Below are positions 1-64,000 of a stretch of DNA of 64,000 nucleotides, in pieces. The DNA lies in contig CBDBGH010000003.1 in assembly GCA_965205265.1 (NCBI GenBank), positions 1,248,001 through 1,312,000 on the forward strand, written 5' to 3'. How positions within the stretch are numbered: the stretch's first letter is position 1; each line of letters starts with the position of its first letter. A program made the translations under genes and the position numbers. Under the pieces are notes generated by a model. It was not told where the DNA came from. It ran no database searches and worked only from the letters and a program-made list of their open reading frames with translations. This DNA comes from Alphaproteobacteria bacterium. Lineage in GTDB: Bacteria > Pseudomonadota > Alphaproteobacteria > Bin95.

Positions 1-224
1 GCACGCCGGCCACCATTGCCGACGAGATGCAGCACTGGCTGGAGGCCCGCGGCAGCGACGGCTTCAATGTCATGTTCCCCTACCTGCCCGACGGCCTGGA
101 CGCCTTCGTCGACCGCGTCGTGCCCGAACTGCAGCGCCGGGGACTCTATCGGCGGGCCTATGAGGGGGCCACGCTGCGCGAGAATCTCGGCCTGCCGCGC
201 CCGTCCAACCGGTTCTTCCGGTAG
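1..224 (+). CDS. LLM-class flavin-dependent monooxygenase (NtaA/DmoA-like), 3' fragment
   Basis: Frame is open from the window edge: TPATIADEMQHWLEARGSDGFNVMFPYLP...VVPELQRRGL...YEGATLRENLGL, the typical C-terminus of this family. Confidence 0.85.
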   Translation, partial: TPATIADEMQHWLEARGSDGFNVMFPYLPDGLDAFVDRVVPELQRRGLYRRAYEGATLRENLGLPRPSNRFFR

Positions 225-336
225 AACGTCGCCGCAACCGCCGAAGGCTGCCGCACGAGCGCACCGAAACCGCGCCCGGAGAGCCGTCCTGCCTCGCCGT
301 CCGCCGCCAGCGGAAGCGCTGGAAGGCAAGCGCGGT

Positions 337-530
337 TAGAGGGAGATCCGTTCCGGCTGAAACGGAAGTCCGGGCGTCCCCTTCGGCAAGCTCAGGACAG
401 GCCCTCGATACGCGGCTGGCGCTGCTACTCGGGATGAGGGAGGTTCTGGCGCTCCGTCTTCCTCCTTTCCCTCACCCTTTTATGAGTAGCGACCGCGCCA
501 GCGGGCGCGTATCGAAGGGCCGCCGCCGCT
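337..530. repeat. MITE end plus REP-like palindromes (family D: CCTCAYCCTGAGTAGC...GCGTATCGAAGG)
   Basis: GGCTGAAACGGAAGTCCGG end matches the reverse complement of 2539-2563; internal palindromes match those at 2408-2541 and 61758-61908. Confidence 0.7.
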
Positions 531-639
531 CGCCGGATTGTGTGTTAGGATGCGTCGGGCGAAATGGAGCGTCCCGTAAAGGACGGCGATTGCCGGCCGG
601 GCGGCGTCCCGGTTTGAAATCCAGAGTGCAGGAAGCTTC

Positions 640-873
640 GTGACCGAAGACAAATTGACCGAGTTGACCGGCAACATCGCGGCAATCGAGTTCCTGCTGG
701 TCGAATGCCTCAAGATCGCCCTTGACGGCCACCGGGATCCTGACGCGGCCCTGCAGGAGATGCTGTCGAACCTGACCATGTTCAAGGAGGCCAGCATGAA
801 GGCCATGCCGGAATACGTCCCGGCCCTTGACGCCGCAACCAAGCGGATGGTGGCCCTGCTGACAAGCGACTGA
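640..873 (+). CDS. hypothetical small helical protein (77 aa)
   Basis: GTG start after GCAGGAAG; GC-rich third positions; protein-like composition unlike the shadow ORFs. Confidence 0.55.
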   Translation: MTEDKLTELTGNIAAIEFLLVECLKIALDGHRDPDAALQEMLSNLTMFKEASMKAMPEYVPALDAATKRMVALLTSD

Positions 874-884
874 TCCCCGCGACA

Positions 885-1137
885 GGGGGTGTGAAAAAAT
901 CGGAGTGTCAGCCGACCGTCCGGTAAGGGCACGAACCCGGACAAACATTGTCACCCCGGACCCCGATCCGGGGTCCAGCCCGGGCTCTCTCGGCGGCCGC
1001 GAGCGGTCCAGCTCTGTTTCGAACGGCTGCGGCGGGCGCAAACGGTCAGGGATGGGCCCCGGATCGGGGTCCGGGGCGACGGGATGGGCGCGGACCGCGA
1101 GCGCAAAACCCGACAAATCCAATTTCTTCACACGCTT
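885..1137. mobile_element. putative MITE containing a REP-like palindrome pair
   Basis: Imperfect TIRs GTGTGAAAAAATCGGAGTGTC / GACAAATCCAATTTCTTCACAC; internal inverted pair at about 950-978 and 1053-1080; GACAGGGGGTG occurs at 881-891 and 1138-1148. Confidence 0.55.
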
Positions 1138-1179
1138 GACAGGGGGTGAACGCCGGGCGGTTGGGCGTTACGCTGCCGC

Positions 1180-2358
1180 ATGATCGCACCGAAACCGCGC
1201 CCGGATGAGCCGCCCTGCCTCGCCGGGGCGCGCGCGCTCGGGCCGACGATCCGGGCGCATGCCGAGGCCATCGAGCGCGACCGGCGCCTGCCCGAGGCGC
1301 TCATGGACCGCCTGCACGAGGCCCGGCTCGCCCGGATGCTCCTGCCGCGCTCGGTCGGAGGCGACGAGACCGCGCCGGGCGTCTATCTCGACACGCTGAT
1401 CGAGCTTGCGCGCCATGACGGCTCGGTCGGCTGGAACATTTTCGTGGCCAACAGCGCCGCGCTGCTCGCCGCGTTTCTTCCCCTCGACGCCGCGCGCGAA
1501 ATCTATGCCCGTCCCGATGCCCTGATGGCTTGGGGACCGCCCAATTCCCACCGGGCCCGCGCCGTGAAGGGCGGCTACCGGGTCGGCGGCGAGTGGGGCT
1601 TCGCCTCGGGATGCCGCCACGCCACATGGATGGGCGCGCATTGCCAGGTGCTGGAGCCGGACGGCTCGCTGCGCCTGAACGGCGCGGGCCGGCCCGCCAT
1701 TCGCAGCCTGCTGTTCCCCGCCGGCGAGGCGCAGCTGCTCGACGACTGGAACCCGATCGGGCTGCGCGGAACCGGGTCGGAAAGCTACCGCGTCGAGGAC
1801 GCGTTCGTGCCCGAGCGGTTCAGCGCCACGCGCGAGGAGCCGGACAGGCGCCGGGAGCCCGGCCCCCTCTACGCCTTCACCCAGCAAAGCCTCTATGCGC
1901 TCGGCGTGGCCGGAGTGGCGCTCGGCCTCGCCGATGCGATGCTCGATGCGTTCATGGAACTCGCCCGCGGGAAGACGCCGCGCGGCCTCATCCGCCATGT
2001 CGAGAGCCCCGGCGTCCAGGCGGAGGTCTCGCGCAGCTTCGCGCGCCTCGGGTCGGCCCGGGCGTGGCTGGTGGAGACCGTCGATGCCGTCCATGACGGG
2101 GCGCGGGACATCGCCTGTATCGACGTGCCGACCCGCGCCCGCGTCCGGCTCGCCTGCAGCCATGCCATCCAGGGCGCGGTGGAGACGGCCGCCGCCCTCT
2201 ACCGGCTCGCCGGCGTCGATGCCATCTTCCCCGGCAGCGCGTTCGAGCGGCGGTTTCGCGACATCCACACCCTGTCCCAGCAGATCCAGGCCCGCCCGCA
2301 GCATTTCGAGGCCACCGGCCACGTCCTTCTCGGCGGCACGCCGGAGGTGTTTTACTAG
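1180..2358 (+). CDS. acyl-CoA dehydrogenase-fold flavin-dependent monooxygenase (IacA/HsaA-like)
   Basis: GEWGFASGC, WNPIGLRGTGS, FERRFRDIHT motifs. Confidence 0.85.
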   Translation: MIAPKPRPDEPPCLAGARALGPTIRAHAEAIERDRRLPEALMDRLHEARLARMLLPRSVGGDETAPGVYLDTLIELARHDGSVGWNIFVANSAALLAAFLPLDAAREIYARPDALMAWGPPNSHRARAVKGGYRVGGEWGFASGCRHATWMGAHCQVLEPDGSLRLNGAGRPAIRSLLFPAGEAQLLDDWNPIGLRGTGSESYRVEDAFVPERFSATREEPDRRREPGPLYAFTQQSLYALGVAGVALGLADAMLDAFMELARGKTPRGLIRHVESPGVQAEVSRSFARLGSARAWLVETVDAVHDGARDIACIDVPTRARVRLACSHAIQGAVETAAALYRLAGVDAIFPGSAFERRFRDIHTLSQQIQARPQHFEATGHVLLGGTPEVFY

Positions 2359-2581
2359 GGCGGTATCCAACCGGTTTGAACCGGGGGTGCTTCGATCCGG
2401 GGGTTCATCCTTCGATACGCCTCCCTCCGGTCGGCTACTCAGGATAAGGGGAGGGGCGCGCACGAACGACGGGCCTTCATCTCCCCCTCATCCTGAGTAG
2501 CGCCGGCCTTCGCCTCGCGAAGGGCGGTGCGTATCGAAGGACGGCCGGACTTCCGTTTCAGCCTTAACGGCTTTCGCCCTA
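2356..2581. mobile_element. IS630-like MITE (TA-flanked) filling the gap between two convergent genes
   Basis: Ends TAGGGCG...CGCCCTA; internal family-D palindromes; the TAG stop codons of both neighbours lie in the element ends. Confidence 0.65.
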
Positions 2582-3874
2582 ATGCATCCAGGCGGCCACG
2601 GCGCCCGGCTTGAGCGCGGCGCGCTCGGCCAGCAGCGCCCGGCGTTCGCGGTCGCGGCCGGCCTGTTTCGCGGCGGCGATCAGGAGCTGGAAGAACACGT
2701 CGCGCTGGGCGTGGCTGCCGCCGAGGCGGTACAGCTCGTAGCGGACCGGCTCCAGCAGATCGAAGCAGCGCTCCGGCTCGCCGGCGCCGAAGGCCGCGAT
2801 GGCTTCGCAGAGCGGCAGCCCGACATCGTCATAGACGGCGTCGGCCGTCGCCCCGCCGCTGCGGGCGGACATGGCGTCCAGATGGCCCTGCACGCTTTCC
2901 TTGTCGCCCGCCATGGCGAGCGCCGCCATGTAATGCGCGTCGAAGAAGGGGAAGATGCCGTCCGCGAAGCGCCCGGCGGCGTGCGCCGCCAGTTCCTCCC
3001 AGCGCCCGCCCGCATCCACGCCCCGGAAATGCAGGCGGAGCAGCATGGAGGCCGCATTCGCGATATCGAGCACGTCGTCGCTCGCGGTGTCGGCCCTGAA
3101 ACGGTTGTCGTAGAGGTCGAGCGCCGCATCGGCCTCGTCCAGCGCCAGATGGAACAGCGCCTGGTGCCACCACAGATGGTGGCGGAAATTGTGGACCTTG
3201 TGTTCCCAGTGCGCCTCGTTCTCGCGGACCCAGGCGATGCCCTCCTGCGGACGGCCCTGCATCTCCATGACATGGGCGACGGAGTGGACCGACCAGGCAT
3301 CCGAGGGGTCTATGGCTACCGCCCGGCGGCCGAACTCCTCGGCCCGGGCGTAGTCGCCCATCTCCTCCAGCCCGAAGGCGCGCATGCCGAGCACATAGCC
3401 GTAGCCGGGCACACTCTCGTCCCAGGCCGGCAGCACGCGCGCGGTGCTGTCCCGGTGCTGGGCGAGCGCGCCGTGATAGAAATGCAGGTAGTGCGCGAGG
3501 CGGATGGCGAGAATGTCGCGCGGGTGGTCCAGCAGGATGTCCTCGAAGCGGCGCGCGGCGCCCGCCGTGTCGCCGGCGGCCCAGCGCGAGAGGGCGTCGG
3601 CATGGGCGCCTTCCCGCGCCGTTCCGGGAAGTCCGGCCGCCTGCTCGCCGGATTTCGCCGCCCGCGGGCGGAGCGCGCCCACGCCCATCAGCAGGAAGAA
3701 ATAGCCCCTCAGCGCATGGGCCATCGGCATGTCCGCATCGGCCTCGAACGCGGCCTTGAGCAGCGGCCCGGCCTCGCGCCCGAAAGCCAGGAAGTCGTCC
3801 AGCGCCGCATCCAGCGCACACGCCGCCCCGTCGCTGGCTGCGGTCAGTTCCAGACCGCGCTTGTCCTGAACCAA
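2579..3874 (-). CDS. tetratricopeptide repeat protein, TTC38 family
   Basis: TTG start at 3874 after GGGAGG; GMRAFGLEE, DAWSVHSVAHVMEM, HLWWH, LGGSHAQRDVF motifs. Confidence 0.85.
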   Translation of the reverse strand: MVQDKRGLELTAASDGAACALDAALDDFLAFGREAGPLLKAAFEADADMPMAHALRGYFFLLMGVGALRPRAAKSGEQAAGLPGTAREGAHADALSRWAAGDTAGAARRFEDILLDHPRDILAIRLAHYLHFYHGALAQHRDSTARVLPAWDESVPGYGYVLGMRAFGLEEMGDYARAEEFGRRAVAIDPSDAWSVHSVAHVMEMQGRPQEGIAWVRENEAHWEHKVHNFRHHLWWHQALFHLALDEADAALDLYDNRFRADTASDDVLDIANAASMLLRLHFRGVDAGGRWEELAAHAAGRFADGIFPFFDAHYMAALAMAGDKESVQGHLDAMSARSGGATADAVYDDVGLPLCEAIAAFGAGEPERCFDLLEPVRYELYRLGGSHAQRDVFFQLLIAAAKQAGRDRERRALLAERAALKPGAVAAWMH

Positions 3875-4012
3875 AGTCAGCCTCCCGAAAATCCCTGGCA
3901 GCCGCCCGTCCGTCCGATTGCAGAACAGCGTAGAACGGATTTGAAGGACGCGCCAAGATGGGAACGGGCGGCGGCGGCGGAACGGCTGCGGGACTATCGG
4001 GGAGAGCGCGGG

Positions 4013-4915
4013 ATGGAGAAAGCCTGGGAGATACCGGAACCGGCGGATGCGCTGGAGGTCCGGGGCGCCGATGGCAGCGTCATCCATGTCCGCCGGCACG
4101 GCGTCCCGCACGGGCCGCGCCTGCTTGTGACCCACGGGAACGGCATGGCCGCGGACGCCTATTTCCCGTTCTGGGGCGGGCTGGCGGACCGGTTCGACAT
4201 CTTCGTCCACGACCTCCGCAACCACGGCTGGAACCCGGTCGGGAGCCTGGAGGACCACCGGATCGCCAACCTGGTCGATGACGGCGGCCGGGTGGTGGAG
4301 GCAATCGAACGGGCGTTTTCCGAGAGGCCGCTCATCGGCGTGTTCCATTCCCTTTCGGGACTGCTCGGCCTCCGGCAGGCCATCGCGGGAGTCGTCCGGT
4401 TCCGGGCCATCGTGGTGTTCGACCTGCCCGTCGTGCCGCCCGGCCAGACCCGCGGCGATATCGAAAGGGTCGGGCGGCACCTGGGGCGGATGGCGCGCAA
4501 GCGGCGCAACAGCTACCCGACATATGGGAGCTTCGCGCGGCGGCTGGCCCGCATGCCGGTGTTCAACCGGCTGCAGGCGCGGGATGTCGATCTGATCGCG
4601 CGGACGACGCTCCGGGCGCAGGCGGACGGCGGATTCGAGCTCAGATGCCCGCCGGAATACGAGGCGCAGATGTTCGAGGAATATTATTCCTGGTCGAGCA
4701 GGACAGAGGCCAGGCACGCGCCCTGCCCGGTGAAGGCGATCTCCGCGGACCCGACGGTTTCCGGCACCTATCTTCCCGGAGAGGGGATGGAGGATCTGGT
4801 CCATGTGGACTACGACTTCGTCCCGGAAACCTCGCACCTGCACCAGATAGAAGCGCCCAACCGGTGCCGCCGGGCGATGCTGGAGTTCCTCGAAGAGATC
4901 GGCTTTCAGGGATGA
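4013..4915 (+). CDS. alpha/beta fold hydrolase
   Basis: HGNGMAA, DLRNHG, GVFHSLSG nucleophile elbow, C-terminal SHLHQIEAP; ATG after GGGAGAG. Confidence 0.8.
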   Translation: MEKAWEIPEPADALEVRGADGSVIHVRRHGVPHGPRLLVTHGNGMAADAYFPFWGGLADRFDIFVHDLRNHGWNPVGSLEDHRIANLVDDGGRVVEAIERAFSERPLIGVFHSLSGLLGLRQAIAGVVRFRAIVVFDLPVVPPGQTRGDIERVGRHLGRMARKRRNSYPTYGSFARRLARMPVFNRLQARDVDLIARTTLRAQADGGFELRCPPEYEAQMFEEYYSWSSRTEARHAPCPVKAISADPTVSGTYLPGEGMEDLVHVDYDFVPETSHLHQIEAPNRCRRAMLEFLEEIGFQG

Positions 4916-5372
4916 ATACCAGCGGTCGTTGACGGAACGGCCGCCGGGAAGCTCCTCCCCCGCTTGCGGGGGAGGCCTGGCAAAGTCCCGTCGCCCCGGA
5001 TTGCGGTCCTACCGCATGCACAGATCTGCGTCTGCCCGCTTCGCCTTGCATGTTCGCTACCGTCACCCGGCGCCCGATGCGTCGCCCCCGCGAAGGCGGG
5101 GGCCCATCTCCGGGCCTCTCGACCGGCCCCGGCGGCGCAAACGGAGCGTTGCTGCAGGCATCCGTGCAACGGCTGGCTGTGCGCGCCTCTCCGTTCAGGG
5201 ATGGGCCCCCGCCTTCGCGGGGGCGACGAAGGGGGCAGAGCGAGGTGCAGCCGAGCCGGCGGGCGCGCCGGATGCCACCGGAAACCGATGCGTGAAGCCG
5301 GTAGCCGCCCAGCGGGAGGGGAGCAATACAAGCTGCCGCCGAACATGAGTACCGCTTGGCGCACATTGGTAT
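4916..5372. mobile_element. nested MITE/REP complex (outer ATACCA...TGGTAT; inner CTACCG...CGGTAG at 5009-5304; REP pair at about 5081-5227)
   Basis: Terminal motifs shared with 32296-32421 and 8219-8499; palindromes GTCGCCCCCGCGAAGGCGGGGGCCCA / TGGGCCCCCGCCTTCGCGGGGGCGAC. Confidence 0.65.
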
Positions 5373-7414
5373 CAGGCGGAACGAATCGTGCTCCGGGAAT
5401 CGGCGGACCGGGCGAATTCATGGCCGGAGTAGCAGGCCGCCGCGATGAGGCCCGGCGCGAGGCAATCGCCGATCCGCGTCACCGACCGGACGCCGGCGTC
5501 CTCCCACCCGTCCCGGCGGGCGGCCAGGTCCTGCCACAGCCCCTCGTTCGGCAGGCGCGAGGTGACGGCGACCAGCGTCCCGCACCCGATCTCCTGCGTC
5601 CTGCCGGAATACACGCATGCGGCCCGGAGCCGGTCTTCCGCGAGCCCGGCAAGCCCGTGCAGCGGCACGATCCCGACGCCGAGTTCGATCAGCCGCTTCT
5701 GGATGCGCTCCTGTTCCAGCGTGTTCTCCGACCAGGGGGCGGCGACGGGAGCCGGAGTCACGAAGACCGTTTCGTGCCCGGCGCCCGCCACGAGTTCGGC
5801 GAGAACGCTCGCCATGTAGAACCTGTCGTCGTCGAAGATGACAACCGGACCCGGTGCCGTGACCGCGCCAACGCCAAGCGTCATCAGGTCGTCCGGGGTC
5901 AGCACCGGCCTGCCGGCGAGGAAGGGCAGGGGCGTCCTGTGTTCCCGGCCGGCCCCGTCGGCGCGCCATGCCGCTCCGGTCGCCAGAACGACATGGGGAA
6001 TCCCGTAGTCGAGGATGTCCGCGGCCGTGAGCCGGCTCTCCGGATACATCCGGACGTTCGGGGATTGCCGTAGCTGCCCGAGCCGCCAGTCGCGCACGCG
6101 GGCCCAGGCGGCGAGGCCGGGAAGGCGGCTTTCCCGCGCGACCCGTCCGCCCCATTCGGACCCCGCCTCGGCCAGCACGACTTCCGCGCCGCGCTCTGCC
6201 AATGCCCGCGCCGCCTCCAGCCCCGCCGGCCCGCCGCCAACGACAAGATACGGGCCCTTGTCCTCGAGCGGCGGGATGGTCTCGGGATGCCAGCCGCGCC
6301 GCCATTCCTCGCCCATCGTGGGGTTTTGCGTGCAGCGTATCGGAACGCGCGTCCGGTCTCCGGCAACGCAGATATTGCAGCCGATGCACTCCCGGATGTC
6401 GTCGATGCGCCCGTCGCGGATCTTGTTGGGGAGGAACGGGTCGGAAATCGAGGGCCGCGCGGCGCCGACAAGGTCCAGAATGCCGTTCCCGACGATGCGC
6501 GCCATGGTGTCGGGCGAGGTATAGCGGCCCACGCCGACCACGGGCTTGTTCGTCATGGATTTCACGAAACCGATGTAGGGCTCCTGGAATCCCTCCTCGG
6601 AGAAGCGCGATGTCTGGCTGTCATTGGACCAGTCGGAGAGGTTGACGTCCCAGAGGTCCGGTTCGTCGGCGAGCGCCGCCAGAATGTCCCGGCCCTCGCC
6701 GTCATGCGCGATCCCGTCTTCGCCGAGAAGCTCATCGACGGCCAGCCGCACCGCGATCCCGCATTTGTCGCCGACGGCTTCCTTCGTGTCGGCGAGCACT
6801 TCCCGGAAGAGCCGCAAGCGGTTCTCGAACGAGCCTCCATATTCGTCCGCGCGATGGTTGTAGCGCTTCAGCAGGAAGTGCTGGAGCAGCGTCAGGTCGT
6901 GGCCGGCATAGACATAGACGATGTCGAAGCCGATCTCCCTTGCCAGCAGCGCCGCCTCGCGGTGCCAGCGGCGGAAGTCCGCAATGTCCGCTTTGTCCAT
7001 GCCGCGCGCCTGCACCGGGTCGTCGCTGTCCACGACGACGGGAGACGGCGCGAGCGGCGGCACGCGGCTGTAGCGGTTGTTGGCGTGCAGCCCGTTATGC
7101 ACGAGCTCGACCGCGGCGAGGCTGCCATGCGCGTGAATGGCGTCCACGGTCAGCCGCAGCGCCGACACCCCGGCCTCGTCCCACAGCCGCGCCTGGTTGG
7201 AGGGCGAGACATCGGAGGTCGCGTGGATTTCCGTCTCCTGGGTGGAGACGACGCCCCAGCCGCCCTCGGCCTTGACGCCGCGAAGCGCGGCTTCCGCCTC
7301 CGGGTAGCGGTGCCCCATGCCGGTGCAATGCGGCACCTGGTAGAAGCGGTTCGGCGCGGTCACCGGCCCGATGCGGACAGGCTCGAACAGGATGTCGTAT
7401 CGCGGGTCCCGCAT
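5372..7414 (-). CDS. trimethylamine/dimethylamine/histamine dehydrogenase-family flavoprotein (OYE barrel + 4Fe-4S + Rossmann)
   Basis: NRFYQVPHC (covalent-FMN Cys), VYVYAGH, ECIGCNIC...CTQN, GGGPAGLEAA. Confidence 0.9.
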   Translation of the reverse strand: MRDPRYDILFEPVRIGPVTAPNRFYQVPHCTGMGHRYPEAEAALRGVKAEGGWGVVSTQETEIHATSDVSPSNQARLWDEAGVSALRLTVDAIHAHGSLAAVELVHNGLHANNRYSRVPPLAPSPVVVDSDDPVQARGMDKADIADFRRWHREAALLAREIGFDIVYVYAGHDLTLLQHFLLKRYNHRADEYGGSFENRLRLFREVLADTKEAVGDKCGIAVRLAVDELLGEDGIAHDGEGRDILAALADEPDLWDVNLSDWSNDSQTSRFSEEGFQEPYIGFVKSMTNKPVVGVGRYTSPDTMARIVGNGILDLVGAARPSISDPFLPNKIRDGRIDDIRECIGCNICVAGDRTRVPIRCTQNPTMGEEWRRGWHPETIPPLEDKGPYLVVGGGPAGLEAARALAERGAEVVLAEAGSEWGGRVARESRLPGLAAWARVRDWRLGQLRQSPNVRMYPESRLTAADILDYGIPHVVLATGAAWRADGAGREHRTPLPFLAGRPVLTPDDLMTLGVGAVTAPGPVVIFDDDRFYMASVLAELVAGAGHETVFVTPAPVAAPWSENTLEQERIQKRLIELGVGIVPLHGLAGLAEDRLRAACVYSGRTQEIGCGTLVAVTSRLPNEGLWQDLAARRDGWEDAGVRSVTRIGDCLAPGLIAAACYSGHEFARSADSRSTIRSA

Positions 7415-7540
7415 GGGCGATGCCTTTCCCGAAAGCAGAGCCGTTCGGAGTTTAGTGGCATATCCAACCCTGTCATGTCAGGAGAAGGCGATGCGGACAG
7501 GGCTCGAACAGGCGGAAGCGATGTCAGCAGGGAGGGCGGA

Positions 7541-8029
7541 ATGACACGGGAGGTCGTCTGGAATCCCGATATGATGATGATCCGGGCAAGCGAACTGGGA
7601 CGGCTTGTGGAATATCTCGAGGCTGAAAAGAGGGACGGTTCGCGGTTCGGAGGAACATTTGTAGCGGTCCCGATCCTACTGTCCCTTGCCACCGAGATCG
7701 GTTTGAAGGCATGGCAATGTCGAGAACGCAATGGGCCGCCTGACAAAACTCACGATCTTCTGGAGCTGTTCGATGGCTTGGGAGAGAACGCGCGGAGACG
7801 ACTTGAACAAAGGATGCCTGAAATTCCAGACCCGGTTCCAGGATTGCCACCGTACTATCCGGGCATAAAAGACGCGTTGCGCCAAAACAAGAATATGTTC
7901 GTGGAGTGGAGATACGCGCATGAACATCATTCTCTGTTTGCCGAAACGGGTGTCCTGAAGACGGCGCTCAAGGCAATAGTTGAGGCATATTTCGTCGAGA
8001 TTCCTCCGGCGCAACGCCTAAAAGGCTAG
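7541..8029 (+). CDS. HEPN-like domain protein
   Basis: ATG after GGAGGG; EIGLKA...KTHDLLELF...FVEWRY pattern typical of HEPN folds; lower GC than the flanks. Confidence 0.65.
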   Translation: MTREVVWNPDMMMIRASELGRLVEYLEAEKRDGSRFGGTFVAVPILLSLATEIGLKAWQCRERNGPPDKTHDLLELFDGLGENARRRLEQRMPEIPDPVPGLPPYYPGIKDALRQNKNMFVEWRYAHEHHSLFAETGVLKTALKAIVEAYFVEIPPAQRLKG

Positions 8030-8218
8030 ATTTTTCCGGCCATCGTCTGTGCAACCACGACTCCGATTCTCTCAATATCGTCCTGTCTGTGTCATTTGGA
8101 GCACGATCCGTTAGGGTTGAGACAGCTTCATCGGTAGAACCCCTGTCGTCGCCCCGGCCCCCGAGCCGGGGCCTCGCGTCGCAGGAGCTACGTTGCATGG
8201 AGGCCCGGGCTCGGGGGC

Positions 8219-8499
8219 CTACTGGATTCACACATTTCCGTTTAGTGGTGTGGCATTGCACTACACCAACCGCCTGCCCTCGCGAAAGCGGGGTCGCCCC
8301 GGCCTCCGAGCCGGGGCCCAGCCTCGGTTCTCGCGGCAGCCTCGGCAGTCCGACCAGCTTTCCACCGGCTGCGGCGGCATCGGAAGTCAGGGATGGGTCC
8401 CCGCCTTCGCGGGGACGACGAAAAGGGGGCAAAGGCCCGCGCAACCCGGCTATCGGGCGCATTGGATGCACGTCCATGCGAGATGTGTGCATGCGGTAG
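8219..8499. mobile_element. MITE inserted in the loop of a REP-like palindrome
   Basis: TIRs CTACTGGATTCACACATTT / AGATGTGTGCATGCGGTAG; direct repeat GCTCGGGGGC at 8209-8218 and 8500-8509. Confidence 0.75.
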
Positions 8500-8615
8500 G
8501 CTCGGGGGCCGGGGCGATGCTCATGGGAATCCGTTTCAATCCGAATGGATCGTGCTCTAGCTCCTGGCTGCGTTTGTCCCGGACCTTTATCGGCCTTTCC
8601 GGAACGCGATTGCGG

Positions 8616-8738
8616 TCAATGCGCCGACCCGGCCTTCTTTCCGCGCGACGATTTGCCGGGGCTCCCTGTCGCGTCCAGAACGACGACCGCCAGTCCCCCG
8701 AGAAACACCAGCAGCGCGACGACAACCAGCCACTCCAT
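8616..8738 (-). CDS. small single-pass membrane protein (40 aa)
   Basis: GGAGG RBS; MEWLVVVALLVFLGGLAVVVLDATGSPGKSSRGKKAGSAH; below the ORF-track size cut-off. Confidence 0.55.
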   Translation of the reverse strand: MEWLVVVALLVFLGGLAVVVLDATGSPGKSSRGKKAGSAH

Positions 8739-8781
8739 CACAGGTCCTCCAGTTCGGCAGCTTTCTCTCGCGGTTCCATTA

Positions 8782-9849
8782 TCAGCCGCGGCGGTGCATC
8801 GCGAAGTGCGGTGCGATTTCTTCCGTGAAGCGCGTCATCTGGTCCTTGACCTCTTCATGCGGCTTCAGGCCGTAGTTGAAGTAGAGTACGACCTCGTCGA
8901 TGCCCGCCGCCTCCACCAGCTTCAGGTCCTCGACGATCTGCCCGGGCGGGCCGATCAGCACGGAGCGGTTGGTGAGCTTGTCGGGCGACATCTCGCGCAA
9001 GAGGCGACAGATCTCGACGAAATAGCGGTAGCTCGGCGGCGCGGTCGCCGGGTCGCCGGGGAAGGCCGCCACCAGCGCGTCCTGGAAGTAGCGCACCAGC
9101 GCCTCCCGGCCGCGCAGGTCCTCCGCCGGCGTGTCGGCGATATGGATGAAATAGGAGCAGACCGCCCGGCGCGGCGGCCGCGCATGTTCGTCCTCGCAGG
9201 TCCGCCGGTAGATTTCGACGGCCTCGGCCAGCGAGCCGTAAACCATGGCGGCGGCGAAGGGCGCATAGACGACATGCCAGTCGCGCCGGGCCGCCAGCTC
9301 CATGCTCGGGCGGGAGAAGCAGGCGACATGGGGCCTCAGCGGCCGCTGCGCCGGCTTCGGGCGCACATCCACATTCTCGAAGCGCCAGAAGCGCCCCTCA
9401 TGGGAGAACGGGCCGGTCTCCGTCCAGGCGCGCCAGACGATGTCCAGCCCTTCCGCGAAGGCCTCGGCCGAGTCCTCGAACGGCGCGCCGAAGGGGCCGT
9501 ATTCCAGCCGGTCGTAGCCGCGCCCGGCGGCGAAATCCACCCGCCCGCCGGAGAGCAGGTCGAGCGTCGCCCAGTCCTCCGCCACCTGCAGCGGATGGTG
9601 GACCGGCAGCAACACCACCGCCGGCGCCAGCCTTATGCGCGAGGTGGCGCCGGCAAGCTGCGCCAGCAGCATGTGCGGCGAGGCGTTGACGCCCAAGAGG
9701 TTGAAATGGTGCTCGCCGATCCAAGCGGAATCGAGGCCGACGGCCTCGGCGTGGAGCGCCTGCTGGTAAATTTCGCGGACCAGCGTTTCGGCCGAGCGCG
9801 TATTGCCGGGATAGCGGTTGTCGGAAAGGGTGAAGTAGCCGAACTTCAC
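8782..9849 (-). CDS. LLM-class (luciferase-like) flavin-dependent oxidoreductase
   Basis: AWIGEHHF, HHPLQVAEDWATLDLLSGGR. Confidence 0.9.
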   Translation of the reverse strand: MKFGYFTLSDNRYPGNTRSAETLVREIYQQALHAEAVGLDSAWIGEHHFNLLGVNASPHMLLAQLAGATSRIRLAPAVVLLPVHHPLQVAEDWATLDLLSGGRVDFAAGRGYDRLEYGPFGAPFEDSAEAFAEGLDIVWRAWTETGPFSHEGRFWRFENVDVRPKPAQRPLRPHVACFSRPSMELAARRDWHVVYAPFAAAMVYGSLAEAVEIYRRTCEDEHARPPRRAVCSYFIHIADTPAEDLRGREALVRYFQDALVAAFPGDPATAPPSYRYFVEICRLLREMSPDKLTNRSVLIGPPGQIVEDLKLVEAAGIDEVVLYFNYGLKPHEEVKDQMTRFTEEIAPHFAMHRRG

Positions 9850-9861
9850 GGGGGGAAGCCG

Positions 9862-10758
9862 CTAACCGCCGGTGCGGGCCCGGATGAAGGCCGCCGCCTC
9901 GTCGATGCCCTCGCCCGCGCGGTCGAGCAGGCGGTCGAACCAGTGCCAGACATGGATCATCTCGTCCGCCACGGTGAGCTGCACCTCGACGCCCGCCCGC
10001 CGGGCCGCTGCGGCCAGCGACACCGAATCGTCCAGCAGCACTTCCTCGCTGCCGACCTGGACCAGCAGCGGCGGCAGGCCCTCAAGATCGGCGTAGAGCG
10101 GCGACGCCCAAGGATGGCGGCGGTCCGTGTCGTCGCCGAGATAGACGCCCGTCCAGCGCTCGATCTGGTCCTTCTTCACCATCGGGTCCGAGTCGGCCTT
10201 GGTCGCGTAGGAGCCGGCTTCCAGCGTCATGTCGGTCCAGGGAGAGATGCAGAGCCCGCCGGCCGGCATGGGCAGCCCGTCGTCGCGCGCCTTTATGAGC
10301 GCGGCGACCGTCAGGCCGCCGCCCGCCGAGTCGCCGCCGATGACGGCGCGGGCCGGGTCGATGCCGCTCTCCAGCAGGCCCTGCCACGCGGCCGCGCCGT
10401 CCTCGACGGCGGCGGGAAAGGGATGCTCGGGCGCGAGGCGATAGTTCGCCGAAAAGGCATGCACGCCGGCGCCGGCCGCCAGCGCCGCGACCATGTGCCG
10501 GTGCGAGCGCGTGGAGCCCAGCACATAGCCGCCGCCGTGGAAGTAGAGCAGCGCCCGGGCCGGGTCCGCGCCCTCGGGCCGCAGCCATTCGCCCGGAACG
10601 CCGCCGAGGGAGCCGGGCTCGCGGGAAATGCCGTCCGGCAGCGGGAATATCTCGACCGCGCGGTCGTATTCCTCCCGGAGGTCGGCGATGGCGGCGGTCG
10701 CGCCGTCCGGCCGTTCGGCAAGCTTCACCCGCAAGGCGGAGATCGAACGGTCTTTCAT
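9862..10758 (-). CDS. HSL-family esterase/lactone hydrolase
   Basis: HGGGY, YRLAPEHPFPAA, GDSAGG, MIHVW. Confidence 0.9.
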   Translation of the reverse strand: MKDRSISALRVKLAERPDGATAAIADLREEYDRAVEIFPLPDGISREPGSLGGVPGEWLRPEGADPARALLYFHGGGYVLGSTRSHRHMVAALAAGAGVHAFSANYRLAPEHPFPAAVEDGAAAWQGLLESGIDPARAVIGGDSAGGGLTVAALIKARDDGLPMPAGGLCISPWTDMTLEAGSYATKADSDPMVKKDQIERWTGVYLGDDTDRRHPWASPLYADLEGLPPLLVQVGSEEVLLDDSVSLAAAARRAGVEVQLTVADEMIHVWHWFDRLLDRAGEGIDEAAAFIRARTGG

Positions 10759-10780
10759 GGGATGGCTCCCTTCCGGCCTT

Positions 10781-11038
10781 TCAGCCGCCTTCCAGCTTCG
10801 GGATGAAGAACACCTCGCCGCCCGGCGGCACGGGCTGGAAATAGGCGGTCTCGTGCATCATGCCGTCTATGGCGACGGTGGTCTCTTCCACCAGGCGTTC
10901 GCCGAGGCCCGGAAAGCGCTCGTTCATCGCGCGGATGACATCGCGCAGGAGGCGGGCCTCGACCTCGAATTCGCGCACGCCCCCGGTGAAGGCGCGCGCG
11001 AACCCTTCGGTGAACCGCACCTGGACGGTCGGACCCAT
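10781..11038 (-). CDS. MoaD/ThiS ubiquitin-like protein
   Basis: 85 aa, beta-grasp-like pattern, C-terminal EGG. Confidence 0.8.
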   Translation of the reverse strand: MGPTVQVRFTEGFARAFTGGVREFEVEARLLRDVIRAMNERFPGLGERLVEETTVAIDGMMHETAYFQPVPPGGEVFFIPKLEGG

Positions 11039-11056
11039 GAAGCCCCCGCCCCGTCC

Positions 11057-13339
11057 TCAGTCGTCGCCGTCCGCCCCGTTCGCGTCGATGGCCGCAAGCA
11101 GCCTCGGCGGCGACATCGGCAGCTCGTACATCCGTGTGCCCACCGCCCCGTCGATGGCGTTGGCGATCGCGGCCATGGGCGGGCAGATATTCACCTCGCC
11201 CACGCCCTTGACGCCATAGGGGTGGCTCGGATTGGGGACCTCGACGAGCACCGCGTCGATCATCGGCAGGTCGGAGGCCACCGGCACGCGGTAGTCCAGG
11301 AAGCCCGGATTCTCCAGCCGGCCCTTGTCGTCGTAGATGTATTCCTCGTTCAGCGCCCAGCCGATGCCCTGCACGACGCCGCCCTGGATCTGGCCCTCGA
11401 CATAGGAGGGATGGATCGCGCGGCCCACGTCCTGGGCCGCGATGAAGCGCAGCACCTGCACATGGCCGGTCTCGGGATCGACCTCGATATCGCAGAACTG
11501 GCTGGAGAAACCCGGAGCCTGCGCGCCGGCATTGACGGTGCCGGCCGCGCCGATGGGCCCGCCTGTCAGCGCCCGTTTGGCCGCGAGCTCGCCGATGGTG
11601 AGCGGCTCGAAATCGCCGACATTGGCGCCGGCGGGGTGGGCCGCGCCGTCCCGCCATTCCACGGCATCGACATCGACATCCCAGATCATCGCGGCGCGTT
11701 GGCGCAAATCGTCGATCACCTTGTTGCAGGCCTGGTGGACGGCGATGCCGGTGGCGAAGGTCACGCGGCTGCCGCCGGTGACATGCGTGTAGCCGACCGA
11801 CGCCGTGTCGGAGACGACGCAACGCACCTTGTCGTAATCGACGCCGAAGGTCTCGGCCGCCATCAGCGCCATGCTGGCGCGCGAGCCGCCGACATCGACG
11901 CTGCCGCTGCCGACGATCACCGTGCCGTCGTCGTTCACATGGACGGTGGCGCTCGATTCGCCGCCGCCGTTGAACCAGAAGCCCGAGGCGACGCCGCGGC
12001 CCTGGTTCGGCCCGATGGGCTTCCTGTAGTCCGGGTGCGCCATGAGCGCTTCCAGCGTCTCGACATAGCCGTCATGGCTGAGCTTCGGCCCATAGACCAT
12101 CTGGGTGCCCTGGCGGGCGGCGTTCTTCAGGCGGAATTCCACCGGGTCCATGCCGACCTTCTTGGCCAGCATGTCGAGCACGCTCTCGACCCCGAAGGCC
12201 GAGATCGGCGAGCCGGGCGCGCGGTAGGCCGCCGCCTTCGGGCGGTTGCACACCACGTCGTAGCCGACCGTGCGCGCATTCTCGATGTCGTAGGGCGCGA
12301 AGGCGCACATGCAGGCATTCATCACCGGCGAGCCGGGGAAGGCGCCCGCCTGGAAGTTGAAGGTGGCGTCGGCGGCTGTGATCTTCCCGTCGCCGGTGCA
12401 GCCGATCCTGACGGTCATCGACGCGCCGGAAGTCGGGCCCGTCGCCTTGAAGACCTCCTCGCGCGTCATCTGCATGCGCACCGGCTGGCTGCATTTCCGC
12501 GAGAGCGCGGCCGCCAGCGGCTCCAGATAGACGATGGTCTTGCCGCCGAAGCCGCCGCCGATCTCCAGCGCCGTTGCGCGAATATCGCCGGGGCTGACGC
12601 CGAGCAGCTTGGCGGTCATGGCGCGAACCACGAAATGGCCCTGGCTCGACGACCAGATCTCGCCCTGCCCGTCGGCATCGAAGCGCGCCATGCAGGCATG
12701 GGTCTCGATATAGCCCTGGTGGACGGGCGCGGTCCTGAAGCTCTTCTCGACGACGTGGTCGGCCGCGGCGAAGCCTGCCTCGAGGTCGCCGATGGCGAAT
12801 TCGAGCCGCTTCGAGATGTTGGAGGGCTTGTCGGGCGCGGGCTCGACGCCGCGGGTAATCATGTCGTCGAACAAGAGCGGCGCGTCCGGCTTCATCGCCT
12901 CATCGACATCGATCACATGCGGCAGCACCTCGTAATCGACTTCGATGAGCGAAACGGCCTCCTCGGCGACGGCGGCGCTCGCCGCGGCGACGGCGGCCAC
13001 GGCATGGCCCTCATAGAGCGCCTTCTCGCGCGCCATGATGTTGCGGGTGATGTGCCAGAAATTCTGCGCGACCCGCTCCGGGCCGATATAGGCGAACTCG
13101 TGGTCCGGGAAGTCGGCGGAGGTGACCACCGCCCGGACGCCCGGCAGCGCCTCGGCCTTCGAGGTGTCGATGCCCCGGATGCGCGCATGGGCGTGGGGGC
13201 TGCGCAGCACCTTGCCGATCAGCTCGCCGGGCAGCCGGTAATCGGCGCCGTACTGGGCGCGGCCGGTGACTTTCGGCACGCCGTCCGGACGGACGGGGCG
13301 GGTGCCAACCCACTTGAACTCTTTCGCTTCGGCGCTCAT
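11057..13339 (-). CDS. xanthine dehydrogenase-family molybdopterin-binding (large) subunit
   Basis: KVTGRAQY, RSPHAHARI, IGGGFGGK, AYRAPG, VEGQIQGG, GVKGVGE; ATG at 13339. Confidence 0.92.
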   Translation of the reverse strand: MSAEAKEFKWVGTRPVRPDGVPKVTGRAQYGADYRLPGELIGKVLRSPHAHARIRGIDTSKAEALPGVRAVVTSADFPDHEFAYIGPERVAQNFWHITRNIMAREKALYEGHAVAAVAAASAAVAEEAVSLIEVDYEVLPHVIDVDEAMKPDAPLLFDDMITRGVEPAPDKPSNISKRLEFAIGDLEAGFAAADHVVEKSFRTAPVHQGYIETHACMARFDADGQGEIWSSSQGHFVVRAMTAKLLGVSPGDIRATALEIGGGFGGKTIVYLEPLAAALSRKCSQPVRMQMTREEVFKATGPTSGASMTVRIGCTGDGKITAADATFNFQAGAFPGSPVMNACMCAFAPYDIENARTVGYDVVCNRPKAAAYRAPGSPISAFGVESVLDMLAKKVGMDPVEFRLKNAARQGTQMVYGPKLSHDGYVETLEALMAHPDYRKPIGPNQGRGVASGFWFNGGGESSATVHVNDDGTVIVGSGSVDVGGSRASMALMAAETFGVDYDKVRCVVSDTASVGYTHVTGGSRVTFATGIAVHQACNKVIDDLRQRAAMIWDVDVDAVEWRDGAAHPAGANVGDFEPLTIGELAAKRALTGGPIGAAGTVNAGAQAPGFSSQFCDIEVDPETGHVQVLRFIAAQDVGRAIHPSYVEGQIQGGVVQGIGWALNEEYIYDDKGRLENPGFLDYRVPVASDLPMIDAVLVEVPNPSHPYGVKGVGEVNICPPMAAIANAIDGAVGTRMYELPMSPPRLLAAIDANGADGDD

Positions 13340-13507
13340 CCACAGGGTCTCCAGAATCGGGGCGTAACGGTCCCGCCTATGCAAGCCCATCCGGCAGCCG
13401 CGCGCAAGTGCGGCGGCGCGCGCGAAGGGTAAGGGACTTGCCCCGGCCGGCGGTTTCGGCAAGCTGGCGGAAGGTGACCGTTTTCCTGCACCGGGAGGCT
13501 GCCGGCG

Positions 13508-14356
13508 TTGCAGATCGTTCCGTTCGATGCCCCACTCGGGGCGGAGTTGCGCGGGCTGGACGCCGCGCTGCCGGTCGGCGCGGCGGGCGCGGAGGCGCTT
13601 TGCCGCGCGCTCGACGAACATCTCGTGCTGCTCGCGCGCGGCCAGCGGCTGGACGACCCGGCGCTGATGGCCTTCTCCCGCATCTTCGGCGAGTTGGACC
13701 CGCCGGGGCCGAACCCCTATGGCGCGCCGTTCCTGCCGGAGTTCCCGGAGATCAACGTCATCTCCAATGTGGTCGAGAACGGCCGCCCCATCGGCAATCT
13801 GGGCGCGGGCGAGGCGGTCTGGCATGCGGACATGACCTATGTCGAAAAGCCGCCCAGGGCCGCGCTCCTCTACGCGCTGGAGGTCCCGGAAGGCGAGGGC
13901 GACACATATTTCGCCAACCAGTTCGCCGCCTGGGATGCGCTTGCGGAAGTGGACAAGGCCCGGATCGAGGGGCTCCGCTCGGTCCATGACAGCGCGCATA
14001 ACAGCGCCGGCATGCTGCGGCGGGGCTACCGCGAATCCAGCGACCCGCGCGAGACGCCGGGCGCGCGCCAGCCGCTGGTGCGCACCGACCCGGCGACGGG
14101 CAGGAGGGCGCTCTTCCTCGGCCGGCGGCCCCATGCCTGGGTCGTCGGGCTTGAGGTGGCGGAGAGCGATGCGCTGCTGGACCGCCTCTGGGCCCATGCC
14201 TCCGACCCGCGCTTCGTCTGGCGCCACCGCTGGCGGCCGGGCGACCTGCTGGTCTGGAACAATCTGGGCGTGCTGCATCGCCGCGACGCCTTCGACGCCA
14301 AGGCCCGCCGGATCATGCACCGCACCCAGATCCGGGGCGAGCGGGAGATCGCGTGA
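13508..14356 (+). CDS. TauD/TfdA family 2-oxoglutarate dioxygenase
   Basis: WHADMTY, GDTYFAN, WRPGDLLVWNN, HRR. Confidence 0.9.
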   Translation: MQIVPFDAPLGAELRGLDAALPVGAAGAEALCRALDEHLVLLARGQRLDDPALMAFSRIFGELDPPGPNPYGAPFLPEFPEINVISNVVENGRPIGNLGAGEAVWHADMTYVEKPPRAALLYALEVPEGEGDTYFANQFAAWDALAEVDKARIEGLRSVHDSAHNSAGMLRRGYRESSDPRETPGARQPLVRTDPATGRRALFLGRRPHAWVVGLEVAESDALLDRLWAHASDPRFVWRHRWRPGDLLVWNNLGVLHRRDAFDAKARRIMHRTQIRGEREIA

Positions 14357-14360
14357 GGCC

Positions 14361-15053
14361 ATGAAACGGTTCTACGAGCAGGCGGACGCCGTTCCGCTCG
14401 AATGCGGCGGCTACGGCGTGGCACTGGACGGCCGCCGGGTGCGCACGCCGGCGGGCCGCCCCCTCGTGCTGCCGAGCCGGGCGCTGGCGGCGGCGGTGGC
14501 GGGCGAATGGACCGCACAGGGTGAGACGGTACAGCCCCGGACCATGGCGATGATGACGCTGTCCGCAACCGCGCTCGACCGGGTCGCGCCGCGCGTGCGC
14601 GAGGTTGCGGCCGAGATCGCGCGCTATGGCGAGACCGACCTGCTCTGCTACCGCGACGCGGCCGGCGGCGAGCTCGCGCGGCGGCAGAACGCCGCCTGGC
14701 AGCCCGTGCTCGACTGGCTGGCGGCAACCCACGGCGCAAAGCTCGGCACGGTTGCGGGCGTGATGCCGGCCGCGCAGGAGAAGGGCGCGCTCGAAGCGCT
14801 CCGGCGCGCGGTGGACGCCCACGAGCCGTTCCGCCTGACGGCGCTGTACACGGCCGTCGCCGCCACCGGCTCCGCCGCGCTCGGCATGGCGCTCCTCGGC
14901 GGACGGCTGAACGCCTGCCAGGCATGGCGCTGCGCACGCCTCGACGACGAGTGGCAGGCGGAGCGCTGGGGCGAGGAAGAGGATGCGCGCAAGCGGGGCA
15001 GGGCGCTGAGGGACGAACTCGCCGCCGTCGAACGATTCGCGGCGTTGCTATAG
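14361..15053 (+). CDS. ATP12 family F1-ATPase assembly chaperone
   Basis: [30 protein letters not shown]. Confidence 0.9.
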
Positions 15054-15082
15054 CCGGGGCTGAACAAGGAGGCCGGAGGCCC

Positions 15083-16615
15083 ATGACCGACATAGTGGAC
15101 ATGCTGGAAGCCAAGCGTACCCGGGCCCGCCTCGGCGGCGGGGAGAAGCGCATCGAGGCGCAGCACCGGCGCGGCAAGCTGACGGCGCGCGAACGGCTGG
15201 AGGTGCTGCTCGACGAAGGCTCCTTCGAGGAATACGACATGTTCGTGGAGCACCGCTGCGCCGATTTCGGCATGGAGGCGCAGCGCATTCCGGGCGACGG
15301 CGTGGTCACCGGCCACGGCACCGTGAACGGGCGGTTGGTCTTCGTCTTCAGTCAGGACTTCACCGTGTTCGGCGGTTCGCTCTCCGAGGCGCATGCGGAG
15401 AAGATCTGCAAGGTGATGGACCGGGCGATGAAGGTCGGCGCGCCGGTCGTCGGCCTCAACGATTCGGGCGGCGCGCGCATACAGGAGGGCGTCGCCTCGC
15501 TCGGCGGCTATGCCGAGGTGTTCCAGCGCAACGTGCTGGCCTCCGGCGTCGTGCCGCAGGTCTCGGTCATCATGGGGCCCTGCGCCGGCGGGGCGGTCTA
15601 TTCGCCGGCGATGACCGACTTCATCTTCATGGTGGAGGATACCTCCTTCATGTATGTCACCGGCCCCGATGTGGTCAGGACCGTGACCCACGAGACGGTG
15701 ACGCATGAGGAGCTCGGCGGGGCGCGCACCCACGCCAGGCGCTCCGGCGTCGCCGACCTTGCGCTCGACAACGACATCGAGGCGCTGCTGCAGGTCCGGC
15801 GCTTCCTGGGCTTCCTGCCGTCGTCCAACCGCGAGGCGCCGCCGCTGCGGCCCACGGAAGACCCGATAGACCGCCAGGAGCCCTCGCTCGACAGCCTGGT
15901 GCCCGCGAACCCGAACCAGCCCTACGACATCAAGGAGCTGATCCGGAAGACGGCGGACGAGGGCGTGTTCTTCGAGCTCCAGCCGGACTGGGCGGCCAAT
16001 ATCGTCATCGGCTTCGCCCGCTACGGAGGCCAGCCGGTCGGGGTCGTCGCCAACCAGCCGATGGTGCTGGCCGGCTGCCTCGACATAGACAGCGCGCGCA
16101 AGGGCGGGCGGTTCGTACGCTTCTGCGACGCCTTCAACCTGCCTATCGTCACCTTCGTCGATGTGCCGGGCTTCCTGCCGGGCACCGTCCAGGAATACGG
16201 CGGCATCATCAAGCACGGCGCGAAGCTCTTGTTCGCCTATGCCGAGGCGACGGTGCCGAAGGTCACGCTCATCACCCGCAAGGCCTATGGCGGGGCCTAT
16301 GACGTGATGAGCTCGAAGCATCTGCGCGGCGACGTGAACTATGCCTGGCCGCAGGCGGAAATCGCCGTGATGGGGGCCAAGGGCGCGGTCGAGATCATCT
16401 TCCGGCAGGACATCGGCGACGAGGAGAAGATCGCGGAGCGTACGGCGGAGTATGCGGAGAAATTCGCCAACCCCTTCATCGCCTCGGCGCGCGGTTATAT
16501 CGACGACGTGATCCACCCGCGCAACACCCGCTTCCGCATCTGCCGGTCGCTCGAGGTGCTGCGCAACAAGCGGTTGGAAAATCCCTGGAAGAAGCACGAC
16601 AATATCCCGCTTTAG
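15083..16615 (+). CDS. pccB: propionyl-CoA carboxylase beta chain
   Basis: [41 protein letters not shown]. Confidence 0.92.
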
Positions 16616-16638
16616 GGGGCTTGAGGGGGACGGCAAGG

Positions 16639-18180
16639 ATGCAATTCGAGACCTTCGACTGGATTGCGCATAACGCCTCGCGACGGCCGGAAAAGACCGC
16701 GCTGGTCGATCTCGCAAGCGGGCGCGAAATCGACTATGCGGAGATGGACCGGCGGGTCGGGCGGCTGGCGGGCTTCCTGCGCGGCCGGCTGGGGATCGGA
16801 TCGGGCGACCGCGTGGCGCTGCTGGCGGAGAACTCCACCGACTATCTGGAAATCCAGTTCGCCTGCTTCCGCGCCGGCGCGGTGTTCGTGCCGCTCAACT
16901 GGCGGCTCACCGTGCCGGAGCTCAACTATATCGTCGGCGACGCCGCGCCGAAGGCGATGATCCACGACCGGGCCTTCGCCGAAACGGCCGCGGCCGTGCA
17001 GGCGAAGACCGGCTTCGAGCACCGGCTGGAGACCGCGGCGGACGGCAGCCCTTCGGACTATGAGGCGGCGATAGAGGAGGGGCCTTACGAAGCCGAGATG
17101 GTCCCGCAGCAGATGTCGGACCTCTCGACCATCATGTACACCTCGGGCACGACCGGCCTGCCCAAGGGCGCGCGCATCACCCACGGCATGACCTTCATCA
17201 ACACGGTGAATATCGGCATTCCGCACCGCATCTCCGCCGATTCGGTCACGCTCACCGTGCTGCCGCTGTTCCACACGGGCGGCCTCAACGCCTATGCCAA
17301 TCCCGTGCTGCATGCGGGCGGCAAGGCGGTAGTCGCGCGGAGCTTCGACCCCGAGCAGTGCTTGCGCCTGCTGGCCGACCCGGAAGCCGGCATCACCAAT
17401 TTCCTCGGCGTGCCGGCCAATTTCCAGTTCATGGCGCAGCTTCCGGCCTTCGAGCAGGCGGATTTCAGCCATGTCACTGTGTTCGGCGTCGGCGCCGCGC
17501 CTACGCCGCATGCGCTGATCGAGGTGTGGGCGGCGAGGGGCGGGCCGCTCGCCCAGGCCTATGGCATGACCGAGACCGCGCCGCTGGTCATGGCGCTCGA
17601 TCCCGTGGACGCCACGCGCAAGATCGGCTCGGCCGGCAAGCCCGTGCTCTACACCCGCACGCGGGTGATGACCGAGGACGGCCGCCAGGCCGCGCCGGGC
17701 GAGAGGGGTGAGCTTCAGGTCGCCGGGCCGAATGTGACCCCCGGCTACTGGAACAAGCCGCAGGAAACGGCCGAGTCCTTCGACGGCGAATGGCTGAAGA
17801 CGGGCGACGCCGTCTGGGTCGATGAGGAGGGCTACTACTACATCGTGGACCGCTGGAAGGACATGTACATCTCAGGCGGCGAGAACGTCTATCCGGCGGA
17901 GGTGGAGAACGTGCTCTACCGGCTGGACGGCATCGGGGAAGCCGCGGTGATCGGCATGCCGGACGAGCGCTGGGGCGAGGTCGGCTGCGCGGTCGTCGTC
18001 CGCCGCGAGGGCGCGGCGCTGGAGCCGCAGCAGATCCTCGACCATTGCGAGGGCCAGCTCGCCCGCTTCAAGCAGCCTCGCCGCATCCTGTTCATGGACG
18101 CGCTCCCCCGCAACGCCACCGGCAAGGTCCTCAAACACGAACTCCGCCGCATGCTGGCGGAGGGGGAATTGGGCGGGTAG
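16639..18180 (+). CDS. acyl-CoA synthetase (AMP-forming)
   Basis: YTSGTTGLPKG, YGMTE, KTGD, SGGENVYPAEVE, LPRNATGK. Confidence 0.92.
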   Translation: MQFETFDWIAHNASRRPEKTALVDLASGREIDYAEMDRRVGRLAGFLRGRLGIGSGDRVALLAENSTDYLEIQFACFRAGAVFVPLNWRLTVPELNYIVGDAAPKAMIHDRAFAETAAAVQAKTGFEHRLETAADGSPSDYEAAIEEGPYEAEMVPQQMSDLSTIMYTSGTTGLPKGARITHGMTFINTVNIGIPHRISADSVTLTVLPLFHTGGLNAYANPVLHAGGKAVVARSFDPEQCLRLLADPEAGITNFLGVPANFQFMAQLPAFEQADFSHVTVFGVGAAPTPHALIEVWAARGGPLAQAYGMTETAPLVMALDPVDATRKIGSAGKPVLYTRTRVMTEDGRQAAPGERGELQVAGPNVTPGYWNKPQETAESFDGEWLKTGDAVWVDEEGYYYIVDRWKDMYISGGENVYPAEVENVLYRLDGIGEAAVIGMPDERWGEVGCAVVVRREGAALEPQQILDHCEGQLARFKQPRRILFMDALPRNATGKVLKHELRRMLAEGELGG

Positions 18181-18214
18181 AAAGCTGTTTGGCTCCTTTT
18201 GTTCTCTTTTTGCA

Positions 18215-18247
18215 TTGACAGGCAGCAAACGTGAACAAACAATGGAC
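18215..18247 (+). promoter_or_regulatory. sigma70-type promoter overlapped by a putative alphaproteobacterial LexA box
   Basis: TTGACA (18215-18220)-N17-AACAAT (18238-18243); GAAC-N7-GGAC at 18233-18247. Confidence 0.5.
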
Positions 18248-18271
18248 TCCGGGTAACGGGGGTCTCCATCC

Positions 18272-18880
18272 ATGACTGAGTTGAATCGCTGGCTTGCGGA
18301 ATGGCAGCAGCCCGGCACCGTTTGGTATATCAAACGCCTTCCCGCGCATTGCATCCTTTCCAGCAGTGAAGGACGGAACGAATGGCTTATGCCGGCGCAC
18401 ATAATGGCGCGGGCATTTCCCGAACTGTATATGGTCAGAGCAGGCCATACCGACATTCGTTTCGACCTGTATGTCGATTCCCATGCGGAGCATCGTGTCG
18501 TTGGAATAGAAGGGATGAAGGGTAAGTTGCGTGGCTCGCCAAGCCGGCGGGTCTGCCTGATGGATTTGACCGGCACGCCTTCCGCGCTTCTGGACCCGGA
18601 GAATGTCGGTGCCATGACGCTGTTTGCGTTTCCGCCGGGCGGGCCGGAGAGCCCGAAATTCGGGACTAGGAGAAATGCGACGGAAGGCCGTGTCTGGATT
18701 ACGCGCACTGGCGACGAGGAGGACATCGTGGAAAATTATGTCGGCCCGGTCGATGGTCGACCTCCGATGACTTGGCGCATCCGGGAGAAGGGCTACGAGA
18801 ATATGGATGCCTTTCTGATGTCAATGGCCCGTTTGCACGCCGAGGAAAACGATGTCGAGAATGAGCTTCAGTTTGAATGA
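18272..18880 (+). CDS. stand-alone EcoRII N-terminal (effector-binding, B3-like) domain protein
   Basis: WL...YIKRL, FP, VDSH, LLDPENVGAMTLFAF, VW...DEEDIVE...G align by eye with recalled EcoRII-N; no catalytic domain follows. Confidence 0.75.
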   Translation: MTELNRWLAEWQQPGTVWYIKRLPAHCILSSSEGRNEWLMPAHIMARAFPELYMVRAGHTDIRFDLYVDSHAEHRVVGIEGMKGKLRGSPSRRVCLMDLTGTPSALLDPENVGAMTLFAFPPGGPESPKFGTRRNATEGRVWITRTGDEEDIVENYVGPVDGRPPMTWRIREKGYENMDAFLMSMARLHAEENDVENELQFE

Positions 18881-18900
18881 ACTTTAGGCAGCGTGAGTCT

Positions 18901-19770
18901 TTACCCTTTGAACACATACTCGCGGTGGTATTGGAGAAATTGTCGGTGCGGTCGGTTTTGCGGCAAATTCGGGAGCAGAAGCTGTCGGTCATTATTGAAC
19001 AATCGCAGCACATTTGTAGGGATTGATCTCTCGACAAGAAGCAGGCCGTAATCGTCGTCAACCGACATAAGACCCCGGTCGAACATCCAGTGCATCGTGC
19101 CGCTGAGCGCGAGGCCGTTGCGCAGACTGTCGGGGCCATTGTCTTTGACTGGACGAATATGCGCGGCTTGCACCTCGGACCGCCCGCCGCCGTTTATCAG
19201 CCGGATGCCGCTGAATGCGCAGGTATCGGCATACGCTGTCTTGACAGTCGATGAGAAGGCTCGGTCGCGAAAGGGCCGCTGTGACATCTGGGCGACAATT
19301 TCCCGGTGTATCTCGAACGGTTCCTGTTCCTCGTGAAACCCGTCGAAAGGAGATATTGAAGGAAGTTCGATAACACCGGAAAATCCGACGTTCAAAATTC
19401 GATAAAAGTCGTCGTCATCTATATTTCGTACAGACCGGCCGAATTGGCCTTTGTTCGTAGAACCATCAAGCTTCTGCAATGTGCGTTCATAGTAGAGACT
19501 TCCTTCACGAAATGGCACTGGACGATAAAATTCAAGGAATTTTTCAACATAGGCATAATAGTGGTACGGAAGTACATCATCTTCTTCGATATGGGACAGC
19601 TTTGCCACTGCAAAGTAGCATTGTCTTCCACCAGACCGGCGCGGTTCATAGTAAATGATCCAGTCCCCGATGGCGCTTTGCACAACCCTGAGGTAAGTCC
19701 GAGGAAAATGGTAACGAACTTCCAGCAAGTCGTCATAAACTGAGTCTATTCTTGTAGTTAGAACAACTTT
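18901..19770 (-). pseudogene. HNH putative restriction endonuclease (COG3440-like), interrupted at codons 3-5 by the TnpB element; original GTG start at 21121
   Basis: RDRAFS, CAFSG, AAHIRP...GPDSLRNGLALSGTMHWMFDRG; removing the element and one TSD copy restores MPKVVLTTRIDSVYDDLLEVRYHFP. Confidence 0.85.
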
Positions 19771-21107
19771 GGGCCTTACAAAGATGAGTTGACGGCGTCA
19801 TGCCGCCAGCATCCCTGCGTTTTCACGGATCGCAGGGGTCCGCAAGCCGGAACGCCCCTCCCCGTGCAGCAGCGCCAGTCCCCGACGCCGGATGTTGCTG
19901 CCGGCATTCGCGTCGGCATGGTCCGCATGGCCGCAGGCCGTGCACTGGAATTCGGCCCGCGAACGCCGCGAGCCGGCATCGACATGGCCGCAGGCGGCGC
20001 AGGTCCGGCTGGTATGGGCCGGGTCGACCGCGAGCAGCCGTCCCGCCTTGTAGCCGAACATGAAGCGCAGTTCCGCCCATCCCGTGGCCAGGATGACGCG
20101 GTTGAGCCCGGCCTTCTGCCGGACCCGGGCGCCCGGCTCCTCTGTCGTGCCCCGGGCGCTGCGCGTCATGTTCCGGACCCGGAGGTCCTCGACGGCGACG
20201 GTATGGGCGGCGTCGGCGACTGTCCGCGAGACATGGTGGCGCCAGTCGCACCGCATCCCGGAAAGGCGCCGCCTCGTCTTCGCCAGACGGGCGCGGGTGC
20301 GCTCCCGGCGCCCGGAGCCGCGCTTCTGGCGCGCCAGACGCCGGGCAAGGCGCTTCGCCCTCGCCTCCAGCCGCCGCGTATCCGGGGCATGGAACAGGCG
20401 GGCTTCCGGCCCCGGACCGCTCGCCGCCACCTGGCCAGCGTTCATGTCCACCCCGATGACGCTGTCGTCATCCTCGTGGACCGCCGGCGCCGGGACCCGG
20501 TAGCAGACCACGGCGTACCACTTGCCGGCCTCGCGCTTCAGCACCGCCGAGACCGGCTCGCCATCCCCATGCGGGTTGCCGCCCCGCCGGCGGACCGCAA
20601 GCGGGCCGAAACCCGGAAGGCGCAGGCAGGCCGCGCCGGACCCGCAGTCCGCGCCGGGCCGGGCCCGGTCCTCCAGCCTCACCCCCGAGACGAAGGAGAG
20701 GCTGTCGAACCGCCGGCGGGACCGGAACCGGGGAAAACCCGGCTTCTGGCCCGCCTTCACCCGCCGGAAGAAGCCCTTCATCGCCTCGTCCAGGCGCTTC
20801 AGCGTCCCGCGCTGCACGGCGACCGGAACGGCCGCCATCTCGGGGTCCTCCCGGCGGCACACCGTCAGGCTCTTCGCCTGGTCGATATAGGAGAGCGACC
20901 GCCCGGCCAGATGCCAGGCGTCGCAGCGTTCCTGAAGGGCGGCGTTGTACAACTGCCGCTGCGCCTCCAGAACCCGCTCCAGACGCCGCCAAACGGACCG
21001 GCGGCCCGGCAGAAGCCGGAATACCACCTGACGGTGCGTGAAGACCTCGCTCATGCGGCCGAACTGGATACGATACACGGCAATGTCAACTTACCTTTGT
21101 AAGCCCC
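19771..21107 (-). mobile_element. non-autonomous TIR element (IS1595-like ends) carrying only tnpB
   Basis: TIRs at 19771-19793 and 21085-21107 (20/23 match); exact 8-bp TSD ACAACTTT at 19763-19770 and 21108-21115. Confidence 0.9.
19798..21054 (-). CDS. tnpB: RNA-guided endonuclease TnpB
   Basis: LYNAALQER, GFPRFR, RuvC GVDMN / VAVEDL / HADANA, zinc finger CAACG...CTACG, QKAGLNR; ATG at 21054. Confidence 0.93.
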   Translation of the reverse strand: MSEVFTHRQVVFRLLPGRRSVWRRLERVLEAQRQLYNAALQERCDAWHLAGRSLSYIDQAKSLTVCRREDPEMAAVPVAVQRGTLKRLDEAMKGFFRRVKAGQKPGFPRFRSRRRFDSLSFVSGVRLEDRARPGADCGSGAACLRLPGFGPLAVRRRGGNPHGDGEPVSAVLKREAGKWYAVVCYRVPAPAVHEDDDSVIGVDMNAGQVAASGPGPEARLFHAPDTRRLEARAKRLARRLARQKRGSGRRERTRARLAKTRRRLSGMRCDWRHHVSRTVADAAHTVAVEDLRVRNMTRSARGTTEEPGARVRQKAGLNRVILATGWAELRFMFGYKAGRLLAVDPAHTSRTCAACGHVDAGSRRSRAEFQCTACGHADHADANAGSNIRRRGLALLHGEGRSGLRTPAIRENAGMLAA

Positions 21108-21139
21108 ACAACTTTCGGCACAGCGCAGGGCCTCTTGCC

Positions 21140-21177
21140 ATATGATTTTGTTATTCAATTACAACAAAAAATCATAT
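21140..21177. promoter_or_regulatory. AT-rich inverted repeat upstream of the original HNH start
   Basis: ATATGATTTT-N18-AAAATCATAT. Confidence 0.4.
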
Positions 21178-21325
21178 CAGACAACACAGGTCAGCTTTGG
21201 ACCATGCGCCGGTAACCCGCCTTTCGGAGACGCATGACAATTTCCGTGGGCTTGAATCAATGATTTTCAACGGAGGCAAAGCGTCGGGTCGGTCCCGGAC
21301 GGCAGGAGTATGCGCCGATTGCCGG

Positions 21326-22261
21326 TTATCCCTCCGGCGCCTTTTCCTGCGCCGTCGCATCCCATTCGAATTTCGACGCCCGGGCCAGCCGTTCGACGTC
21401 CACCACGCCGGTCAGGCGGCGGCCCTCGACGATCCAGGTCGGGTAGCGCCGGATGTCCTGGACCGTGCAGGCGGCGGTGAGGGGGCCGTTCGGGCCCGAG
21501 GGGGCGCATTCGGTATAGGGCAGCCGTTTGGCGGAGGCGGTGAAGAGCGCCTTCTGCTCCTGGCAGGCCCGGCACCAGTAGGCGCCGTAGAAGCGCGCGC
21601 CGCTTTCCTGCAAATGGGCCGCAAGCGCCTTGAGATAGGGGTCCTCCGGGCCGGCGGCGGGATCGAAGAGGCCGCTGAAATGCAGGTGAAGGCCGAGAAC
21701 CAGCACGAGGGCGGCGCTGACCGGGAACAACAGGGTCCGGCGCCACCCCCGCTCCGGCGGTTGCGAGGGGCGGCGCAGGACCGCGAGCAGGAACAGCAGG
21801 TTCATCAGCGCGAAGGAGGCAAGGCAGTATTCGCAGACCGCCCCGATCTCGAAGACCGATACCAGGGTGAGGAACCAGCTCACCCCGAAGCCGACGCAGG
21901 CGACGAGAAACAGAGGCCCCCATGCCGACGGCCGGCTGCGCAGGCGCCACGCCAGACCGGCAAGAAGCGCGTAGGTAAGCAGGCCCCAGAGCGCCATCGG
22001 CAGGCCGAGCAGGGTGGACCACCGGCTCGACTGCACGATGTCGCACTCCGACTCCGCCCCGCACCAGGCCGGATGCTCGCCGAACCAGGCGACCAGAGTC
22101 AGATAGCCGGTGAGCAGGACGCCGGCTGCCGCCAGGACGAGAATCCCGTTGTCGAGGGACAGTATCGCGCGCGCCGGCGCCCGGGAGGCGGCTGCGGCCG
22201 GCTTCGGGGCAGCCGCGGCCCGGCCGCGGCGGGCGCTCGGTCGTTTGCGCTTTCTGGGCAT
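21326..22261 (-). CDS. vitamin K epoxide reductase (VKOR) fused to a thioredoxin-like domain
   Basis: C-GAESE-C, CEYC, FYGAYWCRAC, YPTW; several transmembrane segments. Confidence 0.9.
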   Translation of the reverse strand: MPRKRKRPSARRGRAAAAPKPAAAASRAPARAILSLDNGILVLAAAGVLLTGYLTLVAWFGEHPAWCGAESECDIVQSSRWSTLLGLPMALWGLLTYALLAGLAWRLRSRPSAWGPLFLVACVGFGVSWFLTLVSVFEIGAVCEYCLASFALMNLLFLLAVLRRPSQPPERGWRRTLLFPVSAALVLVLGLHLHFSGLFDPAAGPEDPYLKALAAHLQESGARFYGAYWCRACQEQKALFTASAKRLPYTECAPSGPNGPLTAACTVQDIRRYPTWIVEGRRLTGVVDVERLARASKFEWDATAQEKAPEG

Positions 22262-22422
22262 CCTGAGCTTCCCGGCTGTGGTCCGTTCCGCCCTTCGGGA
22301 GGGCAATGGGTCCGGGTAGTGGTACGCGGTTGTCGGATGACCTTCAATTCCCCGTATTACCGCTTTGCAAGGCAACGCCGCCGGCGGGGATTGAATTTTC
22401 CTGTTTTTGTTCTTGATTTGAA

Positions 22423-23111
22423 CTTGACATCTGGTGGAGTGTGCTACAATGGCCCCGAGGGAAGAGGCATCCGGAGCCGCTTCCCCGGGCGCCGCGCGGC
22501 CGAGCGGCGCCGTTTTTTGAAAACCCGTGAGAAGCCGACGGGAAAGGTGCGCCCTCCGCCTCGCGCGCGCAATCAGGCGCGCAAACCGCGCCGGCGCGAA
22601 ACGCCCGCCCGCGGGCGCAGGCGCCCGCGCTCGGGGTACGCGCGAATCAGGGTCCCGCCGCTCCGGCAAACCGGGCGGCGGGGAGAACGGGATGGAGTGG
22701 AACGAAACGGGAGAAAGGAACGACATGCAGGAAGCCGACGGACACGACTTCGAGGAAGGACGAGCCTCATGCCTCAAACGGCTACAGCATATGCCTCGTT
22801 CGCATGCGGATCATGACATCGCATGACATGCCGTAACGACCCGGGATACAGGCGCGTCGCCCCTTTGTGTCGCCCCGGCCTCCGAGCCCACCGGATTCGC
22901 ACATCGCCCCGGCCGTCCTCCGCGTCCATTTCCCCCTCATCCCGAGTAGCGGCGTCAGCCTCGTATCGAGGGACGGCGGCTTCCTCCGGAAACCCATCCC
23001 TTCGGCGGGCTCAGGACAGACCTATGCCCGAACCAGAGACTGCATATACGCCGCTCGCATGCGGAACATGACATCGCATGACACAACATGACATCGCATT
23101 GGAGTGGGCCC
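22423..23111 (+). repeat. copy 1 of a promoter-leader-tail repeat element
   Basis: 22423-22655 is highly similar to the reverse complement of 48625-48858; tail motif at 22764-22830 and 23022-23111 matches the reverse complement of 47685-47767. Confidence 0.8.
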
Positions 23112-23138
23112 CATGGGCAGGACAGTTTCGAGCGGCGT

Positions 23139-24143
23139 TCAGCCTGTCCCCGGGGCCGAAGGGGCGCCCGCCCGCCGCCGGCGGCCGCCTTGCGCAAGCT
23201 GCTTCTCGCGCCAATAGACATAGATGCCGGAGCCGGCGATGAGCGTGCAGCCGAGCAGCACCCAGTGGTCGGGCAAGTGGTCGAACACCAGCCAGCCGAG
23301 CAGGATGGCGGAGGGGAGCGCCACATATTCGAAGGGCGCCAGCGTCGCTGCGTCGGCCAGCCTGTATGCCTGGGTCAGCGAATAGGCGATGAAGCCGGAG
23401 AGGCCGCCCAGCAGCACGAACAGCAGCCAGTGCTCCCATGTCGGCCAGACCCAGGCGCGGAACAGGAACAGCCAGGTCTTGTTCTCCATGCCCTCGGCGA
23501 AGCGGCCGTCGCCGGCGACGGCGAAGAAGCCGAGGCTGACGGTGATGAACATGACCTGGATATAGGCCGCCATGGCCGAGGCCGGCGCGCTCGCCCGGAG
23601 CTTCCGCGTCAGGATCTGCATGGTGGCGTAGGCGAGCGCCGCCGCCATCGGCAGCAGCAGGGTCCACCGGTCCGGGGCGTGTTCGAGCTCGCCCGTTCCG
23701 GGCCGGAGCATGACCAGCACGCCGAGGAACCCGACCGCGACGGCGGAAAACCGCCTGATGCCGACCTTCTCGCCGAGGAAGGGAATGGAAAGCAGCGTGA
23801 TGAGCAGAGGGGCGACGAAGAAGAGCGCCGTCACGTCGGCCAGCGGCGCCGACGCCAGCGCGCCGAAGAAGGCGAGATTCGCCAGGACCATGCAGAGGCC
23901 GCGCGCGATATGGGCGGCGGGGCGCCCGGTGCGAAGCGCCCTCAAGCCCCCCTCGAATTGCAGCACGGCAAGGCTGAACAGCAGCGCCACGATTGCGCGC
24001 ACGAACACGATCTCGTGCAGCGGGTAGCGGTCCGAGAGCGCCTTGACGATGGAATCGTTGATGGTGATGACCACCATGCCGAGGCAGATCATGGCGATGC
24101 CCAGGCGGGGATCGTTCGCCGGTCGAAACGCTCTGCCAGCCAT
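23139..24143 (-). CDS. DMT/EamA family transporter
   Basis: About 10 hydrophobic segments; LGEKVG, APFEY. Confidence 0.9.
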   Translation of the reverse strand: MAGRAFRPANDPRLGIAMICLGMVVITINDSIVKALSDRYPLHEIVFVRAIVALLFSLAVLQFEGGLRALRTGRPAAHIARGLCMVLANLAFFGALASAPLADVTALFFVAPLLITLLSIPFLGEKVGIRRFSAVAVGFLGVLVMLRPGTGELEHAPDRWTLLLPMAAALAYATMQILTRKLRASAPASAMAAYIQVMFITVSLGFFAVAGDGRFAEGMENKTWLFLFRAWVWPTWEHWLLFVLLGGLSGFIAYSLTQAYRLADAATLAPFEYVALPSAILLGWLVFDHLPDHWVLLGCTLIAGSGIYVYWREKQLAQGGRRRRAGAPSAPGTG

Positions 24144-24278
24144 AGGCGGGAAACCCTCGAACCCCGGACGGAACGCCGCCGCCCGGCGGCGGGAATCATA
24201 GGGACATCCGGCCGCGCCCGGCAACGGGGAAGTTGGGCGCGCCCGGTCCGCGCCGCCGGCGGCGCCGGGGGGCGTCCT

Positions 24279-25220
24279 TCAGTCGATATGCAGCACGGCC
24301 TTGCCGGGGAAGCGGCGCCCGATCAGGTCGTCGGCGGTGCGCGCGACCTCGCTCCAGGACGCCTCGCGCTCGATGGCGGTGTCGAGACGGCCCTGCGCCA
24401 CGAGGCCGAGCAGGCGGGCGAGATGGTCGCGCGGCGGGGCGGTCTCGCTCTTGTAGTAGAGGTGGAAGCCGAGGATGCGTGCGAGGCCGCGGGTCATGAA
24501 ATCCCCGATGGCGACGGAGATCGCGGGCGCGGCCGTGACGCCGTAGCAGACCGCGAGTCCTTCCCGGCCGAGCGCGCGCACGCCGGCTTCCAGGATCGGC
24601 CCGGCGACGCCGTCCACCACCAGCCGGTAGGGGCCCGCCGCCTCGATGCCGCTGCCGTCCGCGCTGACGATGACCGTGCCGAGGCCGATCCGGTCGGCGA
24701 AGGCGCGCTGGTCCTCGCGCCGGACCTGGCTCAACACCTCCGCCCCGCCGATGCGCGCGAGCTGGGCCGCGAACAGCCCGACGCCGCCCGTAGCCCCGGT
24801 GACCAGCACCCGCGCGCCGATCAGGCAGTCGCCCGCGTCGATGGAGTGCAGCGCCGTGAGGCCCGCGACGGGCAGCGTCGCCGCGGCGGCGTTGCTTACC
24901 CCGTCCGGTATGGGGCAGAGATAGGAGCCGGGGATCGGCGCGCGCTCTGCCCAGCCCTCCATGCGCGGCGAGAAGCCGACGACGCGCGCGCCCTCCGGCG
25001 GGCCGGAGCCGTCGGCCGCGGCCGTCTCGACGGTGCCCGCAATGTCCCAGCCGATGCGGATGGGCCGGTCCGCGCGCTCGGCGCGGCGCACCTCGCCGCG
25101 ATTGAGCGAGAAGGCCGAGATGCGCACCAGCGCCTCGTTGGAAAAGGGCGGCCGCTCCTCGACCTCTGCGACTTCAAGCCGCTCCGGGCTTCCCGGAACG
25201 GTGCGGACGGCGCGGATCAT
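24279..25220 (-). CDS. MDR-family (quinone oxidoreductase-like) dehydrogenase
   Basis: FSLNRGE, GWDIAG, VTGATGGVG, GKAVL; GGAGG RBS. Confidence 0.85.
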   Translation of the reverse strand: MIRAVRTVPGSPERLEVAEVEERPPFSNEALVRISAFSLNRGEVRRAERADRPIRIGWDIAGTVETAAADGSGPPEGARVVGFSPRMEGWAERAPIPGSYLCPIPDGVSNAAAATLPVAGLTALHSIDAGDCLIGARVLVTGATGGVGLFAAQLARIGGAEVLSQVRREDQRAFADRIGLGTVIVSADGSGIEAAGPYRLVVDGVAGPILEAGVRALGREGLAVCYGVTAAPAISVAIGDFMTRGLARILGFHLYYKSETAPPRDHLARLLGLVAQGRLDTAIEREASWSEVARTADDLIGRRFPGKAVLHID

Positions 25221-25334
25221 GGCGATACCTCCAGTCGATTGCATCCATGGGTTGAACTCTCACGACCTTCGCAGACGACCGAATGCAAGGTCGGTCCCAG
25301 ACTTTCCGGTCCGGCAAGTACAGCTTCCAGACGA

Positions 25335-25721
25335 CTATCGCGCGCCGATCCGGACCAAGCGGCTACGGAACCAGCAGGCCAATTCCTCGTAGCCAATCAT
25401 GCCAGATGCAGCATCGACGAAGGTGTCCGCAATAGCTTCGTCGCTCTCAACGAGCTCATAGCCGCTTCTCTGGACCATCAATTCCACCAGATAGAGTGCC
25501 GTCCGTTTGTTCCCATCCGCAAATCCATGATTGGACACGACTCCATGCACCAAGGCAGCGGCCTTCTGGTGAATCCGCCGGTGGTAACCGTGGTAGGGAC
25601 GGGCGACAGCAGACCGAATCGCGTGCTCGTTGACGATTCCCGCAGCCCCACCGAATTTGAGCGCTTCCTCGTGGCCGCGAATGGCATCGGCCCAGGTAAC
25701 GCGGTAGTGCCGTTTACCGAT
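25335..25721 (-). CDS. Doc (death-on-curing) Fic-family toxin; probable ATC start
   Basis: HGFADGNKRTA motif; SAVARP; the frame has no ATG/GTG/TTG upstream of the conserved N-terminal half. Confidence 0.8.
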   Translation of the reverse strand: MGKRHYRVTWADAIRGHEEALKFGGAAGIVNEHAIRSAVARPYHGYHRRIHQKAAALVHGVVSNHGFADGNKRTALYLVELMVQRSGYELVESDEAIADTFVDAASGMIGYEELACWFRSRLVRIGAR

Positions 25722-25893
25722 TTGCGAGAACCTGCATGGCTTTTCGGCGCTTTACCGAAGTTTGCTTGATGATTTTCTCGGAAGTAAGCGTCGCACGCTG
25801 CTTCGGACAGGCTGAAACACCCGAATGCGTTTGCGATTCCATTCGACTGGCTGTCGCGATTTGCTTGTTCTGACTGTTCTGCTTCTGAGCCAT
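25714..25893 (-). CDS. putative antitoxin of Doc (59 aa)
   Basis: Small ORF overlapping the doc start; C-terminal RRKAMQVLANR resembles Phd-like neutralisation helices. Confidence 0.65.
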   Translation of the reverse strand: MAQKQNSQNKQIATASRMESQTHSGVSACPKQRATLTSEKIIKQTSVKRRKAMQVLANR

Positions 25894-25952
25894 CGGAAAA
25901 CCTTTCAAGCCTACAAATAGGGAGCTCAATATCCAATCATAACAGGATGAGT

Positions 25953-26933
25953 TCATACCTCCAGCAGGACCTTGCCCCAGGTGCGCCGGGAGGCGAGCGC
26001 GCGCAGCGCCGCCGGCAGGTCGTCGAATGCGTAGCGGGCGGAGATCACGGGGTCGATCTCGCCGCGCGCCAGCATGGCGTAGCAGTCCGCCACGACCTCA
26101 TGGGTGTATTCGGGGTGGCTCCTGAAAAAGCCGCCCCAGATGGCGCCGACCGCTGAGGCGTTCTTGAGCAGCAGGCGGTTGGCGGCGATCTGCTGGATGG
26201 CGCCGCCGGCGAAGCCGATGATGAGCGCGCGGCCCTCGACCGCGATGACCTTGAGCGCAAGATTGAAGACCTCGCCCCCGACGGGGTCGAAGATGACGTC
26301 CGCGCCGCGCCCGCCGGTCGCCTCGCGCACGGCCTCGACCCAGCCCTCGTCGGTGTAGTCGAGCGCGAGTTCGGCCCCGTGGGCGCGGCAGACGGCGAGC
26401 TTCTCCTCACTGCCGGCAAGCGCGATGACATGCGCGCCCCAGGCCCTGCCGATCTGGATCGCGGCCAGCCCGGAGCCGCCCGCGCCCGCCGTCACCAGCA
26501 GCCACTCGCCGGCCTTCAGCCCGCCGCGCCGGCCGAGCGCGATATGGCCGGTCGGATAGACCACCGGCACGCAGGCGGCGCGGTCCATCGCCACGCCGTC
26601 CGGGATCGGGTTGATCTGCAGGTCGTCCACCACGGCATATTCGGCGAAGGCGCCCCAATAGGGCTGGGCGGCGACGCGCTGGCCGACCCTGCAGTTCGAG
26701 CCGGGGCCGACGGCCGCGACCTCGCCGGACAGCTCGCAGCCGGGCGTGAACGGGAAGTCCGGCTTCATCTGGTATTTGCCCTGGACCATCAGGATGTCGA
26801 GGAAGTTGAGCGCGGCGTGGCGGACCCTGACCAGCGCCTGGCCCGGCCCCGGCTCCGGGCGCGCCACGGTTTCGAACGCCATGTCCTCGGGCTCGCAGAA
26901 TTCGCGCACCCGCCATGCCTGCATCTGGCTCAT
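25953..26933 (-). CDS. NADPH:quinone oxidoreductase family protein
   Basis: LNFLD, GKYQ, PFTPG, DPVGG, GKVLL. Confidence 0.9.
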   Translation of the reverse strand: MSQMQAWRVREFCEPEDMAFETVARPEPGPGQALVRVRHAALNFLDILMVQGKYQMKPDFPFTPGCELSGEVAAVGPGSNCRVGQRVAAQPYWGAFAEYAVVDDLQINPIPDGVAMDRAACVPVVYPTGHIALGRRGGLKAGEWLLVTAGAGGSGLAAIQIGRAWGAHVIALAGSEEKLAVCRAHGAELALDYTDEGWVEAVREATGGRGADVIFDPVGGEVFNLALKVIAVEGRALIIGFAGGAIQQIAANRLLLKNASAVGAIWGGFFRSHPEYTHEVVADCYAMLARGEIDPVISARYAFDDLPAALRALASRRTWGKVLLEV

Positions 26934-27002
26934 GCAACCGGCTCCCGACGGCTTCCGGAATAGTGGGGCAATCGATAGCGCCTTTGCCCCCGGCGCGCCA
27001 GT

Positions 27003-27986
27003 TCAGCCGAGCCAGGCGCGGCAGCCGGTCGCCTCCAGCACGGGATCGAGTGCGGCGCGGTCGGCCAGCGCGGCATATTTCTCCCTGAGCGCGCGGAGCG
27101 AGCGGGCATGGTAGCGCTGCGGCGCCTGCGTCCAGCGCCCGCCCGCGATATCGACGGCGAAGCTCTCCGCGCCGTCGGCGATGGCGCGGGCATTGGCGTC
27201 CGACCAGGGCAGGAACCGCGCGCCGACTTCCTCGGCAAGCAGCGGCTCGAGCGTCGGCGCGAGCGTATCCCAGGACTCGAACGGGCCCTCGTTCGCCGGG
27301 TCCTGCATCCGCCGGCACCAGTCTTGCGTGCGGGGCGGCACGAGGCGGCTGCCGGTCGGGTCGGTCCAGGCTTCCCAGATCTGGGCGGCGATGCCGAAAT
27401 CCGCGAAAGCCGGCCGCGCGCCGAACAGGTAGCGGCGGCCCTCCAGATGGGCTTCCAGCAGTTCCAGCTGGCGGGCGAAGGAGGCCTCGATGATCGGCGC
27501 CGTCTCCGGCGAGGAGCCGACGAAGCTCACACGCGGCACCATGCGCTCCCGCACGGCCCGCGCGCGTTCGGCCACCGCCTCCTCGTCGGCGTCCGGCAGC
27601 ATGGAGCGGGCGATGCGCTCCGCTGCCGAGACCCGGTCGGCCTCGTCGCGCCAGCGATAGTGGAACATGTGCTTGTTGCCCCACTCGTCGCCATATTCCT
27701 CCAGCAGCGCGGAGAGGAAGGCGAGCATCGGGTCCCCGGGCTGGGTCGCGGGCTCGGGGAAGGCCGCCTCGAACCGTTCCATGATGGGCGTCGAGTCCTG
27801 GATGCCCTCGCTCTCCGGCGTAATGACCAGCGGCACCAGCGGCAGCCGCGCATGGGCCTCGTATTCGGCCCGGTTTGCGGGCGTGCGCGTCAGCCAGTCA
27901 TGCGCGATGCCCTTGTAGCGGAACCACGCGCGGACCTTGACCGAATAGGGCGAAAGCTCCGAACCGAAAATGCGATAGCGCGCCAC
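27003..27986 (-). CDS. glutathione S-transferase family protein
   Basis: SPYSVKVR, QDSTPI, EEYGDEW, FADFG; GTG after GGGAGG. Confidence 0.85.
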   Translation of the reverse strand: MARYRIFGSELSPYSVKVRAWFRYKGIAHDWLTRTPANRAEYEAHARLPLVPLVITPESEGIQDSTPIMERFEAAFPEPATQPGDPMLAFLSALLEEYGDEWGNKHMFHYRWRDEADRVSAAERIARSMLPDADEEAVAERARAVRERMVPRVSFVGSSPETAPIIEASFARQLELLEAHLEGRRYLFGARPAFADFGIAAQIWEAWTDPTGSRLVPPRTQDWCRRMQDPANEGPFESWDTLAPTLEPLLAEEVGARFLPWSDANARAIADGAESFAVDIAGGRWTQAPQRYHARSLRALREKYAALADRAALDPVLEATGCRAWLG

Positions 27987-28063
27987 GGAAGCGGCCTCCC
28001 TGCTGAGGTGCCGGACCATGCCAGCGAGTCCCGCTGCCGGGCAAGGCGCGCCGCAGGTTGTCC

Positions 28064-28167
28064 TTGTTGCTCACGAAGCGGCGAATTCGAGCAACAACCG
28101 CATTTGTCGCTCATAGATAAACGACAAACGGCTTTGTTGCTCACGAAACGGCGAATCCGAGCGACAA
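28064..28167. repeat. three tandem TTGTYGCTC...CRACAA hairpins
   Basis: Units at 28064-28097, 28104-28127 and 28134-28167. Confidence 0.7.
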
Positions 28168-28199
28168 AGCGGGGCGACCGGTAGGGCGGCCCGTTACCG

Positions 28200-29551
28200 C
28201 TACGCGTCGTCCGCATAGGGGTTGGCGGCGGCGCGGAGCAGGATGCGGATGGGCACGCCCGGCAGGTCGAAATCGCGCCGGAGGCCGTTGGCGAGATAGC
28301 GGACATAGGACTCCGGCACCGCCGAGGGGCGCGACCCGAAAATCGCCACGGTCGGCGGCCGGCGCTTGATCTGGGCGGCATAGCGCAGCTTGAGGCGCCT
28401 GCCCTTGACGATGGGCGGCGGATGCGCCTCCAGCGCCTCCTGGAGCCAGCGGTTGAGGGCGCCCGTCGGGATGCGCCGGCTCCAGACCTCGCGGCTTTCG
28501 AACGCCGTGCGGACCAGCCGGTCGATGCCGCGCCCGGTGGCGGCGGAGACCGTGAGCAGCGGTACATTGCGCACCTGCGGCAGCGAGGTCTCGATCCGGT
28601 CCCGCAACGCGCCCAGCGCCTCCGGGGCATCGCGAACGAGGTCCCACTTGTTCGCCGCAAGCACCAGCGCCCGGCCTTCCTCGATCGTCCGGGCGGCGAT
28701 GGCGAGGTCCTGGCGCTCCAGCCCGTCGGCGGCGTCCAGCATCAGCACGACCACTTCGGCGAAGCGGATGGCGCGGTCGGTATCCGCCGCCGAGAGCCGC
28801 TCGATCCGGTCCTGCACGCGGGCGCGGCGGCGCAGCCCGGCCGTATCCACCAGGCGCACGGGCCGGCCCTTCCAGGCCCAGTCCACGGCGATGGCGTCGC
28901 GCGTCACGCCGGCTCCGGCCCGGTCAGCAGGCGGTCCTCGCCGAGCAGCCGGTTGATGAGCGTCGATTTGCCCACATTCGGCCGGCCCACAATGGCGAGC
29001 CGGAGCGGGCCTTCGGTCTCGTCATCGTCGTCTTCGTCCTCTTCCGGGACGGGCGCTTCGATGAAGGGTGCGAGCGCCTCGTAAAGCCCCGCGAGCCCCT
29101 CGCCATGCTCAGCCGAAATCGCGACCGGCGCGCCGAAGCCGAGCTCATAGGCTTCGAAGGCGCCGTCCATGCCGCGCCCGGACTCCGCCTTGTTCGCCGC
29201 TAGCACGACCGGCGCGGGTCCCCGCCTGAGCCAGGCGGCGAAATGCCGGTCCAGCGCCGTCACCCCGGCGCGCGCATCGACCAGGAAGAGCGCGGCATCG
29301 GCATCGGCGAGCGCCGCCTCGGTCTGGCGGCGCATGGCGCCTTCGAGCGCGTCCGCCGGCGCGTCCTCCAGCCCGGCGGTGTCGATGACCGTGAACGCGA
29401 CGCCGCCAAGCGAAGCTGCGCCCTCGCGGCGGTCGCGCGTCACGCCCGGCCGGTCGTCCACAATCGCCTCGCGCCGGCCGACGAGGCGGTTGAACAGCGT
29501 CGATTTGCCGACATTGGGCCGTCCGACAATGGCGATAACGGCGCCTGGCAT
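28200..29551 (-). CDS. der: ribosome biogenesis GTPase Der (EngA), with a 1-nt frameshift near 28912
   Basis: Two GRPNVGKS motifs, GVTRD, DTAGL, NKWD; split across ORFs 28904-29890 and 28200-28907. Confidence 0.93.
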
Positions 29552-29556
29552 GGCGG

Positions 29557-30876
29557 TCAGCGGTAAGCGGTCAACACACCGTCGTCGTCGAGCAGCAGCA
29601 ATGTCCGGGCCGCGACGACGGGCGCCAGGCGGTGAGGCCGTCCGGTATCGAGCGTTAGGCCCTTCTTCCCCGTCTCCGGGTCGAGGAAGACGATCTCGCC
29701 ATGCGAACCCGCCAGCACCAGCCGCCCGCCCGCCAGCACCGGGCCGGCCCATTCGATGCGGCCCGTGCGGTCCTCCTCGTCTTCGTAGCGCGCAAGCGGC
29801 ATGACCCAGCGCAGCTTGCCTGTCTCGGCCTCCGCCGCCACGATCTCGCCCCGTTCCGTTACGGCGAACAGGTGGGAGCCGGCCAGCCACGGCATGTGCA
29901 GGCCGCCGAACTCCGCGCTCCAGACCCGGCGGCCGCTTCGCATGTCTATAGCGCCGGCGCGGCCGGTATTGCTGAGCGCGAAGAGCCGTCCGTCATGAAC
30001 CACCGGCGCGGCCTGGACATCGGCCAGCGCCGCCACGAAATCCGCCCGGCGGGCCACGGTGAGATTGTCGGACCAGAGTTCGCGCCCGGTCTCGGTCTTC
30101 AGCGCCACGATCTCGCCCGAGGAATAAGCGGAAACGGCTGCGCCCTGTGCGACCGCCGGGCCCGCGCCGCCGAGGAGCGCCGTCTGCTCCGCCACGGAAT
30201 CATGGGTCCAGAGAGTGCCGCCGTCGCCGGTGTCGAGGGCATGGGTCTTGTTGTCGAGTGTGGCGACGAAGAGCCGGTTGCCTTCTACCGCCGGCGCGCC
30301 GCGCGCCGGAGCCGACAGCGGCCGGCGCCATATAACGGCTCCGGAGGACGCGTCGATCGCCAGCGCTTCGCCGTAGCCTGTCGCTGCGAAAAGGCGGCCT
30401 CCGGCAAAGGCCACGCCGCCGCCTGTCGATTCTTCCTCGCTTTCGGGCCGGGTCCCGACCGACCAAAGCTCTCTGCCGTCCTGCAGGCCGAAAGCGCTGA
30501 CCCTGCCGACGGCGTCCATGGCATAGACCCGGCCGTCGGCGACGACAGGCTGCGCCGTCACGCGGCGGCCCTCGCCGGAGCCGTCGCCGACGGAGCGGGA
30601 CCACGCCGGACGGGAGACGGAACCGAGCGCCGGGTGGCCGATGGCGTGGAAAGGCGCGCCGCCGGCCTGGGGCCAGTCGGCATTGGCATCCTGCTCGGGC
30701 AGGTCCATGGGGCGCGCCGCCGCCTCGGGGTCGCCCCTGAGCGCGCGATCCAGCGAAAGCACGGCGATGCGGTCGCCGGGGAGCGGCGGGTCTTCGGAGG
30801 CGCCGAACCAGCTGTCCGACTCGCAGCCGGCGAGCAGGAATGCGCCCCCGATCGCCAGAAGCAGCGCCCGTCTCAT
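29557..30876 (-). CDS. PQQ-like beta-propeller lipoprotein (BamB-like)
   Basis: LAGC lipobox, Trp-docking repeats, conserved position between the yfgM-like gene and der. Confidence 0.85.
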
Positions 30877-31511
30877 GAGGGGTCTCCCAGTGCGGCGAGC
30901 ATTTCCGCCGCGCGCCGGCGCACGCCGACAGGGGCCTCCGGGTCATCGGCCAGCGCCTTGAAACCCGCGACTGCCGCCGTCGTTTCGCCGAGCGCGGCGC
31001 GCGCCGCCGCTATCGTTTCGGCCGCGGAATGGCGCAGCGCGCCCGAGAGCCCTTCCACCGTCGCAATGGCCGCTTCCGGCCGGCCGGCATCCAGCTCGAT
31101 CATGCTCTGGAACAGCCGCGCCAGATCGCGATAGACCGGAGCTGCGTCCTCGTCGGCCGCCAGCGCCTCGTAGCGGGCGAGCGCGGAGGCGGTGTCGCCC
31201 TGCCGGGCGAGTTCCGCCGCTTCGCCGAACCGCGCCAGAAGGCCGGCCCCGCCGCCCTCCGCGGCGAGCGCGGCGAAGGCCGCTATGGCGTCTCCCGGCT
31301 TGTCTTCCCCGGCCAGCGAAGCCGCCTGTTCCAGCCGTTGGCTCGCCTCGGCGGCGGCCTCCGCCTGCATATGTTTCCAGAGCTGGAAGCCGCCGACCGC
31401 CAGCACGGCCAGCACGGCCGCCCCGACCACGAGGACGCCGTATTTCCGCCAAAGCTCCTTGGCGCGCTCGGTGCGGACTTCCTCGTCCACCTCGCGAAAG
31501 ATATCGGCCAC
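30873..31511 (-). CDS. YfgM-like TPR membrane-anchored protein
   Basis: DIFREVDEEVR...LWRKYG followed by a transmembrane segment. Confidence 0.85.
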   Translation of the reverse strand: MADIFREVDEEVRTERAKELWRKYGVLVVGAAVLAVLAVGGFQLWKHMQAEAAAEASQRLEQAASLAGEDKPGDAIAAFAALAAEGGGAGLLARFGEAAELARQGDTASALARYEALAADEDAAPVYRDLARLFQSMIELDAGRPEAAIATVEGLSGALRHSAAETIAAARAALGETTAAVAGFKALADDPEAPVGVRRRAAEMLAALGDPS

Positions 31512-31668
31512 TTCACCTCTCCCGGACGGCCGCCGCCTTATAGCTTTCACCGGCCCCTGTGCGCAAATGCCGGCCGCTGTCGCGGGTTCGGCATATTTCG
31601 TCTGGACGACGCCCGGAGATTCGGGGCAGCATAGCCGTTGCCGTCCAGCGAGGAGGACAGAGGAGGCC

Positions 31669-32004
31669 ATGGGAGAGGTCGTCGCGCTCGAAAACCAATA
31701 CCGCCCGGCGAAGCCGGTCTTTTTCGACAAGAGAGAGCTTCGCCACCTGATGAACGTTTATAGTCGGCGCGTGTCGGCAGGGGAGTGGCGGGATTACGCG
31801 ATAGACTTCCAGCGAGGCGAGGCCGTGTTCTCGATTTTCCGGCACAGTTCCGAAGCGCCCCTCTACAGGGTGGCCAAGACCGGACACAGGGGCCGGTCCG
31901 CGGCGGAATACTCCGTGAGCGAAGGCCCCCGGCTGCTGAAGCGCGGGCAGAACATCCGCGACGTGCTTTCCGTGATCGAGCGACGGCTCGAATTGGTCAC
32001 CTGA
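31669..32004 (+). CDS. DUF2794 family protein
   Basis: FDKREL...VSAGEWRDYAID...AVFSIFR; GGAGG RBS. Confidence 0.85.
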   Translation: MGEVVALENQYRPAKPVFFDKRELRHLMNVYSRRVSAGEWRDYAIDFQRGEAVFSIFRHSSEAPLYRVAKTGHRGRSAAEYSVSEGPRLLKRGQNIRDVLSVIERRLELVT

Positions 32005-32295
32005 CGGCGCGGTCCCCGGCCCCGTCTCAACCCGGCAAGGCTCCGCCAGGCGGTATGGCCGCCAGCCCCTTCTCGGCGTGACGGGGCCTTGCCGGGCGGC
32101 AAGGCCGCTGGGCCCCTCTCCCGCCTGCGGACTGTCGGTTTCACGCGTTACCGTCCGGTGGCGTGGCGCTGCATTACCCCAATCCGTCGCCTTGGCCCCG
32201 AGCTGGCGTCGCTCCGGCCGGACCGGACTCCGGCAGGCTTGCCAACTCGACCATTCCGGATCGTAGTCCCGAACAGCTTGACCAATTCGGAGCTG

Positions 32296-32421
32296 ATACC
32301 AGCGGCGCCCGGTTGTGACTCATCGAGAAAGCCTGCCGGTTTTTCTTTTGCGTCGCCCCGGCTCGGGGGCCGAGGCGACGATAAGGGGGCGCCGTCGGTT
32401 CCAACCCACGACCGTTGGTAT
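32296..32421. mobile_element. short MITE (ATACCA...TGGTAT) containing one REP-like palindrome
   Basis: Ends ATACCAGCGG / CCGTTGGTAT, the same family as the end at 4916; GTCGCCCCGGCTCGGGGGCCGAGGCGAC inside. Confidence 0.55.
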
Positions 32422-32466
32422 GACGGAGGAAAGACGGCCGGCGCCCGCCGTTTCGTTCCCGGAAGT

Positions 32467-33903
32467 TCAGCGCGGGAGTTCGGAGGGGCGGCCGGTCAGG
32501 TAGGCATCGACGGCATGGGCGCATTGCCGGCCCTCGCGGATCGCCCAGACGACCAGGGACTGGCCCCGGCGCATGTCGCCGGCCGCAAACACTTTGTCGC
32601 GCGAGGTCCGGTAGCTCTCCGTGTCGGCCTCGACATTGCCGCGCGCATCGAGCGCAATGCCCAGCCGGTCGATCATGCCGGCGCGCACCGGACCCGCGAA
32701 GCCCATGGCGAGCAGCACAAGGTCCGCCTCGATCTCGCCTTCGGAGCCCGGGACCGGCGCGAAGCCCTTGCCGGCCTCGAAACGCACCTGCCGCGTGGCG
32801 AGCGCCCGCACCCGACCCGCCGCGTCGCCGAGGAAAGCCGTGGTTTCGATCTCGTAGCGCTGCTCGGAGCCTTCCTTCTGCGAGGAGGAGATGCGCAGCC
32901 GGCGCGGCCAGTAGGGCCAGACCAGGCTGAGGTCCGGGTTCTCCTCGGGTTCGTCGAAGATTTCGAGCTGCACGATCCGCTCCGCGCCCTGGCGCGTCGA
33001 GGTGCCGATGCAGTCGGAGCCGGTGTCGCCGCCGCCGATCACGACAAGCTTGCGGCCGGCGGCGTCGATCCTGTCCGCAGGCGCGGGATCGCCGGCGTTG
33101 ATACGGTTCTGCTGCGGCAGGAAGTCCATCGCGAAATGGATGCCGTCCAGATCGCGCCCCGGCGTGCCCGCAAGGTCGCGCGGCGCCTCAGCGCCGCTGG
33201 CCAGCACGACGGCATCATGCGCAGCGAGCAGCTCCTCGACATCGACATTGACGCCGACATGCGCGCCCGTCCGGAAGACCACGCCCTCCGCCGCCATCTG
33301 TTCCATGCGGCGGTCGATCAGGTGTTTCTCCATCTTGAAGTCCGGAATGCCGTAGCGCAGCAGGCCGCCGATGCGGTCTTCCTTCTCCATCAGCACGACG
33401 TCATGGCCGGCGCGGGCCAATTGCTGCGCCGCCGCCATGCCGGCCGGCCCCGAGCCGACGACGGCGACGCGCTTGCCGGTGCGCGCGGCCGCCGGCTGCG
33501 GCAGGACCCAGCCTTCCTCGAAGCCCTTGTCCACGATGGCGCATTCGATGGTCTTGATGGTGACCGGGTCGTCATTGATGTTGAGGACGCAGGCCTCCTC
33601 GCAGGGCGCGGGGCAGATGCGGCCCGTGAACTCCGGGAAATTGTTGGTGGAGTGCAGATTGACGAGGGCGTCCTGCCAGTCGTCCCGATAGACCAGGTCG
33701 TTCCAGTCCGGGATCTGGTTGTTGACCGGGCAGCCGTTGTGACAGAAGGGGATGCCGCAATCCATGCAGCGCGCCGCCTGCTTGCGGGTCGCCTCGTCGC
33801 CGAGCGGGACCACGAATTCCTGCCAGTGGCGGACGCGCTCCCCGACGGGCCGGTAGGGGCGTTCGCTGCGTCCGAATTCCAGGAATCCGGTGACCTTACC
33901 CAT
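32467..33903 (-). CDS. gltD: glutamate synthase small subunit
   Basis: [37 protein letters not shown]. Confidence 0.97.
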
Positions 33904-36900
33904 GCGCCGCGGCCCCCTGCGCGGCGGCCGCCAATTCCATCAGCGCACGGCGGTAATCCACCGGCATGACCTTGACGAATTTCGAGCGGGCGGCGTCCCA
34001 GTCCGCCAGCATGGCGGCGGCGACGGCGCTGCCGGTATAGCGGCGATGGCGATCCACCATGCGGTAAAGCCGTGCCTCGTCATGGTTCATCATGTCCTGG
34101 AGGTCGCCCGCGTCCCGTCCGGTGGCGGCGACCGCTTCCAGGGTGGCGGCGGCGAGGTTGCACCGTTCCTCGAAGCTGCCGTCGGGGTCGTAAACATAGG
34201 CGATGCCGCCGCTCATGCCGGCGGCGAAGTTCCGGCCCGTGGGGCCGAGCACCGCGACGCAGCCGCCGGTCATGTATTCGCAGCCGTGGTCGCCGACGCC
34301 CTCGACCACCGCCCAAGCCCCTGAATTGCGCACGGCGAAACGCTCCCCGGCGACGCCGGAGAAGTAGCACTCGCCCTCGATGGCCCCGTAGAGGACGGTA
34401 TTGCCAACGACGATGTTCTCGCTCGGCAGATAGGGCGCGGCGGCGGGCGGGTAGATGACCAGCCGACCGCCGGAAAGGCCCTTGCCGACATAATCGTTGG
34501 CCACGCCTTCGAGGTGGATCGCCATACCGCGCGTGGACCAGGCGCCGAAGCTCTGCCCACCGGTGCCCTCCGCCTCGATCACGATGGTATCCTCGGGCAG
34601 GCCCGCATGGCCCCGCTGCTTGGCGACCTCGCCGGCCAGCATGGCGCCGACCGTGCGGTTCACATTGCGCACCTTCGTGCGGATCTTCACCGGACGGCCT
34701 TCGTCCAGCGCCGGTCTAGCTTCTGCTATTAGACGGTTGTCCAGCGCACGGTCGAGGCCGTGGTCCTGCACACCGCTGTTGTGGATATCGACGCCCGGCC
34801 CGACCTCCGGCTTGAACAGGAGCCGGTGGAGGTCCACGCCATGCGCCTTCCAGTGGTCTTGCGCGCGGCGCATGTCCAGCCGGTCGGAGCGGCCGATCAT
34901 CTCGTGGAAGCGCCGGAAACCCAACCGCGCCATGATCTGCCGCACTTCCTCGGCGACGAAGAAGAAGAAGTTGATGACATGCTCGGGCGTGCCGGCGAAG
35001 CGTTGCCGGAGCTCCTCGTCCTGCGTGGCGATGCCGACCGGGCAGGTGTTCAGATGGCACTTGCGCATCATAATGCAGCCCATCGCGATCAGCGGCGCGG
35101 TCGAGAAGCCGAACTCGTCGGCGCCGAGCAGCGCGCCGATGGCGACATCGCGCCCGGTGCGCAGGCCGCCGTCCACCTGCACGGCGATGCGGGTGCGCAG
35201 ATCGTTGAGCACGAGCGTCTGGTGCGTCTCGGAGAGGCCGATCTCCCAGGGCGAGCCGGCATGGGTGAGCGAGGTGACCGGCGAGGCGCCGGTGCCGCCC
35301 TCGAAGCCGGAGATCGTGACATGGTCGGCCTTGGCCTTGGAAACGCCGGCTGCAACCGTGCCGACGCCGACTTCCGAAACGAGCTTCACGCTGATCCGGG
35401 CCGCCGGGTTCACATTCTTCAGGTCGTGGATGAGCTGGGCCAGGTCCTCGATGGAATAGATGTCGTGATGCGGCGGCGGCGAGATGAGGCCGACGCCCGG
35501 CGTCGAGTGCCGGACCCGCGCAATGTTGCGGTCCACCTTGTGGCCCGGAAGCTGGCCGCCCTCGCCGGGCTTCGCGCCCTGCGCCATCTTGATCTGGATA
35601 TCGCTGGAATTGGCGAGATATTCGGCCGTGACGCCGAACCGGCCGGACGCAACCTGCTTGATCGCCGAGCGCATGCTGTCGCCGTTCGCCATCGGCTGGA
35701 AGCGGTCGGCTTCTTCGCCGCCCTCGCCGGTGTTCGACTTGCCGCCGATGCGGTTCATGGCAATCGCGAGCGTGGTGTGCGCCTCGCGCGAGATCGAGCC
35801 GAAGGACATGGCGCCGGTCGCGAACCGCCTCACGATTTCGGCGGCCGGCTCCACCTCCTCCAGCGGCACGCCGTTGCCGTCCTCGCGGAACTCGAACAGC
35901 CCGCGCAAGGTCATCAGCCTGCGGCTCCGGTCATTCAGGATGGCGGCGTATTCCTCGTAGCTCGCCGCATTGTTGGCGCGCGAGGCATGCTGGAGCTTGG
36001 CGACCGAATCCGGCTCCCACTGGTGGTGCTCGCCGCGCAGCCGGTAGGTGTATTCGCCGCCGACATCGAGCATGTTGCGGTAGATCGGCGCGTCGCCCCA
36101 GGCGGCCCGGTGCCGGGCCACCGTCTCGGCCGCCACCTCGGCGAGCGAGGCGCCTTCCACGGTGGTGGCCGTGCCAGTGAAGTAGCGGTCCACAAATTCG
36201 CTGGCGAGGCCGACCGCGTCGAAGATCTGCGCGCCGCAATAGGACTGGTAGGTCGAAATACCCATTTTGGACATGACCTTCAGCAGGCCCTTGCTGACGG
36301 CCTTGACGTAGTTCTTTTGGACCTTTTCGCGGGTATAGCCGGCGGGAAACGCGCCTTCGTCGTGGAGCGCATCCAGCGTCTCGAAGGCGAGATAGGGGTT
36401 GACCGCCTCCGCCCCGTAGCCGGCCAGCACGCAGAAATGATGCACCTCGCGCGCCTCGCCGGTCTCCAGCACGAGGCCGACGCCGGTGCGCGAGCCCTCC
36501 AGGATCAGCCGGTGATGCACCGCCGAGCAGGCCAGCAGCGCCGGCAGCGCGATCCGGTCCGGTCCGACCGCGCGGTCGGAGAGGATAAGGATGTTGAAGC
36601 CCTGCTCGACCGCCCGCTTCGCCTCGTCGCAAAGCGCCTCCAGGGCGGGGCCCATGCCGTCGGCGCCCTCCGCGGCGTCCCAGGTGGTGTCCAGCGTCTC
36701 GGTCAGGAACGCCCCGCCCACCAGGTCGGCGACGTGGCGAATCTTGTCGAGGTCGGCGTCGGTCAGCACCGGCTGCGAGACCTCGAGGCGGCGATGCGCG
36801 CCGCCGCTGTCCAGGTCGAGCAGGTTCGGGCGCGGCCCCACCAGCGAGACCAGCGACATCACCAGTTCCTCGCGGATGGAGTCGATGGGCGGGTTAGTGA

Positions 36901-38482
36901 CCTGCGCGAACAGCTGCTTGAAATAGGTGTAGAGCAGCTTCGGGCGCTCGGAGAGCACGGAGATCGGCGTGTCGGTGCCCATCGACCCGACCGGGTCGTC
37001 GCCGTCGGCGCCCATCGGCTGCAGGAAGACCTCAAGGTCCTCGTTCGTGTATCCGAAGGCCTGCTGGCGGTCGAGCAGGTCGCCCGCCGGCGGCCGGTTG
37101 CTGGCCGCGCGCGGCGGCGCCTCCAGGTCGTCGAGCCGGAAGCGGGTGCGCGCGAGCCACTGGCCGTAAGGCTGCGAGCGGGCGAGTTCCGCCTTGAGCT
37201 CACCGTCGTCCACGATGCGCTGCTGCTCCAGGTCGATCAGGAACATCCTGCCGGGCTGGAGCCGCCATTGCCGGGCGATGCGCTCCGGCGGGATGTCGAG
37301 CACACCGACTTCGGACGCCATCACCACGAGTCCGTCCGTCGTCACCAGGTAGCGGGCCGGGCGCAGGCCGTTGCGGTCCAGCGTGGCGCCGATCTGCCGC
37401 CCGTCCGTGAAAGCCACGGCCGCCGGCCCATCCCAAGGCTCCATCAGCGCGGCGTGATACTCGTAAAAGGCGCGGCGCTCCTCGTCCATCAACGGGTTGC
37501 CGGCCCAGGCCTCGGGAATGAGCAGCATCATCGCATGGGCGAGCGAGTAGCCGCCGCGCGTCAGCAGCTCCAGCGCATTGTCGAAGCAGGCGGTGTCGGA
37601 CTGCCCGGCCGGGATCAGCGGCCAGAGCTTCTCCATGTCGTCGCCGAACAGCTTCGAGCTGGTCGCGTGCCGGCGCGCCGCCATCCAGTTGTAGTTGCCG
37701 CGCACCGTGTTGATCTCGCCATTGTGGCAGATCATCCGGTAGGGATGCGCCAGGCGCCAGGAGGGGAAGGTGTTGGTCGAGAACCGCTGGTGGACGAGCG
37801 CCAGCGCGGACTCGATCCGCTCGTCCTGGAGGTCGAGATAGTAGTCGGCCAATTGCGGCGCGAGCAGCATGCCCTTGTAAACGATGGTCCGGCAGGAGAG
37901 CGAGGCGATGTAGAAATCGTCGAGGCCGGGCGCGTCCTCGGCGGCGGCCTCGTTCTCGATCCGCTTGCGGATGACGAAGAGCTTGCGCTCGAAGGCGTCG
38001 CCCGCCCCGGTGCCGGCGCCGCGCGCGACGAAGATCTGGCGTACGACCGGCTCCGTGGCCGAGACCGTGGGGCCCAGGATTTCGCTCGCGACCGGCACCG
38101 TCCGCCAGCCGGCGACCTGCTGGCCTTCCTCGGCCACGATGCGCTCGACCAGCGCCTCATAGACGGCGCGCGGCGCCTCGGCCCGCGGCAGGAAGACGGA
38201 GCCCGCCGCATAGTCCGGCTCGTCCGGCAGGTCGATGCCGGCCTCCGGCGCGACCGCGCGGAAGAGCCCGTCGGGCTTTTGCAGCAATATGCCAGAGCCG
38301 TCCCCGGCCAGCGGGTCCGCGCCGACCGCGCCCCGGTGGTCCAGGTTCAGCAGGATCTCTAGGCCCTGCCGGACGATGCGGTGGGACTTGCGGTTCTTTA
38401 TATCGACGACGAAGCCGACGCCGCAGCTGTCATGCTCGTTGCGGGGGTCGTAGAGTCCCTGCTTGGGTGGCAACGCAGACAC
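33896..38482 (-). CDS. gltB: glutamate synthase large subunit
   Basis: [42 protein letters not shown]. Confidence 0.98.
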
Positions 38483-38686
38483 GATATGTCACCTCCGCAG
38501 GTTTCGTTGGCAAAGAGCCGCAGCCTCTCGAGCCGGGCGGGTGTCGCCCAAAGGAAAGCCGATATAGAGCATTGCAGGGCCGGGTAGAAGACGGCGGGAC
38601 GGTTGGTCGCAACGATTCTGCGGCCCGGAGCGCGGGCGCGGGCAAGAGGTTAAGATGGGCCGGGTTCGACCGGCCGGGGCAAGGGC

Positions 38687-39406
38687 ATGGCGGAACGTAT
38701 TCTGATTACCGGTGGCGCGCGGCGCCTGGGTCTGGCGCTTGCCCGCGCCATGCTGGCGGCAGGGCACCGGGTCGCCGTCCACACGCGCTCGACCGGGCCG
38801 CCGGCGGGTCTGGATGCGGTGGTCCTGCAGGGCGACCTGGACGACCCCTCCGTGCCGGTGCGGATCGTCAGGGAAGCGCATGAGCGGCTCGGCGGGCTTT
38901 CGGTGCTGGTCAACAATGCCGCGCGGTTCGAGCCGGACCGGATCGGCACGCTCGACGCCGCCTCCTTCGACGCCCATATGGCGACCAACCTGCGCGCGCC
39001 GCTGCTCGCGATCCAGGCCTTCGCCGCGGTGCTCGGGGAAGACGGGACGGGGCTTGCGGTCAATATCGTGGACCAGAAGATCCGCCATCCGGGTGCGGGC
39101 TACCTCTCCTACACGCTCAGCAAGATCGCGCTGGAAGGGGCGGTGCGCACGCTCGCGGCGGAGCTCGCCCCGCGGCTCCGGATCGCGGCGATTGCGCCCG
39201 GCATCGTCTATGAGAGCGCCGGCATGAAGCCCGGACGGCTGGAGGCGCTCGGCGCAAGACTGCCGCTCCGCCGCGCGGTGCGGCCGGAAGAAGTCGCCGC
39301 CGCGCTCGCCTATCTCATCGAAACGCCCTCGGTCACGGGCGAGACGCTTTTCGTCGATTCAGGCGAGGCCCTGCGGGCGCGTTCGGTTATTCTTGGAGCA
39401 AGCTGA
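38687..39406 (+). CDS. SDR oxidoreductase (pteridine reductase/FolM-like)
   Basis: TGGARRLG, LVNNA, YTLSK. Confidence 0.85.
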   Translation: MAERILITGGARRLGLALARAMLAAGHRVAVHTRSTGPPAGLDAVVLQGDLDDPSVPVRIVREAHERLGGLSVLVNNAARFEPDRIGTLDAASFDAHMATNLRAPLLAIQAFAAVLGEDGTGLAVNIVDQKIRHPGAGYLSYTLSKIALEGAVRTLAAELAPRLRIAAIAPGIVYESAGMKPGRLEALGARLPLRRAVRPEEVAAALAYLIETPSVTGETLFVDSGEALRARSVILGAS

Positions 39407-39423
39407 AGGCGGGAGGCGCGCAC

Positions 39424-40884
39424 ATGGCGGCATACGATACGGTCATTCGCGGCGGCACGGTGGTCACGGCGTCGGACATGGTCCGGGCCGATATCGGCAT
39501 CGCCGGAGGGCGCGTCGCGGCGCTCGGCGAGAACCTGGACGAGGGCGTGCATGAGATCGACGCCGGCGGCCGGCTGGTCATGCCGGGCGGGGTGGACAGC
39601 CATTGCCATATCGAGCAGCCGGGCTCCACCGGCGGCACCAATGCCGACACCTTCACCAGCGGCTCCATCTCGGCCGCCTGCGGCGGCACGACGACGACGA
39701 TCAGCTTTTCGCCGCAGGTCCGGGGCCGGGGCGTGAAGGAGGCGATGGACGGCTATGCCGCGCTCGCGCGCAAGTCGGTCATCGACTACTGCTTCCACAT
39801 CATCGTCAACGACCCCTCCGACGCGGTGATCGAGGAGGAGCTGCCGGAGCTGATCGCGGAAGGCCACCGCTCGATCAAGGTGTTCATGACCTATCCGTCG
39901 AACCGGATGGACGATGCGCAACTGCTGAAGGTGTTCGCCTGCGCGAAGAAGCACGGGGCGTTCGTCTGCGTCCACGCGGAGAACCATGACGCCATCATGT
40001 GGATGACGGACCGGCTGCTGGAAGCGGGGCTGACCTCGCCGCGCTACCACGCCTGGTCCAAGCCGCCGGTCGTCGAGCGCGAGGCCGTCCACCGCGTCAT
40101 TGCGCTCGCCGAGCTGCTGGACCTGCCGATCCAGGTCTTCCATGTCACCTGCGCGGAAGCGGCCGAGGAAATCCGCCGGGCGCAGGCGCGCGGCATCAAG
40201 GTGTTCGGGGAGACCTGCCCGCAATATCTGACGCTCACCGCTGACGACATGGACCGGGACGGCTTCGAGGGCGCCAAGTTCATCTGCTCGCCGGCGCCCC
40301 GCACCGAAGCCGACCACGAGGCGATCTGGCGCGCGCTCACCGACGGCACGCTCGGCATTGTGAGTTCGGACCATGCGCCCTACAGCTTCGACGATCCGAG
40401 GGGCAAGGCGCTGCACGGCGCCAATGCGCGCTTCAGCGAAATCCCGAACGGCGTGCCGGGACTGGAGACGCGCCTGCCGCTCGTATTCTCCGAGGGCGTC
40501 GCCGCCGGCAGGATAGGCCCGTGCGAGTTCGTGGCGCTGACCTCCGCCAATCCGGCCCGGCTGTTCGGCCTCTATCCGAAGAAGGGCACGATTGCCGTCG
40601 GCTCGGACGCCGACATCGCGATCTGGGATGCAGAGCGGGAGGTCACCATCCGCAGCGACGACCTGCACACGCTGACCGACTACACGCCCTATGAAGGCAT
40701 GACGGTGACCGGCTGGCCCGCGATGACGCTGTCGCGCGGCGAGGTGATCTGGAACGACAGCGAGGTGACGGCCGAGCCGGGGCGCGGCCGGTGGTTGAAG
40801 CGCGAGCCCTATGACTTCATCCGGCCCACCGGCCGCTTCACCGCCCCCTTCGACCCCATCGCGCTCCGGAAGCTGGAGGAGTGA
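39424..40884 (+). CDS. hydA: dihydropyrimidinase (hydantoinase)
   Basis: PGGVDSHCH, KVFMTY, HAEN, ETCPQY, SSDHAP, PNGVPG. Confidence 0.92.
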   Translation: MAAYDTVIRGGTVVTASDMVRADIGIAGGRVAALGENLDEGVHEIDAGGRLVMPGGVDSHCHIEQPGSTGGTNADTFTSGSISAACGGTTTTISFSPQVRGRGVKEAMDGYAALARKSVIDYCFHIIVNDPSDAVIEEELPELIAEGHRSIKVFMTYPSNRMDDAQLLKVFACAKKHGAFVCVHAENHDAIMWMTDRLLEAGLTSPRYHAWSKPPVVEREAVHRVIALAELLDLPIQVFHVTCAEAAEEIRRAQARGIKVFGETCPQYLTLTADDMDRDGFEGAKFICSPAPRTEADHEAIWRALTDGTLGIVSSDHAPYSFDDPRGKALHGANARFSEIPNGVPGLETRLPLVFSEGVAAGRIGPCEFVALTSANPARLFGLYPKKGTIAVGSDADIAIWDAEREVTIRSDDLHTLTDYTPYEGMTVTGWPAMTLSRGEVIWNDSEVTAEPGRGRWLKREPYDFIRPTGRFTAPFDPIALRKLEE

Positions 40885-40895
40885 GGCCGCCGCGC

Positions 40896-41546
40896 ATGCC
40901 GTATGAAATCCGGCTGTTCGAAGATGTGCTGTTCGGCGGCGAGGAGGTCCGGCTCGGCGATCCCGCACCGAGGGCGCTCTATGTCTCGGCCGGCAGCATC
41001 TCGGTGAATGGGGAGGAGGTCCCGGCCGACGGAGGAGTCGTCCTTGCGGAGCCGGTGCGGCTGTGCGCCGGCGGCAGCGGCGCTGCGGTCTGGCGTTGGG
41101 AGGTCGCGGCCTGCGATGCCGACACCGCCGCATACGGCCATCGGGCAGCGCTTCGCCTCGCCGGCCGGATCGATCCGGCTGCAATCGCCGATGAACTGCT
41201 GATCCGGCTCGACAGCGTCGCCTTCCCGCCCGGCGGAACGGCTCTGCTTCACACCCATCGGGGCCCGGGAATCAGGTGCCTCCGGGAGGGGGAGATCAGG
41301 ATCGACACGGAAGGCCGCTCCTCGTCCTACGGGCCCGGCGGCGCCTGGTTCGAAAGCGGGCCGGAGCCCGTCTTCGCGCAAGCCTCGCCCGATGTCCCGA
41401 GCCGCTTCATTCGCGCGATGGTCCTGCCCCTGTCCCTGCTCGGCGCGTCGTCCATTCGCTATGTCAGGGACGAAGACCGGGACAGGCCGAAGTCGCAAAG
41501 CTACCGGGTGTTCGCCGAGCTGCCCGTAAGCCCCGGTCCGCCATAG
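40896..41546 (+). CDS. cupin-domain protein
   Basis: FPPGG...HTHRGPGIRCL...GEI...WFESG; alternative GTG start at 40881. Confidence 0.75.
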   Translation: MPYEIRLFEDVLFGGEEVRLGDPAPRALYVSAGSISVNGEEVPADGGVVLAEPVRLCAGGSGAAVWRWEVAACDADTAAYGHRAALRLAGRIDPAAIADELLIRLDSVAFPPGGTALLHTHRGPGIRCLREGEIRIDTEGRSSSYGPGGAWFESGPEPVFAQASPDVPSRFIRAMVLPLSLLGASSIRYVRDEDRDRPKSQSYRVFAELPVSPGPP

Positions 41547-41648
41547 CCTGTTCGCGCACGCAGCCGTCGGTGTCCTTGACTTGGCTTACTGTTAAGACTA
41601 GGCTGAGACTGGTTGATTCGAAGCGGGAGCGCAGAGGAGGCGGGCGCA

Positions 41649-41891
41649 GTGTCGGAAATCGGGGCGTTCGAGGCAAAAACCCACTTGCCGCAACTACTTC
41701 GGCGGGTGGAAGCAGGCGAACGGTTCGTCATCACCAGGCACGGCCGGCCGCTGGCCGAACTGGTCCCGTTCCGCTCGCGGGATGCCAGCAAGGTGCAATC
41801 TGCGATCGATGCCTTGAAGGAGTTCCAGCGGACTCACTCCCTCGGCGGGACCCCGATCCGTCAGATGATCGAGGAAGCGCGCAAACACTGA
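41649..41891 (+). CDS. Phd/YefM family antitoxin
   Basis: IGAFEAKTHL...GERFVITRHGRPLA. Confidence 0.9.
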   Translation: MSEIGAFEAKTHLPQLLRRVEAGERFVITRHGRPLAELVPFRSRDASKVQSAIDALKEFQRTHSLGGTPIRQMIEEARKH

Positions 41892-42307
41892 TGCCTTTCG
41901 TTCTCGATTGCTCGGTCGCCATGGCCTGGGTGTTCCCCGACGAGTCCTCGCAGGCGACCGACCGGCTGCGCGATTCGCTCGTCAGCGACCGCGCGTTCGT
42001 CCCGTCGCTTTGGCCCGTCGAAGTCGGCAGCGTGCTGCTTGCCGCGACCCGGCGCCGCCGCATCGGGGTCGGCGAGTGGCCGGCGATCTGCGCCAGCCTG
42101 GACGCGCTCCCCATCGAAATCGAGCAGGTGTCCACATCCTGTGTGTGGGGGCCGGCGCTGGCGCTTGCCGACCGCCATGACCTGTCCGTCTATGACGCCA
42201 CTTATCTCGAACTCGCGTTGCGCATGCGGTTGCCGCTCGCCACGCTGGACCGAGCCCTGGCGGCCGGGGCGCGGGCGGCCGGGCTCGATGCGCCCGCGAC
42301 CGCATAA
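41891..42307 (+). CDS. vapC: VapC PIN-domain toxin
   Basis: FVLDCSV, WPVEV, LSVYDATYLELA, ATLD; TGATG coupling to the antitoxin. Confidence 0.9.
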   Translation: MPFVLDCSVAMAWVFPDESSQATDRLRDSLVSDRAFVPSLWPVEVGSVLLAATRRRRIGVGEWPAICASLDALPIEIEQVSTSCVWGPALALADRHDLSVYDATYLELALRMRLPLATLDRALAAGARAAGLDAPATA

Positions 42308-42345
42308 GCAGGCGCGGCGCGCAGGCAAGCGGGAGGACAAGGAAC

Positions 42346-43101
42346 ATGCGTTGCAGCGGAAAGGTCGCAATCGTCACCGGCGGAGCCATGGGTATCGGCC
42401 GCGCCGTCGCGGAAGGGCTGCTCGCGGAAGGCGCGAATGTGGTCATTGCCGACCGCGCGGGCGCGGCGGAGGCCGCAAAGGCGCTCGACAACGCCGGGAA
42501 CGCCGTCATCGGCGTCGCCTGCGACGTGTCGAGCCGGGACGACACCGAGGCCATGGCAGGGGCCGCGCTGGAGGCGTTCGGCCGCATCGACGTGCTGGTC
42601 AACAATGCCGGCATCTACTCCTCGCTCAAGACCGGGCCCTTCGAGGAACTGGATATCGAGGAGTGGCGGCGCGTGCTCGATGTGAATGTCATCGGGCAGG
42701 CGATGGCGACCCGCGCGGTCGTCCCGGCCATGCGCCGGCAGGGCGGGGGCTCGGTCGTCAATTTCTCGTCGGGCACGCCGTTCAAGGGCGTTCCGTTCCT
42801 GCTGCACTATGTGGCGAGCAAGGGCGCGGTCAACGCGATGACCAAGGCGCTGGCGAAGGAACTCGGCGGCGCGGGCATTCGGGTCAATGCGGTGGCGCCC
42901 GGCTTCACGCTCTCCGACGGCGTGCTGGCGAATCCCCACCAGCTTGAAACGCTCCGGGACATCTCGCTTCAGGCGCGCGTCATCCAGCGCGACCAGCACC
43001 CGGCGGACGTCGTGGGCGCGGTGGTCTTCTTCGCGTCCGGAGAGTCCGACTTCGTCACCGGGCAAACCCTCGTCGTGGACGGCGGCGCCTATTTCCACTG
43101 A
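42346..43101 (+). CDS. SDR oxidoreductase
   Basis: TGGAMGIG, NNAG, YVASK. Confidence 0.92.
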   Translation: MRCSGKVAIVTGGAMGIGRAVAEGLLAEGANVVIADRAGAAEAAKALDNAGNAVIGVACDVSSRDDTEAMAGAALEAFGRIDVLVNNAGIYSSLKTGPFEELDIEEWRRVLDVNVIGQAMATRAVVPAMRRQGGGSVVNFSSGTPFKGVPFLLHYVASKGAVNAMTKALAKELGGAGIRVNAVAPGFTLSDGVLANPHQLETLRDISLQARVIQRDQHPADVVGAVVFFASGESDFVTGQTLVVDGGAYFH

Positions 43102-43275
43102 TCCGGATCGATTCTCGCGAAACAGCCGTTCCTGTCAGGGGTTCCAGATACTCCCATTAGCCGCCGGTTAGTCGGTTCCTTCCGGCGGGTCGGCGAACGC
43201 CCGGCGGTCTGGCGGGAGCGCCGCCGCGTGTGCTTGAATGACGCCTGTTTTCCCGGAACGAAAGCCCGAGCCGCC

Positions 43276-44466
43276 ATGTCCGCCACCTTGCCTCTCGCCC
43301 ATATCAGGGTCCTCGACCTTACCCGCGCCCGCGCGGGGCCGACGGCCGTGCGCCAGCTTGCCGACTGGGGCGCCGATGTGGTCAAGATCGAGGCGCCGCC
43401 CGGCGAGGACGCGCGCTCGGTGGTGTCCGGCGCCCGCCACGGTTTCGACTTCCAGAACCTCCATCGCAACAAGCGGTCGATGACGCTCAACCTCAAGGCT
43501 GACAAGGGCCGCGGGATTTTCCTTGAGATGGCGAAAGACGCCGATGTCGTGGTCGAGAACTACCGGGCGGGCGTGAAGCACCGGCTCGGCATCGACTACG
43601 AGGCCGTCAAGGCCGTCAATCCGCGCATCGTCTATGGTTCCATATCGGGCTTCGGCCAGTCCGGCCCCTACCGGGACCGGCCGGGCGTGGACCAGATCGC
43701 GCAGGGCATGGGCGGCCTCATGTCGATCACCGGCCTGCCGGGACAGGGGCCGGTCCGGGTCGGCATCCCGATCGCGGACCTGACGGCCGGGCTGCACCTG
43801 GCGCAGGGCATATTGCTGGCGCTCTACGAACGCGAACGCTCCGGCGAGGGGCAGTGGGTGCACACCTCCCTGCTCGAGGCGCAGATCATGATGCTGGACT
43901 TCCAGGCGGCGCGCTGGACGGTCTCCGGCGAGGTGGCGCCGCAGGCCGGCAACGACCATCCGACCTCGATCCCGACCGGCGTGTTCCCGACCTCGGACGG
44001 CCACATCAATATCGCGGCCTCAGGTAACACCATGTTCGAGCGGCTATGCGGCGCGCTTGGCTGCCCGGAGCTCGTCTCCCATCCCGACTATGCCGACGAC
44101 GGCAGCCGCTCGAAGAACCGCGCCGCGCTCAATCGCGTGCTAGGCGAATACACGGCACGGCGCCCGAGCGAGGAGTGGGTGGTCGTGCTGAACGAGGCGC
44201 GCGTGCCCTGCGGGCCGATCAACAGCATCGACAGGACCATGACCGACCCGCAGGTGCGCCATCTCGGCATCGAGAAGACAATGGCGCATCCGAAGCTCGG
44301 CACGGTCGGCGTCGTCGGCCAGGCGGCCACCCTCTCGCGTAGCGGCGGCCGGCCCGATGTCCGCCTCCCCACCCCGGACCAGGGCGAGCACACGGCGGAA
44401 GTGCTGGCCGCGTTCGGCTATGACGATGCGGCGGTCGAGGCGCTCAGGGCGGAGGGGGTGGTGTAG
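43276..44466 (+). CDS. CaiB/BaiF class III CoA-transferase
   Basis: VLDL...AGP, GADVVKIE, RNKRS, VENYR, SGFGQSGP. Confidence 0.92.
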   Translation: MSATLPLAHIRVLDLTRARAGPTAVRQLADWGADVVKIEAPPGEDARSVVSGARHGFDFQNLHRNKRSMTLNLKADKGRGIFLEMAKDADVVVENYRAGVKHRLGIDYEAVKAVNPRIVYGSISGFGQSGPYRDRPGVDQIAQGMGGLMSITGLPGQGPVRVGIPIADLTAGLHLAQGILLALYERERSGEGQWVHTSLLEAQIMMLDFQAARWTVSGEVAPQAGNDHPTSIPTGVFPTSDGHINIAASGNTMFERLCGALGCPELVSHPDYADDGSRSKNRAALNRVLGEYTARRPSEEWVVVLNEARVPCGPINSIDRTMTDPQVRHLGIEKTMAHPKLGTVGVVGQAATLSRSGGRPDVRLPTPDQGEHTAEVLAAFGYDDAAVEALRAEGVV

Positions 44467-44590
44467 GGCTTCCCCCGAATTAGGAAGAGGCACGGGGCGG
44501 CAGCAACGGAACGGGGCTTAAGCCAGGCGGTCCGGCGACAGGTTTGCGAGGCTTCGCGCCGTCTCTCCAGCGTCATACCCGGAACAAGTC

Positions 44591-44908
44591 CACGGCTGTC
44601 CGGTTTGGATTTTGTGGACAGAACGCATGGCTTGGATTCAACCGGGTTTCGAGGGGTCCGGCGGGATCGGGACTCGGATCGACGCCCGGCGTCCCAACCT
44701 TCACATCGTCATACCCGGACTTGTTCCGGGTATCCATGCGGCCGTCCGACGGAAGCTGTGGCGGGAGATACCCGGAACAAGTCCGGGTATGACGAAAGGG
44801 GGGCGTTCGGGCATGACGGACAGGAGGCCGACCGGGGACGCCGCGCGCGCCCGAAAACCCGATCGAAGCCCGCCCGGCTTTGCCCGACGGCTGAACCGGA
44901 CAGCAATG
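44591..44908. mobile_element. MITE inserted in a family-A REP palindrome
   Basis: TIRs CACGGCTGTCCGGTT / AACCGGACAGCAATG; direct repeat GAACAAGTC at 44582-44590 and 44909-44917. Confidence 0.8.
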
Positions 44909-44995
44909 GAACAAGTCCGGGCATGACGAAGGGGGGCGTTCGGGCATTACGGAACCGGACCGGACCCCGTATGAACGCCATTCTCGAACGGTCTC

Positions 44996-45355
44996 TCAGG
45001 CAATGGGGGCCGGGTCGTGCAGGTCGCGGGAATCCGAAGGCGCCTCAGCCCGGTCCTCCAGCCCGTAGTCGCGCACCACCGATGCCACCCGCAGGCGGTA
45101 GCCGGAAAACACCCCAGCGCGGCCGCGCGTCTGCGCGGCGCGGTGGCGCGGCCTGCAGCGCCAGGCGCGCACCGCCTCCTCGTCGCGCCAGAACGACAGC
45201 GACAGCAGCTTGCCGGGCCGGCTCAGGCTCTCGAACCGCTCAATGGAGATGAAGCCGTCCATCTCCATCAGCTCGTCGCGCAGCCCCGCAGCGATATCGA
45301 GATAGGCGTCCCGCTGGCCCTTGGCAGGCTCTACCTCGAATATGACGGCAATCAT
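44996..45355 (-). CDS. antibiotic biosynthesis monooxygenase (ABM) family protein
   Basis: MIAVIFEV, GFISIERF, LSLSFW, HRAAQ. Confidence 0.9.
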   Translation of the reverse strand: MIAVIFEVEPAKGQRDAYLDIAAGLRDELMEMDGFISIERFESLSRPGKLLSLSFWRDEEAVRAWRCRPRHRAAQTRGRAGVFSGYRLRVASVVRDYGLEDRAEAPSDSRDLHDPAPIA

Positions 45356-45394
45356 CGGGCTTTCTCCCTTGCTTGGGCGTTCCGGCAGTCCGGG

Positions 45395-47524
45395 TCAGCC
45401 GAATACCGGCATGCCCAGCACGCCCCGCACCCGGTCCACCTGCTCCAGCGCCCACCGGAATTGCCGCTGCCTCGGCGCGGACATTTCCTTCGGCGCGACC
45501 GAATTGCCGTGGGGAATGCCGCGGCCGATATCGCGAAGCTGCTGGGCGAGGAGTTCGTCGAGCAGGGTGCGGTGCGCTTCGACGAGATTGCCGACGGCTT
45601 CCCGGCTGTCCGCCGCCAGCGCGGCCGCCGCTTCCAGCCGCGCGGGCGTCGAACGCTCCCTTATGCCGTGCTGGATGGCGAGAATCCGCGCGGCCGAGAA
45701 GATCGGCATGATGCCGTGGCGCTTGGCATCGAGGCGGCCCTTCTTTAGCCGGAGGCGCCCGAACATGCCGAGCGGCGAGGTGAAATCGACGGCATTGGCG
45801 CGAAGCGCAACCTGGAAGGCGCGCGCCTTTGCCGCCATGTCCAGCGCCTCGGCATGCAACGCCTCGCCGAGCGCCGCATCGCCGTAAACCGGGACGCTGT
45901 CGAAGAAAATGTCGCAATTGAGGACATCCTCCGGCAGCGAGCGGCCGATCCATCCGCCTACCGTCCGGCGCCAGCCGTCGAGGTCCATGCGCCACTCGGC
46001 GTTGCGGGCCATGACCCCGCCCTTGCAATAGGCGACGCCCGCGCCGTCCAGAATGTCGGCGAGCCGGCGCCCCAGTTCCTCGAACCACCGGTCCTCCGGC
46101 CCGCCGGGAGCGCCTGAGGCGAACACGACGGCATTGTCCTGGTCCATGGCGAGCAGGCTTTCGCCGCGCCCGCCCGAGCCCAGCACCAGCAGGGCGAACG
46201 GCACGGGCGGCGGCCCGAAGCCCTCCGCCGCCATGTCGCGTTCGGCCAGTTCCGCGGCGCGCCGCGTGAGCGCGCGGAGCTCGCGCGAGACCACCGAGGC
46301 GACGATGCGCGCATCCACCTCCTCGGCCGCAAGCCCGCCCGCGACCCTGGTCAGGTTCGCCCAGACCCGGCCGAGCTCGGCCGGCGCTTCCGCATGGTCG
46401 ATTTCCCGCGCGAGGAACACCGCATCGCCCGCGCGCTGCTTCAGCAGGTCGCGCGCGCTGACGGCGCCGGCGAGGCTGCCGTCTTCCGCCACGACGCCCA
46501 GATGCCGGAACCCGCCGACGATCATCAGCGTGTTCGCGCGGTAGAGGAACTCCGAGGCCGGGATCGTCACCAGCGGCCGGGCGGCGAAGCGGTCCACAGT
46601 TTCGTCCAGCGCGCCGGCCCCGAGCGAGTCGATGGCGCGGGCGATGTCCCGCTCGGTCAGGATGCCGATGCCGGCCTCCCCGCCGGAGGCGACGAACACC
46701 GAGCTGATTTTCCGCTCCGTAAGCTCCCGCAGAGCTTCGCGCAGGCTCATCGAAGGCGCCACGACGGCGGGCGGGGCGGACATGATGTCCTCCACGCGGT
46801 GCCGGAACGGGAAGCTGTCCACGCGGGCGAAGGCTCCCGGATCGACGCTTCGCGCCCGGTCCGCCGCAATGACGGGCTGCCAGCCCGCCTTCGCTTCCTC
46901 GTCCTGTTGCGGGGTGAGCGCGAGGCAGGCCCGCTCCGCCTGGGCAAGCGTCGCAATGCCTTTCTCCGCCAGCCGCGGCACCAGGGCGGCATAGACCGCC
47001 GCCGCGGCCCGCGCATCGCCGAGGGCGCTGTGCCGGCCGTCGATCCCGATGCCGAGCCGCTCGGCTGTAGCGTCGAGCGAGGGGGCGGGCAGGCGGAGCC
47101 CCGCCGCCGAGGCGAGCTGGCGAATGCAAAGCGAGCGATGGGGACGCCAGGGAAGCCCAAGCCGGTCGTGTTCGGCCTTGAGCATTGCGAGGTCGAAGCC
47201 GACCGCATAGCCGATCACGACGCGCGGTCCGATCCAGTCCGCGAGCGCCGGCAGGACCGTATCCGCCCTTTCCGCCCCCTGCACGTCCTCGTCCGCGATG
47301 CCGTGGACCGCCGTGGAGGATGGCGGGATGGGCATGTCCGGGTTGACCAGGCGGTCGAAGATGTCGTCGGCAAGCACGGCGCGGCCGTTCAGCGCCACGG
47401 CGCCCACCTGCAGCACCCGGTCCCTGCCGGTGTCGAGGCCGGTGGTTTCGGTGTCGAGCGCAACCGCCTCCAGCGACGCCAGCGGCACGGCGCCCGACCC
47501 CGCATCTTCCTTCCGGACGATCAT
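45395..47524 (-). CDS. DEDD exonuclease + CBS pair + DUF294 nucleotidyltransferase-like fusion protein
   Basis: LDTETTG, RHSALGDA, GILTERD, LGSGGRGESLLAMDQDN, IFFD; start position uncertain. Confidence 0.85.
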   Translation of the reverse strand: MIVRKEDAGSGAVPLASLEAVALDTETTGLDTGRDRVLQVGAVALNGRAVLADDIFDRLVNPDMPIPPSSTAVHGIADEDVQGAERADTVLPALADWIGPRVVIGYAVGFDLAMLKAEHDRLGLPWRPHRSLCIRQLASAAGLRLPAPSLDATAERLGIGIDGRHSALGDARAAAAVYAALVPRLAEKGIATLAQAERACLALTPQQDEEAKAGWQPVIAADRARSVDPGAFARVDSFPFRHRVEDIMSAPPAVVAPSMSLREALRELTERKISSVFVASGGEAGIGILTERDIARAIDSLGAGALDETVDRFAARPLVTIPASEFLYRANTLMIVGGFRHLGVVAEDGSLAGAVSARDLLKQRAGDAVFLAREIDHAEAPAELGRVWANLTRVAGGLAAEEVDARIVASVVSRELRALTRRAAELAERDMAAEGFGPPPVPFALLVLGSGGRGESLLAMDQDNAVVFASGAPGGPEDRWFEELGRRLADILDGAGVAYCKGGVMARNAEWRMDLDGWRRTVGGWIGRSLPEDVLNCDIFFDSVPVYGDAALGEALHAEALDMAAKARAFQVALRANAVDFTSPLGMFGRLRLKKGRLDAKRHGIMPIFSAARILAIQHGIRERSTPARLEAAAALAADSREAVGNLVEAHRTLLDELLAQQLRDIGRGIPHGNSVAPKEMSAPRQRQFRWALEQVDRVRGVLGMPVFG

Positions 47525-47684
47525 CGCCGAACCCAGCCGCTCCTGCTCGGGGCATGCGAAACGAGAGAAGGCCTCGCGGGACCCGTTCCCGGCCAAGCTA
47601 TCGCGCCCGCCGCAGGCCGCCAAGAGAGCAGGGCTTCGCGGCGGAGGCGGGACGTTCGGGCCGCCGCGAGCCGATAGCTCGAAA

Positions 47685-48858
47685 GGGCCCACCCCAGCGA
47701 TGTGTCATGATATGTCATGTTTTGTATGCGCCGGGTTCATATGCTGTAGCCGTTTCGGGCATGAAGCCGTCCGCCGCTCGATCTCTTCCGCCTGTCCTCA
47801 CCACCGCCCCGGACGCCCGCAGAGCCCCCGTCCGCTCCCTTTTCATCATACTTGAATGCCCCCTTCGACAGGCTCTTCCGTCATGCCCGGACTCGTTCCG
47901 GGCATCCCTCCACCGCTTCTCCCGGGGCGGCCGCATGGATGCCCGGAACAAGTCCGGGCATGACGATATGGGGGGCGGCCATGACGACTTGGGGACCGGG
48001 ACACTACCGCCAGCCGGCATCCCCGCCTCCTTCTGCGGCTTCCCTTGCGGCGATTTCTGCGGCCTCGCGGCGTTCCTGGCGGGCGAGCCAGTCGTAGAAC
48101 GCCGGTGTGGTCAGCTTGCCCACATACTGGCGTTCGCCGAAGTTGTAGTAGTCCTCGCTGCCGTCGTAACTGTCCTCGTCCGGCACCAGCGGCCCGAAGC
48201 GGCGCTCCTGCTCCGCATGCCAGGCCCGGAACTCCGGCGTCTGCTGGCTGCCGACATAGACCTCGTCGAAATAGTGGTATTCGTCCTCGCTGCCGTCATA
48301 GCCGGTCTCGGGCTCCGGCTCCGGAACCCAGTCGTCGAGGTCCTCCGCCGGTTCCCCGATGACTGCCGGCTCCGGCTCGGGCATGCGGGCGGCGGCCCAG
48401 TCGAGGAGGTTGAGGATCTGGCGCAGATGGGAGAGCGCGGCGCGCCCGGCGCGGTGACGGTCGGCCAGGGCGCGGTCGTCCTCCGGCGGCGGCGCTGCGT
48501 TCATGTCCTGGGCATAAGCTTCGGCAAGGGCTGCGGCGGCGGGCGCCAGCTTTTCGGCCAGCATCGCCGCCAGTGCGGGGCGGGGGTCGGTTGCGGTCAT
48601 CGTCTCTCCTCCTCCGACGGGAAGCGGGTCCCTGTTTCGCGCGTCTCCCGCGCGGGCGCCTGTGCCGGCGCGGGCGGGCGTTACGCGGCGGCGCGGTTCG
48701 CGCGCCTGATTGCGCGCGCGAGGCGGAGGGCGCACCTCTCCCGTCGGCTTCTCACGGGTTTTCAGAAACGGCGCCGCTCGGCCGCGCAGCACCCGGGGAG
48801 GCGGCTCCGGAGTCCGCTTCCCTGGGGACCATCATACCACACTCCGCCAGATGTCAAG
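47685..48858 (-). repeat. copy 2 of the promoter-leader-tail repeat element (with ORF cargo and a REP pair at about 47880-47966)
   Basis: See 22423-23111; TTGACA at 48852-48857 and TGGTATGAT at 48831-48839 on the minus strand. Confidence 0.8.
48004..48600 (-). CDS. hypothetical acidic protein with an internal ~35-aa duplicated motif
   Basis: GGAGGAGGAGAG RBS before the ATG at 48600; YDGSED...YVG...TP.F..W...QERR occurs twice. Confidence 0.7.
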   Translation of the reverse strand: MTATDPRPALAAMLAEKLAPAAAALAEAYAQDMNAAPPPEDDRALADRHRAGRAALSHLRQILNLLDWAAARMPEPEPAVIGEPAEDLDDWVPEPEPETGYDGSEDEYHYFDEVYVGSQQTPEFRAWHAEQERRFGPLVPDEDSYDGSEDYYNFGERQYVGKLTTPAFYDWLARQERREAAEIAAREAAEGGGDAGWR

Positions 48859-49041
48859 CCCATATAGGGAACATAATTCAAAAATATCGGAAATTGTTCA
48901 TGTTTCAGCAAGGATGGAGAAGGGCGTCAACTCGGAAGCCTTTAGCGCCGCCGGTAGTCCAGGCGCGACATTGCCGCTGCGTGACGGCGGGGCGGGCGGG
49001 TGCTATCCGGGGCGGCGAAGCGTGAAGCCGGAGGGCCGCCC

Positions 49042-50610
49042 GTGACTGCCCGCGACCGCATACCCGTTCGCCGCGCCCTGATCTCCGTGTCCGACAAGAC
49101 GGGACTGGAGGCGTTCGGGCGCTTTCTTGCAGCGCGCGGCGTCGAAATCCTCTCCACCGGCGGCACGGCCCGGCAGCTGGGCGCGGCCGGGGTTCCGGTC
49201 GTGGAGGTCTCGGAGCGGACGGGCTTCCCGGAAATGCTGGACGGGCGGGTCAAGACGCTGCATCCGGCGTTGCATGGCGGGCTGCTGGGGCTGCGCGACG
49301 ACCCCGCGCATGTCGAGGCCATGGACGCGCACGGCATCCGGCCCATCGACCTGCTGGTCGTCAATCTCTACCCCTTCGCAGAGACGGTGGCCGCCGGCGC
49401 CGACGGAGAGGCCTGCATCGAGAATATCGACATAGGCGGGCCGGCGCTGATCCGCGCGGCCGCCAAGAACCACCGCTTCGTCGCGGTCGCCACGGCCCCG
49501 GAGCATCTGGACGCCATCCGCGCCGAAATGGATACGGACGGGGCGACGCCGCTGTCGCTCCGCCGCCGGCTCGCCGCCGAGGCTTACGGCCATACCGCAG
49601 CCTATGACGCGGCGGTTTCCAACTGGTTCGCCGGGCGGACGGGCGAGTCCTTCCCGCCCCGCATTTCGCTTTCGGGGGTCCGGCGCCAGACATTGCGCTA
49701 TGGCGAGAACCCGCACCAGTCCGCCGCGTTCTACACGGACGGCAGCGGCCGGCCGGGCGTGGCCACGGCCGAGCAGGTGCAGGGCAAGGAGCTCAGCTAC
49801 AACAATCTGAACGACGTGGATGCGGCCTTCGAACTCGCGGGCGAGTTCGAGCGCCCGGCGGTTGTCATCGTCAAGCACGCCAATCCCTGCGGCGTCGCCG
49901 TCTCGGAAAACCCGGTGGATGCCTGGGAGAAGGCGCTCGCCTGCGATCCCGTCAGCGCCTTCGGCGGCATCGTCGCCGTCAACCGTCCATTGGACGAGGC
50001 GCTGGCGGAGCGGCTGGCGGGGCTATTCCTCGAAGCCGTGATCGCGCCGGGCGCGGACGAGGCGGCCCGGACGCGGCTGGCCGGACGGACCAATCTCCGC
50101 CTGCTGCTGACCGGGGCGATGCCGGACCCGCTCGCGCCGGCCATGACCTTCCGTTCGCTCGCCGGCGGGTTCCTGTTGCAGAGCCGCGACAACGGCCGCG
50201 CGGGCGAGTTTCGCACCGTCACGAAGCGCGCGCCGGGCGAGGCCGAGATGGCGGATCTGAAGGTGGCGTTCACCGTCTGCAAGCATGTGAAGTCCAACGC
50301 CATCGTCTATGTGAAGGACGGGGCGACGGTGGGCGTAGGCGCCGGGCAGATGAGCCGGGTGGACAGCGCCCGGATTGCCGCGCGCAAGGCCGTGGATGCG
50401 GCCGAGGGCGGCGAACCGGCGACCGTCGGCTCGGTCGTGGCGTCGGACGCCTTCTTCCCCTTTGCGGACGGGCTGCTGGCGGCCGCGGAGGCGGGCGCCA
50501 CCGCCGTCGTGCAGCCGGGCGGCTCCGTGCGCGACGAGGAGGTGATCCGGGCGGCCGACGAGCGGGGCCTTGCCATGGTATTCACCGGCATGCGCCATTT
50601 CCGCCACTGA
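49042..50610 (+). CDS. purH: bifunctional AICAR transformylase/IMP cyclohydrolase
   Basis: [40 protein letters not shown]. Confidence 0.97.
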
Positions 50611-50626
50611 CGGGACCCCAGCCCCC

Positions 50627-51556
50627 ATGCAAACCGGAAGGGCCTTGCCCCGCTCGGTCGCCGAGACCGGCGAACTCCTCGAAGCCGGCGACTATGTGTC
50701 GGACACGGCGCTTGCCACGGCCGTGTTCCTGTCGCTGAAACTCGGCAGGCCGCTCTTCCTGGAAGGCGAGGCGGGCACCGGCAAGACGGAGATCGCCAAG
50801 GTGCTGGCGAGCACGCTCGGCCGCCGGCTGATCCGCCTGCAATGCTATGAGGGCCTGGATGTGGCGTCGGCCGTCTATGAGTGGAACTACGCCCGCCAGA
50901 TGATCGAGATCAGGCTGGCGGAGGCCGCGGGCGATGCGGACCGCGGGCGCCTCGGGCGGGACCTGTTCGGGCCGGATTTCCTGATCGAGCGCCCCTTGAT
51001 GCAAGCCCTGCGCGCCGGCGAGGGCGGGGCGCCCGTGCTGCTGATCGACGAGCTCGACCGCACGGACGAGCCCTTCGAGGCCTATCTGCTGGAAGTGCTC
51101 TCGGACTTTCAGGTGACGGTGCCGGAAATCGGCCCGGTCCGCGCGGCGGTTCCGCCCGCCGTCGTCATCACCTCCAACCGCACGCGCGAAATCCACGACG
51201 CGCTCAAGCGGCGCTGCTTCTACCATTGGGTCGGCTATCCCGACGCCCGGCGCGAGCTGGACATCCTCGCCCGCAAGGCGCCGGCGGCCCCCGAGGCGCT
51301 GTCGCGCCAGGTCGTGGGCTATGTGCAGAAGGTGCGCGAACTCGACCTCTTCAAGCTGCCGGGCATCGCCGAGACCATCGACTGGGTGCATGCGCTGATG
51401 CAGCTCGACGCCGTCGCGCTCGACCCGGCGATGGTGAACGACACGCTCGGCGTGCTGCTCAAATACCAGGACGACATTGCGCGCCTGCAGGGCAGCGAGG
51501 CCGAGCGCATACTGACCGAGGTGCGGGCTGAGCTCGCAGCGGCGGGGGCGGCATGA
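50627..51556 (+). CDS. MoxR AAA+ ATPase (CoxD-like)
   Basis: [28 protein letters not shown]. Confidence 0.92.
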
Positions 51557-52758
51557 ATAGCGGGCGGCTGCCCGAGAACATCATGCATTTCGGCCGGGTG
51601 CTGCGCACCGCCGGCCTGCCGGTCGGCCCGGACCAGGTGCTGAAGGCCATCGAGGCGGTCTCGGCGGTCGATATGGCCGACCGGGCGCAATTCTACTGGG
51701 CCCTCCACGCCGCGCTGGTGAACCGGCGCGGCCAGCAGGAGCTGTTCGACCAGGCGTTCCACATTTTCTGGCGCAATCCCCGCCTGCTGGAGCGGATGAT
51801 GTCGCTGGTGATCCCGACCTCCAGCGTCGATACGGGGCCGGAGGAGTCCGAGCCGTTGGCGCGCCGTCTGGCCGAGGCGCTGACGCCTCAGGAGACCGGG
51901 CTTCAGGAGAGAGAGGGCGATGAGGAGGTCGAAATCCGCGCCGAGCTCACCTGGTCGGACCGGGAAGTGCTGCGCGCGATGGATTTCGAGACGATGTCGC
52001 TGGCCGAGCAGGAGGCCGCGAAGCGCGCCATGGCGAAGATGCGCCTGCCGCTCCGGCCCGTGCCCGCACGGCGCTTCCGGCTGCATCCGAGGGGCCGGCG
52101 GCCGGACCTGCGCGCCACCCTGCGCGGCGCGATGCGCACCGGTGGGGATTTCGTGGCGCTCCGGCGGAGACGCCGCCTGCGCCGCCCGCCGCCGCTGGTG
52201 GTGATCTGCGACATTTCCGGGTCGATGGCGCGCTATTCCCGGATGCTGTTGCACTTCATGCACGCCGTCACCAACGACCGCGACCGGGTGCAGTGCTTCC
52301 TGTTCGGCACGCGGCTGACCAATGTCACCCGCCAGCTTCGCCAGAAGGACGTGGACACCGCGCTTGCGGGCGTGGCGGAGGCGGTCGAGGACTGGTCCGG
52401 CGGCACGCGGATCGGCGCCTCGCTCAGGAGCTTCAACCGGCTCTGGTCGCGCCGCGTGCTGGGGCAGGGCGCCGTGGTGCTGCTCATCAGCGACGGGCTC
52501 GACCGCGACTCCGGCGAGGGGCTGGCGGTGGAGGTCGAGCGCCTGCACAAGTCCTGCCGCCGGCTGGTCTGGCTCAACCCGCTGCTGCGCTACGACGGCT
52601 ACGAACCGCGCACGCGCGGCGCGGCGGCGCTGATGCCGCATGTTGACGAATTCCGGCCGGCGCACAATCTGGATAGTCTTGAGGAGCTGGCCGCGGCGCT
52701 CGGGCGCGAGCCGGCCCGCCGGCAGGAGGGAGTGAGCGAATGGCTGACGCGGCTGTAA
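51553..52758 (+). CDS. VWA domain protein (CoxE-like)
   Basis: CDISGSM, FGTRLT, WSGGTRIG, ISDGLD, WLNPLL. Confidence 0.92.
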   Translation: MNSGRLPENIMHFGRVLRTAGLPVGPDQVLKAIEAVSAVDMADRAQFYWALHAALVNRRGQQELFDQAFHIFWRNPRLLERMMSLVIPTSSVDTGPEESEPLARRLAEALTPQETGLQEREGDEEVEIRAELTWSDREVLRAMDFETMSLAEQEAAKRAMAKMRLPLRPVPARRFRLHPRGRRPDLRATLRGAMRTGGDFVALRRRRRLRRPPPLVVICDISGSMARYSRMLLHFMHAVTNDRDRVQCFLFGTRLTNVTRQLRQKDVDTALAGVAEAVEDWSGGTRIGASLRSFNRLWSRRVLGQGAVVLLISDGLDRDSGEGLAVEVERLHKSCRRLVWLNPLLRYDGYEPRTRGAAALMPHVDEFRPAHNLDSLEELAAALGREPARRQEGVSEWLTRL

Positions 52759-53075
52759 GCGAAGCGGACGCAATTCTGGACCGGGCGGCCGCATGGGCGG
52801 CGGCCGGCAGGGGCGTCGCGCTCGCCACCGTGGTCAAGACCTGGGGTTCGTCGCCGCGTGCGGTCGGCAGCCAGCTCGTGGTGGACGACGCGGGCGCCTT
52901 CGAGGGCTCGGTCTCGGGCGGCTGCATCGAGGGCGCGGTCGTGATCGAGGCCCGCCGCGCCATCGAGGACGGCGAGCCGCGCCTGCTCGATTTCGGCGTG
53001 AGCGACGAGGAGGCCTGGGAAGTCGGGCTCGCCTGCGGCGGTTCCATCGAGGTGTTCGTCGAGAAGCTGGCATGA
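52740..53075 (+). CDS. XdhC/CoxF N-terminal domain protein
   Basis: TWGSSPR, GSVSGGCIE, VGLACGG. Confidence 0.88.
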   Translation: MADAAVSEADAILDRAAAWAAAGRGVALATVVKTWGSSPRAVGSQLVVDDAGAFEGSVSGGCIEGAVVIEARRAIEDGEPRLLDFGVSDEEAWEVGLACGGSIEVFVEKLA

Positions 53076-53749
53076 AGGCAGAGACCCTCGCCCGCCTGCG
53101 CGCCGCCCGCGGCGAACGGCGCCCGGTTGCGCGCGTGGCGGCGCTCGACGGCAGCGTGGACGCCGTCGTGGAGGACGGCGAAGGCCCGCTGCCGGAGGCC
53201 GTGCTGGACGTCGCGCACGCCGCGCTCAGGCAGAACCGCAGCCACGATTTCGAGCATGAGGGCGGGCGCTGGTTCGTGCAGGTGTTCAACCCGCCGCTCC
53301 GGCTGATCGTCGTCGGCGCGGTGCATATCTCGCAGCCGCTGATCCTCATCGCCGGCAATCTCGGCTACGACGTCACGCTGGTCGATCCGAGGGGCGCCTT
53401 TGCGACGGCGGCGCGGTTTCCCGATGTCGAGATCTGCGACGAGTGGCCCGACGATGCGCTGGAAGCGCTCGGCGTGGACGGGCGCACGGCCGTGGTGACC
53501 CTGACCCACGACCCCAAGCTGGACGACCCGGCGCTCCATGTGGCGCTCCGCTCGGAGGCGTTCTATGTCGGCGCGCTCGGCAGCCGGCGCACGCACGCCA
53601 AGCGGGTCGAGCGGCTGGTCGAAGCCGGGTTCGACGAGGCCGCCATCGGCCGCATCCGCGCGCCCATCGGCCTCGATCTGGGCGGGCGGGCCCCGGCCGA
53701 GATTGCGCTCGCCATCGCGGCCGAGATGACGGAGGCGCTCTACCGATGA
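53072..53749 (+). CDS. XdhC family protein (Rossmann part)
   Basis: VGAVHI, THDPKLDD, GALGSRRT, APIGLD. Confidence 0.88.
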   Translation: MKAETLARLRAARGERRPVARVAALDGSVDAVVEDGEGPLPEAVLDVAHAALRQNRSHDFEHEGGRWFVQVFNPPLRLIVVGAVHISQPLILIAGNLGYDVTLVDPRGAFATAARFPDVEICDEWPDDALEALGVDGRTAVVTLTHDPKLDDPALHVALRSEAFYVGALGSRRTHAKRVERLVEAGFDEAAIGRIRAPIGLDLGGRAPAEIALAIAAEMTEALYR

Positions 53750-55341
53750 AGTTCGGGCCGGTCCCGCTCGAGGACGCCGAAGGCGCGCTGCTGGCCCACT
53801 CGATCCGGGTGGAGGGAGCGGTCTTCCGCAAGGGCCGGCTGCTGTCCGCGGCGGACGTGACCGCGCTCGCGGAGGCGGGCGTGAAGGAGGTGACGGCCGC
53901 CAGGTTCGAGCCGGGCGACATGGACGAGGACAGCGCGGCCGCGGCCATCGCGGCGGCGGTGGCCGGCGAGGGGCTGGAGGTCGCCGCGCCCTTTACCGGG
54001 CGCGTCAACCTGTTCGCCTCGGAACGCGGCGTGCTGACGGTCGAGGCCGGGCGGGTGGACCGGCTGAACCTGCTCGACGAGAGCATCACGCTCGCGACCC
54101 TGCCGCCCTGGAGCCTTGTCGAGCGCCGGCAGATGGTGGCGACGGTGAAGGTCATCCCCTTCGCCGCGCCGCAAGACGCGGTCCGGCGGATCGAGGGCCC
54201 TCTGCTGGCGCTGCACCCTCTGAGGCCGAGGCGCGTGGCGCTCATCCAGACCGAGCTGCCGAGCGTCAAGCCGAGCGTGCTCGACAAAACGGTCGGGATC
54301 ACGCGCGCGCGGGTCGAGGCGCTGAACGGCGCACTGATCGGGGAGAGGCGCGCCGCGCATGAGGAGGCCGCGCTGGCCGAGGCGATAGGCGAGAGCCTGG
54401 GCGAGCGCCCGGATATCCTGCTGATTGCCGGCGCTTCGGCTATCGTGGACCGGCGCGACGTGCTGCCTGCAGCCATCGAGGCGGCCGGCGGCGCGGTCGA
54501 GCATTTCGGCATGCCTGTCGATCCCGGCAACCTGATCCTCCTCGGGCGTGTCGGGGCGGTGCCGGTCGTCGGCCTGCCGGGCTGCGCCCGCTCGCCCAAG
54601 GCGAACGGTTTCGACTGGGTGCTCCAGCGCCTCGCCGCCGGCCTCGAGGTCGGGCGGCGGGAGATCATGTCCATGGGCGTCGGCGGGCTGCTGGTCGACA
54701 TTCCGGACCGGCCGCAGCCGAGGCAGCGCCGCCGCGCCCCGGCAGAGCCGGCGCGCCTGCCGCGCATCGCGGCCCTGGTGCTGGCCGCCGGCCAGTCGCG
54801 GCGTATGGGGCCGGCGAACAAGCTACTGGCGGAGGTGGACGGCGCCGCCATGCTCGGGCGCGCGCTGGAAGCCGCGCGCGCCTCGCAGGCGGCCTCGCTG
54901 CTGGTGGTGACGGGGCACGACCGGGAACGGATCGAAGCGGCGGTCGATGCGCCGACCGTCCACAACCCGGATTACGCCGAGGGCCTCTCGACCTCGCTCC
55001 GCGCCGGCATCGCGGCCCTGCCGGAGGACATCGACGGCGCGGTCGTGCTGCTGGGCGACATGCCCTTCGTCTCAGCCGCCCATATCGACCGGCTGATCGC
55101 GGCCTTCAACCCGCTGGAGGGCCGGTCGATCTGCGTGCCGACCTTCAACGGCAAGCGCGGCAACCCCGTGCTCTGGGGCCGGGAGCTGTTCGCGGAGATG
55201 GGCAGCGTTTCCGGCGATGTCGGCGCCAAGCACCTTATCGGCGCGAACGGAGACCTGCTGGTCGAGGTGCCCATGCCGGACGAAGGCGTGCTCCGCGACG
55301 TCGATACCCCCGCCTCCCTCGCCAAGGCCCGGTCGGGTTAG
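53746..55341 (+). CDS. molybdopterin-binding domain / MocA cytidylyltransferase fusion
   Basis: GMPVDPGNL, LPGCARSPK, LAAGQSRRMG, LGDMP, GNPV, DVDT. Confidence 0.88.
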   Translation: MKFGPVPLEDAEGALLAHSIRVEGAVFRKGRLLSAADVTALAEAGVKEVTAARFEPGDMDEDSAAAAIAAAVAGEGLEVAAPFTGRVNLFASERGVLTVEAGRVDRLNLLDESITLATLPPWSLVERRQMVATVKVIPFAAPQDAVRRIEGPLLALHPLRPRRVALIQTELPSVKPSVLDKTVGITRARVEALNGALIGERRAAHEEAALAEAIGESLGERPDILLIAGASAIVDRRDVLPAAIEAAGGAVEHFGMPVDPGNLILLGRVGAVPVVGLPGCARSPKANGFDWVLQRLAAGLEVGRREIMSMGVGGLLVDIPDRPQPRQRRRAPAEPARLPRIAALVLAAGQSRRMGPANKLLAEVDGAAMLGRALEAARASQAASLLVVTGHDRERIEAAVDAPTVHNPDYAEGLSTSLRAGIAALPEDIDGAVVLLGDMPFVSAAHIDRLIAAFNPLEGRSICVPTFNGKRGNPVLWGRELFAEMGSVSGDVGAKHLIGANGDLLVEVPMPDEGVLRDVDTPASLAKARSG

Positions 55342-55356
55342 GCAGCGCGTGCCGGG

Positions 55357-56484
55357 CTACCGCCTGGGGGCATAGACGAAGCCGTCCATGAGGCGGCGCG
55401 CCGTGCGGTAAACCACGGCGCGTTCGGCATGGGGTTCGGCGTCGCTGCCCGAGACCTCGGCGGCGACGAGCGCGATGCCGGAGGGGTGGCCGATGCGGAT
55501 GTCGCCGCCCCCGGCTGCGCCGCTCGCCTCATGCACCAGCGTGCCCGCCATGCGGGCCGCGACGCCGAGGCAGAGCGCGGCCGTCAGCGGCACGGCGCGG
55601 TGGGGGCGGCCGACGGAAATCATCCGCGCTGCGAGATCCATGTCCGCCGGGCGCAAGCGTTCGCCCGAGAGCGCCTCGAAGGCGGTTGGCGGCGCGACCG
55701 TGCCGACCTTGGGGATGCTGCCCGGCACCGGGTCGAGGCCGGCGGCGTCACCGGCGGCGCGGCGCACGGCGTCGAGCGCCGCCAGCGCATCCCCGCCGTC
55801 TTCGAGCGCGGCGGGCGTCTCGACGCCGGTAAGGCCGATATCCGCCGCGCGGACGAAGCAGCAGAGATTGGCGGCATCGACGATGGAGACATCGAGGGCG
55901 CCGAGGCCGGGAATGTCGAGCCGGTCCACCGGCCTCCCCGTCGGCAGGAGCCTGCCGGTGCTGGCGCCGCCCGGCTCTAGGAAGTCGAGCCGCACCGGGG
56001 CGCCGGTGCCCGCCACCCCCGGCAGGGAGAAATCGCCGTTGACGGCCGCGCGCCCGTCCTCGACCGGAAAGCGGGCATGGATCATCCGGGCGGTGTTGGT
56101 GTTGTGGATGCGGACCACGGCCTCGTCGCCGCCGGCGGAGACCAGCCCCTCGTCCACCGCGAACGGCCCCATGGCGGAAGACATGTTGCCGCAATTGCCC
56201 GAGATGTCGGCCTCCGCCCGGTCCACGGCGATCTGGAAGAAGGTGTAGTCGATATCGGCGTCCGGCCGGGTCGGCGGGCCGATGACGCAGACCTTGGAGA
56301 GCGAGGAGATGCCGCCGCCCATGCCGTCGAGCTGGCGGCCGTTCGGGTCCGGGCTGCCCATGGCCGTGCAGAAGAGCGCCGGCCACTCGGCCCGGTCCCC
56401 CGGCAGGTCCCGCGCATGGAAGACGAGGGCGTTGGAGGTGCCGCCGCGCATGAAGGCGGCCGGCAGGCGCGTCTGTGCGGTCAT
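55357..56484 (-). CDS. PrpF family isomerase
   Basis: MRGGTS, QLDGMGGG, GNCGN, HPSG, RTARRLMDG. Confidence 0.9.
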   Translation of the reverse strand: MTAQTRLPAAFMRGGTSNALVFHARDLPGDRAEWPALFCTAMGSPDPNGRQLDGMGGGISSLSKVCVIGPPTRPDADIDYTFFQIAVDRAEADISGNCGNMSSAMGPFAVDEGLVSAGGDEAVVRIHNTNTARMIHARFPVEDGRAAVNGDFSLPGVAGTGAPVRLDFLEPGGASTGRLLPTGRPVDRLDIPGLGALDVSIVDAANLCCFVRAADIGLTGVETPAALEDGGDALAALDAVRRAAGDAAGLDPVPGSIPKVGTVAPPTAFEALSGERLRPADMDLAARMISVGRPHRAVPLTAALCLGVAARMAGTLVHEASGAAGGGDIRIGHPSGIALVAAEVSGSDAEPHAERAVVYRTARRLMDGFVYAPRR

Positions 56485-56580
56485 GGCCGCCATTCTAGCG
56501 CAATCGGGAGCGTCCGGCGTCCGCTTCCTCTTCTTCTTCTCCCGGGGGGCGACGGTCCGGGGCTCCGGTTGGGAGCGCCT

Positions 56581-56751
56581 CTACTTCTCTTCCCGATCCG
56601 CCGATGGCGGCGGCGGGGCACTGTCCAGTTCGGCGAGCAACGCTTCGACCGTCCGCCGCAGTTCGGGAAGGTGGTGAACGGCGGTGTATTCCACAATCGC
56701 CTCGGCCGACTCGTCGATGTCCCACAGCAGGGCCGACGGGTTACGCGACAT
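56581..56751 (-). pseudogene. HepT/DUF86 HEPN toxin remnant with an in-frame internal deletion
   Basis: N-terminus MSRNPSALLWDIDESAEAIVEYT joins directly to C-terminal HLPELRRTVEALL; no RNxxxH core; overlaps the MNT stop. Confidence 0.7.
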
Positions 56752-57052
56752 AGACGGTCTCGCGGTCGCGCTCAATGGCCGCCAGGACGTACGGGTTGCG
56801 GATCGCCCCTATCTGGCTCATCTCGACCTTGCGCCCGAGGGCTTCGGCCAGGTCGCATTCCAGGCGGTAGAAGCGCCGCGCGACGCCCGGCAGGAGCGGG
56901 GGCTGGAACTCGACGAGGAAGTCGGCGTCGCTGGTCTCCGGGTCGAAATCGGTTCCCCTTGCGGCCGAGCCGAACAGGTCGAGCCGGCGCACGCCGTAGC
57001 GCCGGCAGATGCGCGCGATCTCATCCTTCCTGTCTGCGATCTCGGGGTGCAT
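56741..57052 (-). CDS. minimal nucleotidyltransferase (MNT/MntA-like antitoxin)
   Basis: LFGSAARG...SDADFLVEF, LGRKV, NPY. Confidence 0.9.
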   Translation of the reverse strand: MHPEIADRKDEIARICRRYGVRRLDLFGSAARGTDFDPETSDADFLVEFQPPLLPGVARRFYRLECDLAEALGRKVEMSQIGAIRNPYVLAAIERDRETVYVA

Positions 57053-57138
57053 CGTCCCGGCTTTCCTGCCGCCGCCGCGCGGAACGCGGCGAACATTATC
57101 AGTGGCGGCGTTGGCGCCGCACTGGGAGCGCCGGCAGG

Positions 57139-57858
57139 TTAGCACGGATGGCCGGCCCTTTCCTCCCCCGCCTCGATCTTGCGGCATGCCTGCTCGATCC
57201 GATCTTCGAGGCAGGCCATGAAGGCGCGGCGGTCCATGCCGGGCGGGATCGGCTCCAGGAATTCGAGCCGGATGGTGCCGGGGCGCATCCGGAAGCCGCG
57301 CCGGCTCCAGTGGCGGCCCGAGTTGAGCGCGACCGGCACAACGGCGGCGCCCGTCTCCCGGTAGAGGGCGGCGACGCCCGGGTGGTAGGGGCGGCGCTCG
57401 CCCGGCGCAGTGCGCGTGCCTTCCGGGAACACCACGACCTGCGCGCCGTTCTCCAGCGCGGCCCCGGCCCCCTCGACCATGCGGCGCAGCGCGGCGGCGC
57501 CGCCCCGGCGGTCCACCGCGATCTGCCCGGCGCGGCGGAAATACCAGCCGACGCCGGGAATCGAGAGCAGTTCCCGTTTCACGACATAGACCGGGTCCGG
57601 CAACAGCGCCGCCAGCACGAATGTCTCCCAGGCGGACTGGTGCTTGGCGGCGACGATGGTTCCGGGCGGCGGCAGGGCCCCGCGAACCTCGTGCCGGATG
57701 CCGGCGAGCGCCCGCAGCAGGAAGATCGTGACGCGCCCCCAAACGGCGCCCGCCCGGCGCGCCGCCCGGCGCGAGGCGAAGAGCGCCGGCGACAGCAGGA
57801 AGACGAGCAAGGCGGTGGCGGCCACGAAACCGGCCGCGAAGAGCGCCGAGCGGAGCAT
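57139..57858 (-). CDS. plsC: 1-acyl-sn-glycerol-3-phosphate acyltransferase
   Basis: KHQSAWET, KREL, FPEGTR, VPVALNSG. Confidence 0.88.
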   Translation of the reverse strand: MLRSALFAAGFVAATALLVFLLSPALFASRRAARRAGAVWGRVTIFLLRALAGIRHEVRGALPPPGTIVAAKHQSAWETFVLAALLPDPVYVVKRELLSIPGVGWYFRRAGQIAVDRRGGAAALRRMVEGAGAALENGAQVVVFPEGTRTAPGERRPYHPGVAALYRETGAAVVPVALNSGRHWSRRGFRMRPGTIRLEFLEPIPPGMDRRAFMACLEDRIEQACRKIEAGEERAGHPC

Positions 57859-57860
57859 CG

Positions 57861-58466
57861 TCACCCGCCGTCCCTCAAGGCGCCGTACCACCCGGCAAGG
57901 CGGTCCAGGGTCACGGCCAGCAGATATTTGTGGTAGGCGCGCAACAGCACCTCCCGCGTTCCCGGCCACCGCCACCAGCCGTCCAGCTTGAGCGTCTCCG
58001 GGATGACCGGATGGGCCAGCATCTCCACGCCCGGCGCGGCGCGGCGCAGCAGGTGGAGGGCGCGCGGCAGGTGGTAGGCGGCCGTCACGATGCGCAGGCT
58101 CCGGGCGCCTCGCTCCGCTGCCCAGACCGCGACCTCGGCGGCATTGCCGACGGTGTCCTGCGCCGTCCGGCCGAGTTCGATGCAGCAGGCAAGCGCCTCG
58201 TTCCCTTCATGGCCTGCAAGCTCCAGGAGGCGCTCCGCCGTCACGCCCGCGCCGACCCCGGAGACGAAGAGCACCGGCGCGAGGCCCTCGCCCAGAAGAC
58301 GCACGCCTTCCTCGATGCGCTCGGCGCCGCCTGTCAGCACGACAATGGCGTCGGTCCTGCGGTCCGGAGCCTCGGGCCCCGTCGGCAGCACCGCCGCGAA
58401 TCTCACCAGCCCGCCGATCCAGAGCGCGGCGAGCAGCAGCGCGAGAATGACGAGCCGCTTCGTCAA
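57861..58466 (-). CDS. YdcF/DUF218 family protein
   Basis: DAIVVLTGG, DTVGNA, VTAAYHLPRA; start uncertain (TTG at 58466 chosen). Confidence 0.85.
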   Translation of the reverse strand: MTKRLVILALLLAALWIGGLVRFAAVLPTGPEAPDRRTDAIVVLTGGAERIEEGVRLLGEGLAPVLFVSGVGAGVTAERLLELAGHEGNEALACCIELGRTAQDTVGNAAEVAVWAAERGARSLRIVTAAYHLPRALHLLRRAAPGVEMLAHPVIPETLKLDGWWRWPGTREVLLRAYHKYLLAVTLDRLAGWYGALRDGG

Positions 58467-58539
58467 GGCCGGTCCGGCCGCCTTGCTGCGCCGTCCATCG
58501 GCAGGGCAGTCGCTTTCGGATTTGTCATGCGTGAGCACC

Positions 58540-59175
58540 CCCGTCATGCCCGAACGCCCCCTTTGACAGGCTCAGGACAGGCTCCTCCGTCATGTCCGAA
58601 CGCCCCCCTTCGACAGGCTCAGGGCAGGCTCCTCCGTCATACCCGGACTTGTTCCGGGTATCCATGCGGCCGCCCCGGCGGAAGCGGTGGCGGGAGATGC
58701 CCGGAACAAGTCCACTGGTGTCCGGTTCCATCATTGGGCCGGTCCGGTCCGGAGTTTTTGGGCGCGCGTGGTGTCTCCGGTCCGCTTCCCTCCATCGTGT
58801 CCGAACAGCCTCCCTGCGCTGTGCCCGAACGCCCTCCTCCGTCATGCCCGGACTTGTTCCGGGCATCTCCGTCGGGGCCATCGCGGCGGCCGCATGGATG
58901 CCCGGAACAAGTCCGGGCATGACGATATGAGGGCATGACGATGAAGAGGGGCGGCGCGCCGGGCGTCGGTCCGAGTCCCGATCCCGCCGAACCCCTCGAA
59001 ACCCGGTTGAATCCAGGCCATGCGCTCTGTCCCCCAAATCTAAACCGGACAGCAGTGGAACAAGTCCGGGCATGACGATATGGAGGCCGGGTATGACGGG
59101 AAGGGGATATGACCGGAAGAGCGTCGGGGCTTCGATTCGACCGGCCCCCTCGAAACCCGGTTGAACCCCGGTCAT
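58540..59175. repeat. cluster of family-A REP palindromes with an inserted MITE (58713-59057)
   Basis: CGTCATRCCCGGACTTGTTCCGGG units; TIRs CACTGGTGTCCGGTT / AACCGGACAGCAGTG; direct repeat GAACAAGTC at 58704-58712 and 59058-59066. Confidence 0.8.
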
Positions 59176-59322
59176 GCGCCCTGCTCGCAAATCTTCAAAA
59201 GCGATTGCCCTGAGGACCGGGCGGGCGGTATTCGCCAGTCGGCACGATTCGGTTACCTTGATTCGAGTCGCCGGGCAGCCTATACAAATTGCCCCTCTCG
59301 CAGGGGATTCAGAGGCACCTGC

Positions 59323-59742
59323 ATGATCCTCGCTTGCCCAAACTGTATCGCACGATATCGAGTCGAGGTCGAGGCGCTGGGTGCGATGGGACGGCGGGTC
59401 AGGTGCCGGAAATGCAGCCATGTCTGGCACGCGGAGCCGCCGGGATACGTCGTCGAGGTCCTCCACGCGGTGCCCGAACCCGCCTTTCTGGCCGCCGATG
59501 CGGCAGCGAGGGACGGGCCCGCGAGACCCCAGCTTCCGGTGCCGGCGGGACAGGCGCTCCGACCCCGCTCGCCATCCCGCTGGACCTGGATCCTGAGCCT
59601 GCTGGTGCTGGCCGCCTGCGTCGTCGCATACGAGGCGAGGCAGCCCATCGTCGAGGAATGGCCCCGGCTCGCGCCCGTCTATGGCGCGCTCGGCATCGAG
59701 CTGGAAGAAGGGCAGGAAGCGAAGCCCGCCCGCCCGCAATAG
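59323..59742 (+). CDS. MJ0042-type zinc-ribbon membrane protein (short form)
   Basis: MILACPNC...GRRVRCRKCSHVW, a transmembrane segment, WP...VY...G. Confidence 0.85.
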   Translation: MILACPNCIARYRVEVEALGAMGRRVRCRKCSHVWHAEPPGYVVEVLHAVPEPAFLAADAAARDGPARPQLPVPAGQALRPRSPSRWTWILSLLVLAACVVAYEARQPIVEEWPRLAPVYGALGIELEEGQEAKPARPQ

Positions 59743-59749
59743 GCGCGCA

Positions 59750-60370
59750 TTGAGATACGCCATCTACTACACGCCGGCGCCGGAAAGCGCGCTGGCGCGC
59801 TTCGGCGAGGGCTGGTTCGCCCGGAAGGCGCCCTTTCTGGACGCCGCGCGCCGCTATGGATTCCACGGCACGCTCAAGGCGCCGTTCCGGCTGGCGACAG
59901 GAGCGAGCGAAGCCGGGCTGCTGCTCGCGGCGGCGCGTTTTGCAGGGGAACGCGGCGCTCTCCGGGGACCGCCGCTTCGCCCGGCGGTTCTGGCAGGCTT
60001 CCTCGCGCTCATGCCGTCGGAGCCGTTCGAAGAGCTCGACCGCCTCGCCGCCGACTGCGTCGCCGCCTTCGACCGGTTCCGGGCGCCGCCCGGCGAAGCC
60101 GAACTCGCGCGCCGGCGCCGGGCCGGCCTCAGCGCAGGCCAGGAGGCGCTGCTGCGGCGCTGGGGCTACCCCTATGTCATGGAGGCGTTCCGTTTTCACA
60201 TGACACTGACCGACCGCCTGGACGAAGCGAGGCTGGCGAGCGAGCGCGCCCTCGCCGGGGCGATGCTGGGAGAGGCGCCGGCCCCGTTCGATGTCGATGC
60301 GGTGACGGTCATGGTCGAGCCGGCGGACGGTGCGGCGTTCCGAATTCTCCGGCGCCTCGCGTTGGGATAG
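59750..60370 (+). CDS. DUF1045 (2H phosphoesterase-like, phosphonate-associated) protein
   Basis: RYAIYYTP, YGFHGTLKAPF, WGYPYV, FHMTLT. Confidence 0.88.
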   Translation: MRYAIYYTPAPESALARFGEGWFARKAPFLDAARRYGFHGTLKAPFRLATGASEAGLLLAAARFAGERGALRGPPLRPAVLAGFLALMPSEPFEELDRLAADCVAAFDRFRAPPGEAELARRRRAGLSAGQEALLRRWGYPYVMEAFRFHMTLTDRLDEARLASERALAGAMLGEAPAPFDVDAVTVMVEPADGAAFRILRRLALG

Positions 60371-60473
60371 CCGGGTTGGAGGCGAAGCGCCGAACGACAA
60401 TCCGGGCAAACTGGCCGATCATCGGAACAGGTTATATGATTGTTCCGGGAAACCGACCGAGAGGGTGAGGAAC

Positions 60474-60914
60474 ATGAGAACGATCATTATGGCGGGCCTG
60501 CTCGCGATTTGCACCGTCGGTGCGGCGTTCGCCCAGGGGGCTCCGTCCAAACCGGGGGCCAAAGTGTACTTCGCCAACCTGGCCGACGGCGACACGGTGA
60601 CCAGTCCGGTCAGGATTCTCTTCGGCCTGTCCGGTATGGGCATTGCGCCCGCAGGTGTGGAAATGGAGGGAACCGGCCACCACCATCTGCTGGTCGACCG
60701 TCCGCCATTGGGTCAGGGCGAGGACGGCGCCGAAGAACTGCTTTACAGCATTCCGACGGACGACAACCATCGGCATTTCGGCGGCGGTCAGACCGAGACG
60801 GTGCTGGAATTGGCGCCGGGCGCGCATACGCTCCAGCTTGTCCTGGGCGACTATGCGCATGTGCCGCACTCTCCACCCGTCATGTCCGAGGTCATCACCG
60901 TCACGGTGAAGTAA
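60474..60914 (+). CDS. DUF4399 secreted protein
   Basis: Signal peptide, TGHHHLL, HFGGGQTE, HTLQL. Confidence 0.88.
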   Translation: MRTIIMAGLLAICTVGAAFAQGAPSKPGAKVYFANLADGDTVTSPVRILFGLSGMGIAPAGVEMEGTGHHHLLVDRPPLGQGEDGAEELLYSIPTDDNHRHFGGGQTETVLELAPGAHTLQLVLGDYAHVPHSPPVMSEVITVTVK

Positions 60915-60989
60915 TCCGGCCCGCCGGCGGAGACGTAGGCCAGCTGCGCCGCGACGATTCCCCCGGCGGCCGCTGAGCAGCGGGGAAGC

Positions 60990-61688
60990 ATGACCGACGG
61001 CGAGGAAGGACGGGTTGAAGAGCCCCGGGAAGCGCGCATCTGGGACCGCGCGACCCGGATTTTCCACTGGGTCCTCGTGGCGCTGGTTGTCGTCTGCTAT
61101 CTGAGCGGGCGAAACGGGCGGTTCGACATCCATATCCCGGCCGGACAGGCGCTGCTCGTGCTCATCGCGGCGCGGATATTGTGGGGCTTCGCGGGCAGCA
61201 GCTCGTCCCGCTTTCGCGCCTTCGTCCGCCCGCCGCGGGAGATCATGGCCTATCTGCCGACCATGATGCGGCGCGAGCCGGACGGGCGCGCCGGGCACAA
61301 TCCGCTGGGCGGGCTGTCGGTGGTCGCGATGCTGCTGGTCCTCGCCGCGCAGGCAAGCCTCGGGCTCTTCGCGGTCGATGTGGACGGGCTGAATGACGGC
61401 CCGCTCAGTTTCCTCGTCAGCTACGACGCCGCGCGGGAAGCGGCCGAACTGCATGCGATGGTGGTGGACGGCCTGCTCATACTCGTCGGCCTCCACGTCC
61501 TCGCGGTGCTGTTCCACCTGCTCTACAAGCGCGAGAACCTCACCCGCGCGATGCTGACCGGGCGCGGACGGCTCGCAAAAGGGCAGGCGCCGCCGCACAT
61601 GGTTTCCGAGTGGCGGGCGCTGCTCGCGCTCGCGCTGGCGGCTGTCGCCGTCCTCGGCGGAATCGAGATCGCGGCGCGCGTCTTCTAG
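60990..61688 (+). CDS. cytochrome b/b6-like di-heme membrane protein
   Basis: WDRATRIFHW, GHNPLG, LHVLAV, ENLTRAMLTG. Confidence 0.88.
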   Translation: MTDGEEGRVEEPREARIWDRATRIFHWVLVALVVVCYLSGRNGRFDIHIPAGQALLVLIAARILWGFAGSSSSRFRAFVRPPREIMAYLPTMMRREPDGRAGHNPLGGLSVVAMLLVLAAQASLGLFAVDVDGLNDGPLSFLVSYDAAREAAELHAMVVDGLLILVGLHVLAVLFHLLYKRENLTRAMLTGRGRLAKGQAPPHMVSEWRALLALALAAVAVLGGIEIAARVF

Positions 61689-61716
61689 ACGGTGAGCGCG
61701 CGCCGCGCGGCCGGGC

Positions 61717-61948
61717 CAGAGCACGCTTCTTTCAGACTGAAACGAGGGTCCGGCTGTCCCTCGATACGCGGCTGGCGCCGCTACTCGGGATGAGGGAATG
61801 CTCCGAGTTCTGCCCTCCTGCCTTCCCTCACCCTGAGTAGCGCCCGCGCCGCTTCCTCCTGCCCCTCACCCTGAGTAGCGCCCGCGCTAGCGGGCGCGTA
61901 TCGAAGGGCGGCTGCCGCTCCGGTTCAACATGAACGGATACCGCGCTA
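61717..61948. mobile_element. IS630-like MITE with family-D palindromes
   Basis: Right end CCGGTTCAACATGAACGGATACCGCGCTA resembles the reverse complement of 2356-2385 and supplies the TAG of the cytochrome c' gene. Confidence 0.6.
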
Positions 61949-62431
61949 GTTCCGCTTTTCGCGGAAGACGCGGTGGCAGCCCCCGCAGCCGTTCTTGCCG
62001 AGGTCGCCGAACGCAGCGCCCACAGCGCCGGCATCGCCGGACGCAAGGGCGGTCTTGAGCGCTGCCGCCTTGTCGCCGAGCAGGCCCGCCGCCGCCGTGA
62101 AGTCATCCCACTTTTCCCAGACGACATCCTTCGTTTCGGACTTCGGGTCCGCGCCCATCCCGGTGCCGGGCGGGAAGACATCCGGAATCTTCGGCGCCGC
62201 CGCGGCGATGACCGCGGCCGCCTGAGACGCCTCCTCGGCGGAGTTGCGGCCTTCGACGAAGCCCTTGAGCGTGCGCATCGCGCCGCCCATGCCCTTCATG
62301 AGCTTGCTGCGCTCCTCCATGACCTTGCCGTGCTGGTCGGCGACCGCGACCTGCTCCGGACCGAAGGCCGCAAACGCCACAACAAGGGCAAAGGCCCAGA
62401 CGGCTACCCATTTCGATTTACCGATTCGCAT
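61946..62431 (-). CDS. cytochrome c' / c556 (class II)
   Basis: Signal peptide, R...MK, W..W.DF, C-terminal CGGCH. Confidence 0.92.
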   Translation of the reverse strand: MRIGKSKWVAVWAFALVVAFAAFGPEQVAVADQHGKVMEERSKLMKGMGGAMRTLKGFVEGRNSAEEASQAAAVIAAAAPKIPDVFPPGTGMGADPKSETKDVVWEKWDDFTAAAGLLGDKAAALKTALASGDAGAVGAAFGDLGKNGCGGCHRVFREKRN

Positions 62432-62504
62432 GGCTCCTCCGCGCTCTAAGCCTGTATTGACTTCTCAGAAAGCCAGCATAAGCCATGGTGTTGCGAAGGG
62501 CGAG

Positions 62505-63695
62505 CTACGCGTTGAGGTATCCGCCGCGCGTCTGCGGCAGCTTCTTGCCGAGGATGGCGCCGGCGACGACATTGCGCAGCACTTCGGCCGTGCCGCCGCC
62601 GATGGTGAACATGCGCACGTCCCGCGCCATGCGCTCCAGCGGGCGGTCGCGCGAATAGCCGCGCGCGCCGAAGAGCTGCAGGGCGTCATTGACCACCTGG
62701 ATCGCGCTTTCCGAGGTCATGACCTTCGCCTGCGCGGCCAGCAGCATGTCGGGAAAGCCGCCTTCGCCGCTGCGCGCCGCGCCATAGACCAGCGCCCGGC
62801 TGGCGGCGAGCTTGATCGACATGTCGGCAAGCTTCCATTGCAGGCCCTGGAACTCGTTGATCGGCCGGCCGAACTGCTCGCGCTCCTCCGACCAGTCGAG
62901 CGCCAGCCGGTAGGCGCCCTCGGCGATGCCGAGCGCCACGGTGGCCGCGCCGACGCGCTGGCTGTTATAGGCGGTCATCAGGTCCGCGAAGCCCTTTTTC
63001 AGCCCGCGTGGCGGCATGAGCATCATGGAGGGCGGCACCTCCATCTCCTCGAAGGCGATCTCCGCCTCCGGTATGCCGCGCAGCCCCATGGTCGGCTCGC
63101 GGCGCAGGATGCGCAGCCCCTCGGTCTCGTCGCGAATGGCGAGGAAGCCGCCGATGCCCTGCTCGGCGCCGTCCTCGTCGAAGACGCGCGCGAAGATCAG
63201 ATGCAGCCGCGAGACGCCGCCGCCGGTGATCCAGTGCTTGCCGCCGTTCACCACATAGCGGTTGCCGCGCCGGTCGGCCCTCGTGGTCATCTCGCCGGCG
63301 GAAGACCCGGCTTCCGGTTCCGTGATGCAGATTGCCGGCTTGTCGCCGGCCAGCACCATGTCGGCGGCCATGCGCTTCTGCTCTTCCGTGCCGTATGCCA
63401 TGACCGCGCTGATGGCGCCCATATTGGTCTCGACCACGATCCGCCCGGTGACCGAACAGGCCTTCGACATCTCCTCGATGACCAGCACGGCATCCAGCCA
63501 GGACCGCCCCTGGCCGCCATAGGCTTCGGGAATCGTCATGCCGACGAAGCCGCCCTCGACCAGCCGGTCCACATGGTCCCAGGGATAGGATTCGGTGCGG
63601 TCCACTTCCGCGGCTCGCTCCCGCACCGGCCCTTTGGCCAGGTCCCGCGCCGCCGATTGCAAGGCGCGCTGGCGGTCCGTCAGTTCGAATGTCAT
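62505..63695 (-). CDS. acdA: acyl-CoA dehydrogenase-family 3-sulfinopropanoyl-CoA desulfinase
   Basis: YPWD, GRIVVE, LAGDKPAICITEP, WITGGGVS, AYNSQRVGA, KLPQTR match the recalled Advenella Acd sequence. Confidence 0.8.
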   Translation of the reverse strand: MTFELTDRQRALQSAARDLAKGPVRERAAEVDRTESYPWDHVDRLVEGGFVGMTIPEAYGGQGRSWLDAVLVIEEMSKACSVTGRIVVETNMGAISAVMAYGTEEQKRMAADMVLAGDKPAICITEPEAGSSAGEMTTRADRRGNRYVVNGGKHWITGGGVSRLHLIFARVFDEDGAEQGIGGFLAIRDETEGLRILRREPTMGLRGIPEAEIAFEEMEVPPSMMLMPPRGLKKGFADLMTAYNSQRVGAATVALGIAEGAYRLALDWSEEREQFGRPINEFQGLQWKLADMSIKLAASRALVYGAARSGEGGFPDMLLAAQAKVMTSESAIQVVNDALQLFGARGYSRDRPLERMARDVRMFTIGGGTAEVLRNVVAGAILGKKLPQTRGGYLNA

Positions 63696-63737
63696 GGGCT
63701 TGCGTCCCCGCCGCAGGTCCGTCAACACTAGCCCATC

Positions 63738-63995
63738 ATGAACGAGGGGTCAGCAGAGCTGCCGCCGGAGACATGGCATCCGGTGCGCATTCATCCGAAA
63801 CGCAGCCTGTGGCGCCGGCGGAGCGCGCCGCCGGTCCGCCGCGACCCCCGCCCGATGGTTGCGTGGTGCGAGAAGCGGGTGCGGCACCCGTGGAAGGCGG
63901 TGCTGGAGCCCGACCTCACCCAGGTCTTCTGGTTCGAGCACAATGACGACGCCCAGCGTTTCGCGCTCCGCTTCTTCCCGTTCAGATGCAGCTAG
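63738..63995 (+). CDS. hypothetical protein (85 aa)
   Basis: Complete ORF divergent from acdA; aromatic pattern WCE...W...FWFE..DA..FAL.F. Confidence 0.5.
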   Translation: MNEGSAELPPETWHPVRIHPKRSLWRRRSAPPVRRDPRPMVAWCEKRVRHPWKAVLEPDLTQVFWFEHNDDAQRFALRFFPFRCS

Positions 63996-64000
63996 GGCAT

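Follow-up and report, generated by a model that had tools for sequence, protein, structure and literature searches.

A tnpB gene between IS1595-like inverted repeats in an alphaproteobacterium: a mobile insertion cassette probably moved in trans

Introduction

How does a tnpB gene move when it lies between terminal inverted repeats and no transposase gene lies with it? TnpB is the ancestor of Cas12 and is known to bring back IS605 and IS607 elements at sites from which these have been excised without a scar. The question was raised by a locus in a window of 64,000 nucleotides (the whole stretch of DNA that was analyzed) from an alphaproteobacterial genome, where a tnpB gene is enclosed by inverted repeats and an 8-bp duplication. 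OMEGA systems occur rarely with DDE transposons, according to a 2026 OMEGA review (PMC13565253). The original prediction, made from the letters of the window, held that an IS1595-type DDE transposase moves this gene in trans. Here, we analyzed the unit, its copies and relatives, and the transposases that may serve it.

Results

Structure of the tnpB unit

The unit is 1337 bp long (19771–21107), and its 23-bp inverted ends are identical at 20 of 23 positions. Together with the exact 8-bp duplication outside them, these values agreed with the original prediction when the sequence was read again. The features of the unit are as follows.

19763–19770, no strand: first copy of the 8-bp target-site duplication ACAACTTT, on the tnpB 3′ side; identical to 21108–21115, while the other copies in the genome have different 8-mers
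19771–19793, minus strand: inverted repeat forming the right terminus (as seen in tnpB orientation), on the tnpB 3′ side, reading inward GGGCCTTACAAAGATGAGTTGAC; 20/23 identical to the ends of the element at C3:1919671–1922510
19798–21054 (to 21078 with GTG), minus strand: tnpB, 418 aa from the ATG at 21054 or 426 aa from the GTG at 21078, with RuvC D-E-D and CxxC...CxxC intact
21085–21107, minus strand: inverted repeat forming the left terminus, on the tnpB 5′ side; its minus-strand sequence, the reverse complement of 21085–21107, is GGGGCTTACAAAGGTAAGTTGAC
21108–21115, no strand: the other copy of the target-site duplication ACAACTTT (8 bp), an exact match to 19763–19770

A degenerate 23-mer describing the ends matched twice in the window, against 0.00 matches in 100 dinucleotide-preserving shuffles, and the end motif gave no control matches at genome scale. 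As predicted, tnpB is the only gene: it is the sole long open reading frame with a family match, and the unit contains no second gene and no transposase, tnpA included. Thirty bases were counted between the left-end repeat and the ATG of tnpB, where about 30 had been given before. A promoter scan found no sigma-70-like sites in the unit. As tallied from the printed flanks, G occupied position −1 in 9/10 units and a pyrimidine followed the duplication in 9/10, and no conserved TAM-like 4–5-mer was seen in the same prints. This bias looks like a target preference of the transposase rather than a TAM.

Insertion into an HNH gene

The unit lies within a gene for an HNH endonuclease, of which two parts were recognized.

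18901–19770, minus strand: main part of the HNH_2 endonuclease gene that the insertion disrupted, lying in a low-GC island
21116–21121, minus strand: severed HNH 5′ end, consisting of the GTG start codon (21119–21121) and the next codon, CCG; collinear with the G016 orthologue in locus L045

The GC content of the HNH island was 0.45–0.56, compared with approximately 0.67–0.70 in its surroundings. Removal of 19771–21115 gave a 302-codon open HNH frame on the minus strand, as the original prediction had claimed. The orthologue in a genome of the same genus (G016) is uninterrupted and 79% identical, and it is collinear with the restored frame at the junction, where the residues are V-P-K-V-V-L-T-T-R-I-D-S in the restored frame and V-P-K-A-V-L-T-T-R-V-D-S in G016. 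Therefore, the insertion cuts the GTG start codon off from the remainder of the HNH gene. The G016 gene served as the proxy for the empty allele that the original prediction had suggested looking for; in the contigs of four runs on 18800–21900, no joint spanning the unit was found in the parts covered.

Copies of the unit in the genome

Seven full units and one truncated copy of 518 bp were found in the genome. The window copy differed from each of the other six full copies at exactly one position, and six of the seven full units were flanked by perfect 8-bp duplications, all different, which is what the original prediction had suggested looking for. The unit has recently multiplied in this genome and is now present in seven copies. 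One of these interrupts a serine-recombinase gene, as the window copy interrupts the HNH gene. The outer repeat edges mark the exact limits of the genome copies; none of the eight had its boundary at the inner TTGAC/GTCAAC with the outer repeat missing. Contigs from other runs likewise broke exactly at the unit ends and then continued into different flanks.

We also searched for the machinery of other tnpB elements. Y1_Tnp (PF01797) had no match in this genome (G000; 98.98% complete, three contigs), whereas the same search was positive in 6 of 14 control genomes. Other tnpB families were not found in the genome. The unit has no adjacent serine-recombinase TnpA of the IS607 type, and the sole resolvase adjoining any copy was the gene split by the insertion. 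Approximately 15 MITE-like pairs showed the same family of ends, 11 of the 15 with a perfect 8-bp duplication. A derivation of the interior of the unit from a host MITE was rejected: these MITEs form long palindromes, to which the tnpB 3′ region bears no relation.

Relatives of the unit

The same family of ends was observed around tnpB genes of 75–78% and 55–63% amino acid identity in G016, of 57% identity in G425, a genome of a different family, and of 59–75% identity in eight metagenome contigs. The architecture is thus present at 55–78% identity. A perfect 8-bp duplication flanked 10 of the 16 full-length units from all sources, and the other 6 were without one. Three other genomes of this genus hold the tnpB clade (G016, G004, and G008). 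The end motif was found in none of 37 tnpB loci at 24–41% identity.

In a tree of 45 rows, the 10 repeat-flanked rows formed one side of a branch with an SH-aLRT of 100, a group that is defined by the feature counted and whose members are also each other's closest relatives. The clade for which the original prediction had proposed a tree was accordingly recovered as one branch. The nearest outgroup TnpBs were 30–39% identical and had IS605-type ends, one with an adjacent Y1 TnpA; across the outgroup loci, Y1_Tnp was adjacent in 2/12 and an IS1595 DDE transposase in 0/12. The outgroup right ends consist of a hairpin followed by GATGT(C/T)AAC. The plasmid collection yielded relatives only at ≤53% identity, without inverted ends, and a contig scan with a single protein query yielded only distant relatives (≤37% identity). 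The order-level genome set consisted of the same 37 genomes as the family-level set.

IS1595 elements with related ends

An autonomous IS1595 element with matching ends, which the original prediction had anticipated, was found at C3:1919671–1922510 and is termed IS1595-A. This single-copy element is 2840 bp long, has perfect 23-bp repeats GGGGATTACAAAGATGACTTGAC that are identical to the two unit ends at 20/23 and 19/23 positions, and is flanked by the 8-bp duplication TCATGTTT. Its 332-aa open reading frame matched DDE_Tnp_IS1595 (142.6 bits) and Zn_ribbon_IS1595, and scored 204.7 bits with NCBIfam transpos_IS1595 (cut-off 75). A second element, IS1595-B (2836 bp), showed 8-bp duplications in both of its full copies. 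Both elements are far longer than transposase genes of approximately 1 kb require, and IS1595-A has extra open reading frames.

The ends of the unit and of its IS1595 relatives start with GGGG and finish with TTGAC. An 8-bp duplication is typical of the IS1595 family at large, and we take the ISNwi1 subgroup (ends GGnnATTAT, passenger genes; ISfinder) as a candidate assignment for ends of this type. The likeness of the unit to the IS1595 elements and MITEs was confined to the 23-bp repeat, and subterminal scores lay within the shuffle range. The sole transposase gene found within this family of ends was of the IS1595 type, and the same was observed in G016, where one IS1595 element (L095) has related ends and an 8-bp duplication. 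Transposases similar to that of IS1595-A were present in all four genomes holding the tnpB clade. In the stretches fetched from G425, G004, and G008, no IS1595 element with clearly matching ends was found.

The TnpB protein

The protein scored 51.8 bits with OrfB_IS605 (PF01385; cut-off 30.5) and 52.5 bits with Cas12f1-like_TNB (PF07282; cut-off 26.3). NCBIfam guided_TnpB gave 182 bits against a cut-off of 100, which places the protein among the TnpBs. IS200_TnpB (120 bits) and IS607_TnpB (79 bits) stayed below their cut-offs of 425 and 350, respectively. Pfam HTH_OrfB_IS605 was absent from the protein and present in 10 of the 12 outgroup TnpBs scanned. In a four-sequence alignment (A1), the RuvC residues D203, E289, and D381 (418-aa numbering) and the zinc-finger residues C352, C355, C371, and C374 were invariant, and the reading frame, the Pfam matches, and this alignment together bore out the catalytic triad and zinc finger described earlier. 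The triad columns were assigned by the motifs GVDxN, VxxE, and HADxNA, which we take to mark these residues. Within the tnpB clade, dN/dS was 0.27–0.48 in 21/21 pairs; as judged by such comparisons, tnpB is under purifying selection. The tnpB frame was open in all seven full copies. The C-terminal tail is variable, and its frame of reading differs among members.

The 3′ region of the unit

Two features were predicted at the 3′ side of tnpB.

19771–19990, minus strand: omegaRNA-like 3′ region (predicted), overlapping the end of tnpB, with a CCGUGAA motif and a hairpin with compensatory substitutions
19790–19808, minus strand: small conserved hairpin UGGCGGC-AUGAC-GCCGUCA, terminator-like according to the scan, with one covarying pair

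The CCGUGAA motif (19822–19828) was invariant among the clade members compared. A hairpin with compensatory changes in its stem lies directly upstream of it in 14/14 members. The codon frame of CCGTGAA differs between G000 and L013, indicating that the motif is conserved at the nucleotide level. The small hairpin holds the tnpB stop codon in its loop, and its 3′ arm takes in the first 4 nt of the right-end repeat; one pair of its stem was changed on both sides in 3 of 14 members (G-C in 8, G-U in 3, A-U in 3). The RNAalifold covariation term for the entire 3′ region was small (−0.71). A search of the unit against Rfam gave only LAGLIDADG-2, whose 29.7 bits compare with a gathering score of 94.9, and an antisense RNA of plasmids (E 0.95), both of which were deemed chance matches. 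RNAduplex pairing of the right-end repeat with an upstream segment gave −7.4 kcal/mol for cognate and −5.0 for non-cognate combinations, and the best ungapped run was 8.5 versus 7.4 paired bases over eight repeat types (permutation p ~0.025). We regard this pairing as suggestive only and do not rely on it.

Discussion

On the strength of these sequence comparisons, we consider it probable (roughly 0.8) that the unit is a tnpB-carrying mobile insertion cassette of the IS1595 group, descended from IS605-type elements and moved in trans by an IS1595-type DDE transposase. Between its two 23-bp repeats, an intact tnpB would be the one passenger gene, accompanied by a structured 3′ region of the kind expected for an omegaRNA; the cassette would produce this RNA. 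The unit, having no transposase, would be cut and pasted in trans by such an enzyme. We infer that the best candidate for this helper is the 332-aa protein of IS1595-A, which would bind the common repeats and cut the target in a staggered manner; cuts 8 bp apart would leave an 8-bp duplication. The ends of IS1595-A are not identical to those of the unit (19–20/23), and the genome has a single copy of this element. The true helper may be a different IS1595 relative, or one that has meanwhile disappeared. The lineage would have arisen from ordinary IS200/IS605-type tnpB elements, the ends used by the Y1 transposase being lost, and would later have evolved within IS1595-type ends with tnpB under purifying selection. 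The original prediction of movement in trans is supported in silico by the copies, the IS1595 element with matching ends, and the tree. It had named as adverse outcomes close homologues in ends without inverted repeats, a single insertion into a small MITE, or the lack of a DDE element with these ends; instead, close homologues have inverted ends, the cassette is not a one-off, and such an IS1595 element is present.

Other explanations of the movement were weighed. The mover could be a DDE transposase outside IS1595 that also makes 8-bp duplications, with the likeness of the ends due to shared ancestry or coincidence. The inexact match between the ends of the unit and the candidate helper would suit this explanation, as would the wealth of other insertion sequences in the genome, for example an element of approximately 1524 bp with more than 60 matching copies, and the occurrence of a unit in G425, where a matching-end IS1595 element was not identified. 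We nevertheless find it unlikely, since three kinds of element (both IS1595 elements, MITEs, and tnpB units) combine this end family with 8-bp duplications, only IS1595-type transposase genes lie inside such ends here and in G016, and the end motif gave no control matches. A far more remote explanation is that an IS200/IS605 (IS1341-type) element fell by accident into a tiny MITE and still moves, if it moves, by the single-strand "peel and paste" of a Y1 transposase, the ends and duplication belonging to the MITE only. The inner 5–6 bp of the repeats (TTGAC/GTCAAC) do resemble the GTCAAC terminus of the canonical sister elements at their right end, and they also resemble a TTGAT-type TAM, so that a nested insertion is plausible as the origin of the lineage. 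As the present mode of movement, it is contradicted by copies that end at the outer repeat edges with new and different duplications in 6/7, by the absence of Y1 TnpA from the genome, and by a composite architecture kept down to 55% protein identity. Moreover, the distance from the GGAACC/GATCC motif to the terminal GTCAAC was approximately 44 nt in the cassette and 77 nt in the sisters, as counted on printed sequences.

A further explanation concerns the gene rather than its mover: tnpB could be a decaying passenger without present function that is carried along by the transposon ends. The lack of a visible TAM-like motif in the flanks and the variable C-terminal tail, read in different frames in different members, would fit. 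This appears improbable in view of the invariant D-E-D triad and zinc finger, the low dN/dS in every pair, the open frames of 7/7 full copies, and a 3′ region that keeps its invariant motif and compensatory hairpin.

The cassette reading, thus preferred, can be compared with known systems. The original prediction cited only the eukaryotic Fanzor pattern as precedent and in this respect overstated the novelty, for Altae-Tran et al. (2023, PNAS, PMC10691335) had already reported TnpBs with inverted repeats in six branches associated with DDE transposases, DDE-1 to DDE-6, which the OMEGA review (PMC13565253) summarizes. Like the cassette, these are prokaryotic TnpBs in symmetrical inverted repeats with the tnpB 3′ end near one end, and several were recently mobile. 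For solo TnpBs whose surrounding ends almost match the ends of elements that encode a transposase, these authors propose trans-mobilization. In contrast to DDE-1 to DDE-6, every cassette unit examined was without a transposase and hence non-autonomous. The clade of the cassette may coincide with one of the branches DDE-1 to DDE-5. The DDE families named with TnpB are IS630 in the main text of PMC10691335, and ISL2, IS630, and IS1031 in the available text of the OMEGA review (PMC13565253). "IS1595" has no occurrence in the main text of PMC10691335, the branch lists being in its supplements, and in the literature searched, TnpB was linked to IS1595, ISXO2, or PF12762 only incidentally. As far as these texts go, the bacterial TnpB/DDE arrangement has been known since 2023 and the new part is the transposase partner; the cassette adds IS1595 to the TnpB-associated transposase families, unless this family is already listed in the supplements to the 2023 survey.

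Like IS1341-type solo tnpB elements (IS200/IS605), the cassette combines a single tnpB with an omegaRNA-like 3′ region, and its nearest outgroups are of that kind. IS200/IS605 elements have no inverted ends and no duplications in the account of PMC13565253, whereas the cassette has both. It shares related 23-bp ends and 8-bp duplications with IS1595 insertion sequences, but the transposase gene is missing and the passenger is an RNA-guided nuclease. Fanzors in DNA transposons with inverted repeats and duplications are likewise TnpB homologues in DDE transposons that duplicate their targets, as far as described in PMC13565253; the cassette differs from them in that it is bacterial, encodes a compact protein of 418 aa, and has its nearest relatives among bacterial IS605-type TnpBs. 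It is a clean, recently active natural case, with near-identical copies, an intact nuclease, a candidate helper in the same genome, and diverged relatives. It makes testable what TnpB contributes to a DDE transposon and how a guide is acquired where the transposase binds the inverted repeat at the transposon end and an 8-bp duplication comes next.

To judge from other TnpBs, the likeliest guide of the cassette would be read out over the right-end repeat into the flanking DNA, and the target of TnpB would follow from it. In the canonical sister elements, the right end, and hence the scaffold, ends in ...GATGTCAAC. Its counterpart in the cassette could be either GAUCCGUGAAAAC, which is invariant and lies 48 nt from the end, or GUCAAC, with which the right-end repeat closes on its inner side (6 nt). 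There are three candidate registers for the guide, which would begin behind GUGAAAAC, behind GUCAAC, or beyond the outer end. For a hypothetical internal guide of 20 nt, no target in the genome was better than three mismatches, and those found resembled GC-rich noise. It is also conceivable from the sequence, though doubtful, that the guide slot is filled by a fixed sequence of the cassette instead of by flanking DNA. TnpB would then be hard-wired to transposon ends, those of the helper or of its own family, and would not home to empty flanks; it might, for example, aid excision or act in competition. Within a DDE transposon, this would be a new role for an RNA-guided nuclease. In the GUCAAC register, the outer portion of the repeat would serve as a 17-nt "guide". 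Over its first 12 nt, this guide agrees fully with each of the two ends of the autonomous IS1595 element, which were also its best non-self matches in the genome, with two mismatches, and the left end of the cassette differs from it at three positions, including positions 2 and 4.

Structure of the tnpB unit and its insertion site

We analyzed the 1337-bp unit at 19771-21107 together with its flanks, in which the following features were located.

19763-19770 and 21108-21115, both flanks of the unit: duplication ACAACTTT
19771-19793, plus-strand reading: terminal repeat GGGCCTTACAAAGATGAGTTGAC
21085-21107, reverse complement: opposite terminal repeat GGGGCTTACAAAGGTAAGTTGAC
19798-21054, minus strand: tnpB from ATG, the sole gene of the unit, with an in-frame GTG at 21078

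The two ends were identical at 20/23 positions and ACAACTTT stood on both sides, in agreement with the inverted ends and flanking duplication of the original prediction. A degenerate 23-mer matched twice in the window, compared to 0.00 matches expected from 100 shuffles. The interrupted gene encodes an HNH_2 endonuclease, and the unit lies just past its GTG start. Removal of 19771-21115 made the minus-strand frame continuous, and the restored HNH frame was collinear, codon by codon at the junction, with an intact 79%-identical orthologue from another species of the genus, which confirmed the predicted frame restoration. GC content was 0.45-0.56 in the HNH_2 island and 0.72-0.75 in the unit, compared to ~0.67-0.70 in the surroundings.

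The low-GC island around the interrupted gene showed values of 0.45-0.61 over 18000-19770 and 21116-21250. The HNH_2 gene had a sub-threshold match (74 bits, cut-off 180) to the NCBIfam model 'phosphorothioated DNA-binding restriction endonuclease'.

The protein of the unit matched Pfam OrfB_IS605 and Cas12f1-like_TNB and scored 182 bits against NCBIfam guided_TnpB (cut-off 100), while it fell far under the cut-offs of both IS200_TnpB and IS607_TnpB. Judged by these profile matches, the single gene product is a TnpB. Repeat-flanked tnpBs, those of this genome and relatives at 55-78% amino acid identity in other genomes and metagenome contigs, are here called the clade. In a 4-sequence alignment of clade members D203, E289, D381 and four zinc-finger cysteines were invariant, so the RuvC acidic residues and zinc finger were intact as predicted. 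dN/dS was 0.27-0.48 in 21/21 pairs inside the clade.

Copies of the unit in the source genome

The assembly (5.7 Mb, 3 contigs, completeness 98.98%) contained 33 matches to the 23-mer pattern at ≤3 mismatches, compared to 0 control matches. Seven full 1337-bp tnpB units were found, plus one copy cut off after 518 bp; the six remaining full copies each showed exactly one difference to the window copy. Perfect 8-bp duplications, all different, flanked 6/7 full copies, so that the further copies with differing duplications anticipated by the original prediction were present.

Copy duplications, in tnpB orientation: AAAGTTGT, TTCGAGGT, AAACGTTC, AAAGCAGA, TTCTACGA, AAAGGAAA

One copy split a serine-recombinase gene. 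The genome held no other tnpB family at E ≤ 1e-5 and, at 98.98% completeness, no match whatsoever to Pfam Y1_Tnp. In contigs from three other sequencing runs, the unit was found at ≥99% identity. Two of these contig sets (X3 and X7) broke at 19767-19771 and 21107-21117 and then ran into flanks matching other insertion sites, and one 332-nt contig bridged the HNH/unit junction.

Of the eight copies, truncated one included, seven lay within C3:4697103-5307688 (C3 being the chromosome contig CBDBGH010000003.1, on which the window occupies 1248001-1312000), in the last 14% of the contig, and six of these shared one orientation; the window copy, at 0.23 of the contig, was the only one outside. Such clustering and shared orientation may reflect local hopping. 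The full copy without a duplication (C3:4855744-4857080; flanks AACACGTT on one side and AATGCGTA on the other) was 5.7 kb from the truncated copy (4849554-4850072), which is consistent with rearrangement between copies.

An IS1595 element as candidate helper

Among IS1595 elements of the genome, one had ends related to those of the unit.

C3:1919671-1922510, 2840 bp: candidate helper IS1595-A, with perfect 23-bp repeats GGGGATTACAAAGATGACTTGAC and duplication TCATGTTT

Its 332-aa ORF contained Zn_ribbon_IS1595 and DDE_Tnp_IS1595 (142.6 bits) and passed NCBIfam transpos_IS1595 (204.7 bits, cut-off 75). The repeats matched the two ends of the unit at 20/23 and 19/23 positions; the autonomous element with the same ends that had been predicted was thus represented by one with related, not identical, ends. 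Six further IS1595 DDE genes were present, among them that of a 2836-bp element with ends GGGGATTATATAC... and 8-bp duplications in 2/2 full copies. Fifteen MITE-like pairs of 192-586 bp carried ends of the same family, with perfect 8-bp duplications in 11/15. Similarity of the tnpB unit to the IS1595 elements and MITE-like pairs ended at the 23-bp repeat.

Because the ends and duplications occur without any Y1 or IS607 enzyme, the cassette would be moved by cut-and-paste through a DDE transposase acting in trans. The only transposase type found inside ends of this 23-bp family was IS1595. Mobilization of the tnpB cassette in trans by an IS1595-type DDE transposase, as originally predicted, is an inference from sequence that is supported in silico.

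Besides the transposase, IS1595-A (L009:1001-3840) encoded passenger ORFs. One of them, 277 aa long and lipoprotein-like, matched TbpB_B_D and Slam-dependent-lipoprotein models weakly, without reaching the curated cut-off of either. About 15 MITEs folded into long palindromes at -116 to -137 kcal/mol (e.g., C3 1205672-1205919, 42319-42552 and 4278783-4278974), and blastn matched a ~95-bp unit of the MITE interior to well over 100 genomic sites. The duplication TCATGTTT (complement AAACATGA) was common to the IS1595 element and several MITEs (C3:1919671, 293197, 42319, 5413311 and others), with similar flanks ..atgTCATGTTTtgtcatg, which suggests that these elements favor a target site belonging to a repeated sequence. 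A ~1524-bp insertion sequence (e.g., C3 3935920-3937443) gave >60 matches, nearly all full-length and ~100% identical, indicating an unusually high load of insertion sequences in this genome.

Comparison with known DDE-linked TnpBs

TnpBs linked to DDE transposases are already known as a kind from the main text of Altae-Tran et al. 2023 (PMC10691335), which describes six such branches, all with inverted terminal repeats and with DDE-2, -3, -5 and -6 recently mobile, and from passages of a 2026 review (PMC13565253), which name ISL2, IS630 and IS1031 as partners and call prokaryotic DDE-TnpB associations rare. IS1595 had 0 occurrences in the main text of PMC10691335. In the literature searched, co-mentions of TnpB and IS1595 were incidental, and no paper paired TnpB with ISXO2, DDE_Tnp_IS1595, PF12762 or IS1016. 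The clade may be one of DDE-1 to DDE-5, for which the branch lists are in the supplements. Compared to the branches as the main text presents them, the cassette differs by its IS1595 partner and its wholly non-autonomous units. What is new here is the proposed transposase partner for TnpB, in an element that is wholly non-autonomous and recently active. The cassette offers a tractable system for studying the role of TnpB within a DDE transposon and the source of its guide.

The omegaRNA-like region and the predicted guide

A CCGUGAA motif near the tnpB end was invariant in 14/14 members. Its codon phase was C-CGT-GAA in the source genome and CC-GTG-AA in the clade locus L013; with the reading frame differing, the motif is kept as nucleic acid, not protein. 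A hairpin stood directly upstream in 14/14 members, with compensatory stem changes (UCCG/CGGA, CCGG/CCGG, UGCC/GGCA, UCGC/GCGA and UCGG/CCGA). In a second, small hairpin the loop contained the stop codon, while the 3′ arm included the initial 4 nt of the right-end repeat. The cassette thus looks like one retaining a putative omegaRNA scaffold across the tnpB end. Support was only weak for base pairing between the repeat core and an upstream segment.

According to a remark in PMC10691335, tnpB genes linked to DDE transposases have their 3′ ends no more than 250 bp from the transposon end. On this basis, and by analogy with other TnpBs, readout of the guide would pass through the repeat and continue into the duplication and the flanking DNA. 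No TAM-like motif was seen in the unit flanks, which showed transposase-like target preference only. Comparison with sister elements suggests that the ancestral right-end terminus now lies inside the cassette, in which case the guide would be a fixed sequence, a bolder and less likely reading.

Relatives and phylogeny

A tnpB relative was found in 4 of the 37 genomes of the family set, the source genome included. The copies in G016, another species of the genus, showed 78%, 75% and 55-63% amino acid identity to the TnpB of the unit, and all were flanked by GGG(G/A/C)CTTACA(C/A)AGA(A/C)AG(G/C)TTGAC; two of three full units had 8-bp duplications (ATAATTCC and TTTTTCAT). In a class sample of 401 genomes, eight had matches at E ≤ 1e-40, and >50% identity was seen in G425 only, a genome from another family, whose copy (57% identity, 1382-bp unit) had ends GGGGCTTATATCGATTACTTGAC; short MITE-like pairs with ends of this type were also present there. 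A metagenome scan gave 45 loci, 8 at 59-75% identity and 37 at 24-41%. Among the former, 6/8 had the end motif, one carried a variant of the repeat whose two inverted copies matched at 20/20 positions, and the remaining one, on a contig that stops within the gene, had no motif. Among the latter the motif occurred in 0/37, and the best 20-mer inverted match was 13-16/20, save 18/20 at locus L072. Across all sources, 10/16 full-length units had a perfect 8-bp duplication. IS1595-A-like transposases (57-74% identity) were present in 4/4 clade-holding genomes; one such element in G016 had related ends and duplication AAAAAATA, and for the others no ends were definable.

A 960-bp internally deleted cassette in G425 (L042, G425:C24, 1143-2102) retained its two ends and the 3′ third of tnpB, omegaRNA-like region included. 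In L072 (52-1465), a metagenome contig, a TnpB at 31% identity lay between the 18/20 inverted match GTCGATCTGGACACGGCAGT, which is of a different type and may mark a further inverted-end lineage of TnpB.

In a protein tree of 45 rows (quick IQ-TREE search, twelve short rows excluded), a branch (SH-aLRT 100, stem length 0.66) separated the 10 repeat-flanked rows from all others, as expected if such copies form a clade. Because the group is defined by its repeat flanks, the tree shows clustering and not counts of independent origin. Adjoining rows were IS605-type. Of 12 outgroup loci, two had an adjacent Y1_Tnp, one of them within the nearest group, and none had an IS1595 DDE gene. Outgroup right ends showed a hairpin followed by GATGT(C/T)AAC.

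At locus L035 (G069:C16:807955-812070), a minus-strand ORF at 1150-2769 encoded a 540-aa TnpB-like protein with 39% identity to the TnpB of the unit. On the 3′ side this ORF continued into a 36-nt repeat, GTTCGTCCGCCCCCGGAAGCGGCGACTTGGGTGGAC, present four times and degenerate in the last copy; since spacers of ~30 nt separate the copies, this is a CRISPR-like mini-array adjoining a TnpB/Cas12-like gene.
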